Virus record (IMG/VR): IMGVR_UViG_3300022926_000006
Span: 1 to 64,000 of that record
Reading direction: 5' to 3' (one strand)
DNA from: a virus
Length of the DNA: 64,000 nt
The notes below the pieces were generated by a model, which made no database searches, was not told the DNA's origin, and saw nothing but the letters and a program-made list of their open reading frames with translations. A program made the translations under genes and the position numbers. Positions 1 to 64,000 of this stretch are shown in pieces. Position 1 is the stretch's first letter, and each line of letters starts with the position of its first letter.

Positions 1-4
1 TTCA

Positions 5-448
5 TTACATTACCCCATTAGTAAACTTGTGCCATTCGATTGCATTCTTGATATCCCACCCACGCGAGTTGATGCTACGAACAACATATTCTAAGAAGTT
101 TACAACCGTTTCATAATATACAACTTTGTCTTTCTTTTTGATTAAATCAAAGTCGCCTTCTAGTTGTTCTTCCATTTCATTCTTCAGAGGTTTTGCACCC
201 AAGTACTGTTCCCAACCAAGTTCTTTTAATTCATTCTCCGACAGTTCTCCACGATAGTACCGCCACTTATAGCGTCTAAGTTTTGCGTAATCGCTTTGTT
301 CTTTTCTGAGATTGAGTTTGACTGTGCTTAAAATTGCAACATACTTAGCATGTAGATTTGGTACATTTAATGCTTCTTTGCTAAGTTCGGTGTCATCGAA
401 TCCAGCATCTGCCGCCCACATTTGTTGTAACTTGTCTAGTTCTATCAT
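5..448 (-). CDS. uvsY: Recombination mediator UvsY
   Basis: P.LHAKY, W.YY.G and SI..RGWDIKNAIEW.KF..G motifs; T4-like position downstream of gp3. Confidence 0.9.
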   Translation of the reverse strand: MIELDKLQQMWAADAGFDDTELSKEALNVPNLHAKYVAILSTVKLNLRKEQSDYAKLRRYKWRYYRGELSENELKELGWEQYLGAKPLKNEMEEQLEGDFDLIKKKDKVVYYETVVNFLEYVVRSINSRGWDIKNAIEWHKFTNGVM

Positions 449-473
449 TCATTCCTCACATATAATTTTATAC

Positions 474-502
474 ATAATGACACACTTCTACCTTTTTGTC
501 AA
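474..502 (-). promoter_or_regulatory. Possible sigma70-type promoter for uvsY
   Basis: TTGACA (502-497), 17-nt spacer, weak -10 CATTAT. Confidence 0.4.
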
Positions 503-520
503 GCAAAAAAAGGGTAAAAG

Positions 521-1105
521 TTATAATTTCACAATATCAAACCAAGAGAATGAAAATGATGCAGATGCCGTGATGTATGGCATTGATGTGTCTGTGATAT
601 CAAACTGTAGTGCTTCCAATGAAGTTGGAAATAAATCTTTGAAGCGTATCTCTACGTTTGCATTATTGCTACTATTTGTAATTGTCATTGTAGCGTCTGT
701 CATAGTAGGAGCAATAGGTTTTAATGTACTACTAGACGCCGCAGGATGCGCCACAGAAGAGTTTATATAATCTGTGTACTCTTTTGTGTCAATGTCACCA
801 CTGACTGCTCTCATCCATGTATAGAGTGCTTTATAGTTTACCATATCCTCATCAACAAGAAAGGTAATTAATAAGTCACCAAATTGTAATGTGTCACCAG
901 GAACTGGAGTATCTTTAACTCTTGTAAATTGTGTAGACATTCCTAATGTAGTATTAGGAATATTTGCCGTCTGACATGTAAATGCAACAGTTGGAAGATT
1001 TTGCATTGTAAACACAAATGATGACGGTGCAAGATAGTTTAAATTTTGCTGAACTGGATTTGATTGAACCCATGTCTGAATGTTAACATTGCTGTCATAT
1101 GCCAT
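521..1105 (-). CDS. gp3: Tail completion / tube terminator protein (T4 gp3-like)
   Basis: NYLAP..F.F, CQTANIP, PGD.L.F..L.ITFLVDEDM.NY, F.DLFPTSL motifs; synteny gp23-gp3-uvsY. Confidence 0.85.
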   Translation of the reverse strand: MAYDSNVNIQTWVQSNPVQQNLNYLAPSSFVFTMQNLPTVAFTCQTANIPNTTLGMSTQFTRVKDTPVPGDTLQFGDLLITFLVDEDMVNYKALYTWMRAVSGDIDTKEYTDYINSSVAHPAASSSTLKPIAPTMTDATMTITNSSNNANVEIRFKDLFPTSLEALQFDITDTSMPYITASASFSFSWFDIVKL

Positions 1106-1145
1106 AGTAGTTTTCCTATTCGTTTATACTACTATTTATCCATTT

Positions 1146-1170
1146 AAAAAAGGGGACATTTAGTCCCCTC
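1146..1170 (-). terminator. Intrinsic terminator after pqqA
   Basis: GGGGAC-TAAAT-GTCCCC hairpin followed by a T-run on the minus strand. Confidence 0.8.
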
Positions 1171-1176
1171 TGAGTA

Positions 1177-1248
1177 TTACTTGTTCATTATGTACATTGT
1201 TACTTCAAATCCAAATCTCATTTCTGTATATGTTGGTTTAGTCCACAT
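1177..1248 (-). CDS. pqqA: Pyrroloquinoline quinone precursor peptide PqqA (23 aa, MWTKPTYTEMRFGFEVTMYIMNK)
   Basis: Hand-translated; MW.KP...E.R.GFEVTMY with the invariant ExxxY core; GGAG RBS at 1258-1255; downstream terminator. Confidence 0.93.
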   Translation of the reverse strand: MWTKPTYTEMRFGFEVTMYIMNK

Positions 1249-1339
1249 AATTTTCTCCATAAAATTTTATGCAAAATGCATACTATTACTTATAAGATTA
1301 GAGTGATAAATTGACTAAGTATTATCATGAATTTATAAT

Positions 1340-1367
1340 AAAAAAAAGGGTCCCGAAGGACCCTTTT
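1340..1367 (-). terminator. Intrinsic terminator after gp23
   Basis: AAAAGGGTCC-TTCG-GGACCCTTTT stem with cUUCGg tetraloop and long U-tract. Confidence 0.9.
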
Positions 1368-1391
1368 CTCGTTTTTTGCTTTACAGCAATC

Positions 1392-2669
1392 TTACATAAG
1401 GTTAGTAACTTTAGTAAGTCTGTAGTAAGCGTTGCTATCAGCACTGATAGATGTGAATGGATTTGAGACAATACCGTAGCGTGTCTTGAAACCAATCTTA
1501 GGTTGGAATGTATTCTCACCAACTGCACGAACCATTTGTAACGGAACGTATGGGCAATAGAACAGACCAGCATCATATGCTGAAGTACCCTTATAACCTA
1601 CACAGTAGAACTGTGAAGCATCTGAGTTGTTTGCTGAATATGGATCAACGTAGACTTTAATCTTACCGTTAAGTACACCAGCAAAGGTGTTACCAGCGTC
1701 ATCAACCTGGAGACCAGTTTGAAGTGCAGGTGCGTAATCAAGAACGCCTGCCATTGACAGAGCAGATGCAACATCACTTGAAGTGATGATGAAGTTACCC
1801 TTACCACGGCGAGTGTCTTGTGCGATTGTGTTAGCATCGCGCTCGATTTGGAACAAGAGTCCCTTGAAACGCTCAACTGACCAACGACCGTTACTGTCAA
1901 CGTCTAAGTCAAAAGTACCAGCAGTTGCTACTGCGCCTGCTTGTGCGCCTGCTTTAGCAGATGTGTACACAGTACGAACTACTTCGCGGTTGATTTCAGC
2001 AAGAATTTCTGCAGACAAGATGTTTGCTAATTCTGTTTCAGCGTCAAGACCGTGAACTGCTTTCAAATCTTGTGCAAGTTCAAGTGTGTATTCTGCTTTC
2101 AATGCGCGGGTCTTAGCAGTAACGGTGGTCTTCTCAATTGAGAATGCCATTTCGTTAAACTGACCAGAGTTACCCATTGCAACAGCGCCATCGCCAAGTG
2201 CTTCACCAAGGTTGGTTGCGGCGGCGGTACCAGTTGTGTGAGTACCGTCAACTGGGTTTGAACCAGCGTGAGTACCAACACCAGCAAAGTCTGTATCTGC
2301 TTCGTTGAAGAGTGCTTCAGTACCACCTTGGGTGCTGTAAGTAGACTTCATTGCAAAGATAAGACCAGTTGGAGCAGTCATAGGTTGAACACCACAGATG
2401 TCGTATGCAATCAGATTAGGCATTGCACGGCGTACAAGCGAAATCAGGATTGGGTCAAACTTAGCAACCCCACCACTGTCTGGCATAGCGCCAGCGGCGT
2501 TGGCAGGTGCCGCTTCATGGAGCATACCACGCTCCTCTTTCATTGCTTTTTCTTGGTTCTCAAGAATTACAGTTGTGACTGCCTTCTTGTAAGAATCCTG
2601 AATGGCAGGCATGTCAGGATGCTCAAGAACAGGACCCCACTTCTGCTGAAGGTTTTCTGTTAAAAACAT
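1392..2669 (-). CDS. gp23: Major capsid protein
   Basis: KW.PVLEH, LVRRAMPNLIAYDICGVQPM, ELAQDLKAVHGLDAE, FYCPYVPLQM, FQPKIGFKTRYG. Confidence 0.99.
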   Translation of the reverse strand: MFLTENLQQKWGPVLEHPDMPAIQDSYKKAVTTVILENQEKAMKEERGMLHEAAPANAAGAMPDSGGVAKFDPILISLVRRAMPNLIAYDICGVQPMTAPTGLIFAMKSTYSTQGGTEALFNEADTDFAGVGTHAGSNPVDGTHTTGTAAATNLGEALGDGAVAMGNSGQFNEMAFSIEKTTVTAKTRALKAEYTLELAQDLKAVHGLDAETELANILSAEILAEINREVVRTVYTSAKAGAQAGAVATAGTFDLDVDSNGRWSVERFKGLLFQIERDANTIAQDTRRGKGNFIITSSDVASALSMAGVLDYAPALQTGLQVDDAGNTFAGVLNGKIKVYVDPYSANNSDASQFYCVGYKGTSAYDAGLFYCPYVPLQMVRAVGENTFQPKIGFKTRYGIVSNPFTSISADSNAYYRLTKVTNLM

Positions 2670-2712
2670 TTTTATATCTCCTTGTTTTTACTTTTAATAA
2701 ATGTAACAGTAT

Positions 2713-2720
2713 TATTTATA
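2713..2720 (-). promoter_or_regulatory. T4-type late promoter (TATAAATA) for gp23
   Basis: Exact TATAAATA. The same motif occurs on the minus strand at about 3954, 5001, 11010, 16252, 19327, 23176, 34406, 39783, 42169, 53600, 55188 and 56357; gp33 coactivator is present. Confidence 0.85.
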
Positions 2721-2723
2721 CTA

Positions 2724-3926
2724 TTACTTTGCCTTAAATGTTCTGGAGATTGCAGAAACATAGTCTTTCATCTCTCCGGTTAGATTGACTGATTCAGAAA
2801 TCTCTTCAACAGCAACCGCGTCCTCTTCGATAGTTTTGGCAACTTTTGGGAAGTAACTCTCAATGAGTGTTCCCAATTCTTCTTTGTACTGTTCTTCAGT
2901 GTCGAACTGTACGCTTTCTACTAGACCAGCAAACTTCTCTTTTTGAGTGTCAGTTAAGTCTTTAGTAGCATTTTCGATAGCAATTTGCTTCTTTGCTTCG
3001 TTGACGATTTTTGCAGTTTCAGCATTCTTTTGGATTTGCTCATTGAGTTTAGTCTCAAGTGCTTCGATTTTTGATTGCTGTTCTGCCATTACGTCATATT
3101 TGTCTTCTGGAACATCAATGTAATGCTCTTCGAATACTTTCTTCAATGAAACGATGAAATCTTCAGTGATTTCTGATTTAAGACCACGCTCAACTGCGAG
3201 TTCATTATCAGATGCCCACTGCTCAACAACATATGAAAGATAAGTGTCAACTTTCTCTGTCAAATCTTCTTGAATTTTAGCAACTTCTTCTTCCAATGCA
3301 ACAGCAAATGTTTCATTGATATCTGCAACCGCACCATTAACTTTAGAAAGAACTGCCGCTTCAAAGATAGTCTTTGCTTTTGCTTGAGTATCTTCATCAA
3401 GTGAAATTGCTTCAGCAAGGGCAGACATGTCATCAGCAATATCCAAATCTTCGGATTTGTATGATGCTTTTAACTTCTTCTTACCATGTGCCATTTCTTC
3501 GACTTCATCTTCGTCTTCATCTTCATCTTCGTCCTCATCTTCATCGTCTTCTTCTTTAGCGACTACTTTCTTGGACTCTTTCATTTCTTCATCATCTTCG
3601 TCTTCATCTTCGTCCTCTTCCTCATCAACTTTCTCGCCTTTTTTCTTAGCGATTGCTTTCTTGAGGGCAGGAGGAAGTTCGCCTTCAGTGACTTCTTCTT
3701 CTGCAATTACATCTTCATCTGCATCTTCGTCTTCTTTGACTTTCTGCATTTTCTCTTGTGGTTTTTCTCCACCTGGAGCAGATGCTTTTTTCTGTTTCTT
3801 ACCGGCGTCTGGACCAGACTTTGTTTCTGGATCAGTTACAGCAGGACCTAAGTCTTCTGCGCCTTTAGGTGCCGCTTCAGCAATTGATGCTTCTAACAGT
3901 TCCTTAATTTTATCTTCTACTGACAT
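2724..3926 (-). CDS. gp22: Prohead core scaffolding protein
   Basis: AKTIFEAAV, KVDTYLSYVVEQW..DNELAVERGL, F.EHYIDVPEDK; acidic low-complexity N-terminal part. Confidence 0.95.
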   Translation of the reverse strand: MSVEDKIKELLEASIAEAAPKGAEDLGPAVTDPETKSGPDAGKKQKKASAPGGEKPQEKMQKVKEDEDADEDVIAEEEVTEGELPPALKKAIAKKKGEKVDEEEDEDEDEDDEEMKESKKVVAKEEDDEDEDEDEDEDEDEVEEMAHGKKKLKASYKSEDLDIADDMSALAEAISLDEDTQAKAKTIFEAAVLSKVNGAVADINETFAVALEEEVAKIQEDLTEKVDTYLSYVVEQWASDNELAVERGLKSEITEDFIVSLKKVFEEHYIDVPEDKYDVMAEQQSKIEALETKLNEQIQKNAETAKIVNEAKKQIAIENATKDLTDTQKEKFAGLVESVQFDTEEQYKEELGTLIESYFPKVAKTIEEDAVAVEEISESVNLTGEMKDYVSAISRTFKAK

Positions 3927-3969
3927 TTGGATATCTCCTATTTGTTTGTCTATTATTTATAATTGTTGT

Positions 3970-4617
3970 TTAAAGTTTTGACAAGAAATTTTCGAATGCT
4001 TGCAATTTTGCTTCATCTAATTTACGCATAGATGCTTTCTTAATTTCTTGTTTATATCTTTCGATATTCACTTCTTTGATGATGCCATTATCCCACACCC
4101 ACTCTTTACCTTCCATGATGCCACTTACGAAAGCATCAGGTGCAGATGGGTCTGCAACAATGTCGGCGGCGGTTGCAAGATAAAAGTCACCTTGCACTTC
4201 TTGGGCACCTGAACGACCCGCTTTAAGCGAACCCATGCCTCTAGAAGATACCCCCAAAGTAGCGCCTTCATCCATCAAATTCTTAACAATCTTACCATAT
4301 GGAGTATCCATAATCTTTGCTTTGCCTATGACATTAGAACCATCCATCTTCAGTTCTGTAATCATATGCGATACTCTTTCAAGATTGATTGTTGGACCAT
4401 CAGGATGTCCCAACTCACCAAACGCACGTTTACGGTCAATGTTTTCTTTAGTATATCTTTTGACTTCAGTTTCCATAACTGACTTTGGATATACTCGACC
4501 GTTTCTATTCTTGAGGTCGGACTGCATGAATACGCCCTCAATGAAATATTGTTTTGCGCCACCCTTCTCTTCTACAAGAAAGTTAGCGTCTGAAATTTCT
4601 TCTCTAATCAGTTTCAT
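3970..4617 (-). CDS. gp21: Prohead protease
   Basis: NRNGRVYP, GELGHP, GVSSRGMGS, DIVADPSAPDAFV; likely start MKLIREE at 4617. Confidence 0.97.
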   Translation of the reverse strand: MKLIREEISDANFLVEEKGGAKQYFIEGVFMQSDLKNRNGRVYPKSVMETEVKRYTKENIDRKRAFGELGHPDGPTINLERVSHMITELKMDGSNVIGKAKIMDTPYGKIVKNLMDEGATLGVSSRGMGSLKAGRSGAQEVQGDFYLATAADIVADPSAPDAFVSGIMEGKEWVWDNGIIKEVNIERYKQEIKKASMRKLDEAKLQAFENFLSKL

Positions 4618-4618
4618 G

Positions 4619-4975
4619 TTAGATACCTGCATAACCTGTTAATTTTTTAAGCACTAAAATGCATGTGCCGCTATTAGTACCTAATGTTACTTTGATGTCT
4701 TCATCGGCATCTGTGACTTCTGTAGCAGGAAGTATAATGTGTCCTGCTGTAACACCACCACTGTCAAATTTAATTGTTCCTGTAGCGGCACTTTCAACTG
4801 TTACGTCACCAGACCAAATAATTTCCTTGATACCAACAGTAGGTGAAGCGGCAGTTTGACTTGTCACAAGAAATGAAGCACCATCTATATCGATGGTGGT
4901 GTTTCCCGCACCTCCAGTTACACTGACTACATTAGTCGTTTTGGTAACCTTTAGAAATTGTTGACCTATTGCCAT
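4619..4975 (-). CDS. Small beta-rich virion protein, similar to 13365..13736
   Basis: Late promoter upstream; C-terminal DIKVT...GT..LVLKKLTGY. Confidence 0.6.
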   Translation of the reverse strand: MAIGQQFLKVTKTTNVVSVTGGAGNTTIDIDGASFLVTSQTAASPTVGIKEIIWSGDVTVESAATGTIKFDSGGVTAGHIILPATEVTDADEDIKVTLGTNSGTCILVLKKLTGYAGI

Positions 4976-5020
4976 TTTAAATACCCTTTTATTTTACTAA
5001 TATTTATACAGTATAATGTT

Positions 5021-6685
5021 TTAACTTTCGCCCTTTGCCATATTGGTGGCGGTACCCATCTTAACATTCATCCAATCATCACCATAACGCTTCTTAAATT
5101 CAGCATCAGGTAAGTCTTTAGCGATTTTCTCTCGCTTCTTTAATTCAAATTTAGTCAATGCTCGCTCTTTTATGGTAGAAGTATCGGTTTCTTCTTTATC
5201 ACCATGGTGAACTACGAATTCGTTAAATGAGTTGTATACATAAGGTGTAACCTTTTCAGAAACAATAGAATCCTTATTAATAGTCTCATCCATTAATGCT
5301 TGAATGGTCTTAACATCTAGTTTTAACATTTTAGCAATTTGTTGTGCAGACTTACCTTGAGAGATAAGGTCATGCAATTGCTTCATCTTACCCTCTTCAA
5401 GTTCTACTTCTTCACGCACTTGTTTAGCAAGGTCTGCGTCAACGAATTCTTCATATGCTGGTTTAATAGCAAGAAGTCCCTGTTGTGACTTAGGAACTTT
5501 CAAGTCTTTAATTGCTTTGAGTTTTGCACCATATATGCTTTCTGCTTCACTCTTTTTGATTTCAAGTTTCTTGCCCTTATAGATTGCAATCCATCCAGCA
5601 AATTTTTCTTCGTTTACGCTTTCTTCTGGTATTACTCTTAATGCTCCAGACACATATGCTGGATGATTTTTCAATGCTCTTTGTGCATCTGTCTCATCGT
5701 TGCTGTCAACATAGACTTTTACTTTTTTATTTCTACTATCAGCATCTACACGAAACTGAATACGACCCATCTTCTGAGCAATCTCTTTACCAATACCATC
5801 ACCCATCATTCTATCAAAGATTTTCTGCTTCTTAGGGTCTTTGAAGTTACCGTCTTTATCAAATAACTTTGCAAGATGTGCAGGTAATGCCTCATCAAGT
5901 GTTTCTTCTTTTAGTTGCGACTTATCTACTTTGTCACCAATTGCTTGTGCAGTTTTAAGTCTTGCCATTTTGAGTGGTGCAACATCTTTAAAACGCTTTT
6001 CAAGACTTCTACGATCCAATCTCAGGTCACGCTCATCACTGCCCATTGAATAGATTTTCATATCTGTTCCAACAAGAGCATACTTCATCTTTGGTGCTTC
6101 ATCCAACTCTTCTTTTAACTCTGATACTGCTTTCTTAAAGTTTTCAGGAGACTTAGAAACATAAGTCTGTAACTGCAATTTAGAAGCAGGTTTAAGATTT
6201 TGATAGATACGCAGAATTTTTTCTGCATCTTTAGGATTTAATTTGACTTTCTTTCCATTAGAGAACTCAACAGGTTTCATACCACGCAAAGAAATAACTT
6301 TACGCAACTGAACGATTACATTCTTATCTGCCTGCTCTCTATCTGTATCGGTAGCATCAGTATCGATATCAGCGGCGTCTTTACCACTTCTACGACCCAT
6401 TGCTCTCATTGCATCGCGCTTTGCACGATTTTCTTCTAACTCTTCACCCACAAGTTGCAAGTATTCTTTTGCAATATTTTCCACATCTTTTTGATTAGAA
6501 TATGAACCCGCATACTTTTCGCCATCAAAGTAAGCAAAGAACTTATTACCTTTTGATGTGATTGTAAATTCAACATTCTTTTTACGACCAATCTTTTCGT
6601 TCTTTACAATTTTTTCGCCGGCGCCAACTTTAACTTTTTCTTGTAAATCTAAAGTTTGTCTGATATGGGTGAGTGTTAATGACAT
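5021..6685 (-). CDS. Lys/Glu-rich prohead core / internal head protein (gp68 position), probably protease-processed
   Basis: Between gp67-like and gp21; basic modules separated by acidic linkers ending (L/I/V)xE. Confidence 0.55.
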   Translation of the reverse strand: MSLTLTHIRQTLDLQEKVKVGAGEKIVKNEKIGRKKNVEFTITSKGNKFFAYFDGEKYAGSYSNQKDVENIAKEYLQLVGEELEENRAKRDAMRAMGRRSGKDAADIDTDATDTDREQADKNVIVQLRKVISLRGMKPVEFSNGKKVKLNPKDAEKILRIYQNLKPASKLQLQTYVSKSPENFKKAVSELKEELDEAPKMKYALVGTDMKIYSMGSDERDLRLDRRSLEKRFKDVAPLKMARLKTAQAIGDKVDKSQLKEETLDEALPAHLAKLFDKDGNFKDPKKQKIFDRMMGDGIGKEIAQKMGRIQFRVDADSRNKKVKVYVDSNDETDAQRALKNHPAYVSGALRVIPEESVNEEKFAGWIAIYKGKKLEIKKSEAESIYGAKLKAIKDLKVPKSQQGLLAIKPAYEEFVDADLAKQVREEVELEEGKMKQLHDLISQGKSAQQIAKMLKLDVKTIQALMDETINKDSIVSEKVTPYVYNSFNEFVVHHGDKEETDTSTIKERALTKFELKKREKIAKDLPDAEFKKRYGDDWMNVKMGTATNMAKGES

Positions 6686-6696
6686 GTATCTACCTT

Positions 6697-6888
6697 CTAG
6701 TTTTCTGTCGATGCATCAATATCAAGTTGTCCGTTGTCATTGAATAAACTCTTCGAAAGTGTTTCTTTCGCAGTAGCAAGTTGCATTGCAACCTTATCAT
6801 TCATAACCGACTGAAACTTAACTTCAGCATCTACTAAATTCTTATCGCGAATATCGCCAATCATTGAATTAATTTTATTATCACTCAT
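6697..6888 (-). CDS. Small prohead core protein (gp67-like)
   Basis: 63-aa helical protein directly after the portal gene. Confidence 0.55.
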   Translation of the reverse strand: MSDNKINSMIGDIRDKNLVDAEVKFQSVMNDKVAMQLATAKETLSKSLFNDNGQLDIDASTEN

Positions 6889-8412
6889 TTAAAAGTCTCC
6901 TTCATCATCTGGTTCTTCACCGTCTTGGTTTTGCGCGGCGACTTCTGCCTCCGCTGTTATCTGATTATTTATCTGTTCAATATCATCGTCTGTTTGCATC
7001 AGAATATTCTTACGCACCCATAATGCAGAGTAATATTGACCAACAAATTCTGTAGTATCACGCAACAGCGCAATTCGCTCTCTTAATATCTCTTGATTTT
7101 TAAGTTCTGTAAACTGATTATCTTTGATATAACTATAACGAATATCTTCTTTAATAACTTCCCAGTCTTCTTCAGTTAAAATATTTTTAAGTATTAACTG
7201 TGTGCGTAGTAAGTCTTGAAACAATTCATTAAACTTTTTACGCAAACGACCGACAAACTTTGTAAACTTTAACTCATCGCGATTAATCTCTGTTGCTCGA
7301 CCTAACTGAAATCCACTTTCAGGTTGCATACGAGACTGTGGTACGTTAAGTGCTAAGAACATCTTCTTCTTAAAATACTCAACATCTTCAATCTCACCGA
7401 GGTTCTGACCACCACCTAATGTTGTGATTTCAGTTCCTCTTCCACCTTCTCTTCGTGGCATCCAGAAGTCTTCTAACATGTTCATGAACTTACGGTCATC
7501 TTTGACTTCACCAGTATCTCCATCATAAACTAACTTATTTTTAAAGTTATTCATAATGTCTTTTAGATACTGTTCCGCCTTTTGCTTAGGTAAGTTGCCA
7601 ACATCTACATAGAATACTCTACGCTCAGGTGCCCTTGCAATACGATATACTACAAGTGCATCTTCCATCATTCTTAACTGATTAACAGGTTTAATTGCTT
7701 TATGTAAATAACCTAAAACAATATTATTATTTAAATCAGTTAAACCTGAAGGAACATATGTTACACTATCTTTTGTTAAAGCGACTGACGCCGCCTTTTT
7801 GATTTGTGCTATATTACCAATAACAGAACCTTCTGTATATAAGAAATATTCTCTTACACGTTTAATGTGTGCAATATTATCTTCCGATACATTTGCTTCA
7901 TCTTTCTCAACTTCGCGAACATACTTGATTGAGCGTGGATCAATAATTCGTAACTTTTGAATTCCGTCTTTTGTATTTTTAGTATCTACAACTTTATGAA
8001 AATAAAGTCTACCATCAACATACCAACGCTTAAACAACTCATGAGAACGCTTGTTAAAGTCAAGCATCTTCAGAATTTGTTTAAACTCTTCTCTAACTTT
8101 TTTCTTAACTGAATCCGATAAAGAAACATCATCTAATACAATATTAACAGACTGTTCTTCATCAGATACAATTGCTTCATTAATAATATCATCAATCGCC
8201 GCTTCGCACTCAGGATACATAGAAATTTCGCGGTACCTTTTAATAAGGTCCGCTTCATTCTTTGCTGAATAATCCTGATTGAGATACATACCATAAGCAC
8301 CACCGCTTACAGTTGATTGACCATCGTCCGGAGAAGGAAGAATAATGTCCTGCTTATTATTCTGAACCTCTCCGGGACGACCTATCTCAAATCCAAAAAG
8401 TTTGACTGCCAT
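6889..8412 (-). CDS. gp20: Portal protein
   Basis: WYVDGR, YLHKAIKPVNQLRMMEDALVVYRIARAPERR, EDFWMPRREGGRGTEITTL. Confidence 0.99.
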   Translation of the reverse strand: MAVKLFGFEIGRPGEVQNNKQDIILPSPDDGQSTVSGGAYGMYLNQDYSAKNEADLIKRYREISMYPECEAAIDDIINEAIVSDEEQSVNIVLDDVSLSDSVKKKVREEFKQILKMLDFNKRSHELFKRWYVDGRLYFHKVVDTKNTKDGIQKLRIIDPRSIKYVREVEKDEANVSEDNIAHIKRVREYFLYTEGSVIGNIAQIKKAASVALTKDSVTYVPSGLTDLNNNIVLGYLHKAIKPVNQLRMMEDALVVYRIARAPERRVFYVDVGNLPKQKAEQYLKDIMNNFKNKLVYDGDTGEVKDDRKFMNMLEDFWMPRREGGRGTEITTLGGGQNLGEIEDVEYFKKKMFLALNVPQSRMQPESGFQLGRATEINRDELKFTKFVGRLRKKFNELFQDLLRTQLILKNILTEEDWEVIKEDIRYSYIKDNQFTELKNQEILRERIALLRDTTEFVGQYYSALWVRKNILMQTDDDIEQINNQITAEAEVAAQNQDGEEPDDEGDF

Positions 8413-8454
8413 TTTATCTCCACTCTAACATATTATACAATACTTATATCAGTC

Positions 8455-9021
8455 TTAAATAGTGGTATCTGCGGTAGTATTACCACCACGACCACCAAGA
8501 CTTTCAAAGAATTGATAAGTAAATTCACAAGTAAACTCTGCAATTGCATCGTTTGTTCCAAAGTCAAGTGCAATCTCACCAATATTAGTAGGATATGCAT
8601 CTTTAATTATATATGACTTTAGAATAGCATCGTTTCTGTCTAAATGGTCTACTCGCAGGTCAACCAAATACTGTGAAGGTGAAACTTTACCTCTATTAGT
8701 GATTGGGTTGTTAATACCATTTTGCCAGATTTCTAATGCGTCACGAATTGCAAAAGAAGTATCGTTATATACTGTAATAGTCCATGGAGTGAAAGTTCTT
8801 TCACCGCCAAAGTTTACTACACGACCCCTATAGTTGACTGGTGTATTGCCGATAGTTGATCCAGGTAATGCGGCACCGCGACAGAGAAATTCTGCATCAC
8901 GTCCCGCGGCACCCGCAACCTCGCCTGTTACATAGTCAGGAAATGTAAGAGTAATCCTAAATTGGTTCGCTCTTGCACCGCCTCCTACCATACGGGATTT
9001 GAAGTCTGAAATTGTTGCCAT
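8455..9021 (-). CDS. gp19: Tail tube protein
   Basis: GGARANQF, LPGS, G.RTF.PWTITVYND, YPTNI..I.LD. Confidence 0.97.
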   Translation of the reverse strand: MATISDFKSRMVGGGARANQFRITLTFPDYVTGEVAGAAGRDAEFLCRGAALPGSTIGNTPVNYRGRVVNFGGERTFTPWTITVYNDTSFAIRDALEIWQNGINNPITNRGKVSPSQYLVDLRVDHLDRNDAILKSYIIKDAYPTNIGEIALDFGTNDAIAEFTCEFTYQFFESLGGRGGNTTADTTI

Positions 9022-9051
9022 TGTTTGCTCCTATTTTATCCTATTTATCCC

Positions 9052-10962
9052 TTAAACGCCAGTCTCTTCAAAACTGATACCAGTTCTTGTTGCAACGAAT
9101 GTTAGTGTGATAAAGTTAATAGACCTTGCAGGTTTAATAAAGATATCTGCTCTAAACTCATTACCATCAATAACGGCAGGAGTATTGTTAGTTTCATCAC
9201 ATACGACTTTGAAATCGTAAATGCCCCTACGACCTTGGATATCACGCAAGAATGGTTCAACCAAGTTTCTGAAGTTTGCTCTAGTAAATGTATCGTTAAA
9301 TTCAAATAACTGGAACTTCGCCGCTGTTGCAATTGCTTTTTCTAGAATAATGAACAATCTGCGAACATTAATTCTATCGAATGCTGAAGGTGAAGTCAAC
9401 ATTGTTTTATCGCCAAACAAGACAACGCCTTGTCCAGGGAATGAAACAACAGGATTAACTTGCTTCTTATAGAGAGTATCTCTATCTGCTTTATTTGGTG
9501 AGTATGCCAAACGAACTGCATTTCTAATTTGACCACGCTGGAATCCAGCAGGTGAGAAGAATGGATCAGCAACTAAGTCTGTGCGTACACAACATCCAGC
9601 AACATCGCCGTTTAATGGAATGTAACGATATACATCGCTGTAACGGTCATATTGATATTTCCATCCAGAGTCCATTACTGCAAATGATGAGTTGATATTT
9701 GCAGATACATTTCTAAAGTCTACAATATCGGTTGCCGCTGTAATTGAAGTTGCGTCAGCAAGTTCTGGTGATAAGAATACCATACAGTCCTTACGAATTT
9801 CTGCAACATTGTCTACGACCCACTTAGCAACTACACCTGATGCAGGTCCAACTGGAATAAGCGAAACATCATAGAGTTCATCGTTTGCAAAGTGTGTATA
9901 AGCAGTCTGCAATTCACCGTCTGTTGGTGTATTATCATTTGTACCACCTGATAGTGATGCATAATCTGGTTTTCTAGATGTATGTGTAAACGCATTTGAA
10001 AGTAGACCGGTAGCGGCACCAACGTCTGCATCTAATTCACTGTGATTTCCAGCAAACCAAATGTAAGCAGAGTATTGATTAATATACTCTACAAAGTAAT
10101 TAACAGTTCCATCAGATTTCTTAGCGTCTGATGCAACAGAGAGATTTGAGAATTTCTCAAGTACTGTGTTTGCTGTACCTGTAATATCTCCTGATTGGTC
10201 GACAATGATAATATGAATTTCATCGCCCGAACCACCTCTGGCAGTTGCTTGTACTGATGTTCCTGGAGGACCATCAAAATCTGCATGATAGAACCATCTT
10301 GCTTCTACATTAACAGGTACCGATGTTCCATCAACAATAGCGGTAAGACCAGTAGTCTTTCCCTTTTCTCTGATAGTAAGTGTGTTTGTTGAAATTCCAA
10401 CAATCTCATATTCTGTGCTATGACCAGTAAATACTACTAAGTCACCGATAATGAGGTCTGTTGCTGATACAACATCAACTGTAGTTGCACCAATTGCGTT
10501 TGATGTTGTTACAGTTGTGATTGCAGTTTTTGAAAAAGCGTCTGCATTCTGACACAATGAAACTCTTAATGAGTTACCAAGTGTGCCTGGATACTTCGCC
10601 GCCCACTCACCTGCTCCAGATGCGATTGCTGATGCACCTAGATTATCATAATGTGTGCTATTTTTAATTAGAAAACCAGTTGAACTGGTAGCGTTTAGAT
10701 TTCCTGTTTCCGCTCTAACTACTTGTAAGTTAGAACCGTAAGACAAAAAGTTTGCCGCAGTAAAGAAGTAGGTATATGTTTCAGCATTTGGTTCACCGAA
10801 AACGGAAACCAATTCATTCTCTGAAGAAATATTGATTACTTCATCTACAGGTCCCCATTGGAATACACCCGCAAAGGCACCTGGAGAGGTTGCTACTGCT
10901 GGCACAACCTGTGTCAAGTCGATTTCTCGTACTAGAACGCCTGGTGAAAGTTGAAATGCCAT
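9052..10962 (-). CDS. gp18: Tail sheath protein
   Basis: SPGV.VREIDLT, FQWGP, FSPAG, GDKT....SAFDRINVRRLF, IKPARSINFI. Confidence 0.99.
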   Translation of the reverse strand: MAFQLSPGVLVREIDLTQVVPAVATSPGAFAGVFQWGPVDEVINISSENELVSVFGEPNAETYTYFFTAANFLSYGSNLQVVRAETGNLNATSSTGFLIKNSTHYDNLGASAIASGAGEWAAKYPGTLGNSLRVSLCQNADAFSKTAITTVTTSNAIGATTVDVVSATDLIIGDLVVFTGHSTEYEIVGISTNTLTIREKGKTTGLTAIVDGTSVPVNVEARWFYHADFDGPPGTSVQATARGGSGDEIHIIIVDQSGDITGTANTVLEKFSNLSVASDAKKSDGTVNYFVEYINQYSAYIWFAGNHSELDADVGAATGLLSNAFTHTSRKPDYASLSGGTNDNTPTDGELQTAYTHFANDELYDVSLIPVGPASGVVAKWVVDNVAEIRKDCMVFLSPELADATSITAATDIVDFRNVSANINSSFAVMDSGWKYQYDRYSDVYRYIPLNGDVAGCCVRTDLVADPFFSPAGFQRGQIRNAVRLAYSPNKADRDTLYKKQVNPVVSFPGQGVVLFGDKTMLTSPSAFDRINVRRLFIILEKAIATAAKFQLFEFNDTFTRANFRNLVEPFLRDIQGRRGIYDFKVVCDETNNTPAVIDGNEFRADIFIKPARSINFITLTFVATRTGISFEETGV

Positions 10963-11039
10963 TTTTATTTACTCCCGTATATTTTTTAAGTCAATAGTCA
11001 TTGTATGAATATTTATAATATCTAATTTCTTCGAAACTG

Positions 11040-12665
11040 CTACCATGCACCTTCGTCTACAATGACCCACCTGTCGCCTTGAGTATCTACAAAAGATGTT
11101 TCCACATCATTCACTCCATCAGCGATATAACCAAAAGGTGTTAATTCATCCTCTAACATTTGCATCTTATCGCGATACAATTTCATTCGAATATCATTGT
11201 CGGTCAATTCTTTGAAATATGGTTGTCCGGATAACCAAGCAAACATCACCAAACACATTGCTAAATCGTCATGACTACCTTCTTCTGCTTCGTAAGAACC
11301 TTTCTTAGCGATAAAAGTTGATAGTTCATTTATTATATCAAAATCTTGTATAACAAATTTTTCTTCTTCAACTAGAGATTTTAGATTACTACAACCAAGT
11401 CTTTTTAATTGCGCTGTAGTACGCACACCCATATTGTTCTGTGTGCCAAATCCTCCACCTACTATTTGTCCTGCTCTTCCCTTCCATGTTGTGGAAAGTA
11501 AGTTTTCATATTCTACTTCATTATTTAGAATATCCGCGACTTGTTGACCTATATCGTTGACTTCTACTAGAATGTATGCGTTATTATAATGTGTACCCAT
11601 CTTATTAATAATTGTGGGATACATCATAGGAGTAATTTCATTACTCTTATACTTACAAACGACTTTGAAAGGCATCTCTGTAACATCTATCACTACAAAC
11701 GCGCTGTAGTCTAAACCTACGCCTCTTGAAACGTCAACAGTCATAACATATGTACGTTCTGGTTGCGCCTCTTCATAGACGCTTAATCCTTCTTTATTGT
11801 AATTTGGTGTCTTATATGCTAGATTTCTTAGTGCATTAGGATTAATAAGTGTATTCGATGAACCTAAAAACTCACACTCAAACTCTTGACGCCACTGTTC
11901 TTCAGAGGTGTTCTTAATAGTCTCTTCTCTAAATCTTTGTCCTCGTCCAGGAATATCATTCCACTGAACTTCAATAGGCACATAAGAACTTCGACCTTCT
12001 TCAGCATCAACCCACATCTTATAAAATTGGTTCATGCCTTTAGGTGTAGACACTACCATTACTTTAGTGCTTTTACCAGAAGTGATAGTAGGATAAACAG
12101 ACTTAAAGAATTCATCTGCTAAATTGAATGGAACGAACGCAAATTCATCCAAGAATACTAAGTTAAATGATCCACCACGAACTGCAGATGATGATGTTGC
12201 TGATGCTACAATTTTAGAACCATTTTCTAATTCAATAGAACCTTTGTTCCATACTTTAACACCTAACTGTAACCAAGGAGGTAGTGCTTCATATGACATA
12301 TGAATTTTTGCAAGCAAGTCTCTTGCAAGTGCGCCTTTGTTCGCGAGAATAGCACAGTTTACAGTAGGATTGAATAATGCAAACCACAAAATGTATGAAC
12401 ACACTGTAGTTGATTTACCTGACTGTCTAGGTATCTTACAAATTGAAAATCTGTTCTTGTGAAATGTTTTAACCATCTTCTTTTGAAATGGATACATTTC
12501 AAATGGTACAAAACCCTCATCAAGATTAACAATCTTAATATAATTAATAATAAAGTACTCCGGGTCTTTAGAACATTTGATATACTCTTCAATCTGTTCT
12601 TTAGTAAACTGTTCTTGTACGTTTACTTTTTTAAGATTAGGATTACCTAAATAATTATCACTCAT
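11040..12665 (-). CDS. gp17: Terminase large subunit
   Basis: YLGNPNLK, PRQSGKST Walker A, FLDEFAF Walker B, DVSRG.G.DYS, HDDLAM. Confidence 0.99.
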   Translation of the reverse strand: MSDNYLGNPNLKKVNVQEQFTKEQIEEYIKCSKDPEYFIINYIKIVNLDEGFVPFEMYPFQKKMVKTFHKNRFSICKIPRQSGKSTTVCSYILWFALFNPTVNCAILANKGALARDLLAKIHMSYEALPPWLQLGVKVWNKGSIELENGSKIVASATSSSAVRGGSFNLVFLDEFAFVPFNLADEFFKSVYPTITSGKSTKVMVVSTPKGMNQFYKMWVDAEEGRSSYVPIEVQWNDIPGRGQRFREETIKNTSEEQWRQEFECEFLGSSNTLINPNALRNLAYKTPNYNKEGLSVYEEAQPERTYVMTVDVSRGVGLDYSAFVVIDVTEMPFKVVCKYKSNEITPMMYPTIINKMGTHYNNAYILVEVNDIGQQVADILNNEVEYENLLSTTWKGRAGQIVGGGFGTQNNMGVRTTAQLKRLGCSNLKSLVEEEKFVIQDFDIINELSTFIAKKGSYEAEEGSHDDLAMCLVMFAWLSGQPYFKELTDNDIRMKLYRDKMQMLEDELTPFGYIADGVNDVETSFVDTQGDRWVIVDEGAW

Positions 12666-12915
12666 TTATAATCTTCTGTAATACAACTTCAAATTGGTCA
12701 ATCTTTAATGTACGATTTGGCCAATAGATATAATCTTTATCTGGATTTGCTTTTAAGTTATTTAAAAGCGGTACAACTGCTTCATGCAGTTTTTTTACTT
12801 TTGCTTGTAGTTTTGCTACCTCTTCTGTTGATGATGTTGCAGTCTGTGCTAATTGTTGTACTGCTTCTAGTTCATTTTCATCTACAGCGGTGAAACCAAA
12901 ATCGAAATCACTCAT
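12658..12915 (-). CDS. Conserved hypothetical protein
   Basis: DFGFTAVDE.EL and PLL.NL..NP.KDYIYWPNR, a pattern I recognise from marine T4-like phages; coupled overlaps with neighbours. Confidence 0.7.
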   Translation of the reverse strand: MSDFDFGFTAVDENELEAVQQLAQTATSSTEEVAKLQAKVKKLHEAVVPLLNNLKANPDKDYIYWPNRTLKIDQFEVVLQKIINE

Positions 12916-13354
12916 GGTCGATTACCTTTATATCTTTTGTGTCACCTTGAAGTAACTTTTGCAACTCTGCGGTTGATCCAACAAATAATGCGTTTGTTAC
13001 ATTTGTAGGTGCATCTTCTTTATCTACTTTTTTTAAGTCTTTCATATTTTTTTGAAGTCTCATCAAGTCTTGAGTTACATCACTAACTGTTTTAATTAAC
13101 TGTCCAGCAACCTCATATGAACGAGGATTCTCTGCTTCTCTTGCAAGTTGTAGAATTCCTTCTATTGCAGTATTACCCTTTTCTATAAGTAAGTGAAAAT
13201 TTTGTCTCGCCACCTCATAATCGGCATCGGCATCAGATAAATCTAGACTAGGTGCATCGACATGGGTTGAGGGTAAGTGTTTAGTATCGCTTTCTATTAT
13301 TTCTCCGGCAACATCAAACAAGTCATTTAGTTTTGTATTCACTTTATCATTCAT
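12908..13354 (-). CDS. gp16: Terminase small subunit
   Basis: DYE.AR.N...LIEKG, PRSYEVAGQLIK, NALFVGSTAELQKLL. Confidence 0.95.
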   Translation of the reverse strand: MNDKVNTKLNDLFDVAGEIIESDTKHLPSTHVDAPSLDLSDADADYEVARQNFHLLIEKGNTAIEGILQLAREAENPRSYEVAGQLIKTVSDVTQDLMRLQKNMKDLKKVDKEDAPTNVTNALFVGSTAELQKLLQGDTKDIKVIDHE

Positions 13355-13364
13355 ATTATTATCT

Positions 13365-13736
13365 CTACTGTTGAGTAAATCCGCTTACTTTTTTCAACGT
13401 AATGGTTACTGTTCCATCTTCAATCGTAACTCTGATATCTTTTCCTGGTTCTGCGGATAACCCTAATTGACCTGTGTTAACAATTGAACCAACACCTGGA
13501 CCACTAAATGAAAAAACTGGAGTTGTATTTGGGGTGGTCACACGTTCTATCAAAACGTCACCAACATTATTATCATAGTCAATTTGAAGAATAATACACT
13601 CTGGGTCTACTGCAGTTTCATCTCTACCTAGAGAGTCCACATCTAAGTCAAAGTCTACTGTTCCAACTGTAAAATCTCCAGAAACTGTGAATGTTGCTCT
13701 AGTTGCAGATGTGTTTAAAATAGTTTTAGTTGCCAT
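13365..13736 (-). CDS. Small beta-rich virion protein, similar to 4619..4975
   Basis: C-terminal DIRVTIEDGTVTITLKKVSGF. Confidence 0.55.
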   Translation of the reverse strand: MATKTILNTSATRATFTVSGDFTVGTVDFDLDVDSLGRDETAVDPECIILQIDYDNNVGDVLIERVTTPNTTPVFSFSGPGVGSIVNTGQLGLSAEPGKDIRVTIEDGTVTITLKKVSGFTQQ

Positions 13737-13747
13737 TATTTAAAATC

Positions 13748-14515
13748 CTATGTCTGTGGATCATCTGTCCACACTTCACTAAATCCAAAGTCATCATCTG
13801 CTTCTGCAGATGTTGGGTTAGGTGTTGCTTCATATCTAGTATTTACTAGAGTTGATGTAGGGGCGTCAAGATAATTATCAATTTTAACTTTCTTAATAAC
13901 TCCTTGCTCATATACAGGTCCATAAAAATTAACTTTAGTTGTAAATGATAAAGTATATATGATACTTCTACGAGTAGCAAAATCTCCCTCATAATCATCC
14001 TCATATGTAAGTGAGTCCATAATTAAAGGAAAGTCATCTTTAATACCCATTTCAGGAACAGCATTAATAGTTAATGTAAATGCTGGTGTGAAAAAAGGAA
14101 TAATTTGCTCAACAATCTGTAAAGCATCTTCTTGATTTTTTGCCATCACAAATAGTGAAAAATTAATATTATATGGAACAGAAAAGTATTGTTTTTTCAA
14201 TCCATTTGTTACGGAATCGTCTACTTTTTTAAGTACATTTAATTTATTAACCTTACGTTGGGAATCATAGTTAAATCCTGTAATCTCAAATCCCATTCTA
14301 GGAAGAGTTAACTGTATAGGTGAGTTTCCTGTTGGGTCTTCATACAGTCTTGCTAAGAACTTTGCTTTAGGTCCATATGCTAAAGGCACCCGCATTGACT
14401 GTAATGCAGTTCCACTTGAATCCGGTCTTCTTACATGTATATCATTAAACACACTACCAAACGCAACAACAGTTCGTCTAATAGTCTCATGATAAAAGTG
14501 TGATTGTCCTAACAT
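13748..14515 (-). CDS. gp15: Tail sheath stabilizer / completion protein
   Basis: FYHETIRR.V.AFG..FN, VPLAYGPK.KFLAR, LPRMGFE, QIVEQI.PFF.P. Confidence 0.96.
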   Translation of the reverse strand: MLGQSHFYHETIRRTVVAFGSVFNDIHVRRPDSSGTALQSMRVPLAYGPKAKFLARLYEDPTGNSPIQLTLPRMGFEITGFNYDSQRKVNKLNVLKKVDDSVTNGLKKQYFSVPYNINFSLFVMAKNQEDALQIVEQIIPFFTPAFTLTINAVPEMGIKDDFPLIMDSLTYEDDYEGDFATRRSIIYTLSFTTKVNFYGPVYEQGVIKKVKIDNYLDAPTSTLVNTRYEATPNPTSAEADDDFGFSEVWTDDPQT

Positions 14516-15267
14516 TATCTTTGTACCTCACCAAATGGGTTTGAAACACTAAAGTCAATAATATCATCAGCAGATAATCCAAAATCATAATTTTGTGAAC
14601 TAGGCACAATTGTTGCTAAGTTATAATCTTCTTTAATGAGTTTAAATCCGTCTTCAAGTAGTATAGAACCTGATGCATCTTCAAGTCTCAATTCATATTC
14701 AAATGCATTTGAACTATATGTAGTTTCAATTGCGTCAATCGCGGCAACACCTGTGTCAAGTGCTTCGTTACTATAAATGAATTGTTCTACATCTAATCTA
14801 TATGTGTATATTTGATTTAACTGATAGAATATATTTTCATGTTCAACAAACTTAATTTCAAACAAACTATTTGTCAATGGAAACCATAGCAAGTCTCCTT
14901 CATTAGGGCGACCTTCTACAATCAAAGATGCGTTATTATCTACCTCTGTCGTCCATCGCGACTTAACAACAACAAAACTAGCACGGTCACGAATTTCAAC
15001 ACCAAACTTAGATAAGAAGTCACCTTCACCCTCAAACCCATCCACAGACTGTAAATACATTTCAATTGGATGTGCCGATGTAAATTTTGATAATCCATCT
15101 TCTGTAAAGATAGTATCTTCATTAACAAGTGTGCGCGGAATATAGTGAACATCGAAACCATATATTTTAATCGCCTCTGTATAGAGACTTTCAATTAAAG
15201 TTTGCTCTGTTGAATAACCTGTACTATCTAATCCGCCGCCTTGGTCGAAATACGCATTAAGTGCCAT
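14515..15267 (-). CDS. gp14: Neck protein
   Basis: E.IKIYG.DV.YIPR, RPNEGDL, FEIKFVEHE..FYQL, DFS..NPFG. Confidence 0.95.
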   Translation of the reverse strand: MALNAYFDQGGGLDSTGYSTEQTLIESLYTEAIKIYGFDVHYIPRTLVNEDTIFTEDGLSKFTSAHPIEMYLQSVDGFEGEGDFLSKFGVEIRDRASFVVVKSRWTTEVDNNASLIVEGRPNEGDLLWFPLTNSLFEIKFVEHENIFYQLNQIYTYRLDVEQFIYSNEALDTGVAAIDAIETTYSSNAFEYELRLEDASGSILLEDGFKLIKEDYNLATIVPSSQNYDFGLSADDIIDFSVSNPFGEVQR

Positions 15268-15271
15268 ATTG

Positions 15272-16216
15272 TTATCCTGTCATAAAGTCTACTGGTAACT
15301 CATATCTCAAAGACATTTCTTCTTCAATCTTTTCGATTTCGGTTTGTGCTTCTTGCATGATACGAACACCATCAAGTGTAACGCCTCCGGGCATTTGCAC
15401 ACCAGCAAACTTACTTAAATTATTACCCCATTGTAATTTAATTAGCGCGGTTAAATATTTTTTAAGAAACATATCATTATAAACATCATTATATGTTGTT
15501 GGGTCTAGAATTCTATATGCTTCAAAAATAATATACTGGTCTGGTAGAATTTGTTGTTCCCAATCCATATCAACATAAATTCTATCTGTATGTCTATTAA
15601 ATCTAACTGATTGCTGTCCAACCAACATCTCATTCAATAATGAAATATGATTTTGTATCATGTTATAGTATATTACAGAAGTTGACGCAAAGTCAAAAAC
15701 TTCATTTAACCGCAATTGATAACGAACATCAAACATATCTAATGAAGATGCATTACCAAATGGAAATACTCTAACCACTCCGGTGATAGCATCAGTTACA
15801 GGAACATAACCATTCTTCATATCACCAGCAACAATTGTAGTAACTGTGTCTGTTGCGCCTGATACTGCACCTGTAATTGTCTCTGCAGGTGTATAGTCAC
15901 CAAGTTCATATCTTACACGAATTGTGGTTGCTGTAGGTTTATCAAAAACAAATGATGTTGCGCCGCTAGTTGAACCGGTTAATTTTTCATTTGCTGAAAA
16001 CTGTGCGCTGTTAGACACAGTAAGAGTGGTGGCGGTTACTTTATGCTTTAAATAAGTCTTTTCTACACCGTCAAAATGATATTCCTGAAAGAACTGAAGT
16101 GCTTCATCAGTTCTATCATCAATCTGGTCTGTTGACACATTAATGTCAATGACACCCTTACCTAAACGGCGCAGTGCATATTCTTGTAAGTCGCTTCTGC
16201 TTGCTGGATTTGCCAT
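15272..16216 (-). CDS. gp13: Neck protein
   Basis: YALRRLG..VIDINV, K.QWG.NLSKF.GVQMPGGVTLDG. Confidence 0.96.
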   Translation of the reverse strand: MANPASRSDLQEYALRRLGKGVIDINVSTDQIDDRTDEALQFFQEYHFDGVEKTYLKHKVTATTLTVSNSAQFSANEKLTGSTSGATSFVFDKPTATTIRVRYELGDYTPAETITGAVSGATDTVTTIVAGDMKNGYVPVTDAITGVVRVFPFGNASSLDMFDVRYQLRLNEVFDFASTSVIYYNMIQNHISLLNEMLVGQQSVRFNRHTDRIYVDMDWEQQILPDQYIIFEAYRILDPTTYNDVYNDMFLKKYLTALIKLQWGNNLSKFAGVQMPGGVTLDGVRIMQEAQTEIEKIEEEMSLRYELPVDFMTG

Positions 16217-16223
16217 ATAAAAA

Positions 16224-16270
16224 AATCTCCAAGGTATCTATGTTCTAATAGTATTTATACCTTGGAGATT
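16224..16270 (-). promoter_or_regulatory. 14-bp hairpin covering the gp13 RBS, with a late promoter inside
   Basis: AATCTCCAAGGTAT (16224-16237) / ATACCTTGGAGATT (16257-16270); TATAAATA at 16259-16252. Confidence 0.7.
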
Positions 16271-16305
16271 ATTGAGTTTTATTATTATGGTGTTTTTATT
16301 ATTGT

Positions 16306-16701
16306 CTAGACTAGAATACACTCAACTTGACCGTGTTCATCGTTAGTTGTTGTAATCGCCAGTGCTTTAACATCCTGAAATGCCGCGGCGTTGTTTGTTG
16401 TTAACTTACCTTTAGATGAACTTAACACAAGAGTATCACCCTTGGCAACCACTCCTCTAGTATTAACAATGCATCTACCTTTAAGTGCGACATATGGATT
16501 TGAACTTCTATCTAAAGCATATATAACACCAATTGCTTTGTTGTCCGATGAACCTGTTGTAATTGCTAACTCATAGTTACCTGAGGTTGCTAATCCAACT
16601 ACTGTACCAACAGATAGCAGATTATTGGGGTCTACCGTAAACCTTTCGGCAAAGTCACTAACTTGACGTTCTAGAACTAATCTACCGTTTCTTAATGGCA
16701 T
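16306..16701 (-). CDS. Stand-alone fibre C-terminal chaperone-like domain (peptidase G2/IMC-like)
   Basis: DFAE.F, GTVV, IGVI, VALKGR..V...G.V.KGD.LV.S, usually found at fibre C-termini. Confidence 0.55.
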   Translation of the reverse strand: MPLRNGRLVLERQVSDFAERFTVDPNNLLSVGTVVGLATSGNYELAITTGSSDNKAIGVIYALDRSSNPYVALKGRCIVNTRGVVAKGDTLVLSSSKGKLTTNNAAAFQDVKALAITTTNDEHGQVECILV

Positions 16702-16740
16702 AGTTTTACTCTCCTATTACTTTTTTATTTATATATCTAT

Positions 16741-17622
16741 TTATTCATCTTCGGCATTTGACTTTGATAATTTTTCTTTTAATTCATCAACGTCTTCAAG
16801 TGTAGGAGTAATAAAGATATGATTATCTCCTCCAAGATGCTGTCCAACTTTAGTTTTTGCTCTTTTAGCAAGAATTTTCTCTGCTTGTTCTGATAGTGAT
16901 AGTGAGGTTGCAAGTGGTTCAGCATCTTCACTTTGAACACCTGGAGAAAATGCTAATTTTCTTAATTCTTCTTCATCAATGTCTCGCAAAATGTCAGCAG
17001 GACTATTAGGATATACTCTTAAATAATCTTCCGATTGAACCATCCAATGTTTGTTTTCTGGTTTCGGAAAACGCTTTTTAACAGCAAGTCTTCGCGCTTG
17101 AAGTGCATCAATACCTTCTCTATTACCTTCAACAATATATTCCCACATCGCACGAACCATCTGTGGTTCTGTTGGGTAAAACTGCCTACGCATTTTTATA
17201 TATGCTTCTTGGTCTAGAATATCTTGTACAAAAGGAATCATCTTTTGTAACTCTGCTTTTGTAGGTTTAGGAAGAGGGTTATCATCATCCCACTCAAGTT
17301 GCTCATATAAAGCGGCATCCCATGTGTTAGGATTTCTATCATCAAAAGTTTTTGCTTGGTTATCTTTTCTGGTACCTCGCATTGTCCATTCACAGTTTGG
17401 ATAAAGAACTCCTAATAATGTTGCCAAATCTCCAGCATTTCTTCGTGTTTTAAAATACTCGGCAACTCTATCATTTTCAGCATTGGTGAGACCAACTCCC
17501 ATACCATACTTTTCTGCTAACGCATCAATTTCTTCTCTCGTAGCAGGTCCTTTACGTCTAAGTTCTTCCAAAGACTGTGGACCACTTCTCTTCATAACGG
17601 CGGTTGGAATTGTATCTGACAT
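16741..17622 (-). CDS. Tail fibre assembly chaperone-like protein (XkdW-like core)
   Basis: LYPNCEW..., LEW......PKPT.AEL, Y...RR..YP....Q, AVKKRFPKP; follows the fibre-like genes. Confidence 0.6.
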   Translation of the reverse strand: MSDTIPTAVMKRSGPQSLEELRRKGPATREEIDALAEKYGMGVGLTNAENDRVAEYFKTRRNAGDLATLLGVLYPNCEWTMRGTRKDNQAKTFDDRNPNTWDAALYEQLEWDDDNPLPKPTKAELQKMIPFVQDILDQEAYIKMRRQFYPTEPQMVRAMWEYIVEGNREGIDALQARRLAVKKRFPKPENKHWMVQSEDYLRVYPNSPADILRDIDEEELRKLAFSPGVQSEDAEPLATSLSLSEQAEKILAKRAKTKVGQHLGGDNHIFITPTLEDVDELKEKLSKSNAEDE

Positions 17623-17656
17623 TATTTAATACTCCTATAATATACTTAAATGTTAT

Positions 17657-18199
17657 TTAGTTCAGCGTACCTGACAATCCAGCATTGTCGGCACCCATTT
17701 CTTTCGCAATCAAAAATCCTTCACTCATGTGTACACTCTTCGAATTGCTATCTACACATCTAAAACGAATTTCTATTTCCTGTTTATTTGTATTTCCTGG
17801 TTGATGGCAATGCACTAATCCTACATTTTGTATTTTCTCGGCAAAGGATGCGTACTGCACATGTGCAGTTACCCTATCATGTTCACCACCATGTACCGAA
17901 TAAGCATTTCCACTTGCTTGACCACCAAGAAGTTGACTTTCTAAATATTCTTGTTCTCCATTAATATATAGTGCAAATTCATACTGGTCATCATCACCAG
18001 TAGACCCTTGTCTTATATTTGCAGAAAACGTAACTTCTAATATTGAATCCCCAACCAATGGTGTAAGTTCTAGAACTTCACCATGTCGAGTAAACCCTTG
18101 TGTATTTGAAGTTAAGGAAGAATCCGATAAATCTATATATTTATATTGAAGTAGTAGACTACCTTTAATAGACTTTTTAGTAATTTTTGTTAATGGCAC
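17657..18199 (-). CDS. Paralogous small structural protein (last of five)
   Basis: Probable GTG start at 18199 with GAGGTG RBS; LTP...DSILEV.FS, HGGEHDRV, HCHQPGNTN.Q. Confidence 0.75.
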   Translation of the reverse strand: MPLTKITKKSIKGSLLLQYKYIDLSDSSLTSNTQGFTRHGEVLELTPLVGDSILEVTFSANIRQGSTGDDDQYEFALYINGEQEYLESQLLGGQASGNAYSVHGGEHDRVTAHVQYASFAEKIQNVGLVHCHQPGNTNKQEIEIRFRCVDSNSKSVHMSEGFLIAKEMGADNAGLSGTLN

Positions 18200-18217
18200 A
18201 GTACACCTCAATCATAA

Positions 18218-18754
18218 TTAGTTCTGCGATCCTGAGTTAACTCCCATAGACAGTTCTTTTACAATTAAGAACCCCTCACGAACATACAACTGCCAACCGT
18301 TATTATCCATACTTCTTCCTCTAACATCAACTACTTGTGCATTAGTATTTCCTGGCGTGTGGTTATGTACCCACCCCACACTTTGCTTTGTGTCTCTAAA
18401 TGAAGAGTGAAAAATATTAGAATAAACCCTATCATGCTCACCACCATGTTGAGTAAACGAATTACCTCCAGTTGGACCACCACCTAGTTGTGTGTGTTCA
18501 TATTCTTCAATACCGTTGACAAACAAAGAAATAGCATATTGACTATCCGAACCTGTCTGGTCGTGTTCATATGATGCTGAGAACGTACACTCAAGAATTG
18601 AGTCCCCATACTGAGGTGTCATAGTGATTGCGCTTCCAACCACTTGATATGTTTGTGTATTAGATGTGATACTAGTGTCACTCAAATCAGCATATTTAAA
18701 CTGAACTAAGAGAGACCCATGTACGATATGTTTTGTTACTTTAGTTAGTGCCAT
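18218..18754 (-). CDS. Paralogous small structural protein (4 of 5)
   Basis: MALTKVTKHIVHGS, TPQYGDSILEC.FS, HGGEHDRV, HNHTPGNTN.Q. Confidence 0.8.
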   Translation of the reverse strand: MALTKVTKHIVHGSLLVQFKYADLSDTSITSNTQTYQVVGSAITMTPQYGDSILECTFSASYEHDQTGSDSQYAISLFVNGIEEYEHTQLGGGPTGGNSFTQHGGEHDRVYSNIFHSSFRDTKQSVGWVHNHTPGNTNAQVVDVRGRSMDNNGWQLYVREGFLIVKELSMGVNSGSQN

Positions 18755-18767
18755 TGTTTTACCTCTC

Positions 18768-19295
18768 TTATGTCAAATCGTGATGATTGCCGGCAATCTC
18801 AGAAATAGTTACATAACCATCTTGACATTGAATACTATATTGTCCAGCATCAGAACTCATCATAATCTCAACTGTTTGTGGATTCGTAGTTCCTGGAGCG
18901 TGAATATGGTTCGCATATACACCAGTTCCAAAATTTGAATGATGAAACTCTTGTCTGACATTATGTTGCGAAAATCTAGGATTATAGAAATGAAATGTAC
19001 CAACATTAGTTGCGCCTCTACCCATCGTACCTTCTTGAACATACTCATCAGTTCCATTAACTCGAATTGCTAAGTTTCCATATCTGTTGGTTCCGGAGAA
19101 GTTTGATCCGGTAAACATACTTCCAGTAAACACAATTTCCAAATGGGAATCGGCATATTGTGGAGTAAAGATTACCGCTTCACCCCATCTAGTATAAGAA
19201 CTACTACTACTAGTTAAATCTGATAAGTCTTTACCATAGTGTGCAATCAGTTGCGAACCGAACACAATATGTTTTGTTACTTTAGTTAATGCCAT
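18768..19295 (-). CDS. Paralogous small structural protein (3 of 5)
   Basis: MALTKVTKHIVFGS, TPQYADSHLE, FYNPRFSQHNVRQ, HIHAPGTTN.Q. Confidence 0.8.
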   Translation of the reverse strand: MALTKVTKHIVFGSQLIAHYGKDLSDLTSSSSSYTRWGEAVIFTPQYADSHLEIVFTGSMFTGSNFSGTNRYGNLAIRVNGTDEYVQEGTMGRGATNVGTFHFYNPRFSQHNVRQEFHHSNFGTGVYANHIHAPGTTNPQTVEIMMSSDAGQYSIQCQDGYVTISEIAGNHHDLT

Positions 19296-19345
19296 TTTTA
19301 TTACCCTTTAATGTCTTTTCTATACATATTTATATATATCTTTCT

Positions 19346-19873
19346 TTAAGTGTTCGGTGTGAAAGCACTTACGTCAAGTTCGGTGATAGTCATATAACCG
19401 TCCTTAAATTGTAAATTGTGCTGATTATTATCAGCACTCACTTGAATTGCAACAGTAATTAAGTTATTGTGACCTGGCGCCATAATGTGATTTAAATATA
19501 ATCCGGTAGCAAAGTTTGACAGATTAAATTGCTGTCTAACATTATGTTGAGAAAATCTTGGATTGTAAAAGTATCTTTCTCCACTTAATGTTCCTCTTCC
19601 ACCAATTATACCATTCATCAAGTATTCTGAATTACCATCAATAACTAATTGCATATTACCACTTCTAAGAGTTTCAGTCGTGCTATTTTCTGCGTATACA
19701 CTTCCAGTAAACACACACTCTAAATGGGAATCACGCTCAACTGGTTGAAAGGTTGTGTTATCCCATTCGGTCCATACTGAAGTACCACAACTAACATCAG
19801 AAAAATCGCAACCATAATGTTGGACTAATGTTGTTCCAAATATGCTTTTATTACTAATTTTCTTTAACGCCAT
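19346..19873 (-). CDS. Paralogous small structural protein (2 of 5)
   Basis: MALKKISNK, DSHLECVFTGS, FYNPRFSQHNVRQ. Confidence 0.8.
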   Translation of the reverse strand: MALKKISNKSIFGTTLVQHYGCDFSDVSCGTSVWTEWDNTTFQPVERDSHLECVFTGSVYAENSTTETLRSGNMQLVIDGNSEYLMNGIIGGRGTLSGERYFYNPRFSQHNVRQQFNLSNFATGLYLNHIMAPGHNNLITVAIQVSADNNQHNLQFKDGYMTITELDVSAFTPNT

Positions 19874-19899
19874 TATATAAATTCCAATTTTAAAATCAT

Positions 19900-20400
19900 T
19901 TAGTTTACGAAATTATTACCAGGAGTTCCGGAGGTAACTCCAGCGGCAACTTCTTTTGCACAGAAAAATCCATCATAACAATATGTAGTACCATTGTTTG
20001 TATTATTTTTAGACATTTGAATTTTCATAGTTTGTAAGTTTGTTGATCCTGGTAAATGTCTATGGAACATAGATACGGAATCACCTTCTCGTTGTCCAAA
20101 CTGAGTGAATGAGAATGAGTATGAACCAGGACCACTAACATTAACGATAGTATATTCATTAGTGCCGTTGATATCCAAATACATTGTTGCTTCAGCGGAA
20201 TCAGGATGTGTTGGTGTTGCAACAACACCACTAAAATGACACTCTAAGATACTATCAGCGTATTGTGGAGTTAGCGTAATACTGTCCCAGTCATTTTCAG
20301 TGCCGGTATTATTAAAGTTCATATCCGCAAAGTCTTTATATCGAACTTGAACAATAGTTGCTCCATGTACAATATGTTTAGTTAGTTTTGTTAATGCCAT
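19900..20400 (-). CDS. Paralogous small structural protein (1 of 5)
   Basis: MALTKLTKHIVHG, TPQYADSILECHFS, HRHLPGSTN.Q. Confidence 0.8.
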   Translation of the reverse strand: MALTKLTKHIVHGATIVQVRYKDFADMNFNNTGTENDWDSITLTPQYADSILECHFSGVVATPTHPDSAEATMYLDINGTNEYTIVNVSGPGSYSFSFTQFGQREGDSVSMFHRHLPGSTNLQTMKIQMSKNNTNNGTTYCYDGFFCAKEVAAGVTSGTPGNNFVN

Positions 20401-20412
20401 TTTGGTTCCCTT

Positions 20413-22806
20413 TTATATAAATCTAACAACTTCAATGGTATTTCCATCATTAGGAATTGCAGTCAAATATAATTTGTTACCTATAATAACATATTCATGT
20501 TGACCTTTCAATTCACCATCTAAAAATACTAGAAGTTTTTGTTCGTTATATGTGTCTTGTACAGTTCCATAAGAATGCTTCTCGAAAACAAGTTCCCCCA
20601 AATCGAAAATTTGTCTAATACCATCACATACGATTGTTAATTTTTTGGTTTCTAAGTTAGTATCTGATGATACACCAGCATAAGTTGTAATATCGAATAT
20701 ACCAATAACTTCAACAAATGCATCACTTGTAGGTGCGGTGTTAAATGTTAGATTTGTTCCAGTCAATGCATATTCATTATCTCTATACATTCTACCATTC
20801 ACATATACTAAAATACCAAAATCATCTGGAGTTGTCGTAGACGTAAATGGTAATGTATAATTGACACTACTACCATCACCTCTAAACATTGCTTTTCTTC
20901 TATTCGCCGCGGCAACTTCAGTACACTTCAAAACTTTCACATTAATTATAGAACCAAACTGAGGTGCTTCATCAAAGAAACAAATCTTGTTATTATTTAC
21001 AAAATATGCTTTGTCTTGCTGTAATACACCATCAATATAGATGATTACAGAGGATTCGCTGTCTGGATGTAATTCAATAGTTCCGGTTGCTCTATCGTAT
21101 AGACGAATAAACTTATGGTCACCAACACCAGTTGCAGGATTTCCTGTCATATCAATTTGTAAAGCATCTTGACATGTGGAATCAAGTCCAGTGAAGAAAA
21201 TTAGTTCAACAACAACTGGCGCGCCTGTAACAGCATCATCTGAATGACCGGCAGTCCCACCTATAGTTAAAGTATCTGTGGTTAATGCCCAACTATCTCT
21301 GTCCTGAATAATACCGTTGACAATCACCATAAACTTTTGTTCGTTTGCTAAGTTTGAGTTAAATGTCGCTTGGAAGTCTGAAGTTCTTGCAGTATAACCT
21401 GATGTTATGTCAAATGCCGCTGAGGCACCTGTTGTCGACCACACTATACGCTCTACACCAACAGAACCATTAATTGAAACGTCTAGGTCACTAATTAATC
21501 TTTCAATGTCCCTAATTTCAACAAAAGAAGCGTTTTCATCTTCGCCAACAAGTGAACCTATATTAACAGTAGTAATTGCTGATCCAGATGGGTCTCCTGG
21601 TCCTCCTGCAGTATTGGTATATGTATTATATGGTTGAATAATACCATCTACTGATACTAGATATTCATGTTCATTATTCGTCAGTGTGTATGCTGTATCT
21701 GACAACCATGCATTATCTAATGAATCCCATCTGGTGTTATTAATATCAAAATACTGTTGTCCGTCATTATTGGTAACACTATCGATAATAACTGTAGCAT
21801 CATTTGTACTACCTGCTTGATAAATATTCAATGCTTCTGATGTTTGAAATTCTCGCGAGAATTGATTTGCTGTGATGCTGGAAATTGAAACGCCAGTTAC
21901 AACGCCTCCCGCGGCAGTGATATTAACCCATAGTTCATTTCCAGAACCACCATATGCTCTAACATTATTGGCAGTTGTATATCCACTAGTGCCTGAAGCA
22001 CCAACAGAAACAGTAGCAGGAACACCCTCAAAGTCTTTAGTCATAATAACTCGTCTACACAGATTTGTATACTGTGCAGGAGAACCTTCTTGGAGATTTC
22101 TAAACTCAATTTCTGTGTTTTCGGTTAGAACATCATTGTGAACATATTTGTAACCACTTGTAATTAAATATTCGCGCTGGTTAGATACAATAGCATCGCC
22201 GTTATCCGAACTACCTCTACATACAATTACGTTATTTTCATTTTGCACATACTGATGCATAGGAATAATATTCTGATATCCATCAGTCTTTTCTCTAGTG
22301 CGTCTAATTGCAAGATTGTTTGATGCTAAAGTTTGACCAGTAGGATCAATGATATCATAGATTCCTCTGATTTCTACTTCAGCATTAAGAGATGGAACAG
22401 TATTAAGAATTACCTTACTACCAGAAAGCACATAATCTCTATCTTGTTGCACTTCACCATTAACGGTAACTAAAACTGAATATTCGTTAGGAGGAATAAA
22501 TCCACAATCAAAAATTCTCTGAATATTATCTGCAATGTGAAGTTTATGTCTGGTAGATTGAATATCTGTTGCCTTAGGCGCAACAATGACTAGTTCAGTT
22601 CCATCACCTGGTGCGTCAGCAAGAACAACCTTATTAGGATGCTTGAATACCCAATCTTGGTCATTTAGAAACGTACCATCTAAATAACACGCCAACTGAT
22701 TATCAGAATTTGGCACAAAATCTAATGTGAAGATTTTCTGAGTACCATCTCCTAATATTCTTTGTTGTCTTACTTTTACGTCTGTTGTTCTTCCAATATA
22801 AGGCAT
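20413..22806 (-). CDS. Multi-repeat virion/fibre protein
   Basis: Repeated ~60-70 aa beta units DG...F...V.(V/I)(N/D)G..Q...Y...G....F..AP.....(V/I)E. Confidence 0.7.
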   Translation of the reverse strand: MPYIGRTTDVKVRQQRILGDGTQKIFTLDFVPNSDNQLACYLDGTFLNDQDWVFKHPNKVVLADAPGDGTELVIVAPKATDIQSTRHKLHIADNIQRIFDCGFIPPNEYSVLVTVNGEVQQDRDYVLSGSKVILNTVPSLNAEVEIRGIYDIIDPTGQTLASNNLAIRRTREKTDGYQNIIPMHQYVQNENNVIVCRGSSDNGDAIVSNQREYLITSGYKYVHNDVLTENTEIEFRNLQEGSPAQYTNLCRRVIMTKDFEGVPATVSVGASGTSGYTTANNVRAYGGSGNELWVNITAAGGVVTGVSISSITANQFSREFQTSEALNIYQAGSTNDATVIIDSVTNNDGQQYFDINNTRWDSLDNAWLSDTAYTLTNNEHEYLVSVDGIIQPYNTYTNTAGGPGDPSGSAITTVNIGSLVGEDENASFVEIRDIERLISDLDVSINGSVGVERIVWSTTGASAAFDITSGYTARTSDFQATFNSNLANEQKFMVIVNGIIQDRDSWALTTDTLTIGGTAGHSDDAVTGAPVVVELIFFTGLDSTCQDALQIDMTGNPATGVGDHKFIRLYDRATGTIELHPDSESSVIIYIDGVLQQDKAYFVNNNKICFFDEAPQFGSIINVKVLKCTEVAAANRRKAMFRGDGSSVNYTLPFTSTTTPDDFGILVYVNGRMYRDNEYALTGTNLTFNTAPTSDAFVEVIGIFDITTYAGVSSDTNLETKKLTIVCDGIRQIFDLGELVFEKHSYGTVQDTYNEQKLLVFLDGELKGQHEYVIIGNKLYLTAIPNDGNTIEVVRFI

Positions 22807-22820
22807 CTATTACTCTCTCT

Positions 22821-23150
22821 TTACGGTGTAAATTCTAGAACACTAGCGACCACATCCAGTGAATCCGCTCTTGAGGCAGTCACTTTTAGTATTTCACCAT
22901 CTTCTAAATTTATAGGTCTTTCCCAGACGGCGCCTAAGTTTGCCGCTACAGGATATAAGTATGCAATGTAAAACAAGTTACCTGCACCATCATCGATTGC
23001 GATGTTGCAATACAAATCTTCAAGATTATATCTGTTAGTCACATAAATTGCGTGAATTGTAGTATACTTACCTGAGGGAACTGTATATAATGAAGTTCCT
23101 GATGTGGAAGCACCACTTACTTTTGCATTTTTAAAATTACCAACTGCCAT
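22821..23150 (-). CDS. Small virion structural protein, similar to 25150..25485
   Basis: LYTVPS, I.LE.G..LKVTAS....LD.VASVLE. Confidence 0.7.
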   Translation of the reverse strand: MAVGNFKNAKVSGASTSGTSLYTVPSGKYTTIHAIYVTNRYNLEDLYCNIAIDDGAGNLFYIAYLYPVAANLGAVWERPINLEDGEILKVTASRADSLDVVASVLEFTP

Positions 23151-23198
23151 TTTTAGTTATCCTATCTCTTTACTCTATTTATAATATTTTCTCTGCTA

Positions 23199-25148
23199 TT
23201 AACCCATAGCGATAGCAAAGAAACCTAAGTCTTCACTCAATGCCGCAGGTGCTACAATGCTTCTTGCAATTTTCTTCAAAGCAAATCCATCATCAGCATC
23301 AGCAACAATCAAATCATCACTACCTTGAATTGATGTAATTCTGGTAAGACCTGTAACAATGTTTGCTAAGTTTGGTGCAGTAACAAGAGCGGTTGCATTA
23401 ACGCTTGCCGCAGATAAGGTCGCACCAGTAATTGATATTGTAACATCTTGTAAATCTGTCATTGTTCCAGAACCATTAGCAGTAATATCTCCAGTGATAT
23501 CTACTTCAATTGTTGGTGCATTAACATCAATTTGAAAATCAATAACATCACCAGCATCATTGTTTGTTACTACAATAGTGTTTCCTGCTCCAGTAAATGT
23601 ACCAGTACCAGATGAAACGTATGTACCAACATAGTCTCTAATTTGCTCAATACCGGTAGCAGTTAAGTTGTCCATATCGGTATTTGCTTTTAATGCTAGT
23701 GAATTGGATATAGTTGTAGCAAAGTTTGCATCATCGTTAATCGCCGCGGCAAGTTCATTAAGCGTATCTAGTGCGGCAGGTGAACTATCAATCAAACCAG
23801 AAATAGCATTTCTTACATAGCGCATTGTCGCAACGCGAGAAGTATTCTGGTCTTGTCCATATGTTGCATATGTAAAGTTAACATATGGTGGAATATGCAT
23901 ACACGGACCACCACCTTCAGACAATGTGATTGAACCACCACTCTCTGAAACAAATGAAGTTCTGAATCCATGAACTGTCATCACATCACCTGTGATGTCC
24001 ATAATACGAGTTAACTGATTGTTTGCGGCGTTTGTACACCCTTCAATCTTACACACATCACCTTCTGTGAATGCACTAAACTCTCCAGTTGAAGATGTTG
24101 TAATAGTACACGCTGTTTGCTCTGAGAAGTACTCAGGGTTCGCCAAAGGAGCAATTGTTAGCGTTGATACTCCATTAAGACGAACCGCCTCAGGTAGTCT
24201 CTTATGAGCATACATGACTGTAGACTTCAACTCACCGTATGAGTTGTTTCTGTCAGTTGCTAATATAAGTTGGTCATCAGCACCAACTACCATGTCACCG
24301 TCTAGTAGTTCTACAGTTCCTAAAATGTCACCATCACTATCTTCTAGATTTACTCTTGCTTGTGCCGCGCTATCAGCATTGTTTTCATCACGAATAGTAA
24401 ATGTCGCGGCACCTGCTCCAGCGGCGGTATCTGAGAATGTGATTGTTCCGTCAATCTTAACATCACCAACAACGTGAAGTTTCTGTTCTGGTAACAGTGT
24501 TCCAATACCAACTCTTGAAGTTACTGTGTTTGCAAATAGAAGATTAGGATCAGTATCACCTTTTACATGAAAGTCAAGTGAAGTTTGACCATCATTAACA
24601 ATAATTTGATCCGCTCCTAACATCAATACAGATTTGAGAGTTCCACCTGCCATAACATTAAAGTCAAACTCACCTTTTTCTGCTCCATCTGTAGGATCAC
24701 CAATGTGCCCATACATTTCTGCGTAAATTGTACTCTCAGCGGCATCGTTTCTACCTTTAACACAGAATGTAGCAAGTTGGTCACTTGCTACAGGAGATGC
24801 ACTATCTCTGTCAAGTATAATTGTAGGTGCGCCTGCGGCGCCCGCATCATTATGGTAAATATTAACAACTTGACCTGATATATCTACAGCATGTGCAGGC
24901 GCGGCAACATTGATACCAATTCTATCATTGTCAGTATCAATTGCTAAAGTATCGGTATTAAATGTGTGAATACCAGTTGTGGCAGTATTTACAATAATGC
25001 CAGTTTGTGTTTGCTGTGTATCTGTAATTGTTAAATTCGTTACGGTTGATGCACTATCATCAATTCCAGTTGAACTGAAAGTGGTAATTGTACCGCCATC
25101 TAATCTATTACCTGATACTCTCGGTTGTGCGCCTACATATTTCGCCAT
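23199..25148 (-). CDS. Tail fibre protein
   Basis: RIGIN...P / RVGIGT..P...LHV.G repeats; SPAALDTLNELAAAINDDANFATT fibre motif. Confidence 0.8.
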   Translation of the reverse strand: MAKYVGAQPRVSGNRLDGGTITTFSSTGIDDSASTVTNLTITDTQQTQTGIIVNTATTGIHTFNTDTLAIDTDNDRIGINVAAPAHAVDISGQVVNIYHNDAGAAGAPTIILDRDSASPVASDQLATFCVKGRNDAAESTIYAEMYGHIGDPTDGAEKGEFDFNVMAGGTLKSVLMLGADQIIVNDGQTSLDFHVKGDTDPNLLFANTVTSRVGIGTLLPEQKLHVVGDVKIDGTITFSDTAAGAGAATFTIRDENNADSAAQARVNLEDSDGDILGTVELLDGDMVVGADDQLILATDRNNSYGELKSTVMYAHKRLPEAVRLNGVSTLTIAPLANPEYFSEQTACTITTSSTGEFSAFTEGDVCKIEGCTNAANNQLTRIMDITGDVMTVHGFRTSFVSESGGSITLSEGGGPCMHIPPYVNFTYATYGQDQNTSRVATMRYVRNAISGLIDSSPAALDTLNELAAAINDDANFATTISNSLALKANTDMDNLTATGIEQIRDYVGTYVSSGTGTFTGAGNTIVVTNNDAGDVIDFQIDVNAPTIEVDITGDITANGSGTMTDLQDVTISITGATLSAASVNATALVTAPNLANIVTGLTRITSIQGSDDLIVADADDGFALKKIARSIVAPAALSEDLGFFAIAMG

Positions 25149-25149
25149 A

Positions 25150-25485
25150 TTAGATGTCCTCTAAGATACTTGCAATTGCATTGAGTGATGATGCGGTATC
25201 ACTTGTCACTGCTACTTTATCACTTTCATTCAGAACAATCTTCTGTCCACTAATAAATGAAAGCGTTGAGTTCGCAGGTATAGTTATACCATTTCCAAGC
25301 ACTACATATGCAGAAGCGGAATCATCCCAGATTTCAACTGTAACGGCAATTGCACTAACAGTGGTATTAGCAAGTTCTAATCCAATAAGCATACTACGCT
25401 TACCTACTGCGGATGGTGTAGTATACATATCAACTCTTGATGTTCCTACCCCACTAGCAATTCTATTCTCAAAATCGTTTGCCAT
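25150..25485 (-). CDS. Small virion structural protein
   Basis: MAN.F, IG..LAN, IP.NSTL...G.KIVL...D...V.SDTASSL....SILE. Confidence 0.7.
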   Translation of the reverse strand: MANDFENRIASGVGTSRVDMYTTPSAVGKRSMLIGLELANTTVSAIAVTVEIWDDSASAYVVLGNGITIPANSTLSFISGQKIVLNESDKVAVTSDTASSLNAIASILEDI

Positions 25486-25510
25486 TTGTTTCCTCTATCC
25501 TTTATAGTAT

Positions 25511-25846
25511 TTATTCATAAAATCCATGTGCATCTAAATCAGTGTCAGTTCCAACAACATGAATAGGATGCATATCATATGCTAGAGGTTCTCCCTCTGA
25601 AATTCTCGCTCTTGTAATTCTATCACTCAATTCGTTCATAGTACCAACAACATCGCCAGTACTGATATCACCCGCAAGTAATGAAGTATCTCCAACTTTC
25701 GTTTCAATAACTCCAATGCCGTTGATAATATTATTTCCAAGAGATACATCTAATAAAGTTGTATCTCCAACATCATTAAACATTGTATTAGTTCTAGTAA
25801 ACCATTCCTTTAGAGATATTAATCTGTCGAATATAGTTACTGCCAT
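25511..25846 (-). CDS. Short fibre/collar-like structural protein
   Basis: SL.EW..RTN, VGD...L repeats; similar to the next gene. Confidence 0.55.
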   Translation of the reverse strand: MAVTIFDRLISLKEWFTRTNTMFNDVGDTTLLDVSLGNNIINGIGVIETKVGDTSLLAGDISTGDVVGTMNELSDRITRARISEGEPLAYDMHPIHVVGTDTDLDAHGFYE

Positions 25847-25855
25847 TTTTACTTC

Positions 25856-26137
25856 CTATGCAAATGCAATCAACTGTGGTCGCGTCAATGCAGTTGCGGT
25901 TGATAAATTATCAAAATTAGTTTTTACTTCATTAACGGCACTAACTATATTTGATTTATTTGCTGTTGATAAGTTATTCAAATCCCCAACATTATTATTC
26001 AAAGAATTAACACCACCAACAACAGTTGTTACACCAGCAGGAAGAGAAGCAGGATCACCTAAAGTTGTAGATACTGTATTTGTTTTTTGACGCCACTGGT
26101 CTAAACTGTCCGTTGATAATACTTGCGTAACTGCCAT
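25856..26137 (-). CDS. Short fibre/collar-like structural protein
   Basis: DSLDQWRQKTN, VGDL..L.T..KSNIVSAVNE coiled repeats. Confidence 0.6.
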   Translation of the reverse strand: MAVTQVLSTDSLDQWRQKTNTVSTTLGDPASLPAGVTTVVGGVNSLNNNVGDLNNLSTANKSNIVSAVNEVKTNFDNLSTATALTRPQLIAFA

Positions 26138-26138
26138 A

Positions 26139-26363
26139 TTATTTCTCCAAAATTTCTTTTAACAAATTCTTTATGTCTGTCATCTCATCTTTTAAACTAT
26201 TTAGTTCATCACATAGATGCTCTACTTTTTGTTTTTCTGCGGTTTTATTATTATACGCCTGCATAAATTGAATATATTCGTGTTTAGAAGTGTTAATTAC
26301 TGCACCACTTGACACATCTCTAACTAAATTATCATGCCCTTCAATTCTAAGTCTAGAAGACAT
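26139..26363 (-). CDS. Conserved hypothetical coiled-coil protein
   Basis: Likely start MSSRLRIEGH..LVRD.SSGAVINT; commonly follows the DUF4815 gene. Confidence 0.7.
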   Translation of the reverse strand: MSSRLRIEGHDNLVRDVSSGAVINTSKHEYIQFMQAYNNKTAEKQKVEHLCDELNSLKDEMTDIKNLLKEILEK

Positions 26364-26364
26364 A

Positions 26365-29300
26365 TTACACCGCCAGTGCAAGTACACGCAAGTTTTTAAT
26401 TTGCGGAACGCTTGCTGGATTAGTAGATTTAAACACCAACTTCACGGCAATTGATGAGAATCCATTTAGATTTTCGACTAGATGTGTTCTTTCTCTAAAG
26501 ATGAATTGATTTTCATCTGGTGAATCCGGAATTTCTGTCGTAGTTTGTACATATGGAATGGTGTCAAATGTTGCTTCATCACCATCAGGCAATACCTTAT
26601 AATAAACATCAACTGTTGTTCCGGCAGGTCTGTTCATTTCATATAAAATCTTAATCGCGGTAGAAGAATTTTCTAATGTAAATCTTCTAGTGACATAGTT
26701 TGCAAGATTGGTTGCGCCAACGGGTGCAATATCGTGAATGAACTTCTCTGCTTGGATAAGAGTGATAGCACTACTAGCACTTTCATCTACTCCAGGAGCA
26801 GGTGAAACTGTAATAGTCGATGTGGTACCATCATTTTTGTAATTTGTGATGATATAAGTTTTATCATTTGATGCGTTACCTGAACCACTAGTTGTAATTT
26901 CTTTACCAATATCTAATGTATCAAACTCTTCTCTAAGAGTTGCGTCAGTGGTTGTAATAGTACTATTAGTTGCAGAGTATGCAATATTTGTATTTGCAGT
27001 AGCAACAGTTCTATTATCAAAGTCGGCAACATTGACATCAGATGCAGTCAAGTTATCAATTCTATTAGCAACAGTACATAACGATACTCTCTGACTATCA
27101 ATTACAGGACTTACAAAAGAATTAGAACTAAACAATGTTGCTCTTAGTTGAGCAGAATATCCTGCCGTTGATTGATTATCATATGACATTATAGATTTTC
27201 TATCTGTAAAATATGTAATATCATTTTCAGGAATATTTTGCAATCCAGTAAATACTCCGCTTGTATTGCCGATATTCAAGTCATATGTTAATGATGTGTT
27301 TGCAAACTTTAGTTGTGTAACAGTAGGAGTAATAACGTCAACTGGTAGATTTCTAGTTGCGCGAACTCCAGCACCCCCAACAAAATCTGCAGAAAGAATA
27401 TCTGCTTCAGTTCCAGGATACGCTCCACCATCCGCGATGTTTGCTTCAGTAACTTCAATGACATATGTGTCTGTAGTAACTGGAGCAACAACTGTATGTT
27501 GTCCATTCAACTCTGTGTGTGGAATACCAACGCTTGTTGAGTTTGCACCATAGAATCCACTAGGTACTCCAGCAATTGATACTTTGTTGCCAGCAACAAA
27601 TCCATGATTTCTTTGATACACACGAACTTTATTCGAACCAGTTGTTGTTTCAAATGGGTCAGTTCTTAAAGTTGTGTAACCATTTCTGGAGTTTTGAAAG
27701 TTAATTTGTCCAACTGCATCACTAAACTCGGCGCGATGTAAGGTAAACTTCAAATCTCTAGTTTGGAAAGGAGTCCATGTTCCACCATTCTGCGATAAGA
27801 ACATTGTTCCAGTTAACGGATTTTGAGATACAATTCGACCATCACCAATATTTGTTTTACCAACTTCAGAGAAGAATACTCTCATTCCAGGTTCATCTGC
27901 TTTAAGAACAAGCGCATAAGTTGCGTCTTGTTGCATAAACACAGGACTATCAAAGGAAATAGTGGTTGATACAGTAGCATCATCAGAAGTATTAATTGCT
28001 GATGCAGGAATTGTTTTCTGTGCTAGAATTTTACCTGATGGATTTCCATCTTTAGTATTAAGTAACTGTACAATTAATGGGCGAGTACCTCTAGCAGAGA
28101 AGAACAAATCAACTTTAGTAATCATTGCTCCATCAATAACATCTTGAACTACAAAAGTTTGTGCAAGTGGATCATGTCCAATTCTACGAGTTGGGGTAAA
28201 TCTTGAAGATGTACCAATACTTCTTGTCACAACTCTATCTTGCTGTACGCGGTCACGAACAAACTCTGCTTGACGAACAGATAGAATTGTTTCTTCTCTC
28301 TCTTCATTTAGACCAGAAGCATGGAAAATTCTCTCTGCTTTGGTTGAGTGTGTTCCGTAATCTAGATTGTTCGATATATTGTCTATTAATCTAAATACTC
28401 TCTCACCAGTTCTAAACTGCGTTGATGCATTGTTTGGTACAACGAATACGCCATTAAATGAACCATCATCATCAGTAATCTTATCACCACCAAACTTCTG
28501 AAGTTTCTTATAAACATCAGTTGATGTAGCATCTGTTACATCATTCACCGCTGTAATTGTACACTGGTTAATATTACCAGCATTATTAAGAAGTGTTCCT
28601 GTTAAAACGTCACCAATTGCAAATCCATTTTGTCTGTTTGTAATATTAATATCAACAGGAGCGTTAGCGGCACCATTAGGATCATCTGGTCTCTGATAAG
28701 AGACAACACCAGATGCTTGCAATCTTGTAGCAGTTCCACCGCTGGTATATGCGGTTAGTGCAGATACAGGTGAATTATTATAATCAATTTGAATAATAGT
28801 AATTTGATTTGTTCCAGTGTTTACACTTTCTACAAAATATCTGTTATCATTAACACCATCATAGTTAAGTTCTATCGCACCACCAATGTTGGCAAAGGTG
28901 ACCATATGACCAACTGCAATACCATTCACGCTTGCAAGTGTGATAGTTGTTACATTACCAACTTGAGTTACGTTAGTTACAGTTGTTGGTGTGTGTACTT
29001 GGTTGCGAACCACATCACCAAATCCAAATGCGGCAAATGGTTGCTTTAACCATGACCCAGAATTTTGGTCAAATGAATCCCAAAATCTTGCACTATCTGT
29101 ATCTGCCTGTGATCCAGGGTCTGCCATTGGGGTAAACTGAAAATCAGTACGATTTGTTGATGTTACTGTTAGTTTTTCATCTGGACGAACATATGCATTA
29201 ACATTAACATTATCAAAGAATGCTTGTACTTTGGTGCGCGGTTTCATGTTTCCAACAGAAACGTGAATTGGAATTTCACGCATGTAAGGAATTAAAGAAA

Positions 29301-32300
29301 GGTCTACAATCTTATCGCCAAGAGATTTGTTTACATAACTACTTTGAAGAGAAGTCGCAGTTCCAATGTTGATTTGTCCAACCTCTTGGGTAGTCGTTGT
29401 TACAGTATTAAATCCAATAAATCTGCCAGAACGGACAAGACCGCCAGTTGTGGTTGTTTGATTGGTAGCACCAAACCAATTATCTTGCCAACCTTCCCAA
29501 ACTGTACCTTCAACTCCAATTTCATCTGCTAAGAATTGAATTGCATCAAAGTTGTTATCATCTTGTACAATTAGGTCAGGTCTGCGAGTTGTATCTTTCC
29601 AGTCATCTGATGCTGGAGTAAGTATCATTTCACCAGTAAAGGCGGAAACTTTATATGCGTTGACATCCATTGTGTCTGATGCATATGGATTATTAATATA
29701 AGAAACTTCTGAATATGGAAGAGTGATAATACCATCAACGTGTTTTTTGTATCCAGATGTTGCTCTCTCGGCGTCTGTAGATACAGTTTCTACTAAAGAA
29801 ACAATATCTGAGTGCGCCATTGGTCGCGCAACTTTTCTCTTCATATCTACAGCAATACGATAATCTTCATTTGATACGTTACCAATGCCATGTCCACTAA
29901 ATGGATCAACAATAAATCCATTCTTTAATCTATCATTACCATTAACATCTTTAACTAGTAGGTCGGTTGTTGCTTTTTCAAGTAAGTTAAGACTACTAAT
30001 CAATTCTAGATTATTAATTCTAGTTTCCAATTTACCAATGTCGCGCATTGTATATCGTTTGTTATTGATTTTTTTCGCAATTGCTTCTGTTGTATTAAGT
30101 ACATATGGTTGATAACTTACAACAAATAACGTCATTGCCTTATCTAAGTCGGCAGGTGGTTTAGGATCATCTGCAGGAACACCCTTGACAACAAAGAATT
30201 CTCCGTCAAAGTTAGCAACAACTTTATCAATTCTAGGTAAGTAATATGAGAAGTCTGCTTCTACATTGGTTCCGATTACAGGTAGTTCACCTTTTGCTGA
30301 ACCAGAACCTGTGAATGATACTCCAGCATCATCAATTCTAGGTCTAAAGTCTAAACTATCTCGCAAGTCATATGATGCACCATCAGTTCCAGATGAGATA
30401 TATGTAGGAATATCTTCATAATCAATAACGCCATCATAACTATCTACTGAGAAATAGTCTCCAGCACCATGAGTGAAGTAATCAAAAGTAATGAGCAATC
30501 TTCCAGATGGGGCAGGATTGCCAGATTTTAACTTAATGCTTGCTAAGTCGTAATATGCATCTTTTTGTCCCGTGTCGAAATCATATCTACTAGTAATATC
30601 TAAATCGGATGCTGTTGCATTAGTACTAAAGTCAGCAGACATTTTAATAGATACCAATCGATATCCATCTGCTTTACCGAGTTTAATAACTGTGTTTTGT
30701 GCTTCTGCTTGCGTAGTAACTTGTTTTGTTTGATTAAGATTTAATGTTTTACTTTTTTCAACAGCATCATTGCCACGAACATCAACTGAAGCAATCAAAT
30801 CTACTGTATCACCATCAGTTACAGGAGTATCAGTTAGATTGTGAAGTTCACTAATGTTTAGTGTGCGGTCAGAACCAGTAAGGGTTAAGTTTGACGTTGT
30901 AATTTTTAGAACATCACCAGCACTTCTTGCCGAACCGCCTGCAGGTGTATTAATAATAAGTGTAAAGTTAGAAATATTGCCAGTAGAAGCGAATGTCTCT
31001 TCGGTTCCAGCGGCAGTAAATGACACAGAACCATTGTTTGCGTTTGCTACTGTTCCTGTTGCAAATTTTCTACGAACAGTGTAGTTAGTAGATGCAACAT
31101 TATCTGGTGTGGCAGAACTATCACCACGAACTTTTCTCATACGGAAGTAGTTTGTATCGAATACAAGAATTTTTCTATCTGGTCTGATAATCTCTGCGCT
31201 AAAACGCTTCACAGAACCAGAAGTAATCGCCGCTAGACCGTTAGCAGTAAGGTTTAGAGATAAGTTGTTAGTAATTGTAGCAACTTCACCAACATCGGTG
31301 TCGTTGATGTATAGACGGTCTCCTACACTCACCTGTGAATTAAACAGTGTTCCTTGTCCAGTTACGGTTACTGCGCCTGTGCCTACTGTAGCACTACCTG
31401 TGAGTGTTACTAGTTTAGGCGAGATATCACATTTGAATGTTGCGCTTGCGGCAGTTGAATTATCTCCAAATGCTCTAGCATCTCTAGTAAAATCTTTACC
31501 TTGGTTCATAACAATATCAAAAATACCAAACTTAAATTCAGTCTCACCTGTGTGTGCATCATCATAGTCACCACTATGAAGCATGAAACTTCTTACATTA
31601 CAACTACCAATTGCTGTTGGTGTACCACTAACAAAGTCATCGTAAATATAAATTTCTTCATAATCATCAATCTCAGGCATACCAGTTACGTTTTGTACAA
31701 TTACATAGTTGCCAATTGGTGTCTGAATTGGTGTATCTACTACACGATTAAATGTTCTTGGTTTCTCAACATTCAAAAAACGAGTTGCTTGTAACTCAAC
31801 TTCATAACCTTGAATATATGCTTTACCAGGTTCGATGCCTAAAGCAAGATTTTCAGCAAGTCCACCCTCTAAGGTAGTAAAGATACCTCTGTTATTACCA
31901 GAGATTAAACTTTCGCGAACATCGACTTTGAATGGTTTAACCTCATAGTCACCACTTTCGTCATATGTTCTTCTTGCAAACTCTTCAGCAAGAACATTAT
32001 AGTCTGCTTTCTTGACAAATCTTTGAATAGTACCGTTTTTAACACGACCCAATTCGATAAAGTTTGTATCAGTAGTTGCATCTAATGCTCTTTTTTCAAG
32101 AGTGAGAGTAATTTTATATCTGTGGGCACCAGGAGCGGCAAAGTTTGATGCTCCTTGTGCATTATCTTTTAGTGTTTCATCTTCTTCTGGTGTTAGTGTG
32201 CTTTGTACAACTTTCCAACCAACACGATATGATGGAGCATTATGATATGGTTCCAACAATATGGTTTGGTTTTCGTTAGCAACAAAGAACCCATTTACAA

Positions 32301-32961
32301 AATAGACACCAGCATTTACTCTTACCGCAGAACCAGTACCTACTGTGTCGTTTAGTCCTGCTTCTAATAACCCACCGGCATCTGTCTGTGCAACATTAAT
32401 TACACTTCTAACAGTTCCAGTAGGTCTTATAGATGCAGAAATCTCAGTAGTTTGGTCTGCGGTAAGAAATTGATTTTTTAATTGAGTATTATCCGCATTG
32501 AGAGATGTTACAGTTTCACCAATAGAAAAGGTATTCGTTGTATTATTAGTACCACTATCTTCATACTTAATGTATAGCGTCATTGGAGTGCTAGAGGTTG
32601 CCGCTACAGTTCCAATAACTCTCGCTTTAACGCCAGTTTCACTACCGGTAATAATTTTATTAACAAAGTCTGTTCTATAACTTTCAACATTCTGTGCATT
32701 AAATGTAGATTGAACCTTAATGAAATCATATTCCATATCAAATGCAACATCACCAGGAATCACCATCGATCCTTCTTCAAATACATGACTACCAAATCTT
32801 TCAATTTGATTTTGAAGAATTGATTGTAACTGTGTTAACTCTCTCGCCTGAACAGGAAATCCAGGACGAAAGAGTACACGATGATACTTCTTTGATTTGG
32901 CACCCGCGGCGCCTTCAAAGTCATCATAATAAGGGTCTACATTAAAGTCGATAACTGCCAT
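26365..32961 (-). CDS. Large virion structural protein (DUF4815/VrlC-like)
   Basis: PYYDDF, VLFRPGFPVQARELTQLQSILQNQ, APGAHR, ARRTYDESGDY, YTMRDIGKLE.RI, DPLAQTF. Confidence 0.9.
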   Translation of the reverse strand: MAVIDFNVDPYYDDFEGAAGAKSKKYHRVLFRPGFPVQARELTQLQSILQNQIERFGSHVFEEGSMVIPGDVAFDMEYDFIKVQSTFNAQNVESYRTDFVNKIITGSETGVKARVIGTVAATSSTPMTLYIKYEDSGTNNTTNTFSIGETVTSLNADNTQLKNQFLTADQTTEISASIRPTGTVRSVINVAQTDAGGLLEAGLNDTVGTGSAVRVNAGVYFVNGFFVANENQTILLEPYHNAPSYRVGWKVVQSTLTPEEDETLKDNAQGASNFAAPGAHRYKITLTLEKRALDATTDTNFIELGRVKNGTIQRFVKKADYNVLAEEFARRTYDESGDYEVKPFKVDVRESLISGNNRGIFTTLEGGLAENLALGIEPGKAYIQGYEVELQATRFLNVEKPRTFNRVVDTPIQTPIGNYVIVQNVTGMPEIDDYEEIYIYDDFVSGTPTAIGSCNVRSFMLHSGDYDDAHTGETEFKFGIFDIVMNQGKDFTRDARAFGDNSTAASATFKCDISPKLVTLTGSATVGTGAVTVTGQGTLFNSQVSVGDRLYINDTDVGEVATITNNLSLNLTANGLAAITSGSVKRFSAEIIRPDRKILVFDTNYFRMRKVRGDSSATPDNVASTNYTVRRKFATGTVANANNGSVSFTAAGTEETFASTGNISNFTLIINTPAGGSARSAGDVLKITTSNLTLTGSDRTLNISELHNLTDTPVTDGDTVDLIASVDVRGNDAVEKSKTLNLNQTKQVTTQAEAQNTVIKLGKADGYRLVSIKMSADFSTNATASDLDITSRYDFDTGQKDAYYDLASIKLKSGNPAPSGRLLITFDYFTHGAGDYFSVDSYDGVIDYEDIPTYISSGTDGASYDLRDSLDFRPRIDDAGVSFTGSGSAKGELPVIGTNVEADFSYYLPRIDKVVANFDGEFFVVKGVPADDPKPPADLDKAMTLFVVSYQPYVLNTTEAIAKKINNKRYTMRDIGKLETRINNLELISSLNLLEKATTDLLVKDVNGNDRLKNGFIVDPFSGHGIGNVSNEDYRIAVDMKRKVARPMAHSDIVSLVETVSTDAERATSGYKKHVDGIITLPYSEVSYINNPYASDTMDVNAYKVSAFTGEMILTPASDDWKDTTRRPDLIVQDDNNFDAIQFLADEIGVEGTVWEGWQDNWFGATNQTTTTGGLVRSGRFIGFNTVTTTTQEVGQINIGTATSLQSSYVNKSLGDKIVDLSLIPYMREIPIHVSVGNMKPRTKVQAFFDNVNVNAYVRPDEKLTVTSTNRTDFQFTPMADPGSQADTDSARFWDSFDQNSGSWLKQPFAAFGFGDVVRNQVHTPTTVTNVTQVGNVTTITLASVNGIAVGHMVTFANIGGAIELNYDGVNDNRYFVESVNTGTNQITIIQIDYNNSPVSALTAYTSGGTATRLQASGVVSYQRPDDPNGAANAPVDINITNRQNGFAIGDVLTGTLLNNAGNINQCTITAVNDVTDATSTDVYKKLQKFGGDKITDDDGSFNGVFVVPNNASTQFRTGERVFRLIDNISNNLDYGTHSTKAERIFHASGLNEEREETILSVRQAEFVRDRVQQDRVVTRSIGTSSRFTPTRRIGHDPLAQTFVVQDVIDGAMITKVDLFFSARGTRPLIVQLLNTKDGNPSGKILAQKTIPASAINTSDDATVSTTISFDSPVFMQQDATYALVLKADEPGMRVFFSEVGKTNIGDGRIVSQNPLTGTMFLSQNGGTWTPFQTRDLKFTLHRAEFSDAVGQINFQNSRNGYTTLRTDPFETTTGSNKVRVYQRNHGFVAGNKVSIAGVPSGFYGANSTSVGIPHTELNGQHTVVAPVTTDTYVIEVTEANIADGGAYPGTEADILSADFVGGAGVRATRNLPVDVITPTVTQLKFANTSLTYDLNIGNTSGVFTGLQNIPENDITYFTDRKSIMSYDNQSTAGYSAQLRATLFSSNSFVSPVIDSQRVSLCTVANRIDNLTASDVNVADFDNRTVATANTNIAYSATNSTITTTDATLREEFDTLDIGKEITTSGSGNASNDKTYIITNYKNDGTTSTITVSPAPGVDESASSAITLIQAEKFIHDIAPVGATNLANYVTRRFTLENSSTAIKILYEMNRPAGTTVDVYYKVLPDGDEATFDTIPYVQTTTEIPDSPDENQFIFRERTHLVENLNGFSSIAVKLVFKSTNPASVPQIKNLRVLALAV

Positions 32962-33016
32962 TTATTTCTCCAGTGCGGTTTTATTCTAATCTAATCTTTT
33001 TGTACAAGTATTTAGA

Positions 33017-34375
33017 TTAGAATTCAACAACGAGTTTGATATCTTCAATCTGGTCAGATGCACGATTAATTGGGCGTCTGTGTTCGACATACATGATATC
33101 ACCGCTGTCCGGTTCTACTTCAGGATTGTTCAGAGTATCTACTGTACCAGTTGCAGAAGAAGAACCACCCGTCACTGTTTCTGCCGCTTGAATTGCGATA
33201 AATCCAGTGTTAATGTCTTGGTAATAGCGTAAAATTCTAGTTGCGGAATCGTAATCAATTACCTTTGCAGATGCACCAGAGGTACCACCTGTGATTGTTT
33301 CATCAGTTACAAATGTTCCACTTAAACCAGCGGCGGCAAGAGTAATTGATTTTGTTGCAGACATAGTTACTGCAGTTGAAACTACACTAGTACCAAAGTT
33401 ATAAGGATCACGAACAAGACCAATTCTACGATAGTCGTTAGAAACTGGGAAGTCTCCAGAACCGTCATTGTACTCAAGTCTTACGTTGTTCATTACATAA
33501 AATCCACCAAGTTCATGTACTGGATTAGATGAGTGTCCACCTTTTGGTGAAATTACTGCAGTCATCGCACCACCAGAACCAGAACCACCGGTAATAGAGA
33601 TAGATGCTTGAGTATATCCTGTTCCTTCTGCGGTAATTGTTACTGCAGTGATAGAACCAGCGGAAACAGTTGCAGTTGCAGTTGCGCCTGTTCCATCACC
33701 TGTGATAGTGACGGTTGGAGCAGAACTATAACCAGAACCAGCGTTTGTAATGATGATATGACGAATTTCACCATCTACTGCCGCTTGCTGTGTATCCCAT
33801 TGTTCTTTGTATGGTTGTCCAGCACCCGGATCGGAAGTGACATATTTAACTGGCATAAAGTCAGTTGATAAAAACTTCAGTGCATCAGAAGCAGAGATTG
33901 TGTACATGTATTTCCACACATAACTATCTGCAGTTGTGATGTAACCAGTTGAAGTTCCAGTTGGTTTGGTTGTTGATGCAGTATTTCCATTATTAGAAAT
34001 ACATTTGTAAACATTATAGTCATCAGTCAATACATAGAATGAAGCACTAAATAATGAAGATGCTCCACTGTTTGATTGATTTGATGATGAGATATTATGT
34101 TCGTACTCATCATAAACTGTACCTGAAGTCCAGTTTCTGCGAACTACTGCGTGAGTGATGTCAGATGAGGTTACACGTTTCATTGCAACCATATCGTCAT
34201 ATGCATTAAATGCTGTATCATCGTTGTCAGCAGGAGTAGGCGGTGCGGTATCATCGGTCCACGCCTGTGGTCTTCCGATGAACAAATAAGTGTTAGTTGC
34301 GGCAGTCTCACTAAATGCTTCCATGTATTGTTCAGCATTGTGAATCCGAAACTTGTTCGTAATGATAGCGGCCAT
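33017..34375 (-). CDS. gp8: Baseplate wedge subunit
   Basis: MAAIIT.KFRI.NA, W.SGT.YD.Y, VYKCI.N, Y.WKYMYTI, EDIKLVVEF. Confidence 0.93.
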   Translation of the reverse strand: MAAIITNKFRIHNAEQYMEAFSETAATNTYLFIGRPQAWTDDTAPPTPADNDDTAFNAYDDMVAMKRVTSSDITHAVVRRNWTSGTVYDEYEHNISSSNQSNSGASSLFSASFYVLTDDYNVYKCISNNGNTASTTKPTGTSTGYITTADSYVWKYMYTISASDALKFLSTDFMPVKYVTSDPGAGQPYKEQWDTQQAAVDGEIRHIIITNAGSGYSSAPTVTITGDGTGATATATVSAGSITAVTITAEGTGYTQASISITGGSGSGGAMTAVISPKGGHSSNPVHELGGFYVMNNVRLEYNDGSGDFPVSNDYRRIGLVRDPYNFGTSVVSTAVTMSATKSITLAAAGLSGTFVTDETITGGTSGASAKVIDYDSATRILRYYQDINTGFIAIQAAETVTGGSSSATGTVDTLNNPEVEPDSGDIMYVEHRRPINRASDQIEDIKLVVEF

Positions 34376-34420
34376 TTTATTCCTCTCTAAGTTAATCTAT
34401 TACTATATTTATAACAGTTT

Positions 34421-37411
34421 TTAACTGTCTCTCAAGAAGATTTCACTATCAAACGTGAAATCCGTCTTACGCCCTGGATAATTTACCAAGTCATCTATAA
34501 CTAAGTTACCTATGTTCTGAATTTGAGTATTCGCATAAGTATCCCAGTAGTTATTATTTGCTGTGTTCGTGCCAGTATAATTACTGGTCATGATAGAACT
34601 ATTATAGTTATCTCTATAAATTCTACCTCCACGGTCAACGCTTCTAAATCCTATTAATTCTGGAATAATCTTGTCTCCAGTTTCTAATAAAATATCTTCT
34701 CCATCTTCTTTTGTTACTCTTCTATCATCTGCATATGGTGGCATAAGGAACTTGAACCTATCAATTGAGTATCCTGTTGTTCCTAGTTTTGCGCTTCCAA
34801 AACTTTCGTGTAACATAGTATCTTCTAGTCCAAGTGATGCAATTAAATGCAACTTGGATGAAGTAACAACTTTTAAATCATCTACACTTGTAATAGTTGG
34901 TAGATATAAAGTTACTACTTGTTGTGCCACACTTGCGATACGCGAAAGTTGCTTGTATATTTCAATCTGATGTTTAACACTCGTATTCATCGTTAAATCA
35001 TTTACGAGTGCTTCAAATGTATGTATAAGCACAGTAATATCCGGAGTTTCGGAAGTCTTGTTATGCTGATTACCGCCCAAAGTAGGAATGTTAGGTGCAG
35101 TAGGTATCTCAGCAATCACTTCAAGTACTCCACCCCCTCTGATATACAATACGACCTGTTTCAGTAGATTTATTGTAGCATCTATATTCGCCATTGGTGT
35201 TCTAAATCTTGGGAATATTAAAGTTGGACTTAATCCGAATCCAGGTTCTGTTCCGTGAATATACTCTTCACCTCGTAGATAATTTTTACCTTTATTGGAC
35301 AATGTTTCAAAACTATCTTCCGCCAAAAGATAAGTTCCATCTTCTTTCATTAATCTTGTAGGGAACAATGTTGCTTGCGCCACCTCAAAGAATATTTCCA
35401 GTTCAAGTTTTTGAAGATGCGGCGTTGTTAATGTTTGTAACAAAATTTCATTCAACAACTTAATTTGTTTAAATCTAGGTGTTGCTGAGTTTAATCTAAA
35501 GTCACTTCCTCCAAATACTCTTGCTCGGACTGAAGTTGAAATTGAAACTTCACCAAATAAAGCAAGACCAACTGGATGAAGAATTCTCTTAACCGCATCT
35601 CTCCATACGTTAATTGAGTTACCAACTTTGACAACATAAGAAAAGTCTTGATAATATAAACTATCTTGAATTTTTTTAGAACTTTCAGAGATACGCCCAT
35701 CTGCTCCAAATAGAACACCTTCACTTCGCGAAACGGTTCCTGTTATTGGATGAATAATTGCTGGATCACAATCATGTATTATTGCTTCTGCTCCTGACAC
35801 CGCACCAACAACTCGTATGCGTCCTCTATTCGATGCAAAATTATCAGTAGATGTGGTTGTTCTAATATTATATAAATTACGAGTATTATCAAAAGATACA
35901 ATAGTACCAGAAGACAAAACATCATTTTCATCTAATAAACAACTTCCATCTTCCAATAAAATCTCATCACCATCTTCGGCGAGAATTCTACCGTGTCTTT
36001 CGTTTATTATTTCTCCTGGTTGGAATGTTCCAACAATATTCTTTAATATTGCAAGTTGTCTAGGTGTCACTAAAGGCGCAGAAAAATATCCACTACCTAA
36101 GTTTGTTCTCTGCACACCTGAAATTCTACCAATTTCCGTTGACGTTGCATAAATCTCAGCACCAGTACCATTTGTATCATCAACTTCAACAGTTGGTAGT
36201 GCTTGATAGTTGGAACCAGTATTAACAATTCTAATATCTTGTACAACACCATCATGATCCGCATCTTCAGGTACAATGTGATTACCATCTTCTAACAATA
36301 CTTTATCAACACCACCCTCAGTGACAATTCTTCTAAAGTCCCCAACGAGAATTTTATCTCCGGTTTCAAGTAGAATAGCATCACTTTCACCAGATTCCAA
36401 TACCAATTGTCTTTCAATTCTATTGACATAGGCAACAGAAGAAGTTCCTAAACCTGTATTAGAATATACAATAGCATCTTGTAGTTGATAATCTTTACCG
36501 CCGTTTTCAATAATAAATCCATCAACGCCACCTTTACCTATAGTGGTAATATCAAATTGAGCACCGTTACCAATATCTTCACTTATAATATTATCACCAG
36601 TCTCGGTTAAAATATTATCTCCATCTACCTCTTTAACTATAAATGGAGTTAAGTTTTTTGTGACTAGTGGGTCACTAGGTACATAATATGTACCATCATT
36701 CGTAATAGTAATGTCAGTAATAATCTCATCAACAATAGCAGTGACAACTTGTCCAGATACAGAATCCGTTACTGTAACAATCTCACCGGCAACAAACTGT
36801 CCACTCACAGAATTTTCAGTTAATACTAGTTGATAAATTTCATCATCACCTACAGCGAAAGCAATAAAGTTCTCAACAAGACCTGTTGCTAAGTTAACAT
36901 TAGGTTGTAGTGGTTTGTTTGCTTGTACAATAGTTTGACCAATAAGTAATCCGCTATCACCAACAACATTTTTAATGTTTAGAATTGTATCTGATGTAAA
37001 GTTACCAGCGGAAACTCGTAACATATCCTTTTTTGGATAATAGACTTCAACTTCTTCATTGAATAACATTCTGAATAATAGTATAAGCGACTTATCCGTG
37101 CCTTTACTTTGATAAAAGTCTTTTACTCTTTTAAGAAATAATCTCTTATCATTAATAATATTATCTGGAATATCTACAAGATAATTTTTCTTAAAGTAAG
37201 AAACAAAAGAATCCACAGTTTTATCAATGTCACTATACAAATGTGCGTTTCTAGTACGCTCAATTGCATTACCTTCCAGTTCTAACCACTCATAGTATGC
37301 TTCTATAAAAGCAACAAACGTAGTGTGGTCAGATTGTACAAATTCAGGTAGTTGCTCAGACAATACTGCCGAGACGGTACCCTTTACTTCATCTGAATTA
37401 ATATTTAACAT
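34421..37411 (-). CDS. gp7: Baseplate wedge initiator
   Basis: QLPEFV, F..FI.AYYEWLE, Y.SKGT..S...LFR.LF, IQDS.YYQDFSYVVK, HPVG. Confidence 0.85.
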   Translation of the reverse strand: MLNINSDEVKGTVSAVLSEQLPEFVQSDHTTFVAFIEAYYEWLELEGNAIERTRNAHLYSDIDKTVDSFVSYFKKNYLVDIPDNIINDKRLFLKRVKDFYQSKGTDKSLILLFRMLFNEEVEVYYPKKDMLRVSAGNFTSDTILNIKNVVGDSGLLIGQTIVQANKPLQPNVNLATGLVENFIAFAVGDDEIYQLVLTENSVSGQFVAGEIVTVTDSVSGQVVTAIVDEIITDITITNDGTYYVPSDPLVTKNLTPFIVKEVDGDNILTETGDNIISEDIGNGAQFDITTIGKGGVDGFIIENGGKDYQLQDAIVYSNTGLGTSSVAYVNRIERQLVLESGESDAILLETGDKILVGDFRRIVTEGGVDKVLLEDGNHIVPEDADHDGVVQDIRIVNTGSNYQALPTVEVDDTNGTGAEIYATSTEIGRISGVQRTNLGSGYFSAPLVTPRQLAILKNIVGTFQPGEIINERHGRILAEDGDEILLEDGSCLLDENDVLSSGTIVSFDNTRNLYNIRTTTSTDNFASNRGRIRVVGAVSGAEAIIHDCDPAIIHPITGTVSRSEGVLFGADGRISESSKKIQDSLYYQDFSYVVKVGNSINVWRDAVKRILHPVGLALFGEVSISTSVRARVFGGSDFRLNSATPRFKQIKLLNEILLQTLTTPHLQKLELEIFFEVAQATLFPTRLMKEDGTYLLAEDSFETLSNKGKNYLRGEEYIHGTEPGFGLSPTLIFPRFRTPMANIDATINLLKQVVLYIRGGGVLEVIAEIPTAPNIPTLGGNQHNKTSETPDITVLIHTFEALVNDLTMNTSVKHQIEIYKQLSRIASVAQQVVTLYLPTITSVDDLKVVTSSKLHLIASLGLEDTMLHESFGSAKLGTTGYSIDRFKFLMPPYADDRRVTKEDGEDILLETGDKIIPELIGFRSVDRGGRIYRDNYNSSIMTSNYTGTNTANNNYWDTYANTQIQNIGNLVIDDLVNYPGRKTDFTFDSEIFLRDS

Positions 37412-39372
37412 TAGTAACTACTTCCACTACTTCCGCTACTTCCACTACTACTACTTACAACAGAGGATGCCGAACCAGAACCAGCAGAACCAACAACTCC
37501 AGTTCCACCAGTTTTACTTAATTCACTATTCGGTGTTGTGATATATTCAACACCAGCAGAGGATTCGCCAGTTGAGACTTTATCTACAATTGTGTTAACT
37601 GTAATATCATCTTCACTAATAGACAAAAGAACATTTCTAACACTCACAATATCACTTGAGTTTAGAGTTATGTATATCTCAACTGTATTTGCATCCAAAG
37701 TTGTATCAGAAATATTTAATTGGTCAATAATTAATTTACCAGTTGAATATTCTATTGTTCCTTGTTGACTGTTTACATAAACTCTTGTAGATGAACCTTC
37801 TTCAAGATAGTATGAACGAATATTTCCATTACCATCATCATCTAGATAAATTGTTTGTGTTCTACCAGATATATTAAATCCAGTTGACGATAAGTTAGTA
37901 GGTGAACCAGGTCCTTGAGTAAACAAAGGATTGTAGAAATTAATTGTGTATTTACTTTCTTGACCTATAATAGCATCAAAACTTCTCTGACACCTTACGG
38001 TTGTAATATTTGAAACAATACCAGGATCGGACCTATCAACAATATTACTAAATTTTGAAAATCTAAACACGCTATCAAACTTTTTAAGTTCGTTGTTTTG
38101 ATAATCCATTACAGAAGTTCGAACTGCAGATGAAATATCAGTATAAGATGATGTTGTAGTATTAGGATTCCAGTAAACATTAATAGTAGGAATAATATTA
38201 ATATAAACAGGATCAATAATTTCAGGTGTAATTGAAACCATAGTCTTCGATGATAAAATAGTGTTCTTAATCGCATCTTTGGTTGATGTGGTTAAAGTTC
38301 TACCTGTCCTAGGTTTAATTGACATGAATACTTTTCCATAAACAGGAGGATCATTATCTTCTCCACCCCATACTTGCATAGTATCTACGTTGTTATATAA
38401 TTTAGGTAGAATGACTTTATAATCTTCTGCAGTAACCGCACGATTTTGTGCTGAGTAAAACTTAGGAGCATTGAATTTAATACTATCAATTGTCTCTCTA
38501 GGTCCACCATTCTCTGCAGAGATAACAGTAGTAATTGTAGCATTTGTAGAACCACCAACTGAAGATGACAGAGTAAAGTTTGATGCACCATTTGCTTCTG
38601 CTTCATTAGTCACAATATATTCTAGAATGATAATATTACCATCTTCTAATGCAGTACCCAAAACTCCATCACCGAATGTTATTTCGTATGTTCCATTTTC
38701 AACAGCATTTAAAAAATATACATTTGAAGTATTTTGTATATCTAAAATATTTTCTGCTTTAGTAAATGTTGTTACAGTTAAATCATTTAAACTATTTTGT
38801 ACACGAACGGAAAGTGTGGTGGAATCAAAACTCTCTTCAGGAATCAAAAATCTCTGTGTTTTGCTAGATGAACTCTTAGTATATAATAGTTGAAGTAGAG
38901 TTCCCTCTTTAATATCAATATTTGTAAAAGTATAAACACCTTCGGTAGGTACAATAGTTACATCTGCGGTTGTTACAAACTGATAGTTGATGTCCGATAC
39001 ACGACTTCTAAAAACTGTACCTTTTGACATTGTTAATTGTGGAGGCGAACCAACAGGATTATTAATTGTGACGTTAATTCTAGCAGTTGCCGCTTGTGAT
39101 GATGATGGTGTATAACCAAGATGTTTAGCAAGAGAAACCACACTGTCTCGCTTAACTGCGCTATCTAAGAACATCTCATTCGAAACCATGTTGGCGTACA
39201 CTGCGTTATAGTGAGTATTATATGATAATACATCTAGTAAAGTATTCATTGCTGAACCTTCAAAATTATAATCTTTGAAAGATTCCTGAGATGATAGATA
39301 TGTTTTAAGATTTGCTTTAATATCAGCAAAATCTAATTCGGTTACCCTAAGTCTTTTTGTTGTATTTGCCAT
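37411..39372 (-). CDS. gp6: Baseplate wedge subunit
   Basis: LDF..IK.NL, DYNFEGS, FLDSA..R.SVVSLAK.LGY.P, AQNRAVTAEDY, WGGED..PP.YGKV. Confidence 0.96.
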   Translation of the reverse strand: MANTTKRLRVTELDFADIKANLKTYLSSQESFKDYNFEGSAMNTLLDVLSYNTHYNAVYANMVSNEMFLDSAVKRDSVVSLAKHLGYTPSSSQAATARINVTINNPVGSPPQLTMSKGTVFRSRVSDINYQFVTTADVTIVPTEGVYTFTNIDIKEGTLLQLLYTKSSSSKTQRFLIPEESFDSTTLSVRVQNSLNDLTVTTFTKAENILDIQNTSNVYFLNAVENGTYEITFGDGVLGTALEDGNIIILEYIVTNEAEANGASNFTLSSSVGGSTNATITTVISAENGGPRETIDSIKFNAPKFYSAQNRAVTAEDYKVILPKLYNNVDTMQVWGGEDNDPPVYGKVFMSIKPRTGRTLTTSTKDAIKNTILSSKTMVSITPEIIDPVYINIIPTINVYWNPNTTTSSYTDISSAVRTSVMDYQNNELKKFDSVFRFSKFSNIVDRSDPGIVSNITTVRCQRSFDAIIGQESKYTINFYNPLFTQGPGSPTNLSSTGFNISGRTQTIYLDDDGNGNIRSYYLEEGSSTRVYVNSQQGTIEYSTGKLIIDQLNISDTTLDANTVEIYITLNSSDIVSVRNVLLSISEDDITVNTIVDKVSTGESSAGVEYITTPNSELSKTGGTGVVGSAGSGSASSVVSSSSGSSGSSGSSY

Positions 39373-39375
39373 GGA

Positions 39376-39777
39376 TTATCGTGTCCTTGTGAGATATGTC
39401 TCAAATATTTGTTCTTGTGTATGGTTAACTACATAAAAATATATTCTCACTTGATATTCATTGTTATCAGAATTGTCAAATACGTCAACCGCTGTCAATT
39501 TTACTCTAGGTTCGTGATTTTGAATAACCTCATATATTGTCTTTTCAATCATTCGGCGGGTCATTGGAGTATTGTTTTCAAACAGTAGTTCCGCTATACC
39601 ACATCCTAAATAAGGTTGAAATGGTCTTTCAAAATGCCGAGTGTTAATTAACGCTCTCATAGACTGCTTTACTGCTTCAACATCAGATTTTTTCGCCACA
39701 TCATTAGTACTACTCAACTTTGTAAAATTAAAGTCTAAGTCTGTAAAATCTGCAGTCTGCCTTGTTATCGTTGCCAT
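39376..39777 (-). CDS. gp25: Baseplate wedge subunit
   Basis: DLD..F, AVKQS, ERPFQP..G..I..LLFE, EPRV. Confidence 0.93.
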   Translation of the reverse strand: MATITRQTADFTDLDFNFTKLSSTNDVAKKSDVEAVKQSMRALINTRHFERPFQPYLGCGIAELLFENNTPMTRRMIEKTIYEVIQNHEPRVKLTAVDVFDNSDNNEYQVRIYFYVVNHTQEQIFETYLTRTR

Positions 39778-39795
39778 AGAACTATTTATACCTCT

Positions 39796-40086
39796 TTATC
39801 CACCAGCAAATACATTAGATGATCCGGCGGCGACTGATGTACAACCACTCACACCATCACCTACTCTACCTGCACCTTTTCCATTTACTTTAACAGTAGA
39901 TGAACCAGATGCTATTGGTGCCGCGTGTGAGGGACATGGCGCACCAGGAAGTAAATGTCCTGTGTTTACATCTCCTTGGCGAGACCACGGAATGTTATTC
40001 ACAAACACATTAGGACTACCTACCGCTCTTGTCATACCTGAACAATGTGGTACGTCTGCATCACCTATTCTAGTTGCCGCTGGCAT
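39796..40086 (-). CDS. PAAR spike tip protein (gp5.4-like)
   Basis: PAATRIGD..H, GS.NVFVN, RVGD...C....AGSSNVFAG. Confidence 0.92.
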   Translation of the reverse strand: MPAATRIGDADVPHCSGMTRAVGSPNVFVNNIPWSRQGDVNTGHLLPGAPCPSHAAPIASGSSTVKVNGKGAGRVGDGVSGCTSVAAGSSNVFAGG

Positions 40087-40279
40087 TTCGTTCTCTCCCC
40101 ATCAACTCTCTGAGTTTACTATTGTACTGTGCAATAATATGATGTTGTTCGTCTGTGTGAGGTTCTGGTGGATACTCAGGTTCAAATCTAATTAGATTAT
40201 CAAAACCGAGCGGAATATCTTCATACTTATTATATGTGTGTACTACTCCATTAATAAGAACGCAAAATATTCCTGTCAT
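40070..40279 (-). CDS. Conserved hypothetical protein
   Basis: DIP..FDNLI.F.P.YPP.PHT.EQH; adjacent to the PAAR gene. Confidence 0.7.
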   Translation of the reverse strand: MTGIFCVLINGVVHTYNKYEDIPLGFDNLIRFEPEYPPEPHTDEQHHIIAQYNSKLRELMGRERNASGN

Positions 40280-40432
40280 CTATCTACCTTGTCCTCTGTA
40301 TTTCTTAAAACTGCGCTTTTTATCTTTCTTCATAGAAGCAAATTTAACCATAGACATTCTACCACTTGTTGATGTTTTCTTTGGATTACTTTCGTGAACA
40401 TATGTTCCAATGCTTGTTTTTACTTTTGCCAT
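40280..40432 (-). CDS. Small basic protein (50 aa, ends KKYRGQGR), absent from the ORF track
   Basis: MAKVKTSIG...KKRSFKKYRGQGR; GGAG RBS upstream; fills the gap exactly. Confidence 0.8.
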   Translation of the reverse strand: MAKVKTSIGTYVHESNPKKTSTSGRMSMVKFASMKKDKKRSFKKYRGQGR

Positions 40433-40447
40433 TTTATCTCTCCAGTA

Positions 40448-41410
40448 TTAGTTCAAGTCAATTCTAGGTGCATCTGCATCAATGTTTGCACCAGCGTTTA
40501 AGTCCATTGTTTGACCACAGGTTTGTGTAATATTAGTTTTCGCTTCTACTTTAAAGTTTACGCATTTAATCTGTACATCTTTTTCAGACTGCATATCAAT
40601 ATTATCTTTTGCATATACAGTTGTCTTACCTTGTGTGAATATATTAACTGCACCTTTTGCTTCAATGTTAAAGTCTTCATCTACTAATACTTCAGCATTC
40701 TTATATGAATGTATCTGAATAGTTCCATCGGGATGCAATTCAATGAATGTATCTTTACGATGAAATAATAAAATTCTCTCATTATCAGGAGTATCATCAA
40801 ATTCTAAAGCATGTCCACTCTCAGTTTGATAAACTTTATTATATGGATATCGTGCATTGAAAGGAACCGCAGAAGGAGTCCATGTGTCAGTACTCCAAGC
40901 AATGTTCTTCTTTCCTATAGAAGGTTTACCGTTAGGTCCTTCTCCATCTACGCGATGCCCTTTATTAACACCATCATTTCTTGCTGTATAAAGTTTTGAC
41001 TTTTTATCACCTCTCGACAATCGAGAAGTATCCGCCTCATTAATTTCGGTAGGATTTGTTCCGCTTGGATCACAGAATCCCAAATCTGTATTGGGACGTT
41101 CTGTTGGGTGTCCATGAAAAGACCCCATAACAACTGGTTCTTGACATCCTTCACCATCTCTAAAGAACCCCACCACCCACGAACCTTTAAGTAGTCCTGA
41201 TGGGGAGTGACCAACCTGTGATATTGATGCGGATGTTGTTGGCATCATAACCATCGCCCATGGTAAATCTTCAATAGGAAGTGTTTCTTTATCTTCTGTG
41301 TGAATACCCAAGCAACGAACACGAACTCGCCCAATCTGCTCAGGATCATTATGGTCTTCAACTACACCCATGAACCAGATAAAACCGTCCATGCCCATGA
41401 AATTTTTCAT
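40448..41410 (-). CDS. gp5: Baseplate hub / central spike without lysozyme domain
   Basis: OB fold WF.GVVED..DP...GRVRVR..G.H, LPWA; YPYNKV..TESGH..EFDDTP..ERI; beta-helix tail. Confidence 0.92.
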   Translation of the reverse strand: MKNFMGMDGFIWFMGVVEDHNDPEQIGRVRVRCLGIHTEDKETLPIEDLPWAMVMMPTTSASISQVGHSPSGLLKGSWVVGFFRDGEGCQEPVVMGSFHGHPTERPNTDLGFCDPSGTNPTEINEADTSRLSRGDKKSKLYTARNDGVNKGHRVDGEGPNGKPSIGKKNIAWSTDTWTPSAVPFNARYPYNKVYQTESGHALEFDDTPDNERILLFHRKDTFIELHPDGTIQIHSYKNAEVLVDEDFNIEAKGAVNIFTQGKTTVYAKDNIDMQSEKDVQIKCVNFKVEAKTNITQTCGQTMDLNAGANIDADAPRIDLN

Positions 41411-41420
41411 AATCTACCTC

Positions 41421-42143
41421 TTAATTCTGTTTGAGAATAATGTCGAATGCCGCTGTTACTCTTGCGTTGTTAGAACGAACTGATGCACGAACATCAATGT
41501 CTGATTTCTCTGGTATTACAACTGGAACCGCAAACTCATATGAGTAAGGACCACCAACACCACCAACTTCAAATGTGTGTCCAATACGAAATGCATCTTG
41601 TCCAAAATAACGAACAAACATATTACCTGTCGCATCAGCATTTGCTTGACAAGTCATTGTTCCTTTAGTAAGATATGCAGTATATCCTGCGGGAACTGTG
41701 TAGACTGCCATCAGAGTTTGACCTTTAGTAGCAGTAATTCTTGCTACTACTGTTGTCGATACTTTAATATCGATGTTTCCTACATTGTCAGCACCAGTTG
41801 AAACGAATGCTCTAAAAACTCTTAAAAAAGTTGTTCCGCCAGTTGTAGTATTACCAGTTGCGTTTGTGAGTGTGCAAGTATCTGTAACTTCTTCGTAGTT
41901 CTCATCAAGTCCAAGAATAGTGATGACTTTATTCGCATCACTTGCACTTGCTCTATCTACTGTAACTGTTGATGCTGAAGACCATGCTGTCCAAGGATAT
42001 GCTGTGTCGCTCACATCCCATACAGAACCAGATGTGTTTACTGCCATTGAAGGAACAGCACCAAACTTGTGAATAGAACTTACACCTTTGTAGAGTCCTC
42101 TGGCGATGTTAATTTTTTCATCGTTAAATAAATAGTTTCCCAT
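41421..42143 (-). CDS. Hypothetical (probably virion) protein
   Basis: IHKFG, GLD.NY, F.RVFRA, QTLMAVYTVPAG, IPEKSDI; late promoter upstream. Confidence 0.6.
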   Translation of the reverse strand: MGNYLFNDEKINIARGLYKGVSSIHKFGAVPSMAVNTSGSVWDVSDTAYPWTAWSSASTVTVDRASASDANKVITILGLDENYEEVTDTCTLTNATGNTTTGGTTFLRVFRAFVSTGADNVGNIDIKVSTTVVARITATKGQTLMAVYTVPAGYTAYLTKGTMTCQANADATGNMFVRYFGQDAFRIGHTFEVGGVGGPYSYEFAVPVVIPEKSDIDVRASVRSNNARVTAAFDIILKQN

Positions 42144-42171
42144 AGGTGTAATTTTCTCCCTTTAGTCTTAT

Positions 42172-42567
42172 TTATACAGAAAGCGTTTGGTTACTTGTCG
42201 CAAAACCTTTTTTCCGCATAACAGTTTTTGCAACTAATTCGAACTCTTGTGAGTTTTTATCCCACTTGAGAACAAATGGCATATTAATATCTGTCTGCAT
42301 ATCTTTGATTACCGCTTCAGCATCAGGACCCAACTGTGGAATTTTTTTACCATGCTTGTTATAAGTCTGCTTAAAAAGTCTCGTAAGTTCTGCAGTAGTA
42401 ATCTGTTTCTTGTTACGTTCATCATTAACCCTATCTAAAAAATGTCGAGTGAACTCAACGTCAATTTTAACTTTTGCAAATAATCTATCTGCAAACTTTT
42501 CGATACCATCTAAATCTCTTTGTGATATCTCTTCTCGTAATTCTGAAAATTTACGCATTAAATCCAT
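42172..42567 (-). CDS. Hypothetical protein, possible internal head protein
   Basis: N-terminal MRKFSELRE resembles a capsid-targeting sequence; FTRHFLDRVND and AKTVMRK core. Confidence 0.55.
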   Translation of the reverse strand: MDLMRKFSELREEISQRDLDGIEKFADRLFAKVKIDVEFTRHFLDRVNDERNKKQITTAELTRLFKQTYNKHGKKIPQLGPDAEAVIKDMQTDINMPFVLKWDKNSQEFELVAKTVMRKKGFATSNQTLSV

Positions 42568-43966
42568 CCTTTATAATTACAGTATCGCACTTATATGATG
42601 CTGTTGAGTTACCAACAGGTTTAAAAATATGAATAGCATCTCTAACTAAATACATACCACTATACTTCGGTTGATAAACTTTACTTGGTGTATCAACTTT
42701 TTTTACTGATGGAAAATTAAAGTATGCTAATCTACCCACTGTTATAACTGGATGTCCAGGAACTTGAAAAGAACTAAGGACCTCATCTTGCAATTGTTTT
42801 GCAATAACAGTTCTTCCTAAAAGATAATCATTTGCAAATAAATCTCTGTATCCAACTTCATCTTTCTTTTCAGCATGTATTCTACTCGATTTAGGACTCA
42901 TATAAACTTTAACATCAGGATTAATCTCTGATCCCCAATCTACATATTTTGAATTAGGGGATAATCTTTTCATTTTTGATGCAAACTTCTTTGATGATTT
43001 ATCATATGAATTAAAATAGTTATATGTCTGAACTTGATAAGATTTATGAAAAGTATCATGTATGATGTGTTTGGATGATAAATTTCCGTTTTGAATATCG
43101 GAAAGATAATTAGACTTCTCATCAATTCTAAAGTCATCAACATTCTGTGCGCTTTCAGATGCAACCATTCCACTTAGAGGTTTACCATCTGCACCATATG
43201 TAGGAACACCAGGAACTTTATATAAATATCCATTCTTTATTGCGCCATTCTTTCTATCTACCGGAATTTCTTCCATCAAATCTGTTATAACCACATTTTT
43301 TGTATCGCTGAATAATGTTGATGTTGATAAAAATTTAAATCCATGCATAGATTGAAAGAAAAAGAATCCGGGCATGTCTGTATCAGGATCAATTGCTTTT
43401 CCAGTTACCCATTGAATTGCTTTTGCTGGTCTCCATCTTGGAGAAACAAATTTTAAAGACCCTATAGACATATCAAAAAATATACCCTCTTTTGTATCAC
43501 TAGAAAAGATGTAATTTTTAAATATATCGCGAACAATATCATGCGGCGCGCCAGTAAATGCTTGACTTATACTTGTATGAATGTTGTTATAACCTTCTTC
43601 GGTAATAAGACTTAAAGTAAAATATTGTTTTCTTTCTTGAATTATGGGTCCTTGAATATTAGCAACTCTAAACCACTTTGATATCTTTGTATCTTCAACT
43701 CCACCTGATACATTGTAAACGATATTGACAATTTCACCACCTAGAATTGGATAGTCAGCAATCATATCATTGCTGTCTGTGATACTTAGTTCTGCAGTCT
43801 GAAATGGAGACTTGATACTTTCATAGATATTGAGAGCAGTATATACTGAGAGTAAATCCATAAACTGGTCAGAACTCTTCGCAGTTTTGATGTTCTTAAC
43901 TCTATTGTGATATAGTTTCATGGAGGAAAATAGTACTTCTCCACCACCTTTTACAGGCGCCGCCAT
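42551..43966 (-). CDS. Baseplate hub protein (gp27-like)
   Basis: IYESI..PF....L.I.DS, P.W.P..AI.W, FFFFQ, YSG.YLV....H; position between gp5 and gp53. Confidence 0.7.
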   Translation of the reverse strand: MAAPVKGGGEVLFSSMKLYHNRVKNIKTAKSSDQFMDLLSVYTALNIYESIKSPFQTAELSITDSNDMIADYPILGGEIVNIVYNVSGGVEDTKISKWFRVANIQGPIIQERKQYFTLSLITEEGYNNIHTSISQAFTGAPHDIVRDIFKNYIFSSDTKEGIFFDMSIGSLKFVSPRWRPAKAIQWVTGKAIDPDTDMPGFFFFQSMHGFKFLSTSTLFSDTKNVVITDLMEEIPVDRKNGAIKNGYLYKVPGVPTYGADGKPLSGMVASESAQNVDDFRIDEKSNYLSDIQNGNLSSKHIIHDTFHKSYQVQTYNYFNSYDKSSKKFASKMKRLSPNSKYVDWGSEINPDVKVYMSPKSSRIHAEKKDEVGYRDLFANDYLLGRTVIAKQLQDEVLSSFQVPGHPVITVGRLAYFNFPSVKKVDTPSKVYQPKYSGMYLVRDAIHIFKPVGNSTASYKCDTVIIKDGFNA

Positions 43967-43967
43967 G

Positions 43968-44786
43968 CTAGTCTCCTATCAAATTAGTAAATTCTTCAAT
44001 GAATTCTTGTACAAGAGTAGGTCGCAGAATTCGTATTCTTCTTTTCTTTTCGTTCTCTTGTTGTTCATAAACTGTGTTAGTAATGGCAACTGAACTGAAT
44101 TGTTGTACAACTCCAATTCCTGTGGTTTGTGTGTAGAATTGACTAGTGGTTCTTACCATCTTTGTTGGGTCACCTGAAGACTGTGGTCTTTCATAATGAT
44201 GAATTCCATTAGGACCTGAATTAATAGTCCAGAGTTTATATGTATTACCATCATATGAAGATTGTGCATGACCTTGTCCATAGTTACCTGGCATATAAAA
44301 TGTCTGATTAGGAAACTCAGCAAACGTATGAGTGTGTGCAATGCCTTCTCCATTTTGTTTATATCTGTTATAACTTTTCGCATCCGCTTCGTTTAAAAAT
44401 ATAGGATACCAATAACCTTCACCAAGATGCATACCAGAAGTGCCTGTTCCATATAACGCATAAGGACCACTACCACCATACTTCTTAGCAATCATTTTTC
44501 GCAATTCATTTTCTGTGCGCGGCCAATCTTCTAACACATCATGTATCTCATTAGTCAATAAAATTATCCATGCAAGTTCGGAATCATTAAAGAATTGATG
44601 TGCTAATATATCTGGTCGCTCACCCTCTTGAATGTCATACTCATCATATGAGAAAACATTTGTCGATAAGTTTTCTTTAAGTTTTACTCTTCGAATAATA
44701 TCTTTTGCTATGAATAAATTATCAACCGTTGAATTTGGTTTTGTTAAATCATAAATTATTTCTGGATATTTTGAAAAATATGACAT
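43968..44786 (-). CDS. gp53: Baseplate wedge protein with internal insertion
   Basis: YF..YP, Y.I.EGERPD.LA, WIILL.N, NE.KR.I.IL.P. Confidence 0.9.
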   Translation of the reverse strand: MSYFSKYPEIIYDLTKPNSTVDNLFIAKDIIRRVKLKENLSTNVFSYDEYDIQEGERPDILAHQFFNDSELAWIILLTNEIHDVLEDWPRTENELRKMIAKKYGGSGPYALYGTGTSGMHLGEGYWYPIFLNEADAKSYNRYKQNGEGIAHTHTFAEFPNQTFYMPGNYGQGHAQSSYDGNTYKLWTINSGPNGIHHYERPQSSGDPTKMVRTTSQFYTQTTGIGVVQQFSSVAITNTVYEQQENEKKRRIRILRPTLVQEFIEEFTNLIGD

Positions 44787-45895
44787 TAATAACCCTCTGC
44801 AATTCTTTGTTTATGTAAAGGTTCAATTTCTTTGAACGCCATTGTAATTTGTATCTCAGTAGGTTGTCCATCGCGGTTTGTCGAAAAGACACCAGAAGAT
44901 GTATAGTTAGTTGTAAAGTCTGTCAGAACACAAGTAGATATCTTATGCATGTATGGGTTGTCATTTTCTTTGAACATAACACTAATATCGAATAAAGACG
45001 GATATTGAAAATATAATCCACTCTCAATTAATTCTGGATGCATGTGAAATCTAAATGTTTTAATAATATTATCAATTGCCTGCGCTTCTGCTTGAGACCT
45101 TGCCGCAAATTCATACACAAACTGAAATGTTCTAAAGTTCATGCTATCAAATCTTTGTTCAACGTGAGGATTTGAAACTCTTCTTGTAGATACTTCTAAT
45201 ATGTTTTGTAAGTTCATACCAAATGCATCAGGTAACTTAGCGGCAGTTTCTAATGCAAGTCTTGCGACTTCACCACCAACTTGTGTTAAATCTCCAGCAG
45301 ATGATGCTTGTGCTTTCTCTTTAATTCCACTGATACCACCTTCCATCAATCTTGCTATACCACCACCCATTGCGCCAATCTTAGCATCTGCCCATTGTGC
45401 GCTAGATGTAGAAACAAAAGTGTTAGGAACAGCAAGAGCAATAGAACTATTTAACTTCTTCATGTTTCTTGCGCCAGCAAACACTGCGCCTGTAAAATTA
45501 CTTGTGGATTCAACAACAGCACCAGCAACTTTTCCAGCGGTACCACCACCTAATAGTCCAACACCCTTATTCAAAGCACCCTTAATATCATTCCCTGTAT
45601 TTGTCAAACCATTTCTAATTTTCTGAGAAGCAATTGCAGTATGACCTTGAAATGCTCTAGGTTCACCTTCGGTTGTTTGTTTTTTCATTGCGAATGATGT
45701 GGTATCATCAATGTATATATCAAAGATAACGTGATTGTCCAACTCCGCAGGTGCGTCAATACCCATATCAATAGGATAAGTCAGTCCACGGGTTCCGTAA
45801 GTTCTACCTGTTTTGCGTGGTTCTTGTCTGCTAGACACTAAACCGTGTCCACCTACTATATCCCCCACTAGTTTTGAAAGTGTATTTAGTGCCAT
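44786..45895 (-). CDS. gp48: Baseplate tail tube cap
   Basis: NP..EQ.F....FRTFQF.YEF..RS..EA..I..II..F..HMHP, CVLT....NY, F.EIE. Confidence 0.88.
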   Translation of the reverse strand: MALNTLSKLVGDIVGGHGLVSSRQEPRKTGRTYGTRGLTYPIDMGIDAPAELDNHVIFDIYIDDTTSFAMKKQTTEGEPRAFQGHTAIASQKIRNGLTNTGNDIKGALNKGVGLLGGGTAGKVAGAVVESTSNFTGAVFAGARNMKKLNSSIALAVPNTFVSTSSAQWADAKIGAMGGGIARLMEGGISGIKEKAQASSAGDLTQVGGEVARLALETAAKLPDAFGMNLQNILEVSTRRVSNPHVEQRFDSMNFRTFQFVYEFAARSQAEAQAIDNIIKTFRFHMHPELIESGLYFQYPSLFDISVMFKENDNPYMHKISTCVLTDFTTNYTSSGVFSTNRDGQPTEIQITMAFKEIEPLHKQRIAEGY

Positions 45896-45905
45896 TGCGT
45901 CCCTC

Positions 45906-45934
45906 TATAAATAGTTATTGCAGTATTATTTATA
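45906..45934. promoter_or_regulatory. Pair of opposed late promoters driving gp4 (+) and gp48 (-)
   Basis: TATAAATA on + at 45906-45913 and on - at 45934-45927. Confidence 0.8.
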
Positions 45935-45946
45935 TGAGTTATACAG

Positions 45947-46381
45947 ATGGCATACAAAGGAAGATATTCTCCACTAAATCCTAAGAAATATCAAGGTAAT
46001 CCAACCAATATTATTTATCGTTCTCTTTGGGAAAGAAAATTTATGGTATGGTGTGATATGAACAGTGATGTTATAAAATGGGGAAGTGAAGAAACTGTTA
46101 TACCTTACATATCTCCTTTAGATAATAAAAGACACAGATACTTTGTTGACTTCTATATACAGGTTCGAACTAAAGAGGGCATACTCAAATCATATCTTGT
46201 AGAAGTTAAACCTAAAAAGTATACAAAACCACCAGAAAAATCCCCAACTAGAAAATCTAAATCGTGGTTCGGTGAAGTTAAGGCATGGGGTATAAACTCT
46301 GCAAAATGGAAAGCGGCATCTGAGTATGCTAAAGATAGACACTGGGAATTTATAATTCTTACAGAGGACCATTTAAAGTAG
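45947..46381 (+). CDS. gp4: Head completion nuclease
   Basis: NP.KY.G.P..I.YRS.WE..FM, W.SEE..IPY, RYFVDF, EVKP, N.AKW.AA. Confidence 0.95.
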   Translation: MAYKGRYSPLNPKKYQGNPTNIIYRSLWERKFMVWCDMNSDVIKWGSEETVIPYISPLDNKRHRYFVDFYIQVRTKEGILKSYLVEVKPKKYTKPPEKSPTRKSKSWFGEVKAWGINSAKWKAASEYAKDRHWEFIILTEDHLK

Positions 46382-46394
46382 CATAAATACTATT

Positions 46395-46985
46395 ATGGCA
46401 GAAGAAACTAGAATATTAGAACAAATTCGAAACGCACGTGGAGATGCATCGAAATCCTTTACATGGTATCAACAACAAGTTAGAGACTTGGTTGGTACTC
46501 AGTATCCTGGACCTAGATTTCAACGTGAATATGCAGAAAACATGACTAATCGCATGTTACCTGGAAGAATGTATTTAATCAACTATTCAAATCCAGCAGG
46601 TAGAGATACTTTACCATACTACGATATGTTTCCACTAATATTACCATTCAACATTGAGAGTAATTTAGTGACAGCATTGAATTTTCATTATTTACATCCA
46701 GTACAAAGATTAATTCTTTTAGAAAAACTAATGCCATTTAAAATTGGCGATACAGATATAGCAACGAGAATCCGAGCAAACTGGAATGTTCTAAGTAATT
46801 TTGCTAGATTTAGAGAAGTTAGACCGGCAGTTAAAAGATATAGAAGAGGATTAATTAAAGGGAGACTTCTTTTCATTCAACCAGATGATTGGGTAACTGC
46901 CGCAGTATTACCAACCGAACAATTTAAAAAGGCATCTAAGCAAAAGGTTTACTTAGACAGCAATAGAAAAATGAGGCAACGATAA
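46395..46985 (+). CDS. gp2: DNA end protector protein
   Basis: PGRMY...Y, LPYYD.FPL, LNFHYL, VKRY, LPTEQF. Confidence 0.92.
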   Translation: MAEETRILEQIRNARGDASKSFTWYQQQVRDLVGTQYPGPRFQREYAENMTNRMLPGRMYLINYSNPAGRDTLPYYDMFPLILPFNIESNLVTALNFHYLHPVQRLILLEKLMPFKIGDTDIATRIRANWNVLSNFARFREVRPAVKRYRRGLIKGRLLFIQPDDWVTAAVLPTEQFKKASKQKVYLDSNRKMRQR

Positions 46986-47776
46986 TGTCATTAACAGAAT
47001 TCATAGCGAATGCTAAAATTAGAAATTTCGCAAGAGCAAATAAATATCTTGTCATTATTGACATGCCCAGAGGACCATCAGCAAACAATTATGGTAGACC
47101 TGATCCATTTGGGTCTCTGTTTAGAACTGGAGGTAGAGGTGCAAACGATGCGTTTGGTGGTTTAATAAACAACTTTGTTAAGGCAGACGGTCAGTATCTA
47201 GCATCTTTGTTTTGTGAATCCACGGCACTACCAGGATTGAATATCGATAGTAAGATAAACAAGCAGTATGGTCCAGGGAGAGAAATTCCTTACGGTCGCA
47301 GTTATGCTCCTGTTAATATGTCTTTCTATATGGATGCTGGTTATCAGATTAAAGATTTCTTTGAAATTTGGCAAGGAATGATTTTTAATGAGGACTCATC
47401 TCATTTAAATTATTATAATGAATATGTGACGAATGTACACATTCTAGGATTAGATATGCGCGAAGGACGTTTTGGCACTTTTGGAGTTCTTCCTGATATA
47501 GGAACATTACAAAATAGTATCATCGTATCTAGATATCAGTGTACACTACAAGAATGTTACCCAAAAAGTGTAGCGGAAATTCAAATGTCCGCTGGTAGCG
47601 GTGAAGTACCTAGACTTCAAGTTCAGTTTCAATATAGAAAATGGACAAACACAAGCACACTGATGGGAGTTGGCAATGTAACATCAACAACACCGGAATC
47701 GGATATTGTTAAGTACAATCCTGCAACAGGAACACTAGCACCAGCACCAGCACCATCATATCCACCAGGACCATAA
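46985..47776 (+). CDS. gp54: Baseplate tail tube initiator (gp54-like)
   Basis: AR.NKY.V, CES..LPG, FFE.WQ, YY.EY, L.ECYP, VQFQYRKW. Confidence 0.75.
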   Translation: MSLTEFIANAKIRNFARANKYLVIIDMPRGPSANNYGRPDPFGSLFRTGGRGANDAFGGLINNFVKADGQYLASLFCESTALPGLNIDSKINKQYGPGREIPYGRSYAPVNMSFYMDAGYQIKDFFEIWQGMIFNEDSSHLNYYNEYVTNVHILGLDMREGRFGTFGVLPDIGTLQNSIIVSRYQCTLQECYPKSVAEIQMSAGSGEVPRLQVQFQYRKWTNTSTLMGVGNVTSTTPESDIVKYNPATGTLAPAPAPSYPPGP

Positions 47777-47802
47777 TAACCATATAATGAGGAGAAAATA
47801 AT

Positions 47803-48510
47803 ATGGCACTACCAATAATTGATACTCCAACCTATGATTTGAAATTAGTATCATCAGGCGAGACTATTAAATACAGACCATTTTTGGTCAAAGAGCAAAA
47901 GATTTTGTTAATGTCTGCAGAAGATGGAACACCAGATGCAGTTATGAATGGAATCACTCAAATCTTACAGAACTGTACGTTTGGTTCTGTTGATATATCT
48001 AAACTTCCTGTATTTGAAGTTGAAAACATTTTCTTACGTCTAAGAGAAAAGTCAGTAGGAGAGATTGCTGAATTTTCTGTGGCATGTACTAGTGATGAAT
48101 GTAAAGGAACTACCCAAACAAAAATTGACTTGAGACATTTAAAAATTGATGAAACAAAAATCAAGTCTAAGACTATTGAGTTAACATCTAGTTTATATGT
48201 TAATATGAGATATCCAACTCTAGTTGACTTAGGGGTTTTAAAAGACCTGAACAGTCTTGATGATAACTTCAAGTTTCTTGCAAGTTGTATTGAAAGTATT
48301 GAATATAACGGAGAACTCATTGACATGAGTACAACATCAAGAAGTGAGTTACAAGAGTTTATTGAAAATTTAACACAACAACAATTTGAACTCATTAAAG
48401 AATTCTTTGCAGATATGCCAAGAATGTCTGGAAAATTAGAGTATGAATGTTCTGCTTGTGGAACGCACTGTGAAAGAGAATTAAGTGGACTTCAAAATTT
48501 TTTAGCATAG
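47803..48510 (+). CDS. gp26: Baseplate hub assembly protein
   Basis: MALP.I.TPTY.L, YRPFLVKE.KILL, FL.LR.KSVGE, M.YP, FF..MP, C..CG, GLQNF. Confidence 0.93.
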   Translation: MALPIIDTPTYDLKLVSSGETIKYRPFLVKEQKILLMSAEDGTPDAVMNGITQILQNCTFGSVDISKLPVFEVENIFLRLREKSVGEIAEFSVACTSDECKGTTQTKIDLRHLKIDETKIKSKTIELTSSLYVNMRYPTLVDLGVLKDLNSLDDNFKFLASCIESIEYNGELIDMSTTSRSELQEFIENLTQQQFELIKEFFADMPRMSGKLEYECSACGTHCERELSGLQNFLA

Positions 48511-48560
48511 TCCTCTCGCATGAAGATTTGTTTGGTTTATTAAAAACTAACTTTGCTCTT

Positions 48561-48680
48561 ATGCAACATCATAAATACTCTTTAACAGAGTTAGAAAATA
48601 TGATGCCATGGGAGAGGGAAATTTACGTCACTCTTCTAATGCAATACATTGAAGAGGAAAAAGAACGACAAAAGGGATAA
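48561..48680 (+). CDS. gp51: gp51-like hub assembly protein (probably made as a -1 frameshift extension of gp26)
   Basis: Frame reads SHEDLFGLLKTNFALMQHHKYSLTELENMMPWEREIYVTLL; the conserved-looking part begins upstream of the first ATG; absent from the ORF track. Confidence 0.85.
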   Translation: MQHHKYSLTELENMMPWEREIYVTLLMQYIEEEKERQKG

Positions 48681-48683
48681 AAA

Positions 48684-49013
48684 ATGGGAGAAGATATTAA
48701 AGAAGCAGGTTTCCATCCAGCAGACACCAATGGTGATGGGGTAGTAACCACAGATGAGCAAAAAATGTATCTTGAGTTCAAACGTAAAGAACTTGAAGAT
48801 GCGGATGCGAGAAGAGATGCAATGAGATATATGACATGGTTCGCTTTGTTGGGTATATTCAACTATCCAGGGGCGATTTTGATTACAGCAATGTTAGGTT
48901 ATGATACAGCGGCGAATATTATCGGAGATATTGCTCCGACTTACTTCGTTGCCACTTCAGCAATTGTTGCCGCTTACTTTGGCGCGAATGCTTACGCAGA
49001 CAAGAAGAAATAG
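48684..49013 (+). CDS. Small membrane protein (EF-hand-like DTNGDG plus two TM helices), holin-like
   Basis: DTNGDGVVTTDE loop, two hydrophobic segments, basic C-terminus. Confidence 0.55.
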   Translation: MGEDIKEAGFHPADTNGDGVVTTDEQKMYLEFKRKELEDADARRDAMRYMTWFALLGIFNYPGAILITAMLGYDTAANIIGDIAPTYFVATSAIVAAYFGANAYADKKK

Positions 49014-49025
49014 GGAAACACTTAA

Positions 49026-50891
49026 ATGGCAGATATAGCATCACTAGCGGAAGCAATTGAACATCTAAAAATAGAAGTTCAGTCTACGGGCGGGCAACAG
49101 ATTGTTTTCCTAGATAGTTTATCTGTTAATATGGAAGATTTGGTGTCAACATCTTCTCTAATGCTTGCGGAGTTAATTGCAATTAAAGATGCACTTGCTC
49201 CTGCCAATGCATTTGAGAGAGTGCAACAAAAAGAACGTGAGCGAGAAGCAGACATTAGTGGACAGAATGTAACACCAGACCAACAAGCAATTAAACCTGT
49301 GAAGAGTGGTATGTCAGGCAAAGGAATGCTCTTGGGTGCCGCTCTTGTTGGTGGTATTGGCGCATTACTTGCAACATTCTCAGGATTGCTTGACTTTGAT
49401 GCAGAAGCACTAAAACAAAAAGTAAAGACACTTCTCTCACTTAAAGATGAAGTGGCAGATGGTAGTATGCTAAAACTTCTTGCTGAAGGTGGAACACTTG
49501 CACTAGTTCTTGGTGGTATAGGTCTTGCTCTTGGAGCATTTGGTATTGGTGCCGCTGTTGCTGGAGGTGGTATGGCACTTGCAGATTGGTCAGGAGGAGG
49601 AAACTGGTCTCAAGCAATCGTAGACCACGTTATAACTCTACTCTCTATTAAAGACCAACTTGGTGGCAATCTTGAAATGCTAAAAGATGGGTTTGCATTT
49701 ACACTCGCAATGACAGGTGTTGGATTAGGTCTTGCCGCGTTTGGTGCTGGTGCCTTTGTTGGTGGTGCAGGATTAGGTTTTTCCGATTGGGCAGGTGGAG
49801 ACAACTGGTCACAAAAAATTAAAGACCATGTAGTTACATTACTATCAATCAAAGATGAACTTGGTGGTAACTGGGATATGTTAAAAGCATCAGGTGCCTT
49901 TGCTCTTGCAATGGGAGGTGTTGGTGCTGGTCTTGCCGCTATCGGTATTGGTATGGCAGTTGCGGGTGCTACTTTAACATTAGCAGACTGGATGGCAGGT
50001 GATTGGTCACAAAAAATTAAAGACCATGTTATAGTTCTTCTTTCTATATCTGATGCTCTAGGTGGTGCTAAAGCATTTATTGGTGAAGCGGCAGTATTCG
50101 CTCTTGCGATGGGGGGCATTGGATTCGGTCTTGCCGCGTTTGGTGCTGGGCAAGCGGCGACGGCAGTTGCACAGTTTATATCGTCTGACGATTGGACACA
50201 ACGCATCAAAGATAATGTTAAGAACTTATTATCTATTACTGCTGAAGGATACGACCAGAAAAAAGCAGATGAATTCTCTTCTGTTATGGGTACTATCTCT
50301 GCAGGACTACTAAAGTTCTCCGGTAGTACCTTTGTTTCTTCTCTCGCAGGTGCGGCAAGTGGTATTCTGAACTTCTTGTCTGGTAAAGAGAGTCCTATTG
50401 AAGAGATGATGAATATTGCGAATAAAGCAGATAAGTTAGAAAAAGGTGCTAATGCACTTGATAGAATTGCTGGCGCACTAAGTAAAATCTCAGGTCTAAA
50501 CTTTCAAGGTACTAAATTAGGTATCTCAGAAATGGCAGAAGATTTATTGAAATCTATTCCTGCAATTGAGACTGCTATCAACGGCGGTACTGTTGGGGAA
50601 GGATGGATATCATCTGGAACACAAATTAAAGGTCTTGCATCTAGCGATATTAAGTTTGATGAAGCGGCAAAGAACATCACATTACTGAGAGAATCCTTAG
50701 GACTAGCACCAGTAGTTCAAGCGGCACCAACTGCAGACGTATCTAGTGCAGTAGTGCCGCCAGCGCAACAACCAGTAATTAATACTGTTACAACCGTGGC
50801 GGCACCAACAACAATGAACTCAAGCAGTAATACAAATATTTCACCTAGAAATCAACAACAGAAAGCATGGCAGGAAGACTTAGTATATTAA
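49026..50891 (+). CDS. Probable tail tape measure protein (gp29-like)
   Basis: 621 aa, Ala/Gly-rich with four ~65-67 aa repeats (W(S/T)Q.I.D(H/N)V..LLSI); follows gp26/gp51. Confidence 0.7.
   Translation: MADIASLAEAIEHLKIEVQSTGGQQIVFLDSLSVNMEDLVSTSSLMLAELIAIKDALAPANAFERVQQKEREREADISGQNVTPDQQAIKPVKSGMSGKGMLLGAALVGGIGALLATFSGLLDFDAEALKQKVKTLLSLKDEVADGSMLKLLAEGGTLALVLGGIGLALGAFGIGAAVAGGGMALADWSGGGNWSQAIVDHVITLLSIKDQLGGNLEMLKDGFAFTLAMTGVGLGLAAFGAGAFVGGAGLGFSDWAGGDNWSQKIKDHVVTLLSIKDELGGNWDMLKASGAFALAMGGVGAGLAAIGIGMAVAGATLTLADWMAGDWSQKIKDHVIVLLSISDALGGAKAFIGEAAVFALAMGGIGFGLAAFGAGQAATAVAQFISSDDWTQRIKDNVKNLLSITAEGYDQKKADEFSSVMGTISAGLLKFSGSTFVSSLAGAASGILNFLSGKESPIEEMMNIANKADKLEKGANALDRIAGALSKISGLNFQGTKLGISEMAEDLLKSIPAIETAINGGTVGEGWISSGTQIKGLASSDIKFDEAAKNITLLRESLGLAPVVQAAPTADVSSAVVPPAQQPVINTVTTVAAPTTMNSSSNTNISPRNQQQKAWQEDLVY
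49806..50029 (+). repeat. 26-bp direct repeat in tape measure gene, period 198 bp
   Basis: TGGTCACAAAAAATTAAAGACCATGT at 49806 and 50004. Confidence 0.8.
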
Positions 50892-51409
50892 TTCGCCAAA
50901 GGATTATCTAAAGCACGTTGTACCATCTTTTTCAATCTTTCTTCTAGTTCATTCAATTGCCTATCTACATCACTAGAGACTTTATCACGTTTGTTATCAA
51001 ACCTCTGGTCGGCAAGGTCTACGAGTTCTCGCACTTCTTTAGTCTGGTCTGTCAACTGTATGCGAACTTCGTATTCGCTGTCTTTCACTCTTTGTTCAGT
51101 CTTGTCAACTATCTGTTCGATACGTTCAATATCACTCTTTAAATCTATCTTTATATCTCTAGTGTAATCTCTTGCTTCGGTGACACTCTCTTGTAGTTTA
51201 ATCATATTAGCATCAAGCACAGATAATTGTTCTTGTAGACCTGATAAGTCAGGTGCAACATATTCTTGTATTTGCTCTTTCATATTCATGTAGTCTTTGT
51301 AGAATTCAAATCCTGCCCATAGACCACCACCCAATGCACTAAGCAATGGTAGTATGAGTAACATCTTACCACCAGATATTTTTGCTCCTGCAACTTCTAT
51401 TTCTGCCAT
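50888..51409 (-). CDS. Membrane-anchored coiled-coil protein
   Basis: N-terminal TM then coiled coil, ends ALDNPLAN. Confidence 0.7.
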   Translation of the reverse strand: MAEIEVAGAKISGGKMLLILPLLSALGGGLWAGFEFYKDYMNMKEQIQEYVAPDLSGLQEQLSVLDANMIKLQESVTEARDYTRDIKIDLKSDIERIEQIVDKTEQRVKDSEYEVRIQLTDQTKEVRELVDLADQRFDNKRDKVSSDVDRQLNELEERLKKMVQRALDNPLAN

Positions 51410-51420
51410 TTCTCTCTCCT

Positions 51421-53073
51421 TTATTGATACTGCATATCGACCATCTTGTCGTGCAGAATTTGTTGTGCGAGTCCATTGCGTAATCCTCGCTGATTTTCTT
51501 TCGGTGATTTAGTATACTCATTAGGCAACGCACTTTCAAGTCTAACACCGTCAGGCATCGATGCTTGATATGCACCAAATCCTTGATTGAAGTTCATTAG
51601 TGCTATAGCAAGTCCTTGCGCCGCTTGCTGTTCTTCAAGTGATACTGCATTCGCAATCTTCAACGCATTATCTGCCGCTTTCTTTGCAATGATTTTGCGT
51701 AGTTTCTTTTTCTTACTTTCTTTTTTATCTTCTTTCTTTTCTTCTTGTGCAACTTCTTCTTCAGGTTCATCTTCAGTTGCTTCTGGTTCTGTATCTGCTA
51801 CTTGCTCTTCTTCAGCAGGTTCTGTATCTTCTGCAACCTCATCTGTAGTCTCTTCTTCTGGTTGCTCATCAGTTGACGCAACTTCCTCTTCTCGCTCTTC
51901 TTGCTCAGGCATCTCTTCAATAGTTTCAGCAACTTCTTCAACAACCTCTTCAGATACTTCAAGACTTTCTTCAAATGACTGTACCTCTGCAATCTCTATC
52001 TCCTGACTAGTTGGTTCTTCTATAACAAATTCTACTTCTGGTATCGCAGGTTCAAAAATATCGATAACAGAGAATCCACCAAATTCAGTAGTGTTCAACT
52101 CATTGCTTATTAAGTTATCAATGATAGCATCACCAGTAGTAGAAACTTCATCAAACTCAATTACATTTTCAACAACAGGTTGCTCCTCAAATTGTGCCAA
52201 TTCTTCTTGCTGAGGTTCTACAAAAGTTTCGTAGTAAAGTTGTTCGTAACCAGGACATGATGGGTCATATAAAGCGTCTACGGCGCAGTTCTGTGCAAAT
52301 ACTATCTCTGCTAGTGCTTCAGCATAACCAGTACACAGACTGCTATAAAGAGGATTAGCGGCGCACATAGCATCTAGATTGAAAGTGTATATTACTTCAC
52401 CCTTGCTATTGTATCCGTTAGGTTCAAATTTAAACTGCTCTATCTCATTGTTAGTAGTGTCACCAAATATACCTACAGTAACAGCATGATTGACAATGTT
52501 AATATCAAAGTGATGTATCTCAATAGCACCGCTGTCAAAGTTCATCTCTACACCAAATGTATTGAGATTGTTTGCATCATGAAACTCTGCGATATAACGC
52601 CAATAATAACGTAGTGTATCGATATCACCATCATTGTCTGTATCAAGTTCTTTAGTGAAGAATCCACTATCAGGTATACCATCACCAGTCACATCTACAT
52701 TCAAGTCAATCAAGTCTGTCCATAATGCCGCGATAGTATAGTTAAAGAATGGTTGTCCAGGAAGAGTTCCATTCGCCGCCATTGATGCAACGTCTTGTCC
52801 ATTACAACAAAAATGCTGAAAAGGTGCATTCGTGTTAATGTTAGGACCGTACATGACAATAGCACCATTAGACATGAATGCGCTATTAGTGAATACTTGA
52901 CCATTCATAGTGAACGGAACAGGTAAATCTACAAGAGCATTGCTATCATCAAATATCTGATACTGAGTTGTACCCTCAGAACCAGGTTCGATGAACTCCT
53001 CTGCTATACTAGAGTAAGAGTAGAAGCAATAGAACAGAACCAGCGCCCATAGCGGCACCTTTAATTGTATCAT
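51421..53073 (-). CDS. Exported protein with nidogen-like N-terminal region, Cys repeats and acidic stalk
   Basis: Signal peptide; LP.PFT.NG..F, SNG, IAALWTDL; C..(N/D).LY...C.GY twice; Glu-rich tract. Confidence 0.6.
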   Translation of the reverse strand: MIQLKVPLWALVLFYCFYSYSSIAEEFIEPGSEGTTQYQIFDDSNALVDLPVPFTMNGQVFTNSAFMSNGAIVMYGPNINTNAPFQHFCCNGQDVASMAANGTLPGQPFFNYTIAALWTDLIDLNVDVTGDGIPDSGFFTKELDTDNDGDIDTLRYYWRYIAEFHDANNLNTFGVEMNFDSGAIEIHHFDINIVNHAVTVGIFGDTTNNEIEQFKFEPNGYNSKGEVIYTFNLDAMCAANPLYSSLCTGYAEALAEIVFAQNCAVDALYDPSCPGYEQLYYETFVEPQQEELAQFEEQPVVENVIEFDEVSTTGDAIIDNLISNELNTTEFGGFSVIDIFEPAIPEVEFVIEEPTSQEIEIAEVQSFEESLEVSEEVVEEVAETIEEMPEQEEREEEVASTDEQPEEETTDEVAEDTEPAEEEQVADTEPEATEDEPEEEVAQEEKKEDKKESKKKKLRKIIAKKAADNALKIANAVSLEEQQAAQGLAIALMNFNQGFGAYQASMPDGVRLESALPNEYTKSPKENQRGLRNGLAQQILHDKMVDMQYQ

Positions 53074-53563
53074 TGCGTTGTTCCTCTTTTTTTACGCTTT
53101 CAGGTCTCAACTCAGGATATGTTTCCCATAGTTGTTTTGCTTCATCGCCGATTTTACCCATAAACGGACAAGGTGTACCTGCCATCTCCATAGCATCAAA
53201 GACACGCTCATCTTGACACATGTTAGAGACTGCCGCTACTTTCATACCCATATCATAGAGGACTTTTGATAGTTTAAGACGTTCACAGTTCATATCTCTG
53301 ACTGCTGAACCGCCTGAGAAACCTAATACTTGTGTTTGTACTGCTCCGCTAAAAGCAATTGTACATACATCACTATTAGAGTTATTAATTGAAGGCGAAA
53401 TAGCACTAGGTGGTGGAGATTTCACAGTGGTCTTTGAATTGCTATTGCTATTCACATCACTTCTAGACGTACTATCAGTGACAATAGGATCAGCACTGAA
53501 AGACATAGAACTAAACGAAATCATAACAAATGCAATAACAACAGATGTTATTATTCTTTGCAT
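53009..53563 (-). CDS. Exported Cys-containing protein with C-terminal membrane anchor
   Basis: Signal peptide; PPPSAISP, D.NCERLKLS, GMKVAAV...CQD.RV..AM..AGTPCP. Confidence 0.7.
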   Translation of the reverse strand: MQRIITSVVIAFVMISFSSMSFSADPIVTDSTSRSDVNSNSNSKTTVKSPPPSAISPSINNSNSDVCTIAFSGAVQTQVLGFSGGSAVRDMNCERLKLSKVLYDMGMKVAAVSNMCQDERVFDAMEMAGTPCPFMGKIGDEAKQLWETYPELRPESVKKEEQRNDTIKGAAMGAGSVLLLLLLL

Positions 53564-53705
53564 TGTTTGTTTCCTTTATTGGTTGAGGTCTTACTCAGTT
53601 ATTTATAATTTGGGTGTCAACATCTTGACATTAAAATCAAATTAGTTTTAACATAAATACTTAAAGCAAATATTATGCACATGTGACAGAGAGAAAGCAA
53701 AAGAA

Positions 53706-53888
53706 ATGTTACATGTATTCATGCTAGTCGTAATGCTTCAAGGAAGCGAACAAAGAACGCAACCTATGTACTTCTACGATATAGACAGATGTTTATATTT
53801 TGCAAATCGCATGAATAGACAGCGTGATTATAGTGCAATATGTAAGATAGTGACTGTTGATCCTAGCAAAGTGACGGTATACAAATGA
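53706..53888 (+). CDS. Small hypothetical protein
   Basis: Hydrophobic N-terminus, MYF.DIDRC.YFA; ATGA-type overlap with the next gene. Confidence 0.6.
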   Translation: MLHVFMLVVMLQGSEQRTQPMYFYDIDRCLYFANRMNRQRDYSAICKIVTVDPSKVTVYK

Positions 53889-54070
53889 GCATAGATAATA
53901 GAGATAAAGTCGTTCATGACATTAAGATGAGAATTCATAATTTTAAAATGAAGAATAAATGGTTATATGACAGAGAAAGAAAAGAAAATGACAGCAATGA
54001 ACAATCAACAAGTGAAGACAGAGAGCAAGAAAGAGATAACAGAATTGCATCAAAATTGCGGAACTTCTGA
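53885..54070 (+). CDS. Small hypothetical protein
   Basis: Coupled start; 3' part overlaps the next ORF. Confidence 0.4.
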   Translation: MSIDNRDKVVHDIKMRIHNFKMKNKWLYDRERKENDSNEQSTSEDREQERDNRIASKLRNF

Positions 54071-54128
54071 CTGTTGCGGACAATGTGAGACTGCAGTTAA
54101 ACCAATAGTGAAAGAAGAAAAGCAATGA
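53988..54128 (+). CDS. 46-aa Cys-cluster peptide (HQNCGTSDCCGQC), absent from the ORF track
   Basis: Hand-translated; ATGA overlap with the 54125 ORF. Confidence 0.65.
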   Translation: MTAMNNQQVKTESKKEITELHQNCGTSDCCGQCETAVKPIVKEEKQ

Positions 54129-54322
54129 ATACAATATGGCACATAATGCTCACTGCATGTCTAGACACACAAATGATGCAATGCGTATCACAAGACGTAC
54201 AATGGTTTGATACACAGAAACAATGCGAAATTGCATTAAATGAGTATACTGAGATTCCACCTGATGGACCTTTCCAGACAGTAGAATGGCAATGTAAACC
54301 AATAGGATCATCATCAACATGA
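54125..54322 (+). CDS. Small Cys-containing hypothetical protein
   Basis: W.I.LT.C, C..QDVQWF.....C, C.P; coupled overlaps on both sides. Confidence 0.65.
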   Translation: MNTIWHIMLTACLDTQMMQCVSQDVQWFDTQKQCEIALNEYTEIPPDGPFQTVEWQCKPIGSSST

Positions 54323-54558
54323 GACAAACAGCAAGTTACGCAGAAGAGCAAGACGTATGGTACACAGAACTCAAAAATCTAGCAGAGATGTGGGCAACAT
54401 CAGAGACTAAACTATCTACAGAGTTAGAAGAATTAGAGAAGAGAAGAATAGTCGATGCGATGGCGATTTCGAACAATAACAAATCACACGCGGCAAAACG
54501 TCTAGGTATCGGTCGTACTCTATTGATACACAAGTTAAAGAAGTACTCAATTGAATAG
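54319..54558 (+). CDS. Fis-family helix-turn-helix protein
   Basis: LE.LE...I..A....NNNKSHAAKRLGIGRT.L..KLKKY (HTH_8 pattern). Confidence 0.85.
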   Translation: MRQTASYAEEQDVWYTELKNLAEMWATSETKLSTELEELEKRRIVDAMAISNNNKSHAAKRLGIGRTLLIHKLKKYSIE

Positions 54559-54562
54559 AACA

Positions 54563-54655
54563 ATGCTTATCATAGTTGCTACGCAATTCCTACTCGCAGT
54601 AGCAATCTTACCATTCGCATTACGCATGAATGTCGTATCGGTAATGTGTGGTTGA
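54563..54655 (+). CDS. Possible 30-aa hydrophobic peptide
   Basis: MLIIVATQFLLAVAILPFALRMNVVSVMCG fills the gap; no clear RBS. Confidence 0.3.
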   Translation: MLIIVATQFLLAVAILPFALRMNVVSVMCG

Positions 54656-55111
54656 TTAACCGTACTTAGGTAGATACGCAAAGGTATAGAACAACCACAC
54701 TAGAAGCGAACATACTGCCGTACCTGCGGTTAATGCCGCGGTAAGTTGAATCCACTCCATTATATTTTCATGTCTTTCTATTGCCGCTTTTCTTGCGGCG
54801 ATTTCCGCTTCGCGTCTTTTCTCTGCCGCTTGCTTTTGAAATTGTAACCAGTCTTGCCACATGCCAGCACGACCTGTATAAATCATCATCTCTCGGAGTT
54901 CATCTTCTTGTGCCTTGAGTTTTTCAAGTGCCATAAACTCTTCTAAGTCAGATTTGTTTCCGCCTGCGTTATTTACTTTTTTCTGTAAAGAATTTTTTGC
55001 ATCAAAATAACCGACCAGTTGCTCACCACAATCGTACAGTTCTTTTCCGTTGCTTATGAATTCTTTTACAGTATTGAACGCCGCAGATGCTAATGCTAAT
55101 TCTGCTAACAT
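54656..55111 (-). CDS. Hypothetical protein with C-terminal TM helix
   Basis: Likely start MLAELALA; FMALE.LK..E.ELREMMIY.GR.GMW.DW. Confidence 0.7.
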   Translation of the reverse strand: MLAELALASAAFNTVKEFISNGKELYDCGEQLVGYFDAKNSLQKKVNNAGGNKSDLEEFMALEKLKAQEDELREMMIYTGRAGMWQDWLQFQKQAAEKRREAEIAARKAAIERHENIMEWIQLTAALTAGTAVCSLLVWLFYTFAYLPKYG

Positions 55112-55195
55112 AATGATGATACCCCTCTTTCGGTGTTGTATCATATATCATGTTGTAAGGGAAAGTTTCAACTCAAGTTGTTATGACTATTTATA

Positions 55196-55224
55196 AAAAA
55201 AAGAGGACACAAGGTCCTCTTTTT
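55196..55224. terminator. Intrinsic terminator downstream of gp32 (possibly bidirectional)
   Basis: AAAAAGAGGAC-ACAAG-GTCCTCTTTTT. Confidence 0.8.
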
Positions 55225-55348
55225 AAGTTTACATTATTTATATACTGTTATTTTTCTGTGTGATACCTACAGCAAGCGCATGTAGACCAAACTAGTATAA
55301 GGCGCATATCACACAAAGGAATAACTTCCACCTTCTCCTATAGTTTTC

Positions 55349-56278
55349 TTAGTCATCAGCGGCAAGTTTGGAGAAGTATGACATTGCTTCATCATCTTCA
55401 TCTTCTTGTACTGGTGCTGACATTGCTGGCGTTGGTGTAGTAGATTTCTCTTCTGCTACCCAAGGCACTGTCTCCTCTGCGGTCTGTTGTCTAACAGGTG
55501 CAGAAGGAGTATAACTTGGTACATCTGCATTAGCATTCAATACCAAATCAAGTTTTGCCTTCAGTTCTTCATATGACTTGAAGTTAGAAGGTGCAAGAAA
55601 GTCTTGCAGTTTATATTGTGTTTTCCACAATGCTTCGATTTTAGCATCGTCACCCTCAAAGAGTGGTGATACACTATCGAATTCAGATTTATCGTAGTTG
55701 GTAAAACCTTCTACTTTACGAATTTTCAGTTTGAAGTTAGTTCCTGCCCAAGGATCAAATGGGTTAATAGGACTCTCATCTTCGAACTGAGGTTTCATCA
55801 CATCCATAATCTTATCAAAGATTTTCTTACCAAACTTAAACAGTTTGACTTGACCTTCATTCTCAGGATGCTTCGGATCAGAAACAATGAGAACATTGGC
55901 AATGTAAGAAAGTCTACGCTTTTGCTTTCGTGCGATATCTTTGTTTGCTTCTGTACCAGAGTTCCATAGAACAGAGTTGTACTCTGCAACAGGGTCTTTT
56001 TCATTAAGCGTTGTCAAAGAGTTCTCAATATACCACTTACCAGTAGGACCTTGAAACCCATGATTAAAGATACGAACCCAAGGAAGTTCTTCACCTTCGC
56101 TCTCTGGAAGAAAACGAATAACAGCAAAACCATTACCAGACTTATCTAACTCTGGACGCCAGAAGCGGTCATCGTTGTTGCTGTTGTTGGATTGTTGTGG
56201 GGTGTTTACTTTTTCTACTTCGTTAAGTAGGCGTGAAAGATTGTCGTTAGACTTTTTAAGTTGTGCAAAATTTGTCAT
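55349..56278 (-). CDS. gp32: Single-stranded DNA-binding protein
   Basis: DDRFW.P..DKSGNG.AVIRFLP, WYIENSLTT, FGKKIFDKI, NYDKSEF, acidic tail. Confidence 0.98.
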   Translation of the reverse strand: MTNFAQLKKSNDNLSRLLNEVEKVNTPQQSNNSNNDDRFWRPELDKSGNGFAVIRFLPESEGEELPWVRIFNHGFQGPTGKWYIENSLTTLNEKDPVAEYNSVLWNSGTEANKDIARKQKRRLSYIANVLIVSDPKHPENEGQVKLFKFGKKIFDKIMDVMKPQFEDESPINPFDPWAGTNFKLKIRKVEGFTNYDKSEFDSVSPLFEGDDAKIEALWKTQYKLQDFLAPSNFKSYEELKAKLDLVLNANADVPSYTPSAPVRQQTAEETVPWVAEEKSTTPTPAMSAPVQEDEDDEAMSYFSKLAADD

Positions 56279-56368
56279 TTGTATTTACCTCGTATGTACG
56301 TTATATTGCGTTGTATAAGTTTATCTTATCCACATATGTTTCATAATGTATAAGACTATTTATATGAC

Positions 56369-57010
56369 TTACACGTTAGTTTCGTCATATTTCTGTGTTC
56401 TACTATACATTATTACCTTGTATTTGTCAACATCAAAATCAAGAAAAGGTCGGTATTTAATTAACTTTCGCCGTTCTTCTTTCCAAAAGAAATCATCTTT
56501 CAGTGTCTTGTCCCAATATGACAGATAGTTGTTAATAGCGTCTAGTATTAACATCGTTTCGATTTTTACATCTCCACGACTGTACATTTGTAGCAACAAT
56601 GGATGTTGTTCATCCTTTACTACAAAGCATTTGTCAAACTTGTTTACTTCTTCATAAGCAAGTTCTGAGCAAATCTGTTCCAGGTCATCTCTAAAATTTT
56701 GTGTTAAACTCTGTAGACGACCTTTCCATTTATTATAAACCTGAAGTGCCTCTTCATATATGAATGCTCCACCCCATCTATTACCATCAACATGATTAGC
56801 AATTAAAAACTTAGGTAACTCATCTTCACTAAACTCCTTTGCCAATTTAGTAAAGTTGAATTGGTCGCTTCTTTTATAGAAGGTCTCATTCTTTGTTTTG
56901 ACTGCACCTCTAGTCTTAGTGATATCATATCTATCTGTTGTGAAATGTAACTTGAAAGCAAGATACACATTAAAAGCATCGAATTCATTCATACGAAAAG
57001 TTTGCCTCAC
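56369..57010 (-). CDS. gp59: Helicase loader
   Basis: YLA.KLHFT...YD, F.KR.D..F.KL, HP.LL, ET..ILD, KYRPFL. Confidence 0.9.
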   Translation of the reverse strand: MRQTFRMNEFDAFNVYLAFKLHFTTDRYDITKTRGAVKTKNETFYKRSDQFNFTKLAKEFSEDELPKFLIANHVDGNRWGGAFIYEEALQVYNKWKGRLQSLTQNFRDDLEQICSELAYEEVNKFDKCFVVKDEQHPLLLQMYSRGDVKIETMLILDAINNYLSYWDKTLKDDFFWKEERRKLIKYRPFLDFDVDKYKVIMYSRTQKYDETNV

Positions 57011-57537
57011 AATTCTACTCTATTCATGTTAAATGGTAGTGTAACACGTTCAACTTCTTCATTGTGAGGATACATCTCATGCATCAACCAACCAGGAAAT
57101 AATATACACTTTCCCTTCTCAGATTTAATCTCTTGTGCAACATCATTATATATTTGAACTCTAGGGTCATAAAAATCTGTCCCACCTATATTGTCATAAT
57201 ATAAAATGCCGCACATCATATTATCATCACCATGTCTATGCATACTATGAACATTATTCTTAGGAACATAGTTCACCCAAGATGAATTGATTGTCCATTT
57301 TTGTTTTGTGTGCTTTGTTATCTGCCACTCTACAAGAGATAATAATTCACTAGTTGCATCGCCGGCATCTAAGATTGTCGGATTATTAAAAGTGGTATAA
57401 TATAATGCTGGACTTTGTTTATTCTTAGAATTTTTATTTCTATATGCATCAAGTTCAAGTCTGGATGCGTCAATCTGGTCCTCCGAAAAGTAAAACTCAT
57501 ACAGTCGAGTTGACCATAAATCAATTTCTGTCATCAT
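57007..57537 (-). CDS. Putative 2OG-Fe(II) oxygenase
   Basis: SWVN, H.H, GILY, FYDPR, G..ILFPGWL.H, R....FN. Confidence 0.8.
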   Translation of the reverse strand: MMTEIDLWSTRLYEFYFSEDQIDASRLELDAYRNKNSKNKQSPALYYTTFNNPTILDAGDATSELLSLVEWQITKHTKQKWTINSSWVNYVPKNNVHSMHRHGDDNMMCGILYYDNIGGTDFYDPRVQIYNDVAQEIKSEKGKCILFPGWLMHEMYPHNEEVERVTLPFNMNRVEL

Positions 57538-57767
57538 ACCGGCAATTCTGCAGTTGTCTTAGGAAGATAATGCAAGTCTTGTGCATTTAATGCTACTTTT
57601 TCTTTAAGTGTTTTACTTACAAACTTACGAATGTCTTCAGGTTCAAGTTCATGTTTCTCACAATAAATAAGAATTGCATCCATATAATTAACTTGCTTTT
57701 CTCTTACTATACCTTCTACTATATTAGAAAATCTTCTTGGAGTCATCGGTTCTGGATTTGTAGTCAT
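57534..57767 (-). CDS. gp33: Late transcription coactivator
   Basis: F...VE..V, YMDAI..YCE, LKEK....A..L..L. Confidence 0.9.
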   Translation of the reverse strand: MTTNPEPMTPRRFSNIVEGIVREKQVNYMDAILIYCEKHELEPEDIRKFVSKTLKEKVALNAQDLHYLPKTTAELPV

Positions 57768-57773
57768 ATTATT

Positions 57774-58310
57774 TTAATCCCATCTATAAAAAATGTGGTC
57801 ACCTATTTGAGCAATATATGTTTTCGTCTTTGCCCAATAAGGATTTACATAAGTTGCATGATAATGTGTAGACCCCTCAATCATACCATCATAACGACCA
57901 TCTAATACTTTTGTCGCTAAAAGATATAGTCCTGAGTATGCGTACACATCGTTAATTTCGTCAGACTTGCCATCACAGAACCAACTAAACTGACACTTAT
58001 TTCTAATTGGAACATCTTTGTCGTGTTCTTCTTTCCACCACTTAGATGTTGGTCCTTGATGCACCACTTCACATATAGTGTTAGGAAATCTTGAATCCTT
58101 AACGCGGTTCATAACAACTAGTGATACTGCAATCTGACCTGCTTTGGGTTGTCCCTTTGCTTCAAAGTACATATTTTTTGCGAGACAAGTTGTTTCTGCA
58201 TCAATAGTAAATGTTTCGGTTGCAACCTCTGCACTTGATCCGCTTGACTTATAAGCGATTGCAGAAGCAACTAATGCTGTTAACACAATTGTTTTTTTCA
58301 TCATGTACAC
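57774..58310 (-). CDS. Cell wall hydrolase (SleB / Hydrolase_2)
   Basis: CLA.N.YFEA.G, V.NRV...FPNTICEVV.Q, CQFSW.CDG, HYHA.YV.P.W, IGDHIFY. Confidence 0.92.
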   Translation of the reverse strand: MYMMKKTIVLTALVASAIAYKSSGSSAEVATETFTIDAETTCLAKNMYFEAKGQPKAGQIAVSLVVMNRVKDSRFPNTICEVVHQGPTSKWWKEEHDKDVPIRNKCQFSWFCDGKSDEINDVYAYSGLYLLATKVLDGRYDGMIEGSTHYHATYVNPYWAKTKTYIAQIGDHIFYRWD

Positions 58311-58339
58311 AGTATACTATAAAAGAAGAAAGAAGTCAA
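58311..58339 (-). promoter_or_regulatory. Sigma70-type promoter
   Basis: TTGACT-17 nt-TATACT. Confidence 0.75.
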
Positions 58340-58373
58340 GCAGAAAACCACTTGACTTCTCATTATTACCACC

Positions 58374-58592
58374 TTAGCGTTGTGAAACGAAAGAATTCAT
58401 CTCATTTGCTAGTTTGCTGATATCTTCGAATGTTGGAAATGCAGGAAGTTCAGGAAAAGAAACATCTAATCCCGCTTCTCTATCTGCAAAGTATTTCTCT
58501 TTAATATTGCTGATATCAGTGTGATATTGCTCTGTGAGCAGTTGTTTAGCACTCTCAATCATAGAGAAGCGCAAATCGAATGGATTACTCAT
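58374..58592 (-). CDS. Conserved hypothetical protein
   Basis: NPF.LR......AK..L, P.FPT..DI...A.....FVS; AAGGAGA RBS. Confidence 0.75.
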   Translation of the reverse strand: MSNPFDLRFSMIESAKQLLTEQYHTDISNIKEKYFADREAGLDVSFPELPAFPTFEDISKLANEMNSFVSQR

Positions 58593-58617
58593 ACTATTTC
58601 TCCTTGTGTGTATGTGT

Positions 58618-58992
58618 GTAAAATGTAGGGTGAAGCAATTGCTTCTTCTGTTTCCAGGCGTCCCTACGACACCCAGAAGATTATGCCGCTAGGCGAATAT
58701 CTTCATATGCAATGTTATCGTTTGCATTTACTTTGTTTTGACTTATTAGGCGGTCATCCCACAGTTCTACTCTTTCCTGTTTACGTCAGTCGATCCTATT
58801 TCGCCCCCATCATAATTACTCGATTTACCAACACCAGATAGATATCTTATTGGTGTCTTTTCTTGTATCTTAAACAGTTTTATAAAAAACTCTGTTAGTC
58901 TATCAAACATATTGTCCTCAAGTAATTATGGTGGAGGCGGTGGGTATCGCACCCACGTCCTGCCCGTCATTCAGATTGTATCAACAAACTGT
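58618..58992 (-). ncRNA. ssrA: Circularly permuted two-piece tmRNA (outer ends approximate)
   Basis: Acceptor piece ends CGCCTCC-A-CCA at 58929; coding piece starts GGGGGCGAAATAGGATCGAC at 58808; G3:U70 pair; tag frame 58725-58681 ANDNIAYEDIRLAA*. Confidence 0.93.
58767..58910 (-). CDS. 47-aa ORF starting in the tmRNA intervening segment
   Basis: GAGG RBS, then ATG: MFDRLTEFFIKLFKIQEKTPIRYLSGVGKSSNYDGGEIGSTDVNRKE*. Confidence 0.5.
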   Translation of the reverse strand: MFDRLTEFFIKLFKIQEKTPIRYLSGVGKSSNYDGGEIGSTDVNRKE

Positions 58993-58998
58993 ACATTA

Positions 58999-59027
58999 TA
59001 TATAACATGCTTTGATGTAAATGTCAA
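58999..59027 (-). promoter_or_regulatory. Sigma70-type promoter for the tmRNA
   Basis: TTGACA-17 nt-TATATA just upstream of the acceptor piece. Confidence 0.65.
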
Positions 59028-59389
59028 GTAGTAATTCCATTATTACCAAAAATACTGTTATACTCTAATTCACCTCCATCTGATATAACGCAAGTTACAT
59101 TTGCTGATGGAAGAAATTCTAATATTGTGACTGTACCTTTGTCTTTGTTAACTAGAACTTCGACAATACTAGGTAGTGTAGTTTTGTATCTAATCATTCC
59201 AACTTCGCCGTACTCATTCGCGAATTCTGCTTTTACTTCGTTGTATGGTTTCTTAGTACAGACAACAGGTTTTTGTCCTTGTCTATATTCATGTTCTGAA
59301 TTATCTTGAGCAAATGTGATGCTGGATAAAAATGTTAGACACCATACCAATACAATAACATCAAATACCCATGACTTTCTGATATTCAT
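59024..59389 (-). CDS. Exported hypothetical protein
   Basis: Signal peptide; KPVVC, YGE, N...GT.TILE, CVI..G. Confidence 0.65.
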   Translation of the reverse strand: MNIRKSWVFDVIVLVWCLTFLSSITFAQDNSEHEYRQGQKPVVCTKKPYNEVKAEFANEYGEVGMIRYKTTLPSIVEVLVNKDKGTVTILEFLPSANVTCVISDGGELEYNSIFGNNGITT

Positions 59390-60017
59390 TTCGAACCTCT
59401 CTATAGGACTCTATATAATTGTCCCTCTTCTCTATGAAGAGTTGTGGTTCGTTACCTTCTACTGCCATTATAATAACAACAGTATCAATTGGTATACCTG
59501 TTCTCTCTTCATACATTACTGCATATGCACTACCTTGTTGAAAGTAGTTGGTAATGTACTCTGCTTGTTTAGGTCTGCTAGAGGTCTTAAAATCAATAAT
59601 TGAAAGTCGACCATCAAACTCTGCAATACAGTCTACACGACCGGCAGTCTTCAAGAAGTCTGAATATAGTGATGCTTCTTGAACATGTATATTATTTATC
59701 CTGTTTAGATAATCTTGAACTGAAGTAAACATAGACTTCTCTGCAGGATTAGCAAAAGTAACATCTTTGTTGTTGATGTAGTCTTCTACTTGATAGTGAA
59801 ACTTAGTTCCTCGTGTAGATGCTTGCCGACTAATCTTGTTCGCCGCTTCTTCACCTACTCGTTTGCGCCACTCTAGAATGCCTGCTTTAGACTTCCATCC
59901 TAGTACTGTTGTTACTGATGGATATTTTAATCCATCAGGTGTCACATACAAACGCATGTTGTCTTCATTGATTGTTTGTAGTTCATCGATTTCTTTTGGT
60001 TCAAGATGTGTAAACAT
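59361..60017 (-). CDS. PD-(D/E)XK exonuclease (Cas4/RecB-like)
   Basis: YPSVTTVL, WR.RVG...A, RGT..H, AGRVDCIAEFDG.LSIIDFKTS, YF.Q..AYA.M. Confidence 0.9.
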   Translation of the reverse strand: MFTHLEPKEIDELQTINEDNMRLYVTPDGLKYPSVTTVLGWKSKAGILEWRKRVGEEAANKISRQASTRGTKFHYQVEDYINNKDVTFANPAEKSMFTSVQDYLNRINNIHVQEASLYSDFLKTAGRVDCIAEFDGRLSIIDFKTSSRPKQAEYITNYFQQGSAYAVMYEERTGIPIDTVVIIMAVEGNEPQLFIEKRDNYIESYREVRNEYQKVMGI

Positions 60018-60699
60018 GTTCTATCCAGTTGTGGTTGTTTTTGCGAAAGTCTTCATAAAATCTTTTGGGATATATGTTTATACCTATGGTTACTCTAGGG
60101 GTATCTCCATCATAAGTATTTGTTTGATGTGGAAGATACATAGGAAAGTAGGTCATATCTCCAACATTATTTTTCATATCCAATTCTTCATCTCTATTAA
60201 TAATTATATATTTTGTCACAGAAGTATCGCAAGCACCACCAACAAAAAGATTACCACTGATATATGAATATGTTCCATAGTCATGTACATGTTCACTTAT
60301 GCTTTGTCCTGCTTCTAAAACATTATACCAACAATGAACCATTATAGGTTCAATCTCAGTATTAGATATTATACAATAATTTTTATAAGAAGTCAAGATG
60401 TTTTTTTCAAGTTCTTGAATTAATTTGTTGTCTTTGTACTTTGTTAGAAGATTATATCTATCCCATCTTGTAGAAAGACTTTGGGCATCAAGTCCTGTAG
60501 TTTCTTTGTGACCCTCTAGTTTCATAAGAGTTGATACTTCACTCAAAAGAAACTTATACAATTCATCACAATACGACACGTTCAACTTAGTTATGTCTAT
60601 AAGACAACGTGGATACTTCAGAGATAGATTATTTTTAACATCTATACTCTTAAATCTAAATGAATGTCTTGTTTCAATGTTTTTACTATCAAAAATCAT
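60001..60699 (-). CDS. Putative 2OG-Fe(II) oxygenase
   Basis: CWYNVL..GQ.I..HVH, SYISG, G....FP.YLPH.T, R.TIG.N. Confidence 0.78.
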   Translation of the reverse strand: MIFDSKNIETRHSFRFKSIDVKNNLSLKYPRCLIDITKLNVSYCDELYKFLLSEVSTLMKLEGHKETTGLDAQSLSTRWDRYNLLTKYKDNKLIQELEKNILTSYKNYCIISNTEIEPIMVHCWYNVLEAGQSISEHVHDYGTYSYISGNLFVGGACDTSVTKYIIINRDEELDMKNNVGDMTYFPMYLPHQTNTYDGDTPRVTIGINIYPKRFYEDFRKNNHNWIEHVYTS

Positions 60700-61334
60700 C
60701 TTGGAACAATAGGACCAATCAAACCATCTAATCGTTCATCATTACCACAAGTGTTCTGAAAAATAAAGTCTTGTACTTTTGATAAGTGATAACACTGAAA
60801 TACTAGCGCAACTCGCAAATCATCTTTAGATGTTGTTGATAATCCTCTGTGATAAATGTCGGCATTGAAATCAACGAACCAATCTTGTTGATAAGGTGCT
60901 TCTTCTTCCGCACCATCATCAAATCTAAACTGAGTTCCTCTATGTCTACGATGAACTTCTTTTACAGGATAATATACAATTGTTCTACAGTCATCATCTT
61001 CGGTATTGTCTTGATGCCAAGGACCATCCATTTGCGCTGTTTGTCCAAGAAGGTAACATCTACCAACTTGGGTCTTAACATTTATGTCTAACTTCTGTGC
61101 TATCTTTATCCAAATATTTTTAACATATGGATTGCATTTGATATAGTTTAAATTATTATCATAGTCAGAAACAAAATAATTTCTATGTGCAAATGCTCCA
61201 TCCGCACCAGCACCAAACATCCAATAGAAGGACCTTTGGAAGTAATCTGAGTATAATCGTTTGTCTTCCTCGCTACTTCCAAGTTCCATATATCTTACTG
61301 GTTCTAAATCTTCGCGTTTAGCATTATCAGTCAT
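60696..61334 (-). CDS. Putative 2OG-Fe(II) oxygenase
   Basis: GQT...DG.WH.D, TIVYY, GT.F, F.A.I.HRG, R..L. Confidence 0.78.
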   Translation of the reverse strand: MTDNAKREDLEPVRYMELGSSEEDKRLYSDYFQRSFYWMFGAGADGAFAHRNYFVSDYDNNLNYIKCNPYVKNIWIKIAQKLDINVKTQVGRCYLLGQTAQMDGPWHQDNTEDDDCRTIVYYPVKEVHRRHRGTQFRFDDGAEEEAPYQQDWFVDFNADIYHRGLSTTSKDDLRVALVFQCYHLSKVQDFIFQNTCGNDERLDGLIGPIVPR

Positions 61335-61346
61335 AATAAATTTTCA

Positions 61347-61856
61347 CTAAATTAAACTTAGTGCCTTCTCTGTTGTTTCTTCTACACGGCGAGTCCAACC
61401 TTTTCCAAATGTATCAAAGGTACTCAAGGATTCATAGTAACTCTGCCTCGCAGATTGATACTCTCTGATAGCACCTTCAATGCCATTCTCATCAACGTAG
61501 TTTGCAACTGCTTTAAGTGTGTTAGGACCAATTCCACCATCCGCTACAGTACCAATCATTCGCTGTAGATATTTGGCGGCACGTCCTGTACCAGCATTCA
61601 CACCAAAGTCAAATACGCAGAGGTCTAAACCACTAGGTAGTTCATCTCCTTTAACGCGACCCCAATAATTTTTTTCATAAATTGGAGCAACATCATCAAC
61701 CGTAAGGTCTTTCATATCTTTTGTTCCACCCCATTCTTCATAAACACGTTTGGTGACACCAAGATTAGTTTCACCTCCTGGGTCTTTAGGATGATTTACA
61801 TAACCACCCTCATGGTGAAGGATGGTTTTTAAACACTCTGCGTAATTGTCTTTCAT
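61347..61856 (-). CDS. Endolysin, glycoside hydrolase family 108 with peptidoglycan-binding domain
   Basis: HEGGYVNHPKDPGGETNLGVT, FD.GVNAG, DG.IGP.T, FGKGW.RR. Confidence 0.93.
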   Translation of the reverse strand: MKDNYAECLKTILHHEGGYVNHPKDPGGETNLGVTKRVYEEWGGTKDMKDLTVDDVAPIYEKNYWGRVKGDELPSGLDLCVFDFGVNAGTGRAAKYLQRMIGTVADGGIGPNTLKAVANYVDENGIEGAIREYQSARQSYYESLSTFDTFGKGWTRRVEETTEKALSLI

Positions 61857-61865
61857 ATTTTTTCC

Positions 61866-62603
61866 TTATGCAATTTTTAGTTTTTTGTCTATACTCTCGT
61901 AAAGACCAGCGTACTGTTTTCTGTTCTTCGCTATGATATACTCTTTAACAAGTCCACTTCTTACAATGTCTTCTTCTTTGAAGTCAATCATATCAAAAGA
62001 TTTCATATTCTTTACAATGTCCATAAAGTCAATGATACCTCTCTGTTCATTCTGTCTAGTCAAATCAGTTTGCATGAAGTCACCAGAAAAAATAATTTTA
62101 GAGTTTTCACCAACTCTTGTTATGATTGTGTCCAGTTCATGAAAGTTTAAGTTCTGACACTCATCTACAATCACAATACTATCAATCAAGGTTATACCTC
62201 GTATGTATGATGTAGGAAGAAACTCTAATATATCTTGATATTTAGCAAGTTCATATGGGTTCTCCACACCAGGAAATAGTTCGTTCATTAATGCGACATA
62301 CGGTTCATTATATACTGCAGATTTTTCCTCTTGTGATCCAGGAAGAAAACCTATATCTCTGATAGGTAACATAGACCTAACTAATACAACTTTTCTTTGG
62401 TCAACTTTACGCGATAGGATTGCGTTCATTGCAAGATATAATGCAATAAAAGTTTTCCCTGTTCCAGCACATCCATGAAGGATTAAATTCTTGTCGTTAT
62501 TAAATGCGTCAAAAGTTTTTTCCTGATTGGTTGTAATCGGATTAACTTTTTTAATTAACGTATCTGATAATGCTTTAACGGTAATTACTTTAGATTTGGT
62601 CAT
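61866..62603 (-). CDS. phoH: PhoH-family ATPase
   Basis: G.AGTGKT, IGFLPG, RG.T, IVDECQN, GD..Q.DL, DIVRSGLV. Confidence 0.95.
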   Translation of the reverse strand: MTKSKVITVKALSDTLIKKVNPITTNQEKTFDAFNNDKNLILHGCAGTGKTFIALYLAMNAILSRKVDQRKVVLVRSMLPIRDIGFLPGSQEEKSAVYNEPYVALMNELFPGVENPYELAKYQDILEFLPTSYIRGITLIDSIVIVDECQNLNFHELDTIITRVGENSKIIFSGDFMQTDLTRQNEQRGIIDFMDIVKNMKSFDMIDFKEEDIVRSGLVKEYIIAKNRKQYAGLYESIDKKLKIA

Positions 62604-62654
62604 GTGTTCTCCTCTGTTATGACTGATATCATATTCTGAACATCAATAACATAA

Positions 62655-63707
62655 TCAATGATTAAATGGACACCCACCTCCTTTTCCTTTATTAAATATC
62701 TTACCCATCAAACGATAAGGTTTTGAAGAACCCCAATTTGTGTTTAATAGGTTCATTTTTTCTCGCTCTGCCTGTTCGTCTTCTTTTGTCATAGTCCGAA
62801 CTTCAAAAGGTAAATCTGTGCGCTTAATCATGATGTACCTGCAGAGTGGTTGCTGAAAAGGAATAAGAAACTTACATCCTCTTGTTTTAAAGTGCATAAA
62901 CATATTAAATGTTCTGTAGTAATCTGTATTAATGATTCCAGGAAGAACAGAGAATAATTGTTGTGTATCAAAATGATAATCTAAATTTGTAATCATAGTA
63001 GAATAACCAGGAGGTGTCATAATTCTCCAAGGTGAGTTCAGTTTTAGAACTACTTTTGCCCACTCGTCAGGCCACTCGTTTATCATTGTTGAGTATTGAT
63101 ATTGCGGGTGTGCGCCAAAGTCCCATGAAGATGAATGTGTTTTTTGATTTTTAGTCCAATCCCCAATCTCTTCTTCGGTGAATCCATGTCCACGCATATA
63201 TGCTATCATCTCTTGCCAAGCAGTGATATCACTATCTCTTGTCATAACGTCAAGATTAACAAAGTCAGCATTGTTTCCTGTTGACTTTCCATCTGCGCCA
63301 TCAGGATAGTATTGTGCAAGTGCCGATGAAGTTACTGCCACAGCACTATTACCGTTAGCAGAAATTTCAAGCATTGCAGAACCCCAAAATGGAACAATAA
63401 ATCCATTTGTTAAGTAATCTTGTATGCCAGGACATGTTTTTATTGTTTGACCGGCAGTTCTCCATTCTGGAGGATTGCCAGTAGGAAGAAAAGTTTTAGT
63501 AGCATCGGACATACCTCTAATTTCTTCGTAAGTGTGAACTTTTTGTGCAGGTAATTGTTTATACCAGTTAGGAATATATTTTGATGCTGGTACAATAGGT
63601 GCCCACTTTTCTATTCCCTCAACTGAAGAATAAAACTCAATCTTAGGTTGCTCTACTTTTCCTCGTTTGGATAACCATTTCGCAAAATCATTAATAACAT
63701 CTATCAT
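62655..63707 (-). CDS. Conserved hypothetical protein
   Basis: P.WYK, TIK.CPG..DY...G..VP.W, K...PW.I.TPPGYS, LPGII.TD. Confidence 0.7.
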   Translation of the reverse strand: MIDVINDFAKWLSKRGKVEQPKIEFYSSVEGIEKWAPIVPASKYIPNWYKQLPAQKVHTYEEIRGMSDATKTFLPTGNPPEWRTAGQTIKTCPGIQDYLTNGFIVPFWGSAMLEISANGNSAVAVTSSALAQYYPDGADGKSTGNNADFVNLDVMTRDSDITAWQEMIAYMRGHGFTEEEIGDWTKNQKTHSSSWDFGAHPQYQYSTMINEWPDEWAKVVLKLNSPWRIMTPPGYSTMITNLDYHFDTQQLFSVLPGIINTDYYRTFNMFMHFKTRGCKFLIPFQQPLCRYIMIKRTDLPFEVRTMTKEDEQAEREKMNLLNTNWGSSKPYRLMGKIFNKGKGGGCPFNH

Positions 63708-64000
63708 TTATTTTTCGCCCTATGCTTTGCTAAAATTTGTTCAGTCTGACTTCTCTTAATAGACTTACGATTGTATTGTTGATCCACTGCCGATCCAGGA
63801 GCATTCTCTCCAATTCGTGACATTACTTCTTTGAATCCGTCTGTGGTTTTATCAGATAGTGATACGCCGCCAACAATTGAAGGGGCGGTAATGACTGGTT
63901 CAATATTGGGATGTGTTTTAAGGAAGTCTTCTCGGTCTTTCCATGACATGAATTCGTCAAATACTTCTCCAGTTTGATTATTAATAAACGTGTATGTAGG
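63704..64000 (-). CDS. Small FmdB-like regulatory protein, start just beyond the window edge
   Basis: Frame stays open to the edge: PTYTFINNQTGEVFDEFMSW...GFKEVMSRI. Confidence 0.65.
   Translation of the reverse strand, partial: PTYTFINNQTGEVFDEFMSWKDREDFLKTHPNIEPVITAPSIVGGVSLSDKTTDGFKEVMSRIGENAPGSAVDQQYNRKSIKRSQTEQILAKHRAKNK

Follow-up and report, generated by a model that had tools for sequence, protein, structure and literature searches.

The spacer of a circularly permuted, two-piece tmRNA gene (positions 59031-58590, minus strand) of an uncultured T4-like marine phage contains an open reading frame (ORF) that is very probably a real gene for a small protein. The tmRNA gene lies in the window, a stretch of 64,000 nucleotides taken from an 82-kb IMG/VR virus record that is ~47% complete. 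The ORF is conserved among related phages and is under frame-specific selection, its cassette is exchanged between tmRNA genes, and this use of the spacer is restricted to phage tmRNA genes. The permuted two-piece tmRNA itself is already known, and no description of a coding, exchangeable cargo in its spacer was found in the literature searched. The reading that we prefer, and consider likely, is a precursor with a dual use: the spacer would be a stem-bounded, exchangeable slot that houses a genuine small protein gene, and the peptide would be the selected product.

The permuted tmRNA gene and its spacer

ARAGORN identified a 'permuted' tmRNA at 58590-59023 (minus strand) with the tag ANDNIAYEDIRLAA*. 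Two Rfam families matched above their gathering scores (RF04321, 108.3 bits with a cut-off of 47; RF01849, 104 bits with a cut-off of 50), and the acceptor piece precedes the coding piece. As expected for a permuted two-piece tmRNA, the tag frame (58725-58681, minus strand) has a resume codon for alanine and ends in a hydrophobic ...LAA. The acceptor piece (58929-58990, minus strand) comprises the T-arm, the 3' acceptor strand, and CCA at 58931-58929, as seen from ARAGORN, the sequence, and the RF04321 match, which starts at 58990. The coding piece (58637-58808, minus strand) was delimited by ARAGORN and Rfam, and its mature 5' end, GGGGGCG, is at 58808.

Just upstream of the tmRNA, a promoter-like stretch (58999-59027, minus strand) was recognized by eye. 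It consists of TTGACA (59027-59022) and TATATA (59004-58999) separated by 17 nt; a consensus promoter scan, whose rule demands T as the sixth base of the second hexamer, did not list it. The first 40 positions of the RF01849 alignment fall on this stretch. The nearest named relatives of the window phage are the Melnitz phages of OM43 (Kyanoviridae), but the match is confined to 100 nt of the tmRNA, at 81% identity. No SmpB gene was found in the 82-kb record, which carries little weight because less than half of the phage genome is represented there. Part of the stretch was present in 16 metatranscriptome runs. Four of these were examined, all as contigs, and two contigs from RNA libraries (X1 record 2 and X3 record 14) span the acceptor piece, the spacer and the coding piece. 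The flanks are covered too, so that DNA or read-through may be their source. Since these contigs cover neighboring genes and the region upstream of the promoter, nothing was drawn from them on transcription, transcript ends, or processing.

The spacer (58809-58928, minus strand; ARAGORN domains and sequence) is 120 nt long with a G+C content of 28%, and it is presumably excised at maturation as in the rest of the family (PMC3985003). The same review states that permuted tmRNAs are 'probably' processed by RNase P and tRNase Z. A stem of 13 bp with one G-U pair closes the spacer. The 5' arm of this stem, CA of the CCA plus TAATTACTTGA (58930-58918), covers the first two bases of the Shine-Dalgarno (SD)-like sequence of the ORF, and its 3' arm, TCGAGTAATTA plus TG (58823-58811), also serves as codons 30-33. 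In the predicted fold of the precursor (58975-58780), the closing stem and the 8-bp acceptor helix are stacked, separated by one mismatch. The minimum free energy is -58.6 kcal/mol (z = -4.9), and none of 200 shuffled sequences folded as well. This bears out the first-pass annotation, which had described a 120-nt segment (58928-58809) closed by a stem of ~13 bp that prolongs the acceptor helix. Closing stems are general: in 105 unique spacers of at least 60 nt, the median stem had 11 uninterrupted bp, compared with 4 bp in a shuffled control, and the arms had 49 different sequences.

We rejected three other explanations of the spacer. A conserved RNA structure within the loop was dismissed on comparison with a related locus, L097, which has the acceptor piece and spacer in common with the window (7 differences in 120 nt) while the coding pieces diverge past ~64 nt and the tags differ. 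There, the ACACCA/TGGTGT stem of the second hairpin loses two pairs without compensation. A group I intron with an ORF was dismissed as well: no self-splicing RNA family matched in 58200-59200 at E values up to 1, where only the two tmRNA families did, and the insertion is located between CCA and the mature 5' end and not in the T-loop. A link to a riboswitch was also dropped. The glutamine riboswitch of Melnitz is located downstream of its tmRNA (L001 1687-1735), outside the spacer, and no glutamine riboswitch was detected in 58200-59200 of the window at E values up to 1.

The spacer ORF and its relatives

The ORF starts with ATG at 58910-58908, 5 nt downstream of a SD-like GAGG (58916-58919, minus strand), and has 47 codons. 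Its last base, 58767, lies 42 nt into the mature coding piece. The first-pass annotation had placed GAGG, the ATG at 58910, and a 47-codon ORF running through 58808 to 58767, exactly as the coordinates read off the sequence. Only 2% of 200 dinucleotide shuffles contained an ATG ORF covering as much of the spacer. The conserved core comprises codons 1-29 (58824-58910, minus strand; MFDRLTEFFIKLFKIQEKTPIRYLSGVGK), as defined by the alignments, the open frame, and the ratios of non-synonymous to synonymous changes given below. The tail (58767-58823, minus strand), codons 30-47 plus TAG at 58769-58767, is made of the closing stem, the acceptor strand at the mature 5' end, and the tmRNA sequence that follows, and it is probably incidental, as the position of the stop varies.

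The conserved part of the peptide is ~26-29 residues long, with the pattern M-F-x-R-L...K-E-K...R-Y-L-S-G and an end close to ...YL(S/G)G(x)K. At its N-terminus is a helix with many aromatic and hydrophobic residues, followed by a linker rich in K and E and by the end (R/K)-Y-L-(S/G)-G. The amphipathic N-terminus suggested earlier is present in the window: residues 1-18 have a helical moment of 0.56, which was equaled by 2.9% of 2000 shuffles, but the moment is weaker in four relatives, whose values are reached by 6-25% of shuffles. The peptide matched no Pfam family and no PHROGs entry, and a comparison with the Atlas gave scores of at most 0.82 and no functional lead.

Relatives were collected from IMG/VR in two scans. 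The first used an exact 19-mer of the conserved mature 5' end and was blind to spacer content; it returned at least 120 stretches. The second used a 16-mer that runs from the CCA end into the spacer and returned at least 114 stretches, many of which were not tmRNA genes. Spacer boundaries were set by ARAGORN and sequence patterns. Among the matches listed from both scans, the ORF family is represented by at least 51 loci with 31 unique spacers and 28 unique cores, counts that are no unbiased frequency because the loci of the second scan were picked by their closing-stem sequence. The members range from near-identical sequences to peptides such as MFKLIKNWFEKWLAEKEKSRVKYLGK and MIEKFFLKFKWYRNFVEKQEKKRIKYLGL. 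The isolated phage Melnitz encodes a homolog of 54 codons in the spacer of its ssrA; the existing annotation has an SsrA feature at this place but no CDS.

A further 22 close protein clusters matched the ORF family. A profile search against 1.84 billion representative proteins gave 16 matches at E ≤ 0.001, most of them with flanks encoded by tmRNA (...DGGE[IL]GST... or GHGGSTHRLHHNYL); 15 of these and the sixteenth, P0006, were inspected. The one profile match without tmRNA flanks, P0036, was traced to 11 loci. In four of these, the same 29 N-terminal residues are located inside a tmRNA spacer (L358 by ARAGORN; L357, L359, and L360 by Rfam). Among the IMG/VR matches listed and the 1.84 billion representatives, the peptide family did not turn up as a free-standing copy.

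The ORF frame is open in all 28 unique cores, whereas the other two frames contain stops in 28 and 26 of them. In the 31 unique spacers, the start codon is ATG in 28, GTG in two, and TTG in one, and a purine-rich SD-like 4-mer is found 3-15 nt upstream of the start in 29. The frame, start codon, and ribosome binding site, whose conservation the first-pass annotation had proposed as a check, are thus kept in the relatives. The peptide motif is retained at nucleotide identities down to ~50%.

The same annotation had called for an analysis of selection, and this too favors a coding sequence. In 14 disjoint nearest-neighbor pairs, there were 53.6 synonymous and 103.4 non-synonymous changes in the ORF frame (pN/pS 0.49, binomial p = 2.2e-5), while the shifted frames of the same pairs gave 0.74 (p = 0.12) and 1.66 (p = 0.98). 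Pairs at 80-90% identity gave 0.13 in the ORF frame versus 0.35 and 3.6 in the shifted frames, and pairs at 70-80% identity gave 0.37 versus 0.68 and 1.12. When all 378 pairs were pooled, the ratio was 0.65 in the ORF frame versus 0.68 in frame +1, and pairs at 90-100% identity gave 0.37 versus 0.34 in a shifted frame. Selection is therefore moderate and non-uniform, and the frame-specific signal comes from the disjoint pairs and from intermediate divergence. In one RNA-library contig (X3, depth ~4), the T-run of the ORF is one base longer, and this would disrupt the reading frame.

Exchange of spacer cargo among phage tmRNA genes

Other small ORFs occupy the same position in other phages. Among the matches listed from the first scan, there were 101 unique spacers, 46 of them at least 100 nt long. 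An ATG ORF covered at least 70% of the spacer in 36 of these 46, compared with 5 of 46 in a reverse-complement control, and for 32 of the 36 no more than 5% of 200 shuffles did equally well. All 36 ORF-containing spacers have a G+C content below 0.39, as do five others (36/41), and none of the five spacers richer in G+C has such an ORF. Comparable ORFs were found in only two of 22 spacers of 60-99 nt. The spacer ORFs form 22 clusters, of which we judged ~16 to be real, and several clearly encode membrane peptides. Of the phage tmRNA spacers sampled, about one third hold either such an ORF, drawn from no fewer than 15 unrelated families, or a tRNA; in L144 and L156, the slot is occupied by tRNA-Arg(TCT).

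The cargo also moves between different tmRNA backgrounds. The flanks of L062 and L063 match those of the window at 93% and 91% identity but enclose an unrelated ORF, while L128, L177, and L188 contain the ORF of the window on flanks that are just 74-75% identical. Therefore, the cargo is uncoupled from the backbone. In one RNA-library contig, 110 nt of the cassette are replaced by 30 other letters.

The window gene resembles other permuted tmRNA genes, such as those of Alphaproteobacteria (e.g., Caulobacter), the ssrA of Melnitz, pelagimyophage-like contigs, and the families RF01849 and RF04321, in the order of acceptor piece, spacer, and coding piece, in its encoded CCA and ANDN...LAA-type tag, and in having the acceptor helix extended by the stem that closes the spacer. 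The cellular genes differ in that their spacers are short. Across 103 tmRNA genes of Alphaproteobacteria that contain the 19-mer of the first scan (from 120 loci retrieved), the median spacer length was 34 nt, and only two spacers reached 100 nt.

Insertions of other kinds have been found in tmRNA genes. The 2025 tmRNA database paper (PMC11915505) describes group I introns in the T-loop, some with homing endonuclease genes, as well as an intervening sequence of one permuted gene that contains a tRNA-Ala, called 'unique', and that of another that contains a repetitive element. As in the phage slot with its tRNA-Arg(TCT), foreign cargo is tolerated there where it is removed from the mature RNA. 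Unlike the group I insertions, the window gene has no intron and removal would be by tRNA-type end processing, and unlike the other insertions, its cargo is a small ORF of cellular style with its own SD sequence.

The first-pass annotation knew of no description of such an arrangement, and our full-text literature search, which covers mainly open text and leaves supplementary tables and most subscription journals outside its scope, likewise found no paper describing ORFs in tmRNA intervening segments. In the accessible portion of the Melnitz paper (PMC9004378), the word 'intervening' is absent and the spacer is not treated as coding; the same applies to the word 'ORF' and the spacer in the accessible portion of PMC11915505. 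Nor are coding spacers described in the corresponding portions of the tmRNA Website paper (PMC4383926), the review (PMC3985003), or the Sinorhizobium meliloti (S. meliloti) small-proteome paper (PMC10117765).

Dual use of the precursor and alternative readings

If the spacer is coding, as its conservation suggests, the primary transcript would serve twice, as messenger for the peptide and as precursor of the two tmRNA pieces. The functional part of the spacer gene would be the peptide of ~26-29 residues. The closing stem of 10-13 bp, presumably a requirement of RNase P and 3' processing, is retained, while the content of the loop is swapped between phages as different small ORFs, tRNA-Arg, or a mere short hairpin. 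The SD sequence and the start codon would emerge ~100 nt ahead of the 3' arm, and ribosomes could therefore load co-transcriptionally. Once the ribosome departs, the closing stem and the acceptor helix would form and the RNA would be processed. We infer this order, translation before folding and processing, because the SD sequence and start codon precede the 3' arm by ~100 nt and because the 3' end of the ORF overlaps that arm; translation itself and the processing sites are inferred as well.

The first-pass annotation had drawn attention to the crossing of the processing site. Geometry agrees that the full 47-residue product requires RNA that is uncut at 58808/58809, and that a cut at this position would leave a message without a stop; it falls exactly after codon 34. 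This could make the precursor an ArfA-like sensor. After RNase P cleavage, the message would be non-stop, the peptide made later would be ssrA-tagged and destroyed, and the peptide level would report tmRNA maturation or trans-translation capacity. The pre-tmRNA would then be a self-reporting transcript coupled to a cargo slot, whose peptide accumulates only with unprocessed precursor or saturated trans-translation. There is a precedent in arfA, whose non-stop mRNA is repressed by trans-translation (abstract of PMC10107115), and the message of the window would likewise become a tmRNA substrate if the precursor were cut at the mature 5' end. The layout that such a sensor would depend on is not conserved in the family.

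We counted stop positions relative to the mature 5' end in the 56 loci of the blastp cluster containing the ORF family. The ORF reads through in 37 of them, with the stop at +42 in 32, +36 in three, +33 in one, and +30 in one; in P0021 and P0033, the stop is even further in than +42. In the other 19 loci, it is located within the spacer, at -7 in 17, where the TAA is part of the stem's 3' arm, and at -12 in two. L168 (stop at -7) and P0027 (read-through) have the first 22 residues in common, yet their layouts differ. Among the ~16 spacer ORF families, five have members whose stop lies past the mature 5' end, such as the MDEV... family with all seven members ending at TAG +13, but 13 include members that stop inside the spacer.

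The residues of the tail also change radically. At codon 38, close relatives carry I, L, Q, T, P, or K, which fits an RNA constraint on the mature 5' end and not a protein constraint. Of the three frames of the conserved ...TATGATGGGGGCGAAATAGGATCGAC... sequence, one is closed by a TGA whose last base is at -1, another by a TAG whose last base is at +13, and the third is open. In the clade of the window, the ORF sits in this one stop-free frame and therefore continues 42 nt into the mature RNA, so that crossing would simply be a matter of the ORF frame relative to the conserved ...TATGATGGGGGCGAAATAG... sequence. The TAG at +42 is part of GAGTAGAACTGTGGGATG, a stretch also present in L082, whose ORF stops earlier. 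Taken together, the drift of the stop, the mixed layouts, the changes at codon 38, and the shared GAGTAGAACTGTGGGATG indicate that the tail is probably a by-product of constraints on the RNA and not a selected feature. Since the crossing is not conserved, the idea of a feedback or sensing circuit by design, conceivable as it is, finds no support in the family, where the conserved peptide is the first 26-29 residues, and we consider the self-reporting sensor unlikely.

Another reading is that the ORF acts in cis: translation itself, or a pause of the nascent chain at (R/K)YL(S/G)G, would hold the closing stem and the acceptor helix open and thereby time or gate processing. The overlap of the ORF with the 3' arm, and in the window with the acceptor strand too, would suit such a role, and so would the location of the most invariant residues, Y23 and L24, immediately upstream of the 3' arm. 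In addition, other families have their SD sequence within the 5' arm (e.g., TAAGGAGTCTT and AAAGGAGATT). However, the same slot is also filled by a tRNA and by peptides of at least 15 unrelated families, and a hairpin of 20-40 nt suffices in many phage tmRNA genes and nearly all cellular permuted ones, so processing needs no ORF. The N-terminal helix is also conserved, although pure occupancy would not need it. We consider gating in cis very unlikely.

We regard it as the least likely possibility that the spacer is untranslated and that its open frame and conservation come from RNA-level constraint on a structured spacer or from chance in A+T-rich DNA. The spacer folded alone has z = -1.97, a value equaled by eight of 200 shuffles, and the pN/pS of all pairs pooled is not far below 1. 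Against this, internal hairpins are not retained, as the second hairpin of L097 illustrates, and only one frame is open throughout the unique cores, with a synonymous excess specific to that frame. The persistence of the motif at low nucleotide identity and the surplus of ORF-containing spacers over the reverse-complement control also argue for translation. We prefer the dual-use precursor, with a small protein gene as the cargo of the slot.

RNAs that combine an RNA function with a coding sequence for a small protein include SgrS/SgrT, RNAIII/hld, and SR1/SR1P. The window gene is similar in that RNA function and peptide coding are on one transcript. It differs in that the coding part belongs to a segment that would be cut away from the functional RNA, and the spacer cargo of the phages is exchangeable among many unrelated ORFs.

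The spacers of tmRNA genes have so far been treated as disposable. If they are translated, the precursor of a stable RNA would be a messenger too, and annotation pipelines that mask RNA genes would therefore overlook a whole group of small phage proteins. Where an ORF crosses the processing site, one could then study directly the competition between translation and tRNA-type processing on a single RNA, and the possible use of non-stop decay by phages. Melnitz and its OM43 host provide a culture system in which the question is testable. With translated spacers, the tmRNA genes of aquatic phages would be a natural, strongly expressed, stem-bounded cassette site at which small genes and tRNAs are swapped.

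Cargo of the stem-closed spacer

The spacer of the permuted tmRNA gene is a stem-closed slot that holds ORFs in some of the related loci and a tRNA-Arg(TCT) gene in three others. A whole tRNA-Arg(TCT) gene lies inside the tmRNA spacer of L144 (4705-4781, within the tmRNA at 4595-5014), L156 (3532-3608, within the tmRNA at 3299-3720), and L150 (4162-4238). A tRNA in a tmRNA intervening sequence is described as a unique case in the 2025 tmRNA database paper (PMC11915505). In phage Melnitz (L001), the reported glutamine riboswitch (RF01739, 1687-1735, 52.8 bits) is located directly after the tmRNA and is outside the spacer. No counterpart of this riboswitch was found in the window at E-values up to 1.

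The 157-nt spacer of L103 contains an ORF whose N-terminus (MLDRLISW...) resembles the peptide family of the window, and this family-like start is followed by a four-cysteine motif (CPDTVEGCPTCDAW). Two overlapping ORFs were observed in one spacer family (L032, L043, L070, L113, L048, L088, L102, L110, and L098), in which the spacers are 159-183 nt long. The first ORF is preceded by a strong Shine-Dalgarno sequence, AAAGGAG, which is within the closing stem, and its product is M...GDSDEEPSS.... The downstream ORF is in a different frame, encodes a membrane-like peptide of 38-44 residues (MKNPLV...WSICAD...), and ends with a TGA at position -1 relative to the mature 5' end of the coding piece. 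Some members have an A-run at the ORF overlap.

Spacer ORFs and predicted proteins

In L012, L109, L105, L091, and L065, as well as in the database protein P0033, the frame is open across the mature 5' end and joins the tag reading frame with no change of phase, so that a gene caller predicts a single long "protein" with the tag at its end. Such a protein, read through the tmRNA into the tag, is likely to be an annotation trap.

The 3' end of the spacer ORF of L358 (1501-1590, ...RYLSGKGK*) shares an 18-nt identical stretch with L353 (1102-1641), an ordinary phage gene of 179 residues, and the motif YLSGKGKK is common to the end of the spacer ORF and the C-terminal part of that gene. The database protein P0036 combines the two halves and represents a product of recombination or else a chimera created during assembly.

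Signs of exchange within the tmRNA gene

The acceptor piece and the spacer of the window and of L097 are nearly identical, but beyond roughly the first 64 nt of the coding piece the similarity drops abruptly (window 58808-58590 compared). Their tags also differ (ANDNIAYEDIRLAA and ANDNFAHSEYALAA, respectively). Together, these comparisons suggest a recombination breakpoint within the tmRNA gene. Furthermore, one contig from X1, a marine metatranscriptome library, matches the window on both sides of the spacer, and 30 other letters replace 110 nt of the spacer (window 58815-58926). Judging from this contig, a co-occurring relative has a short hairpin in place of the ORF cassette.
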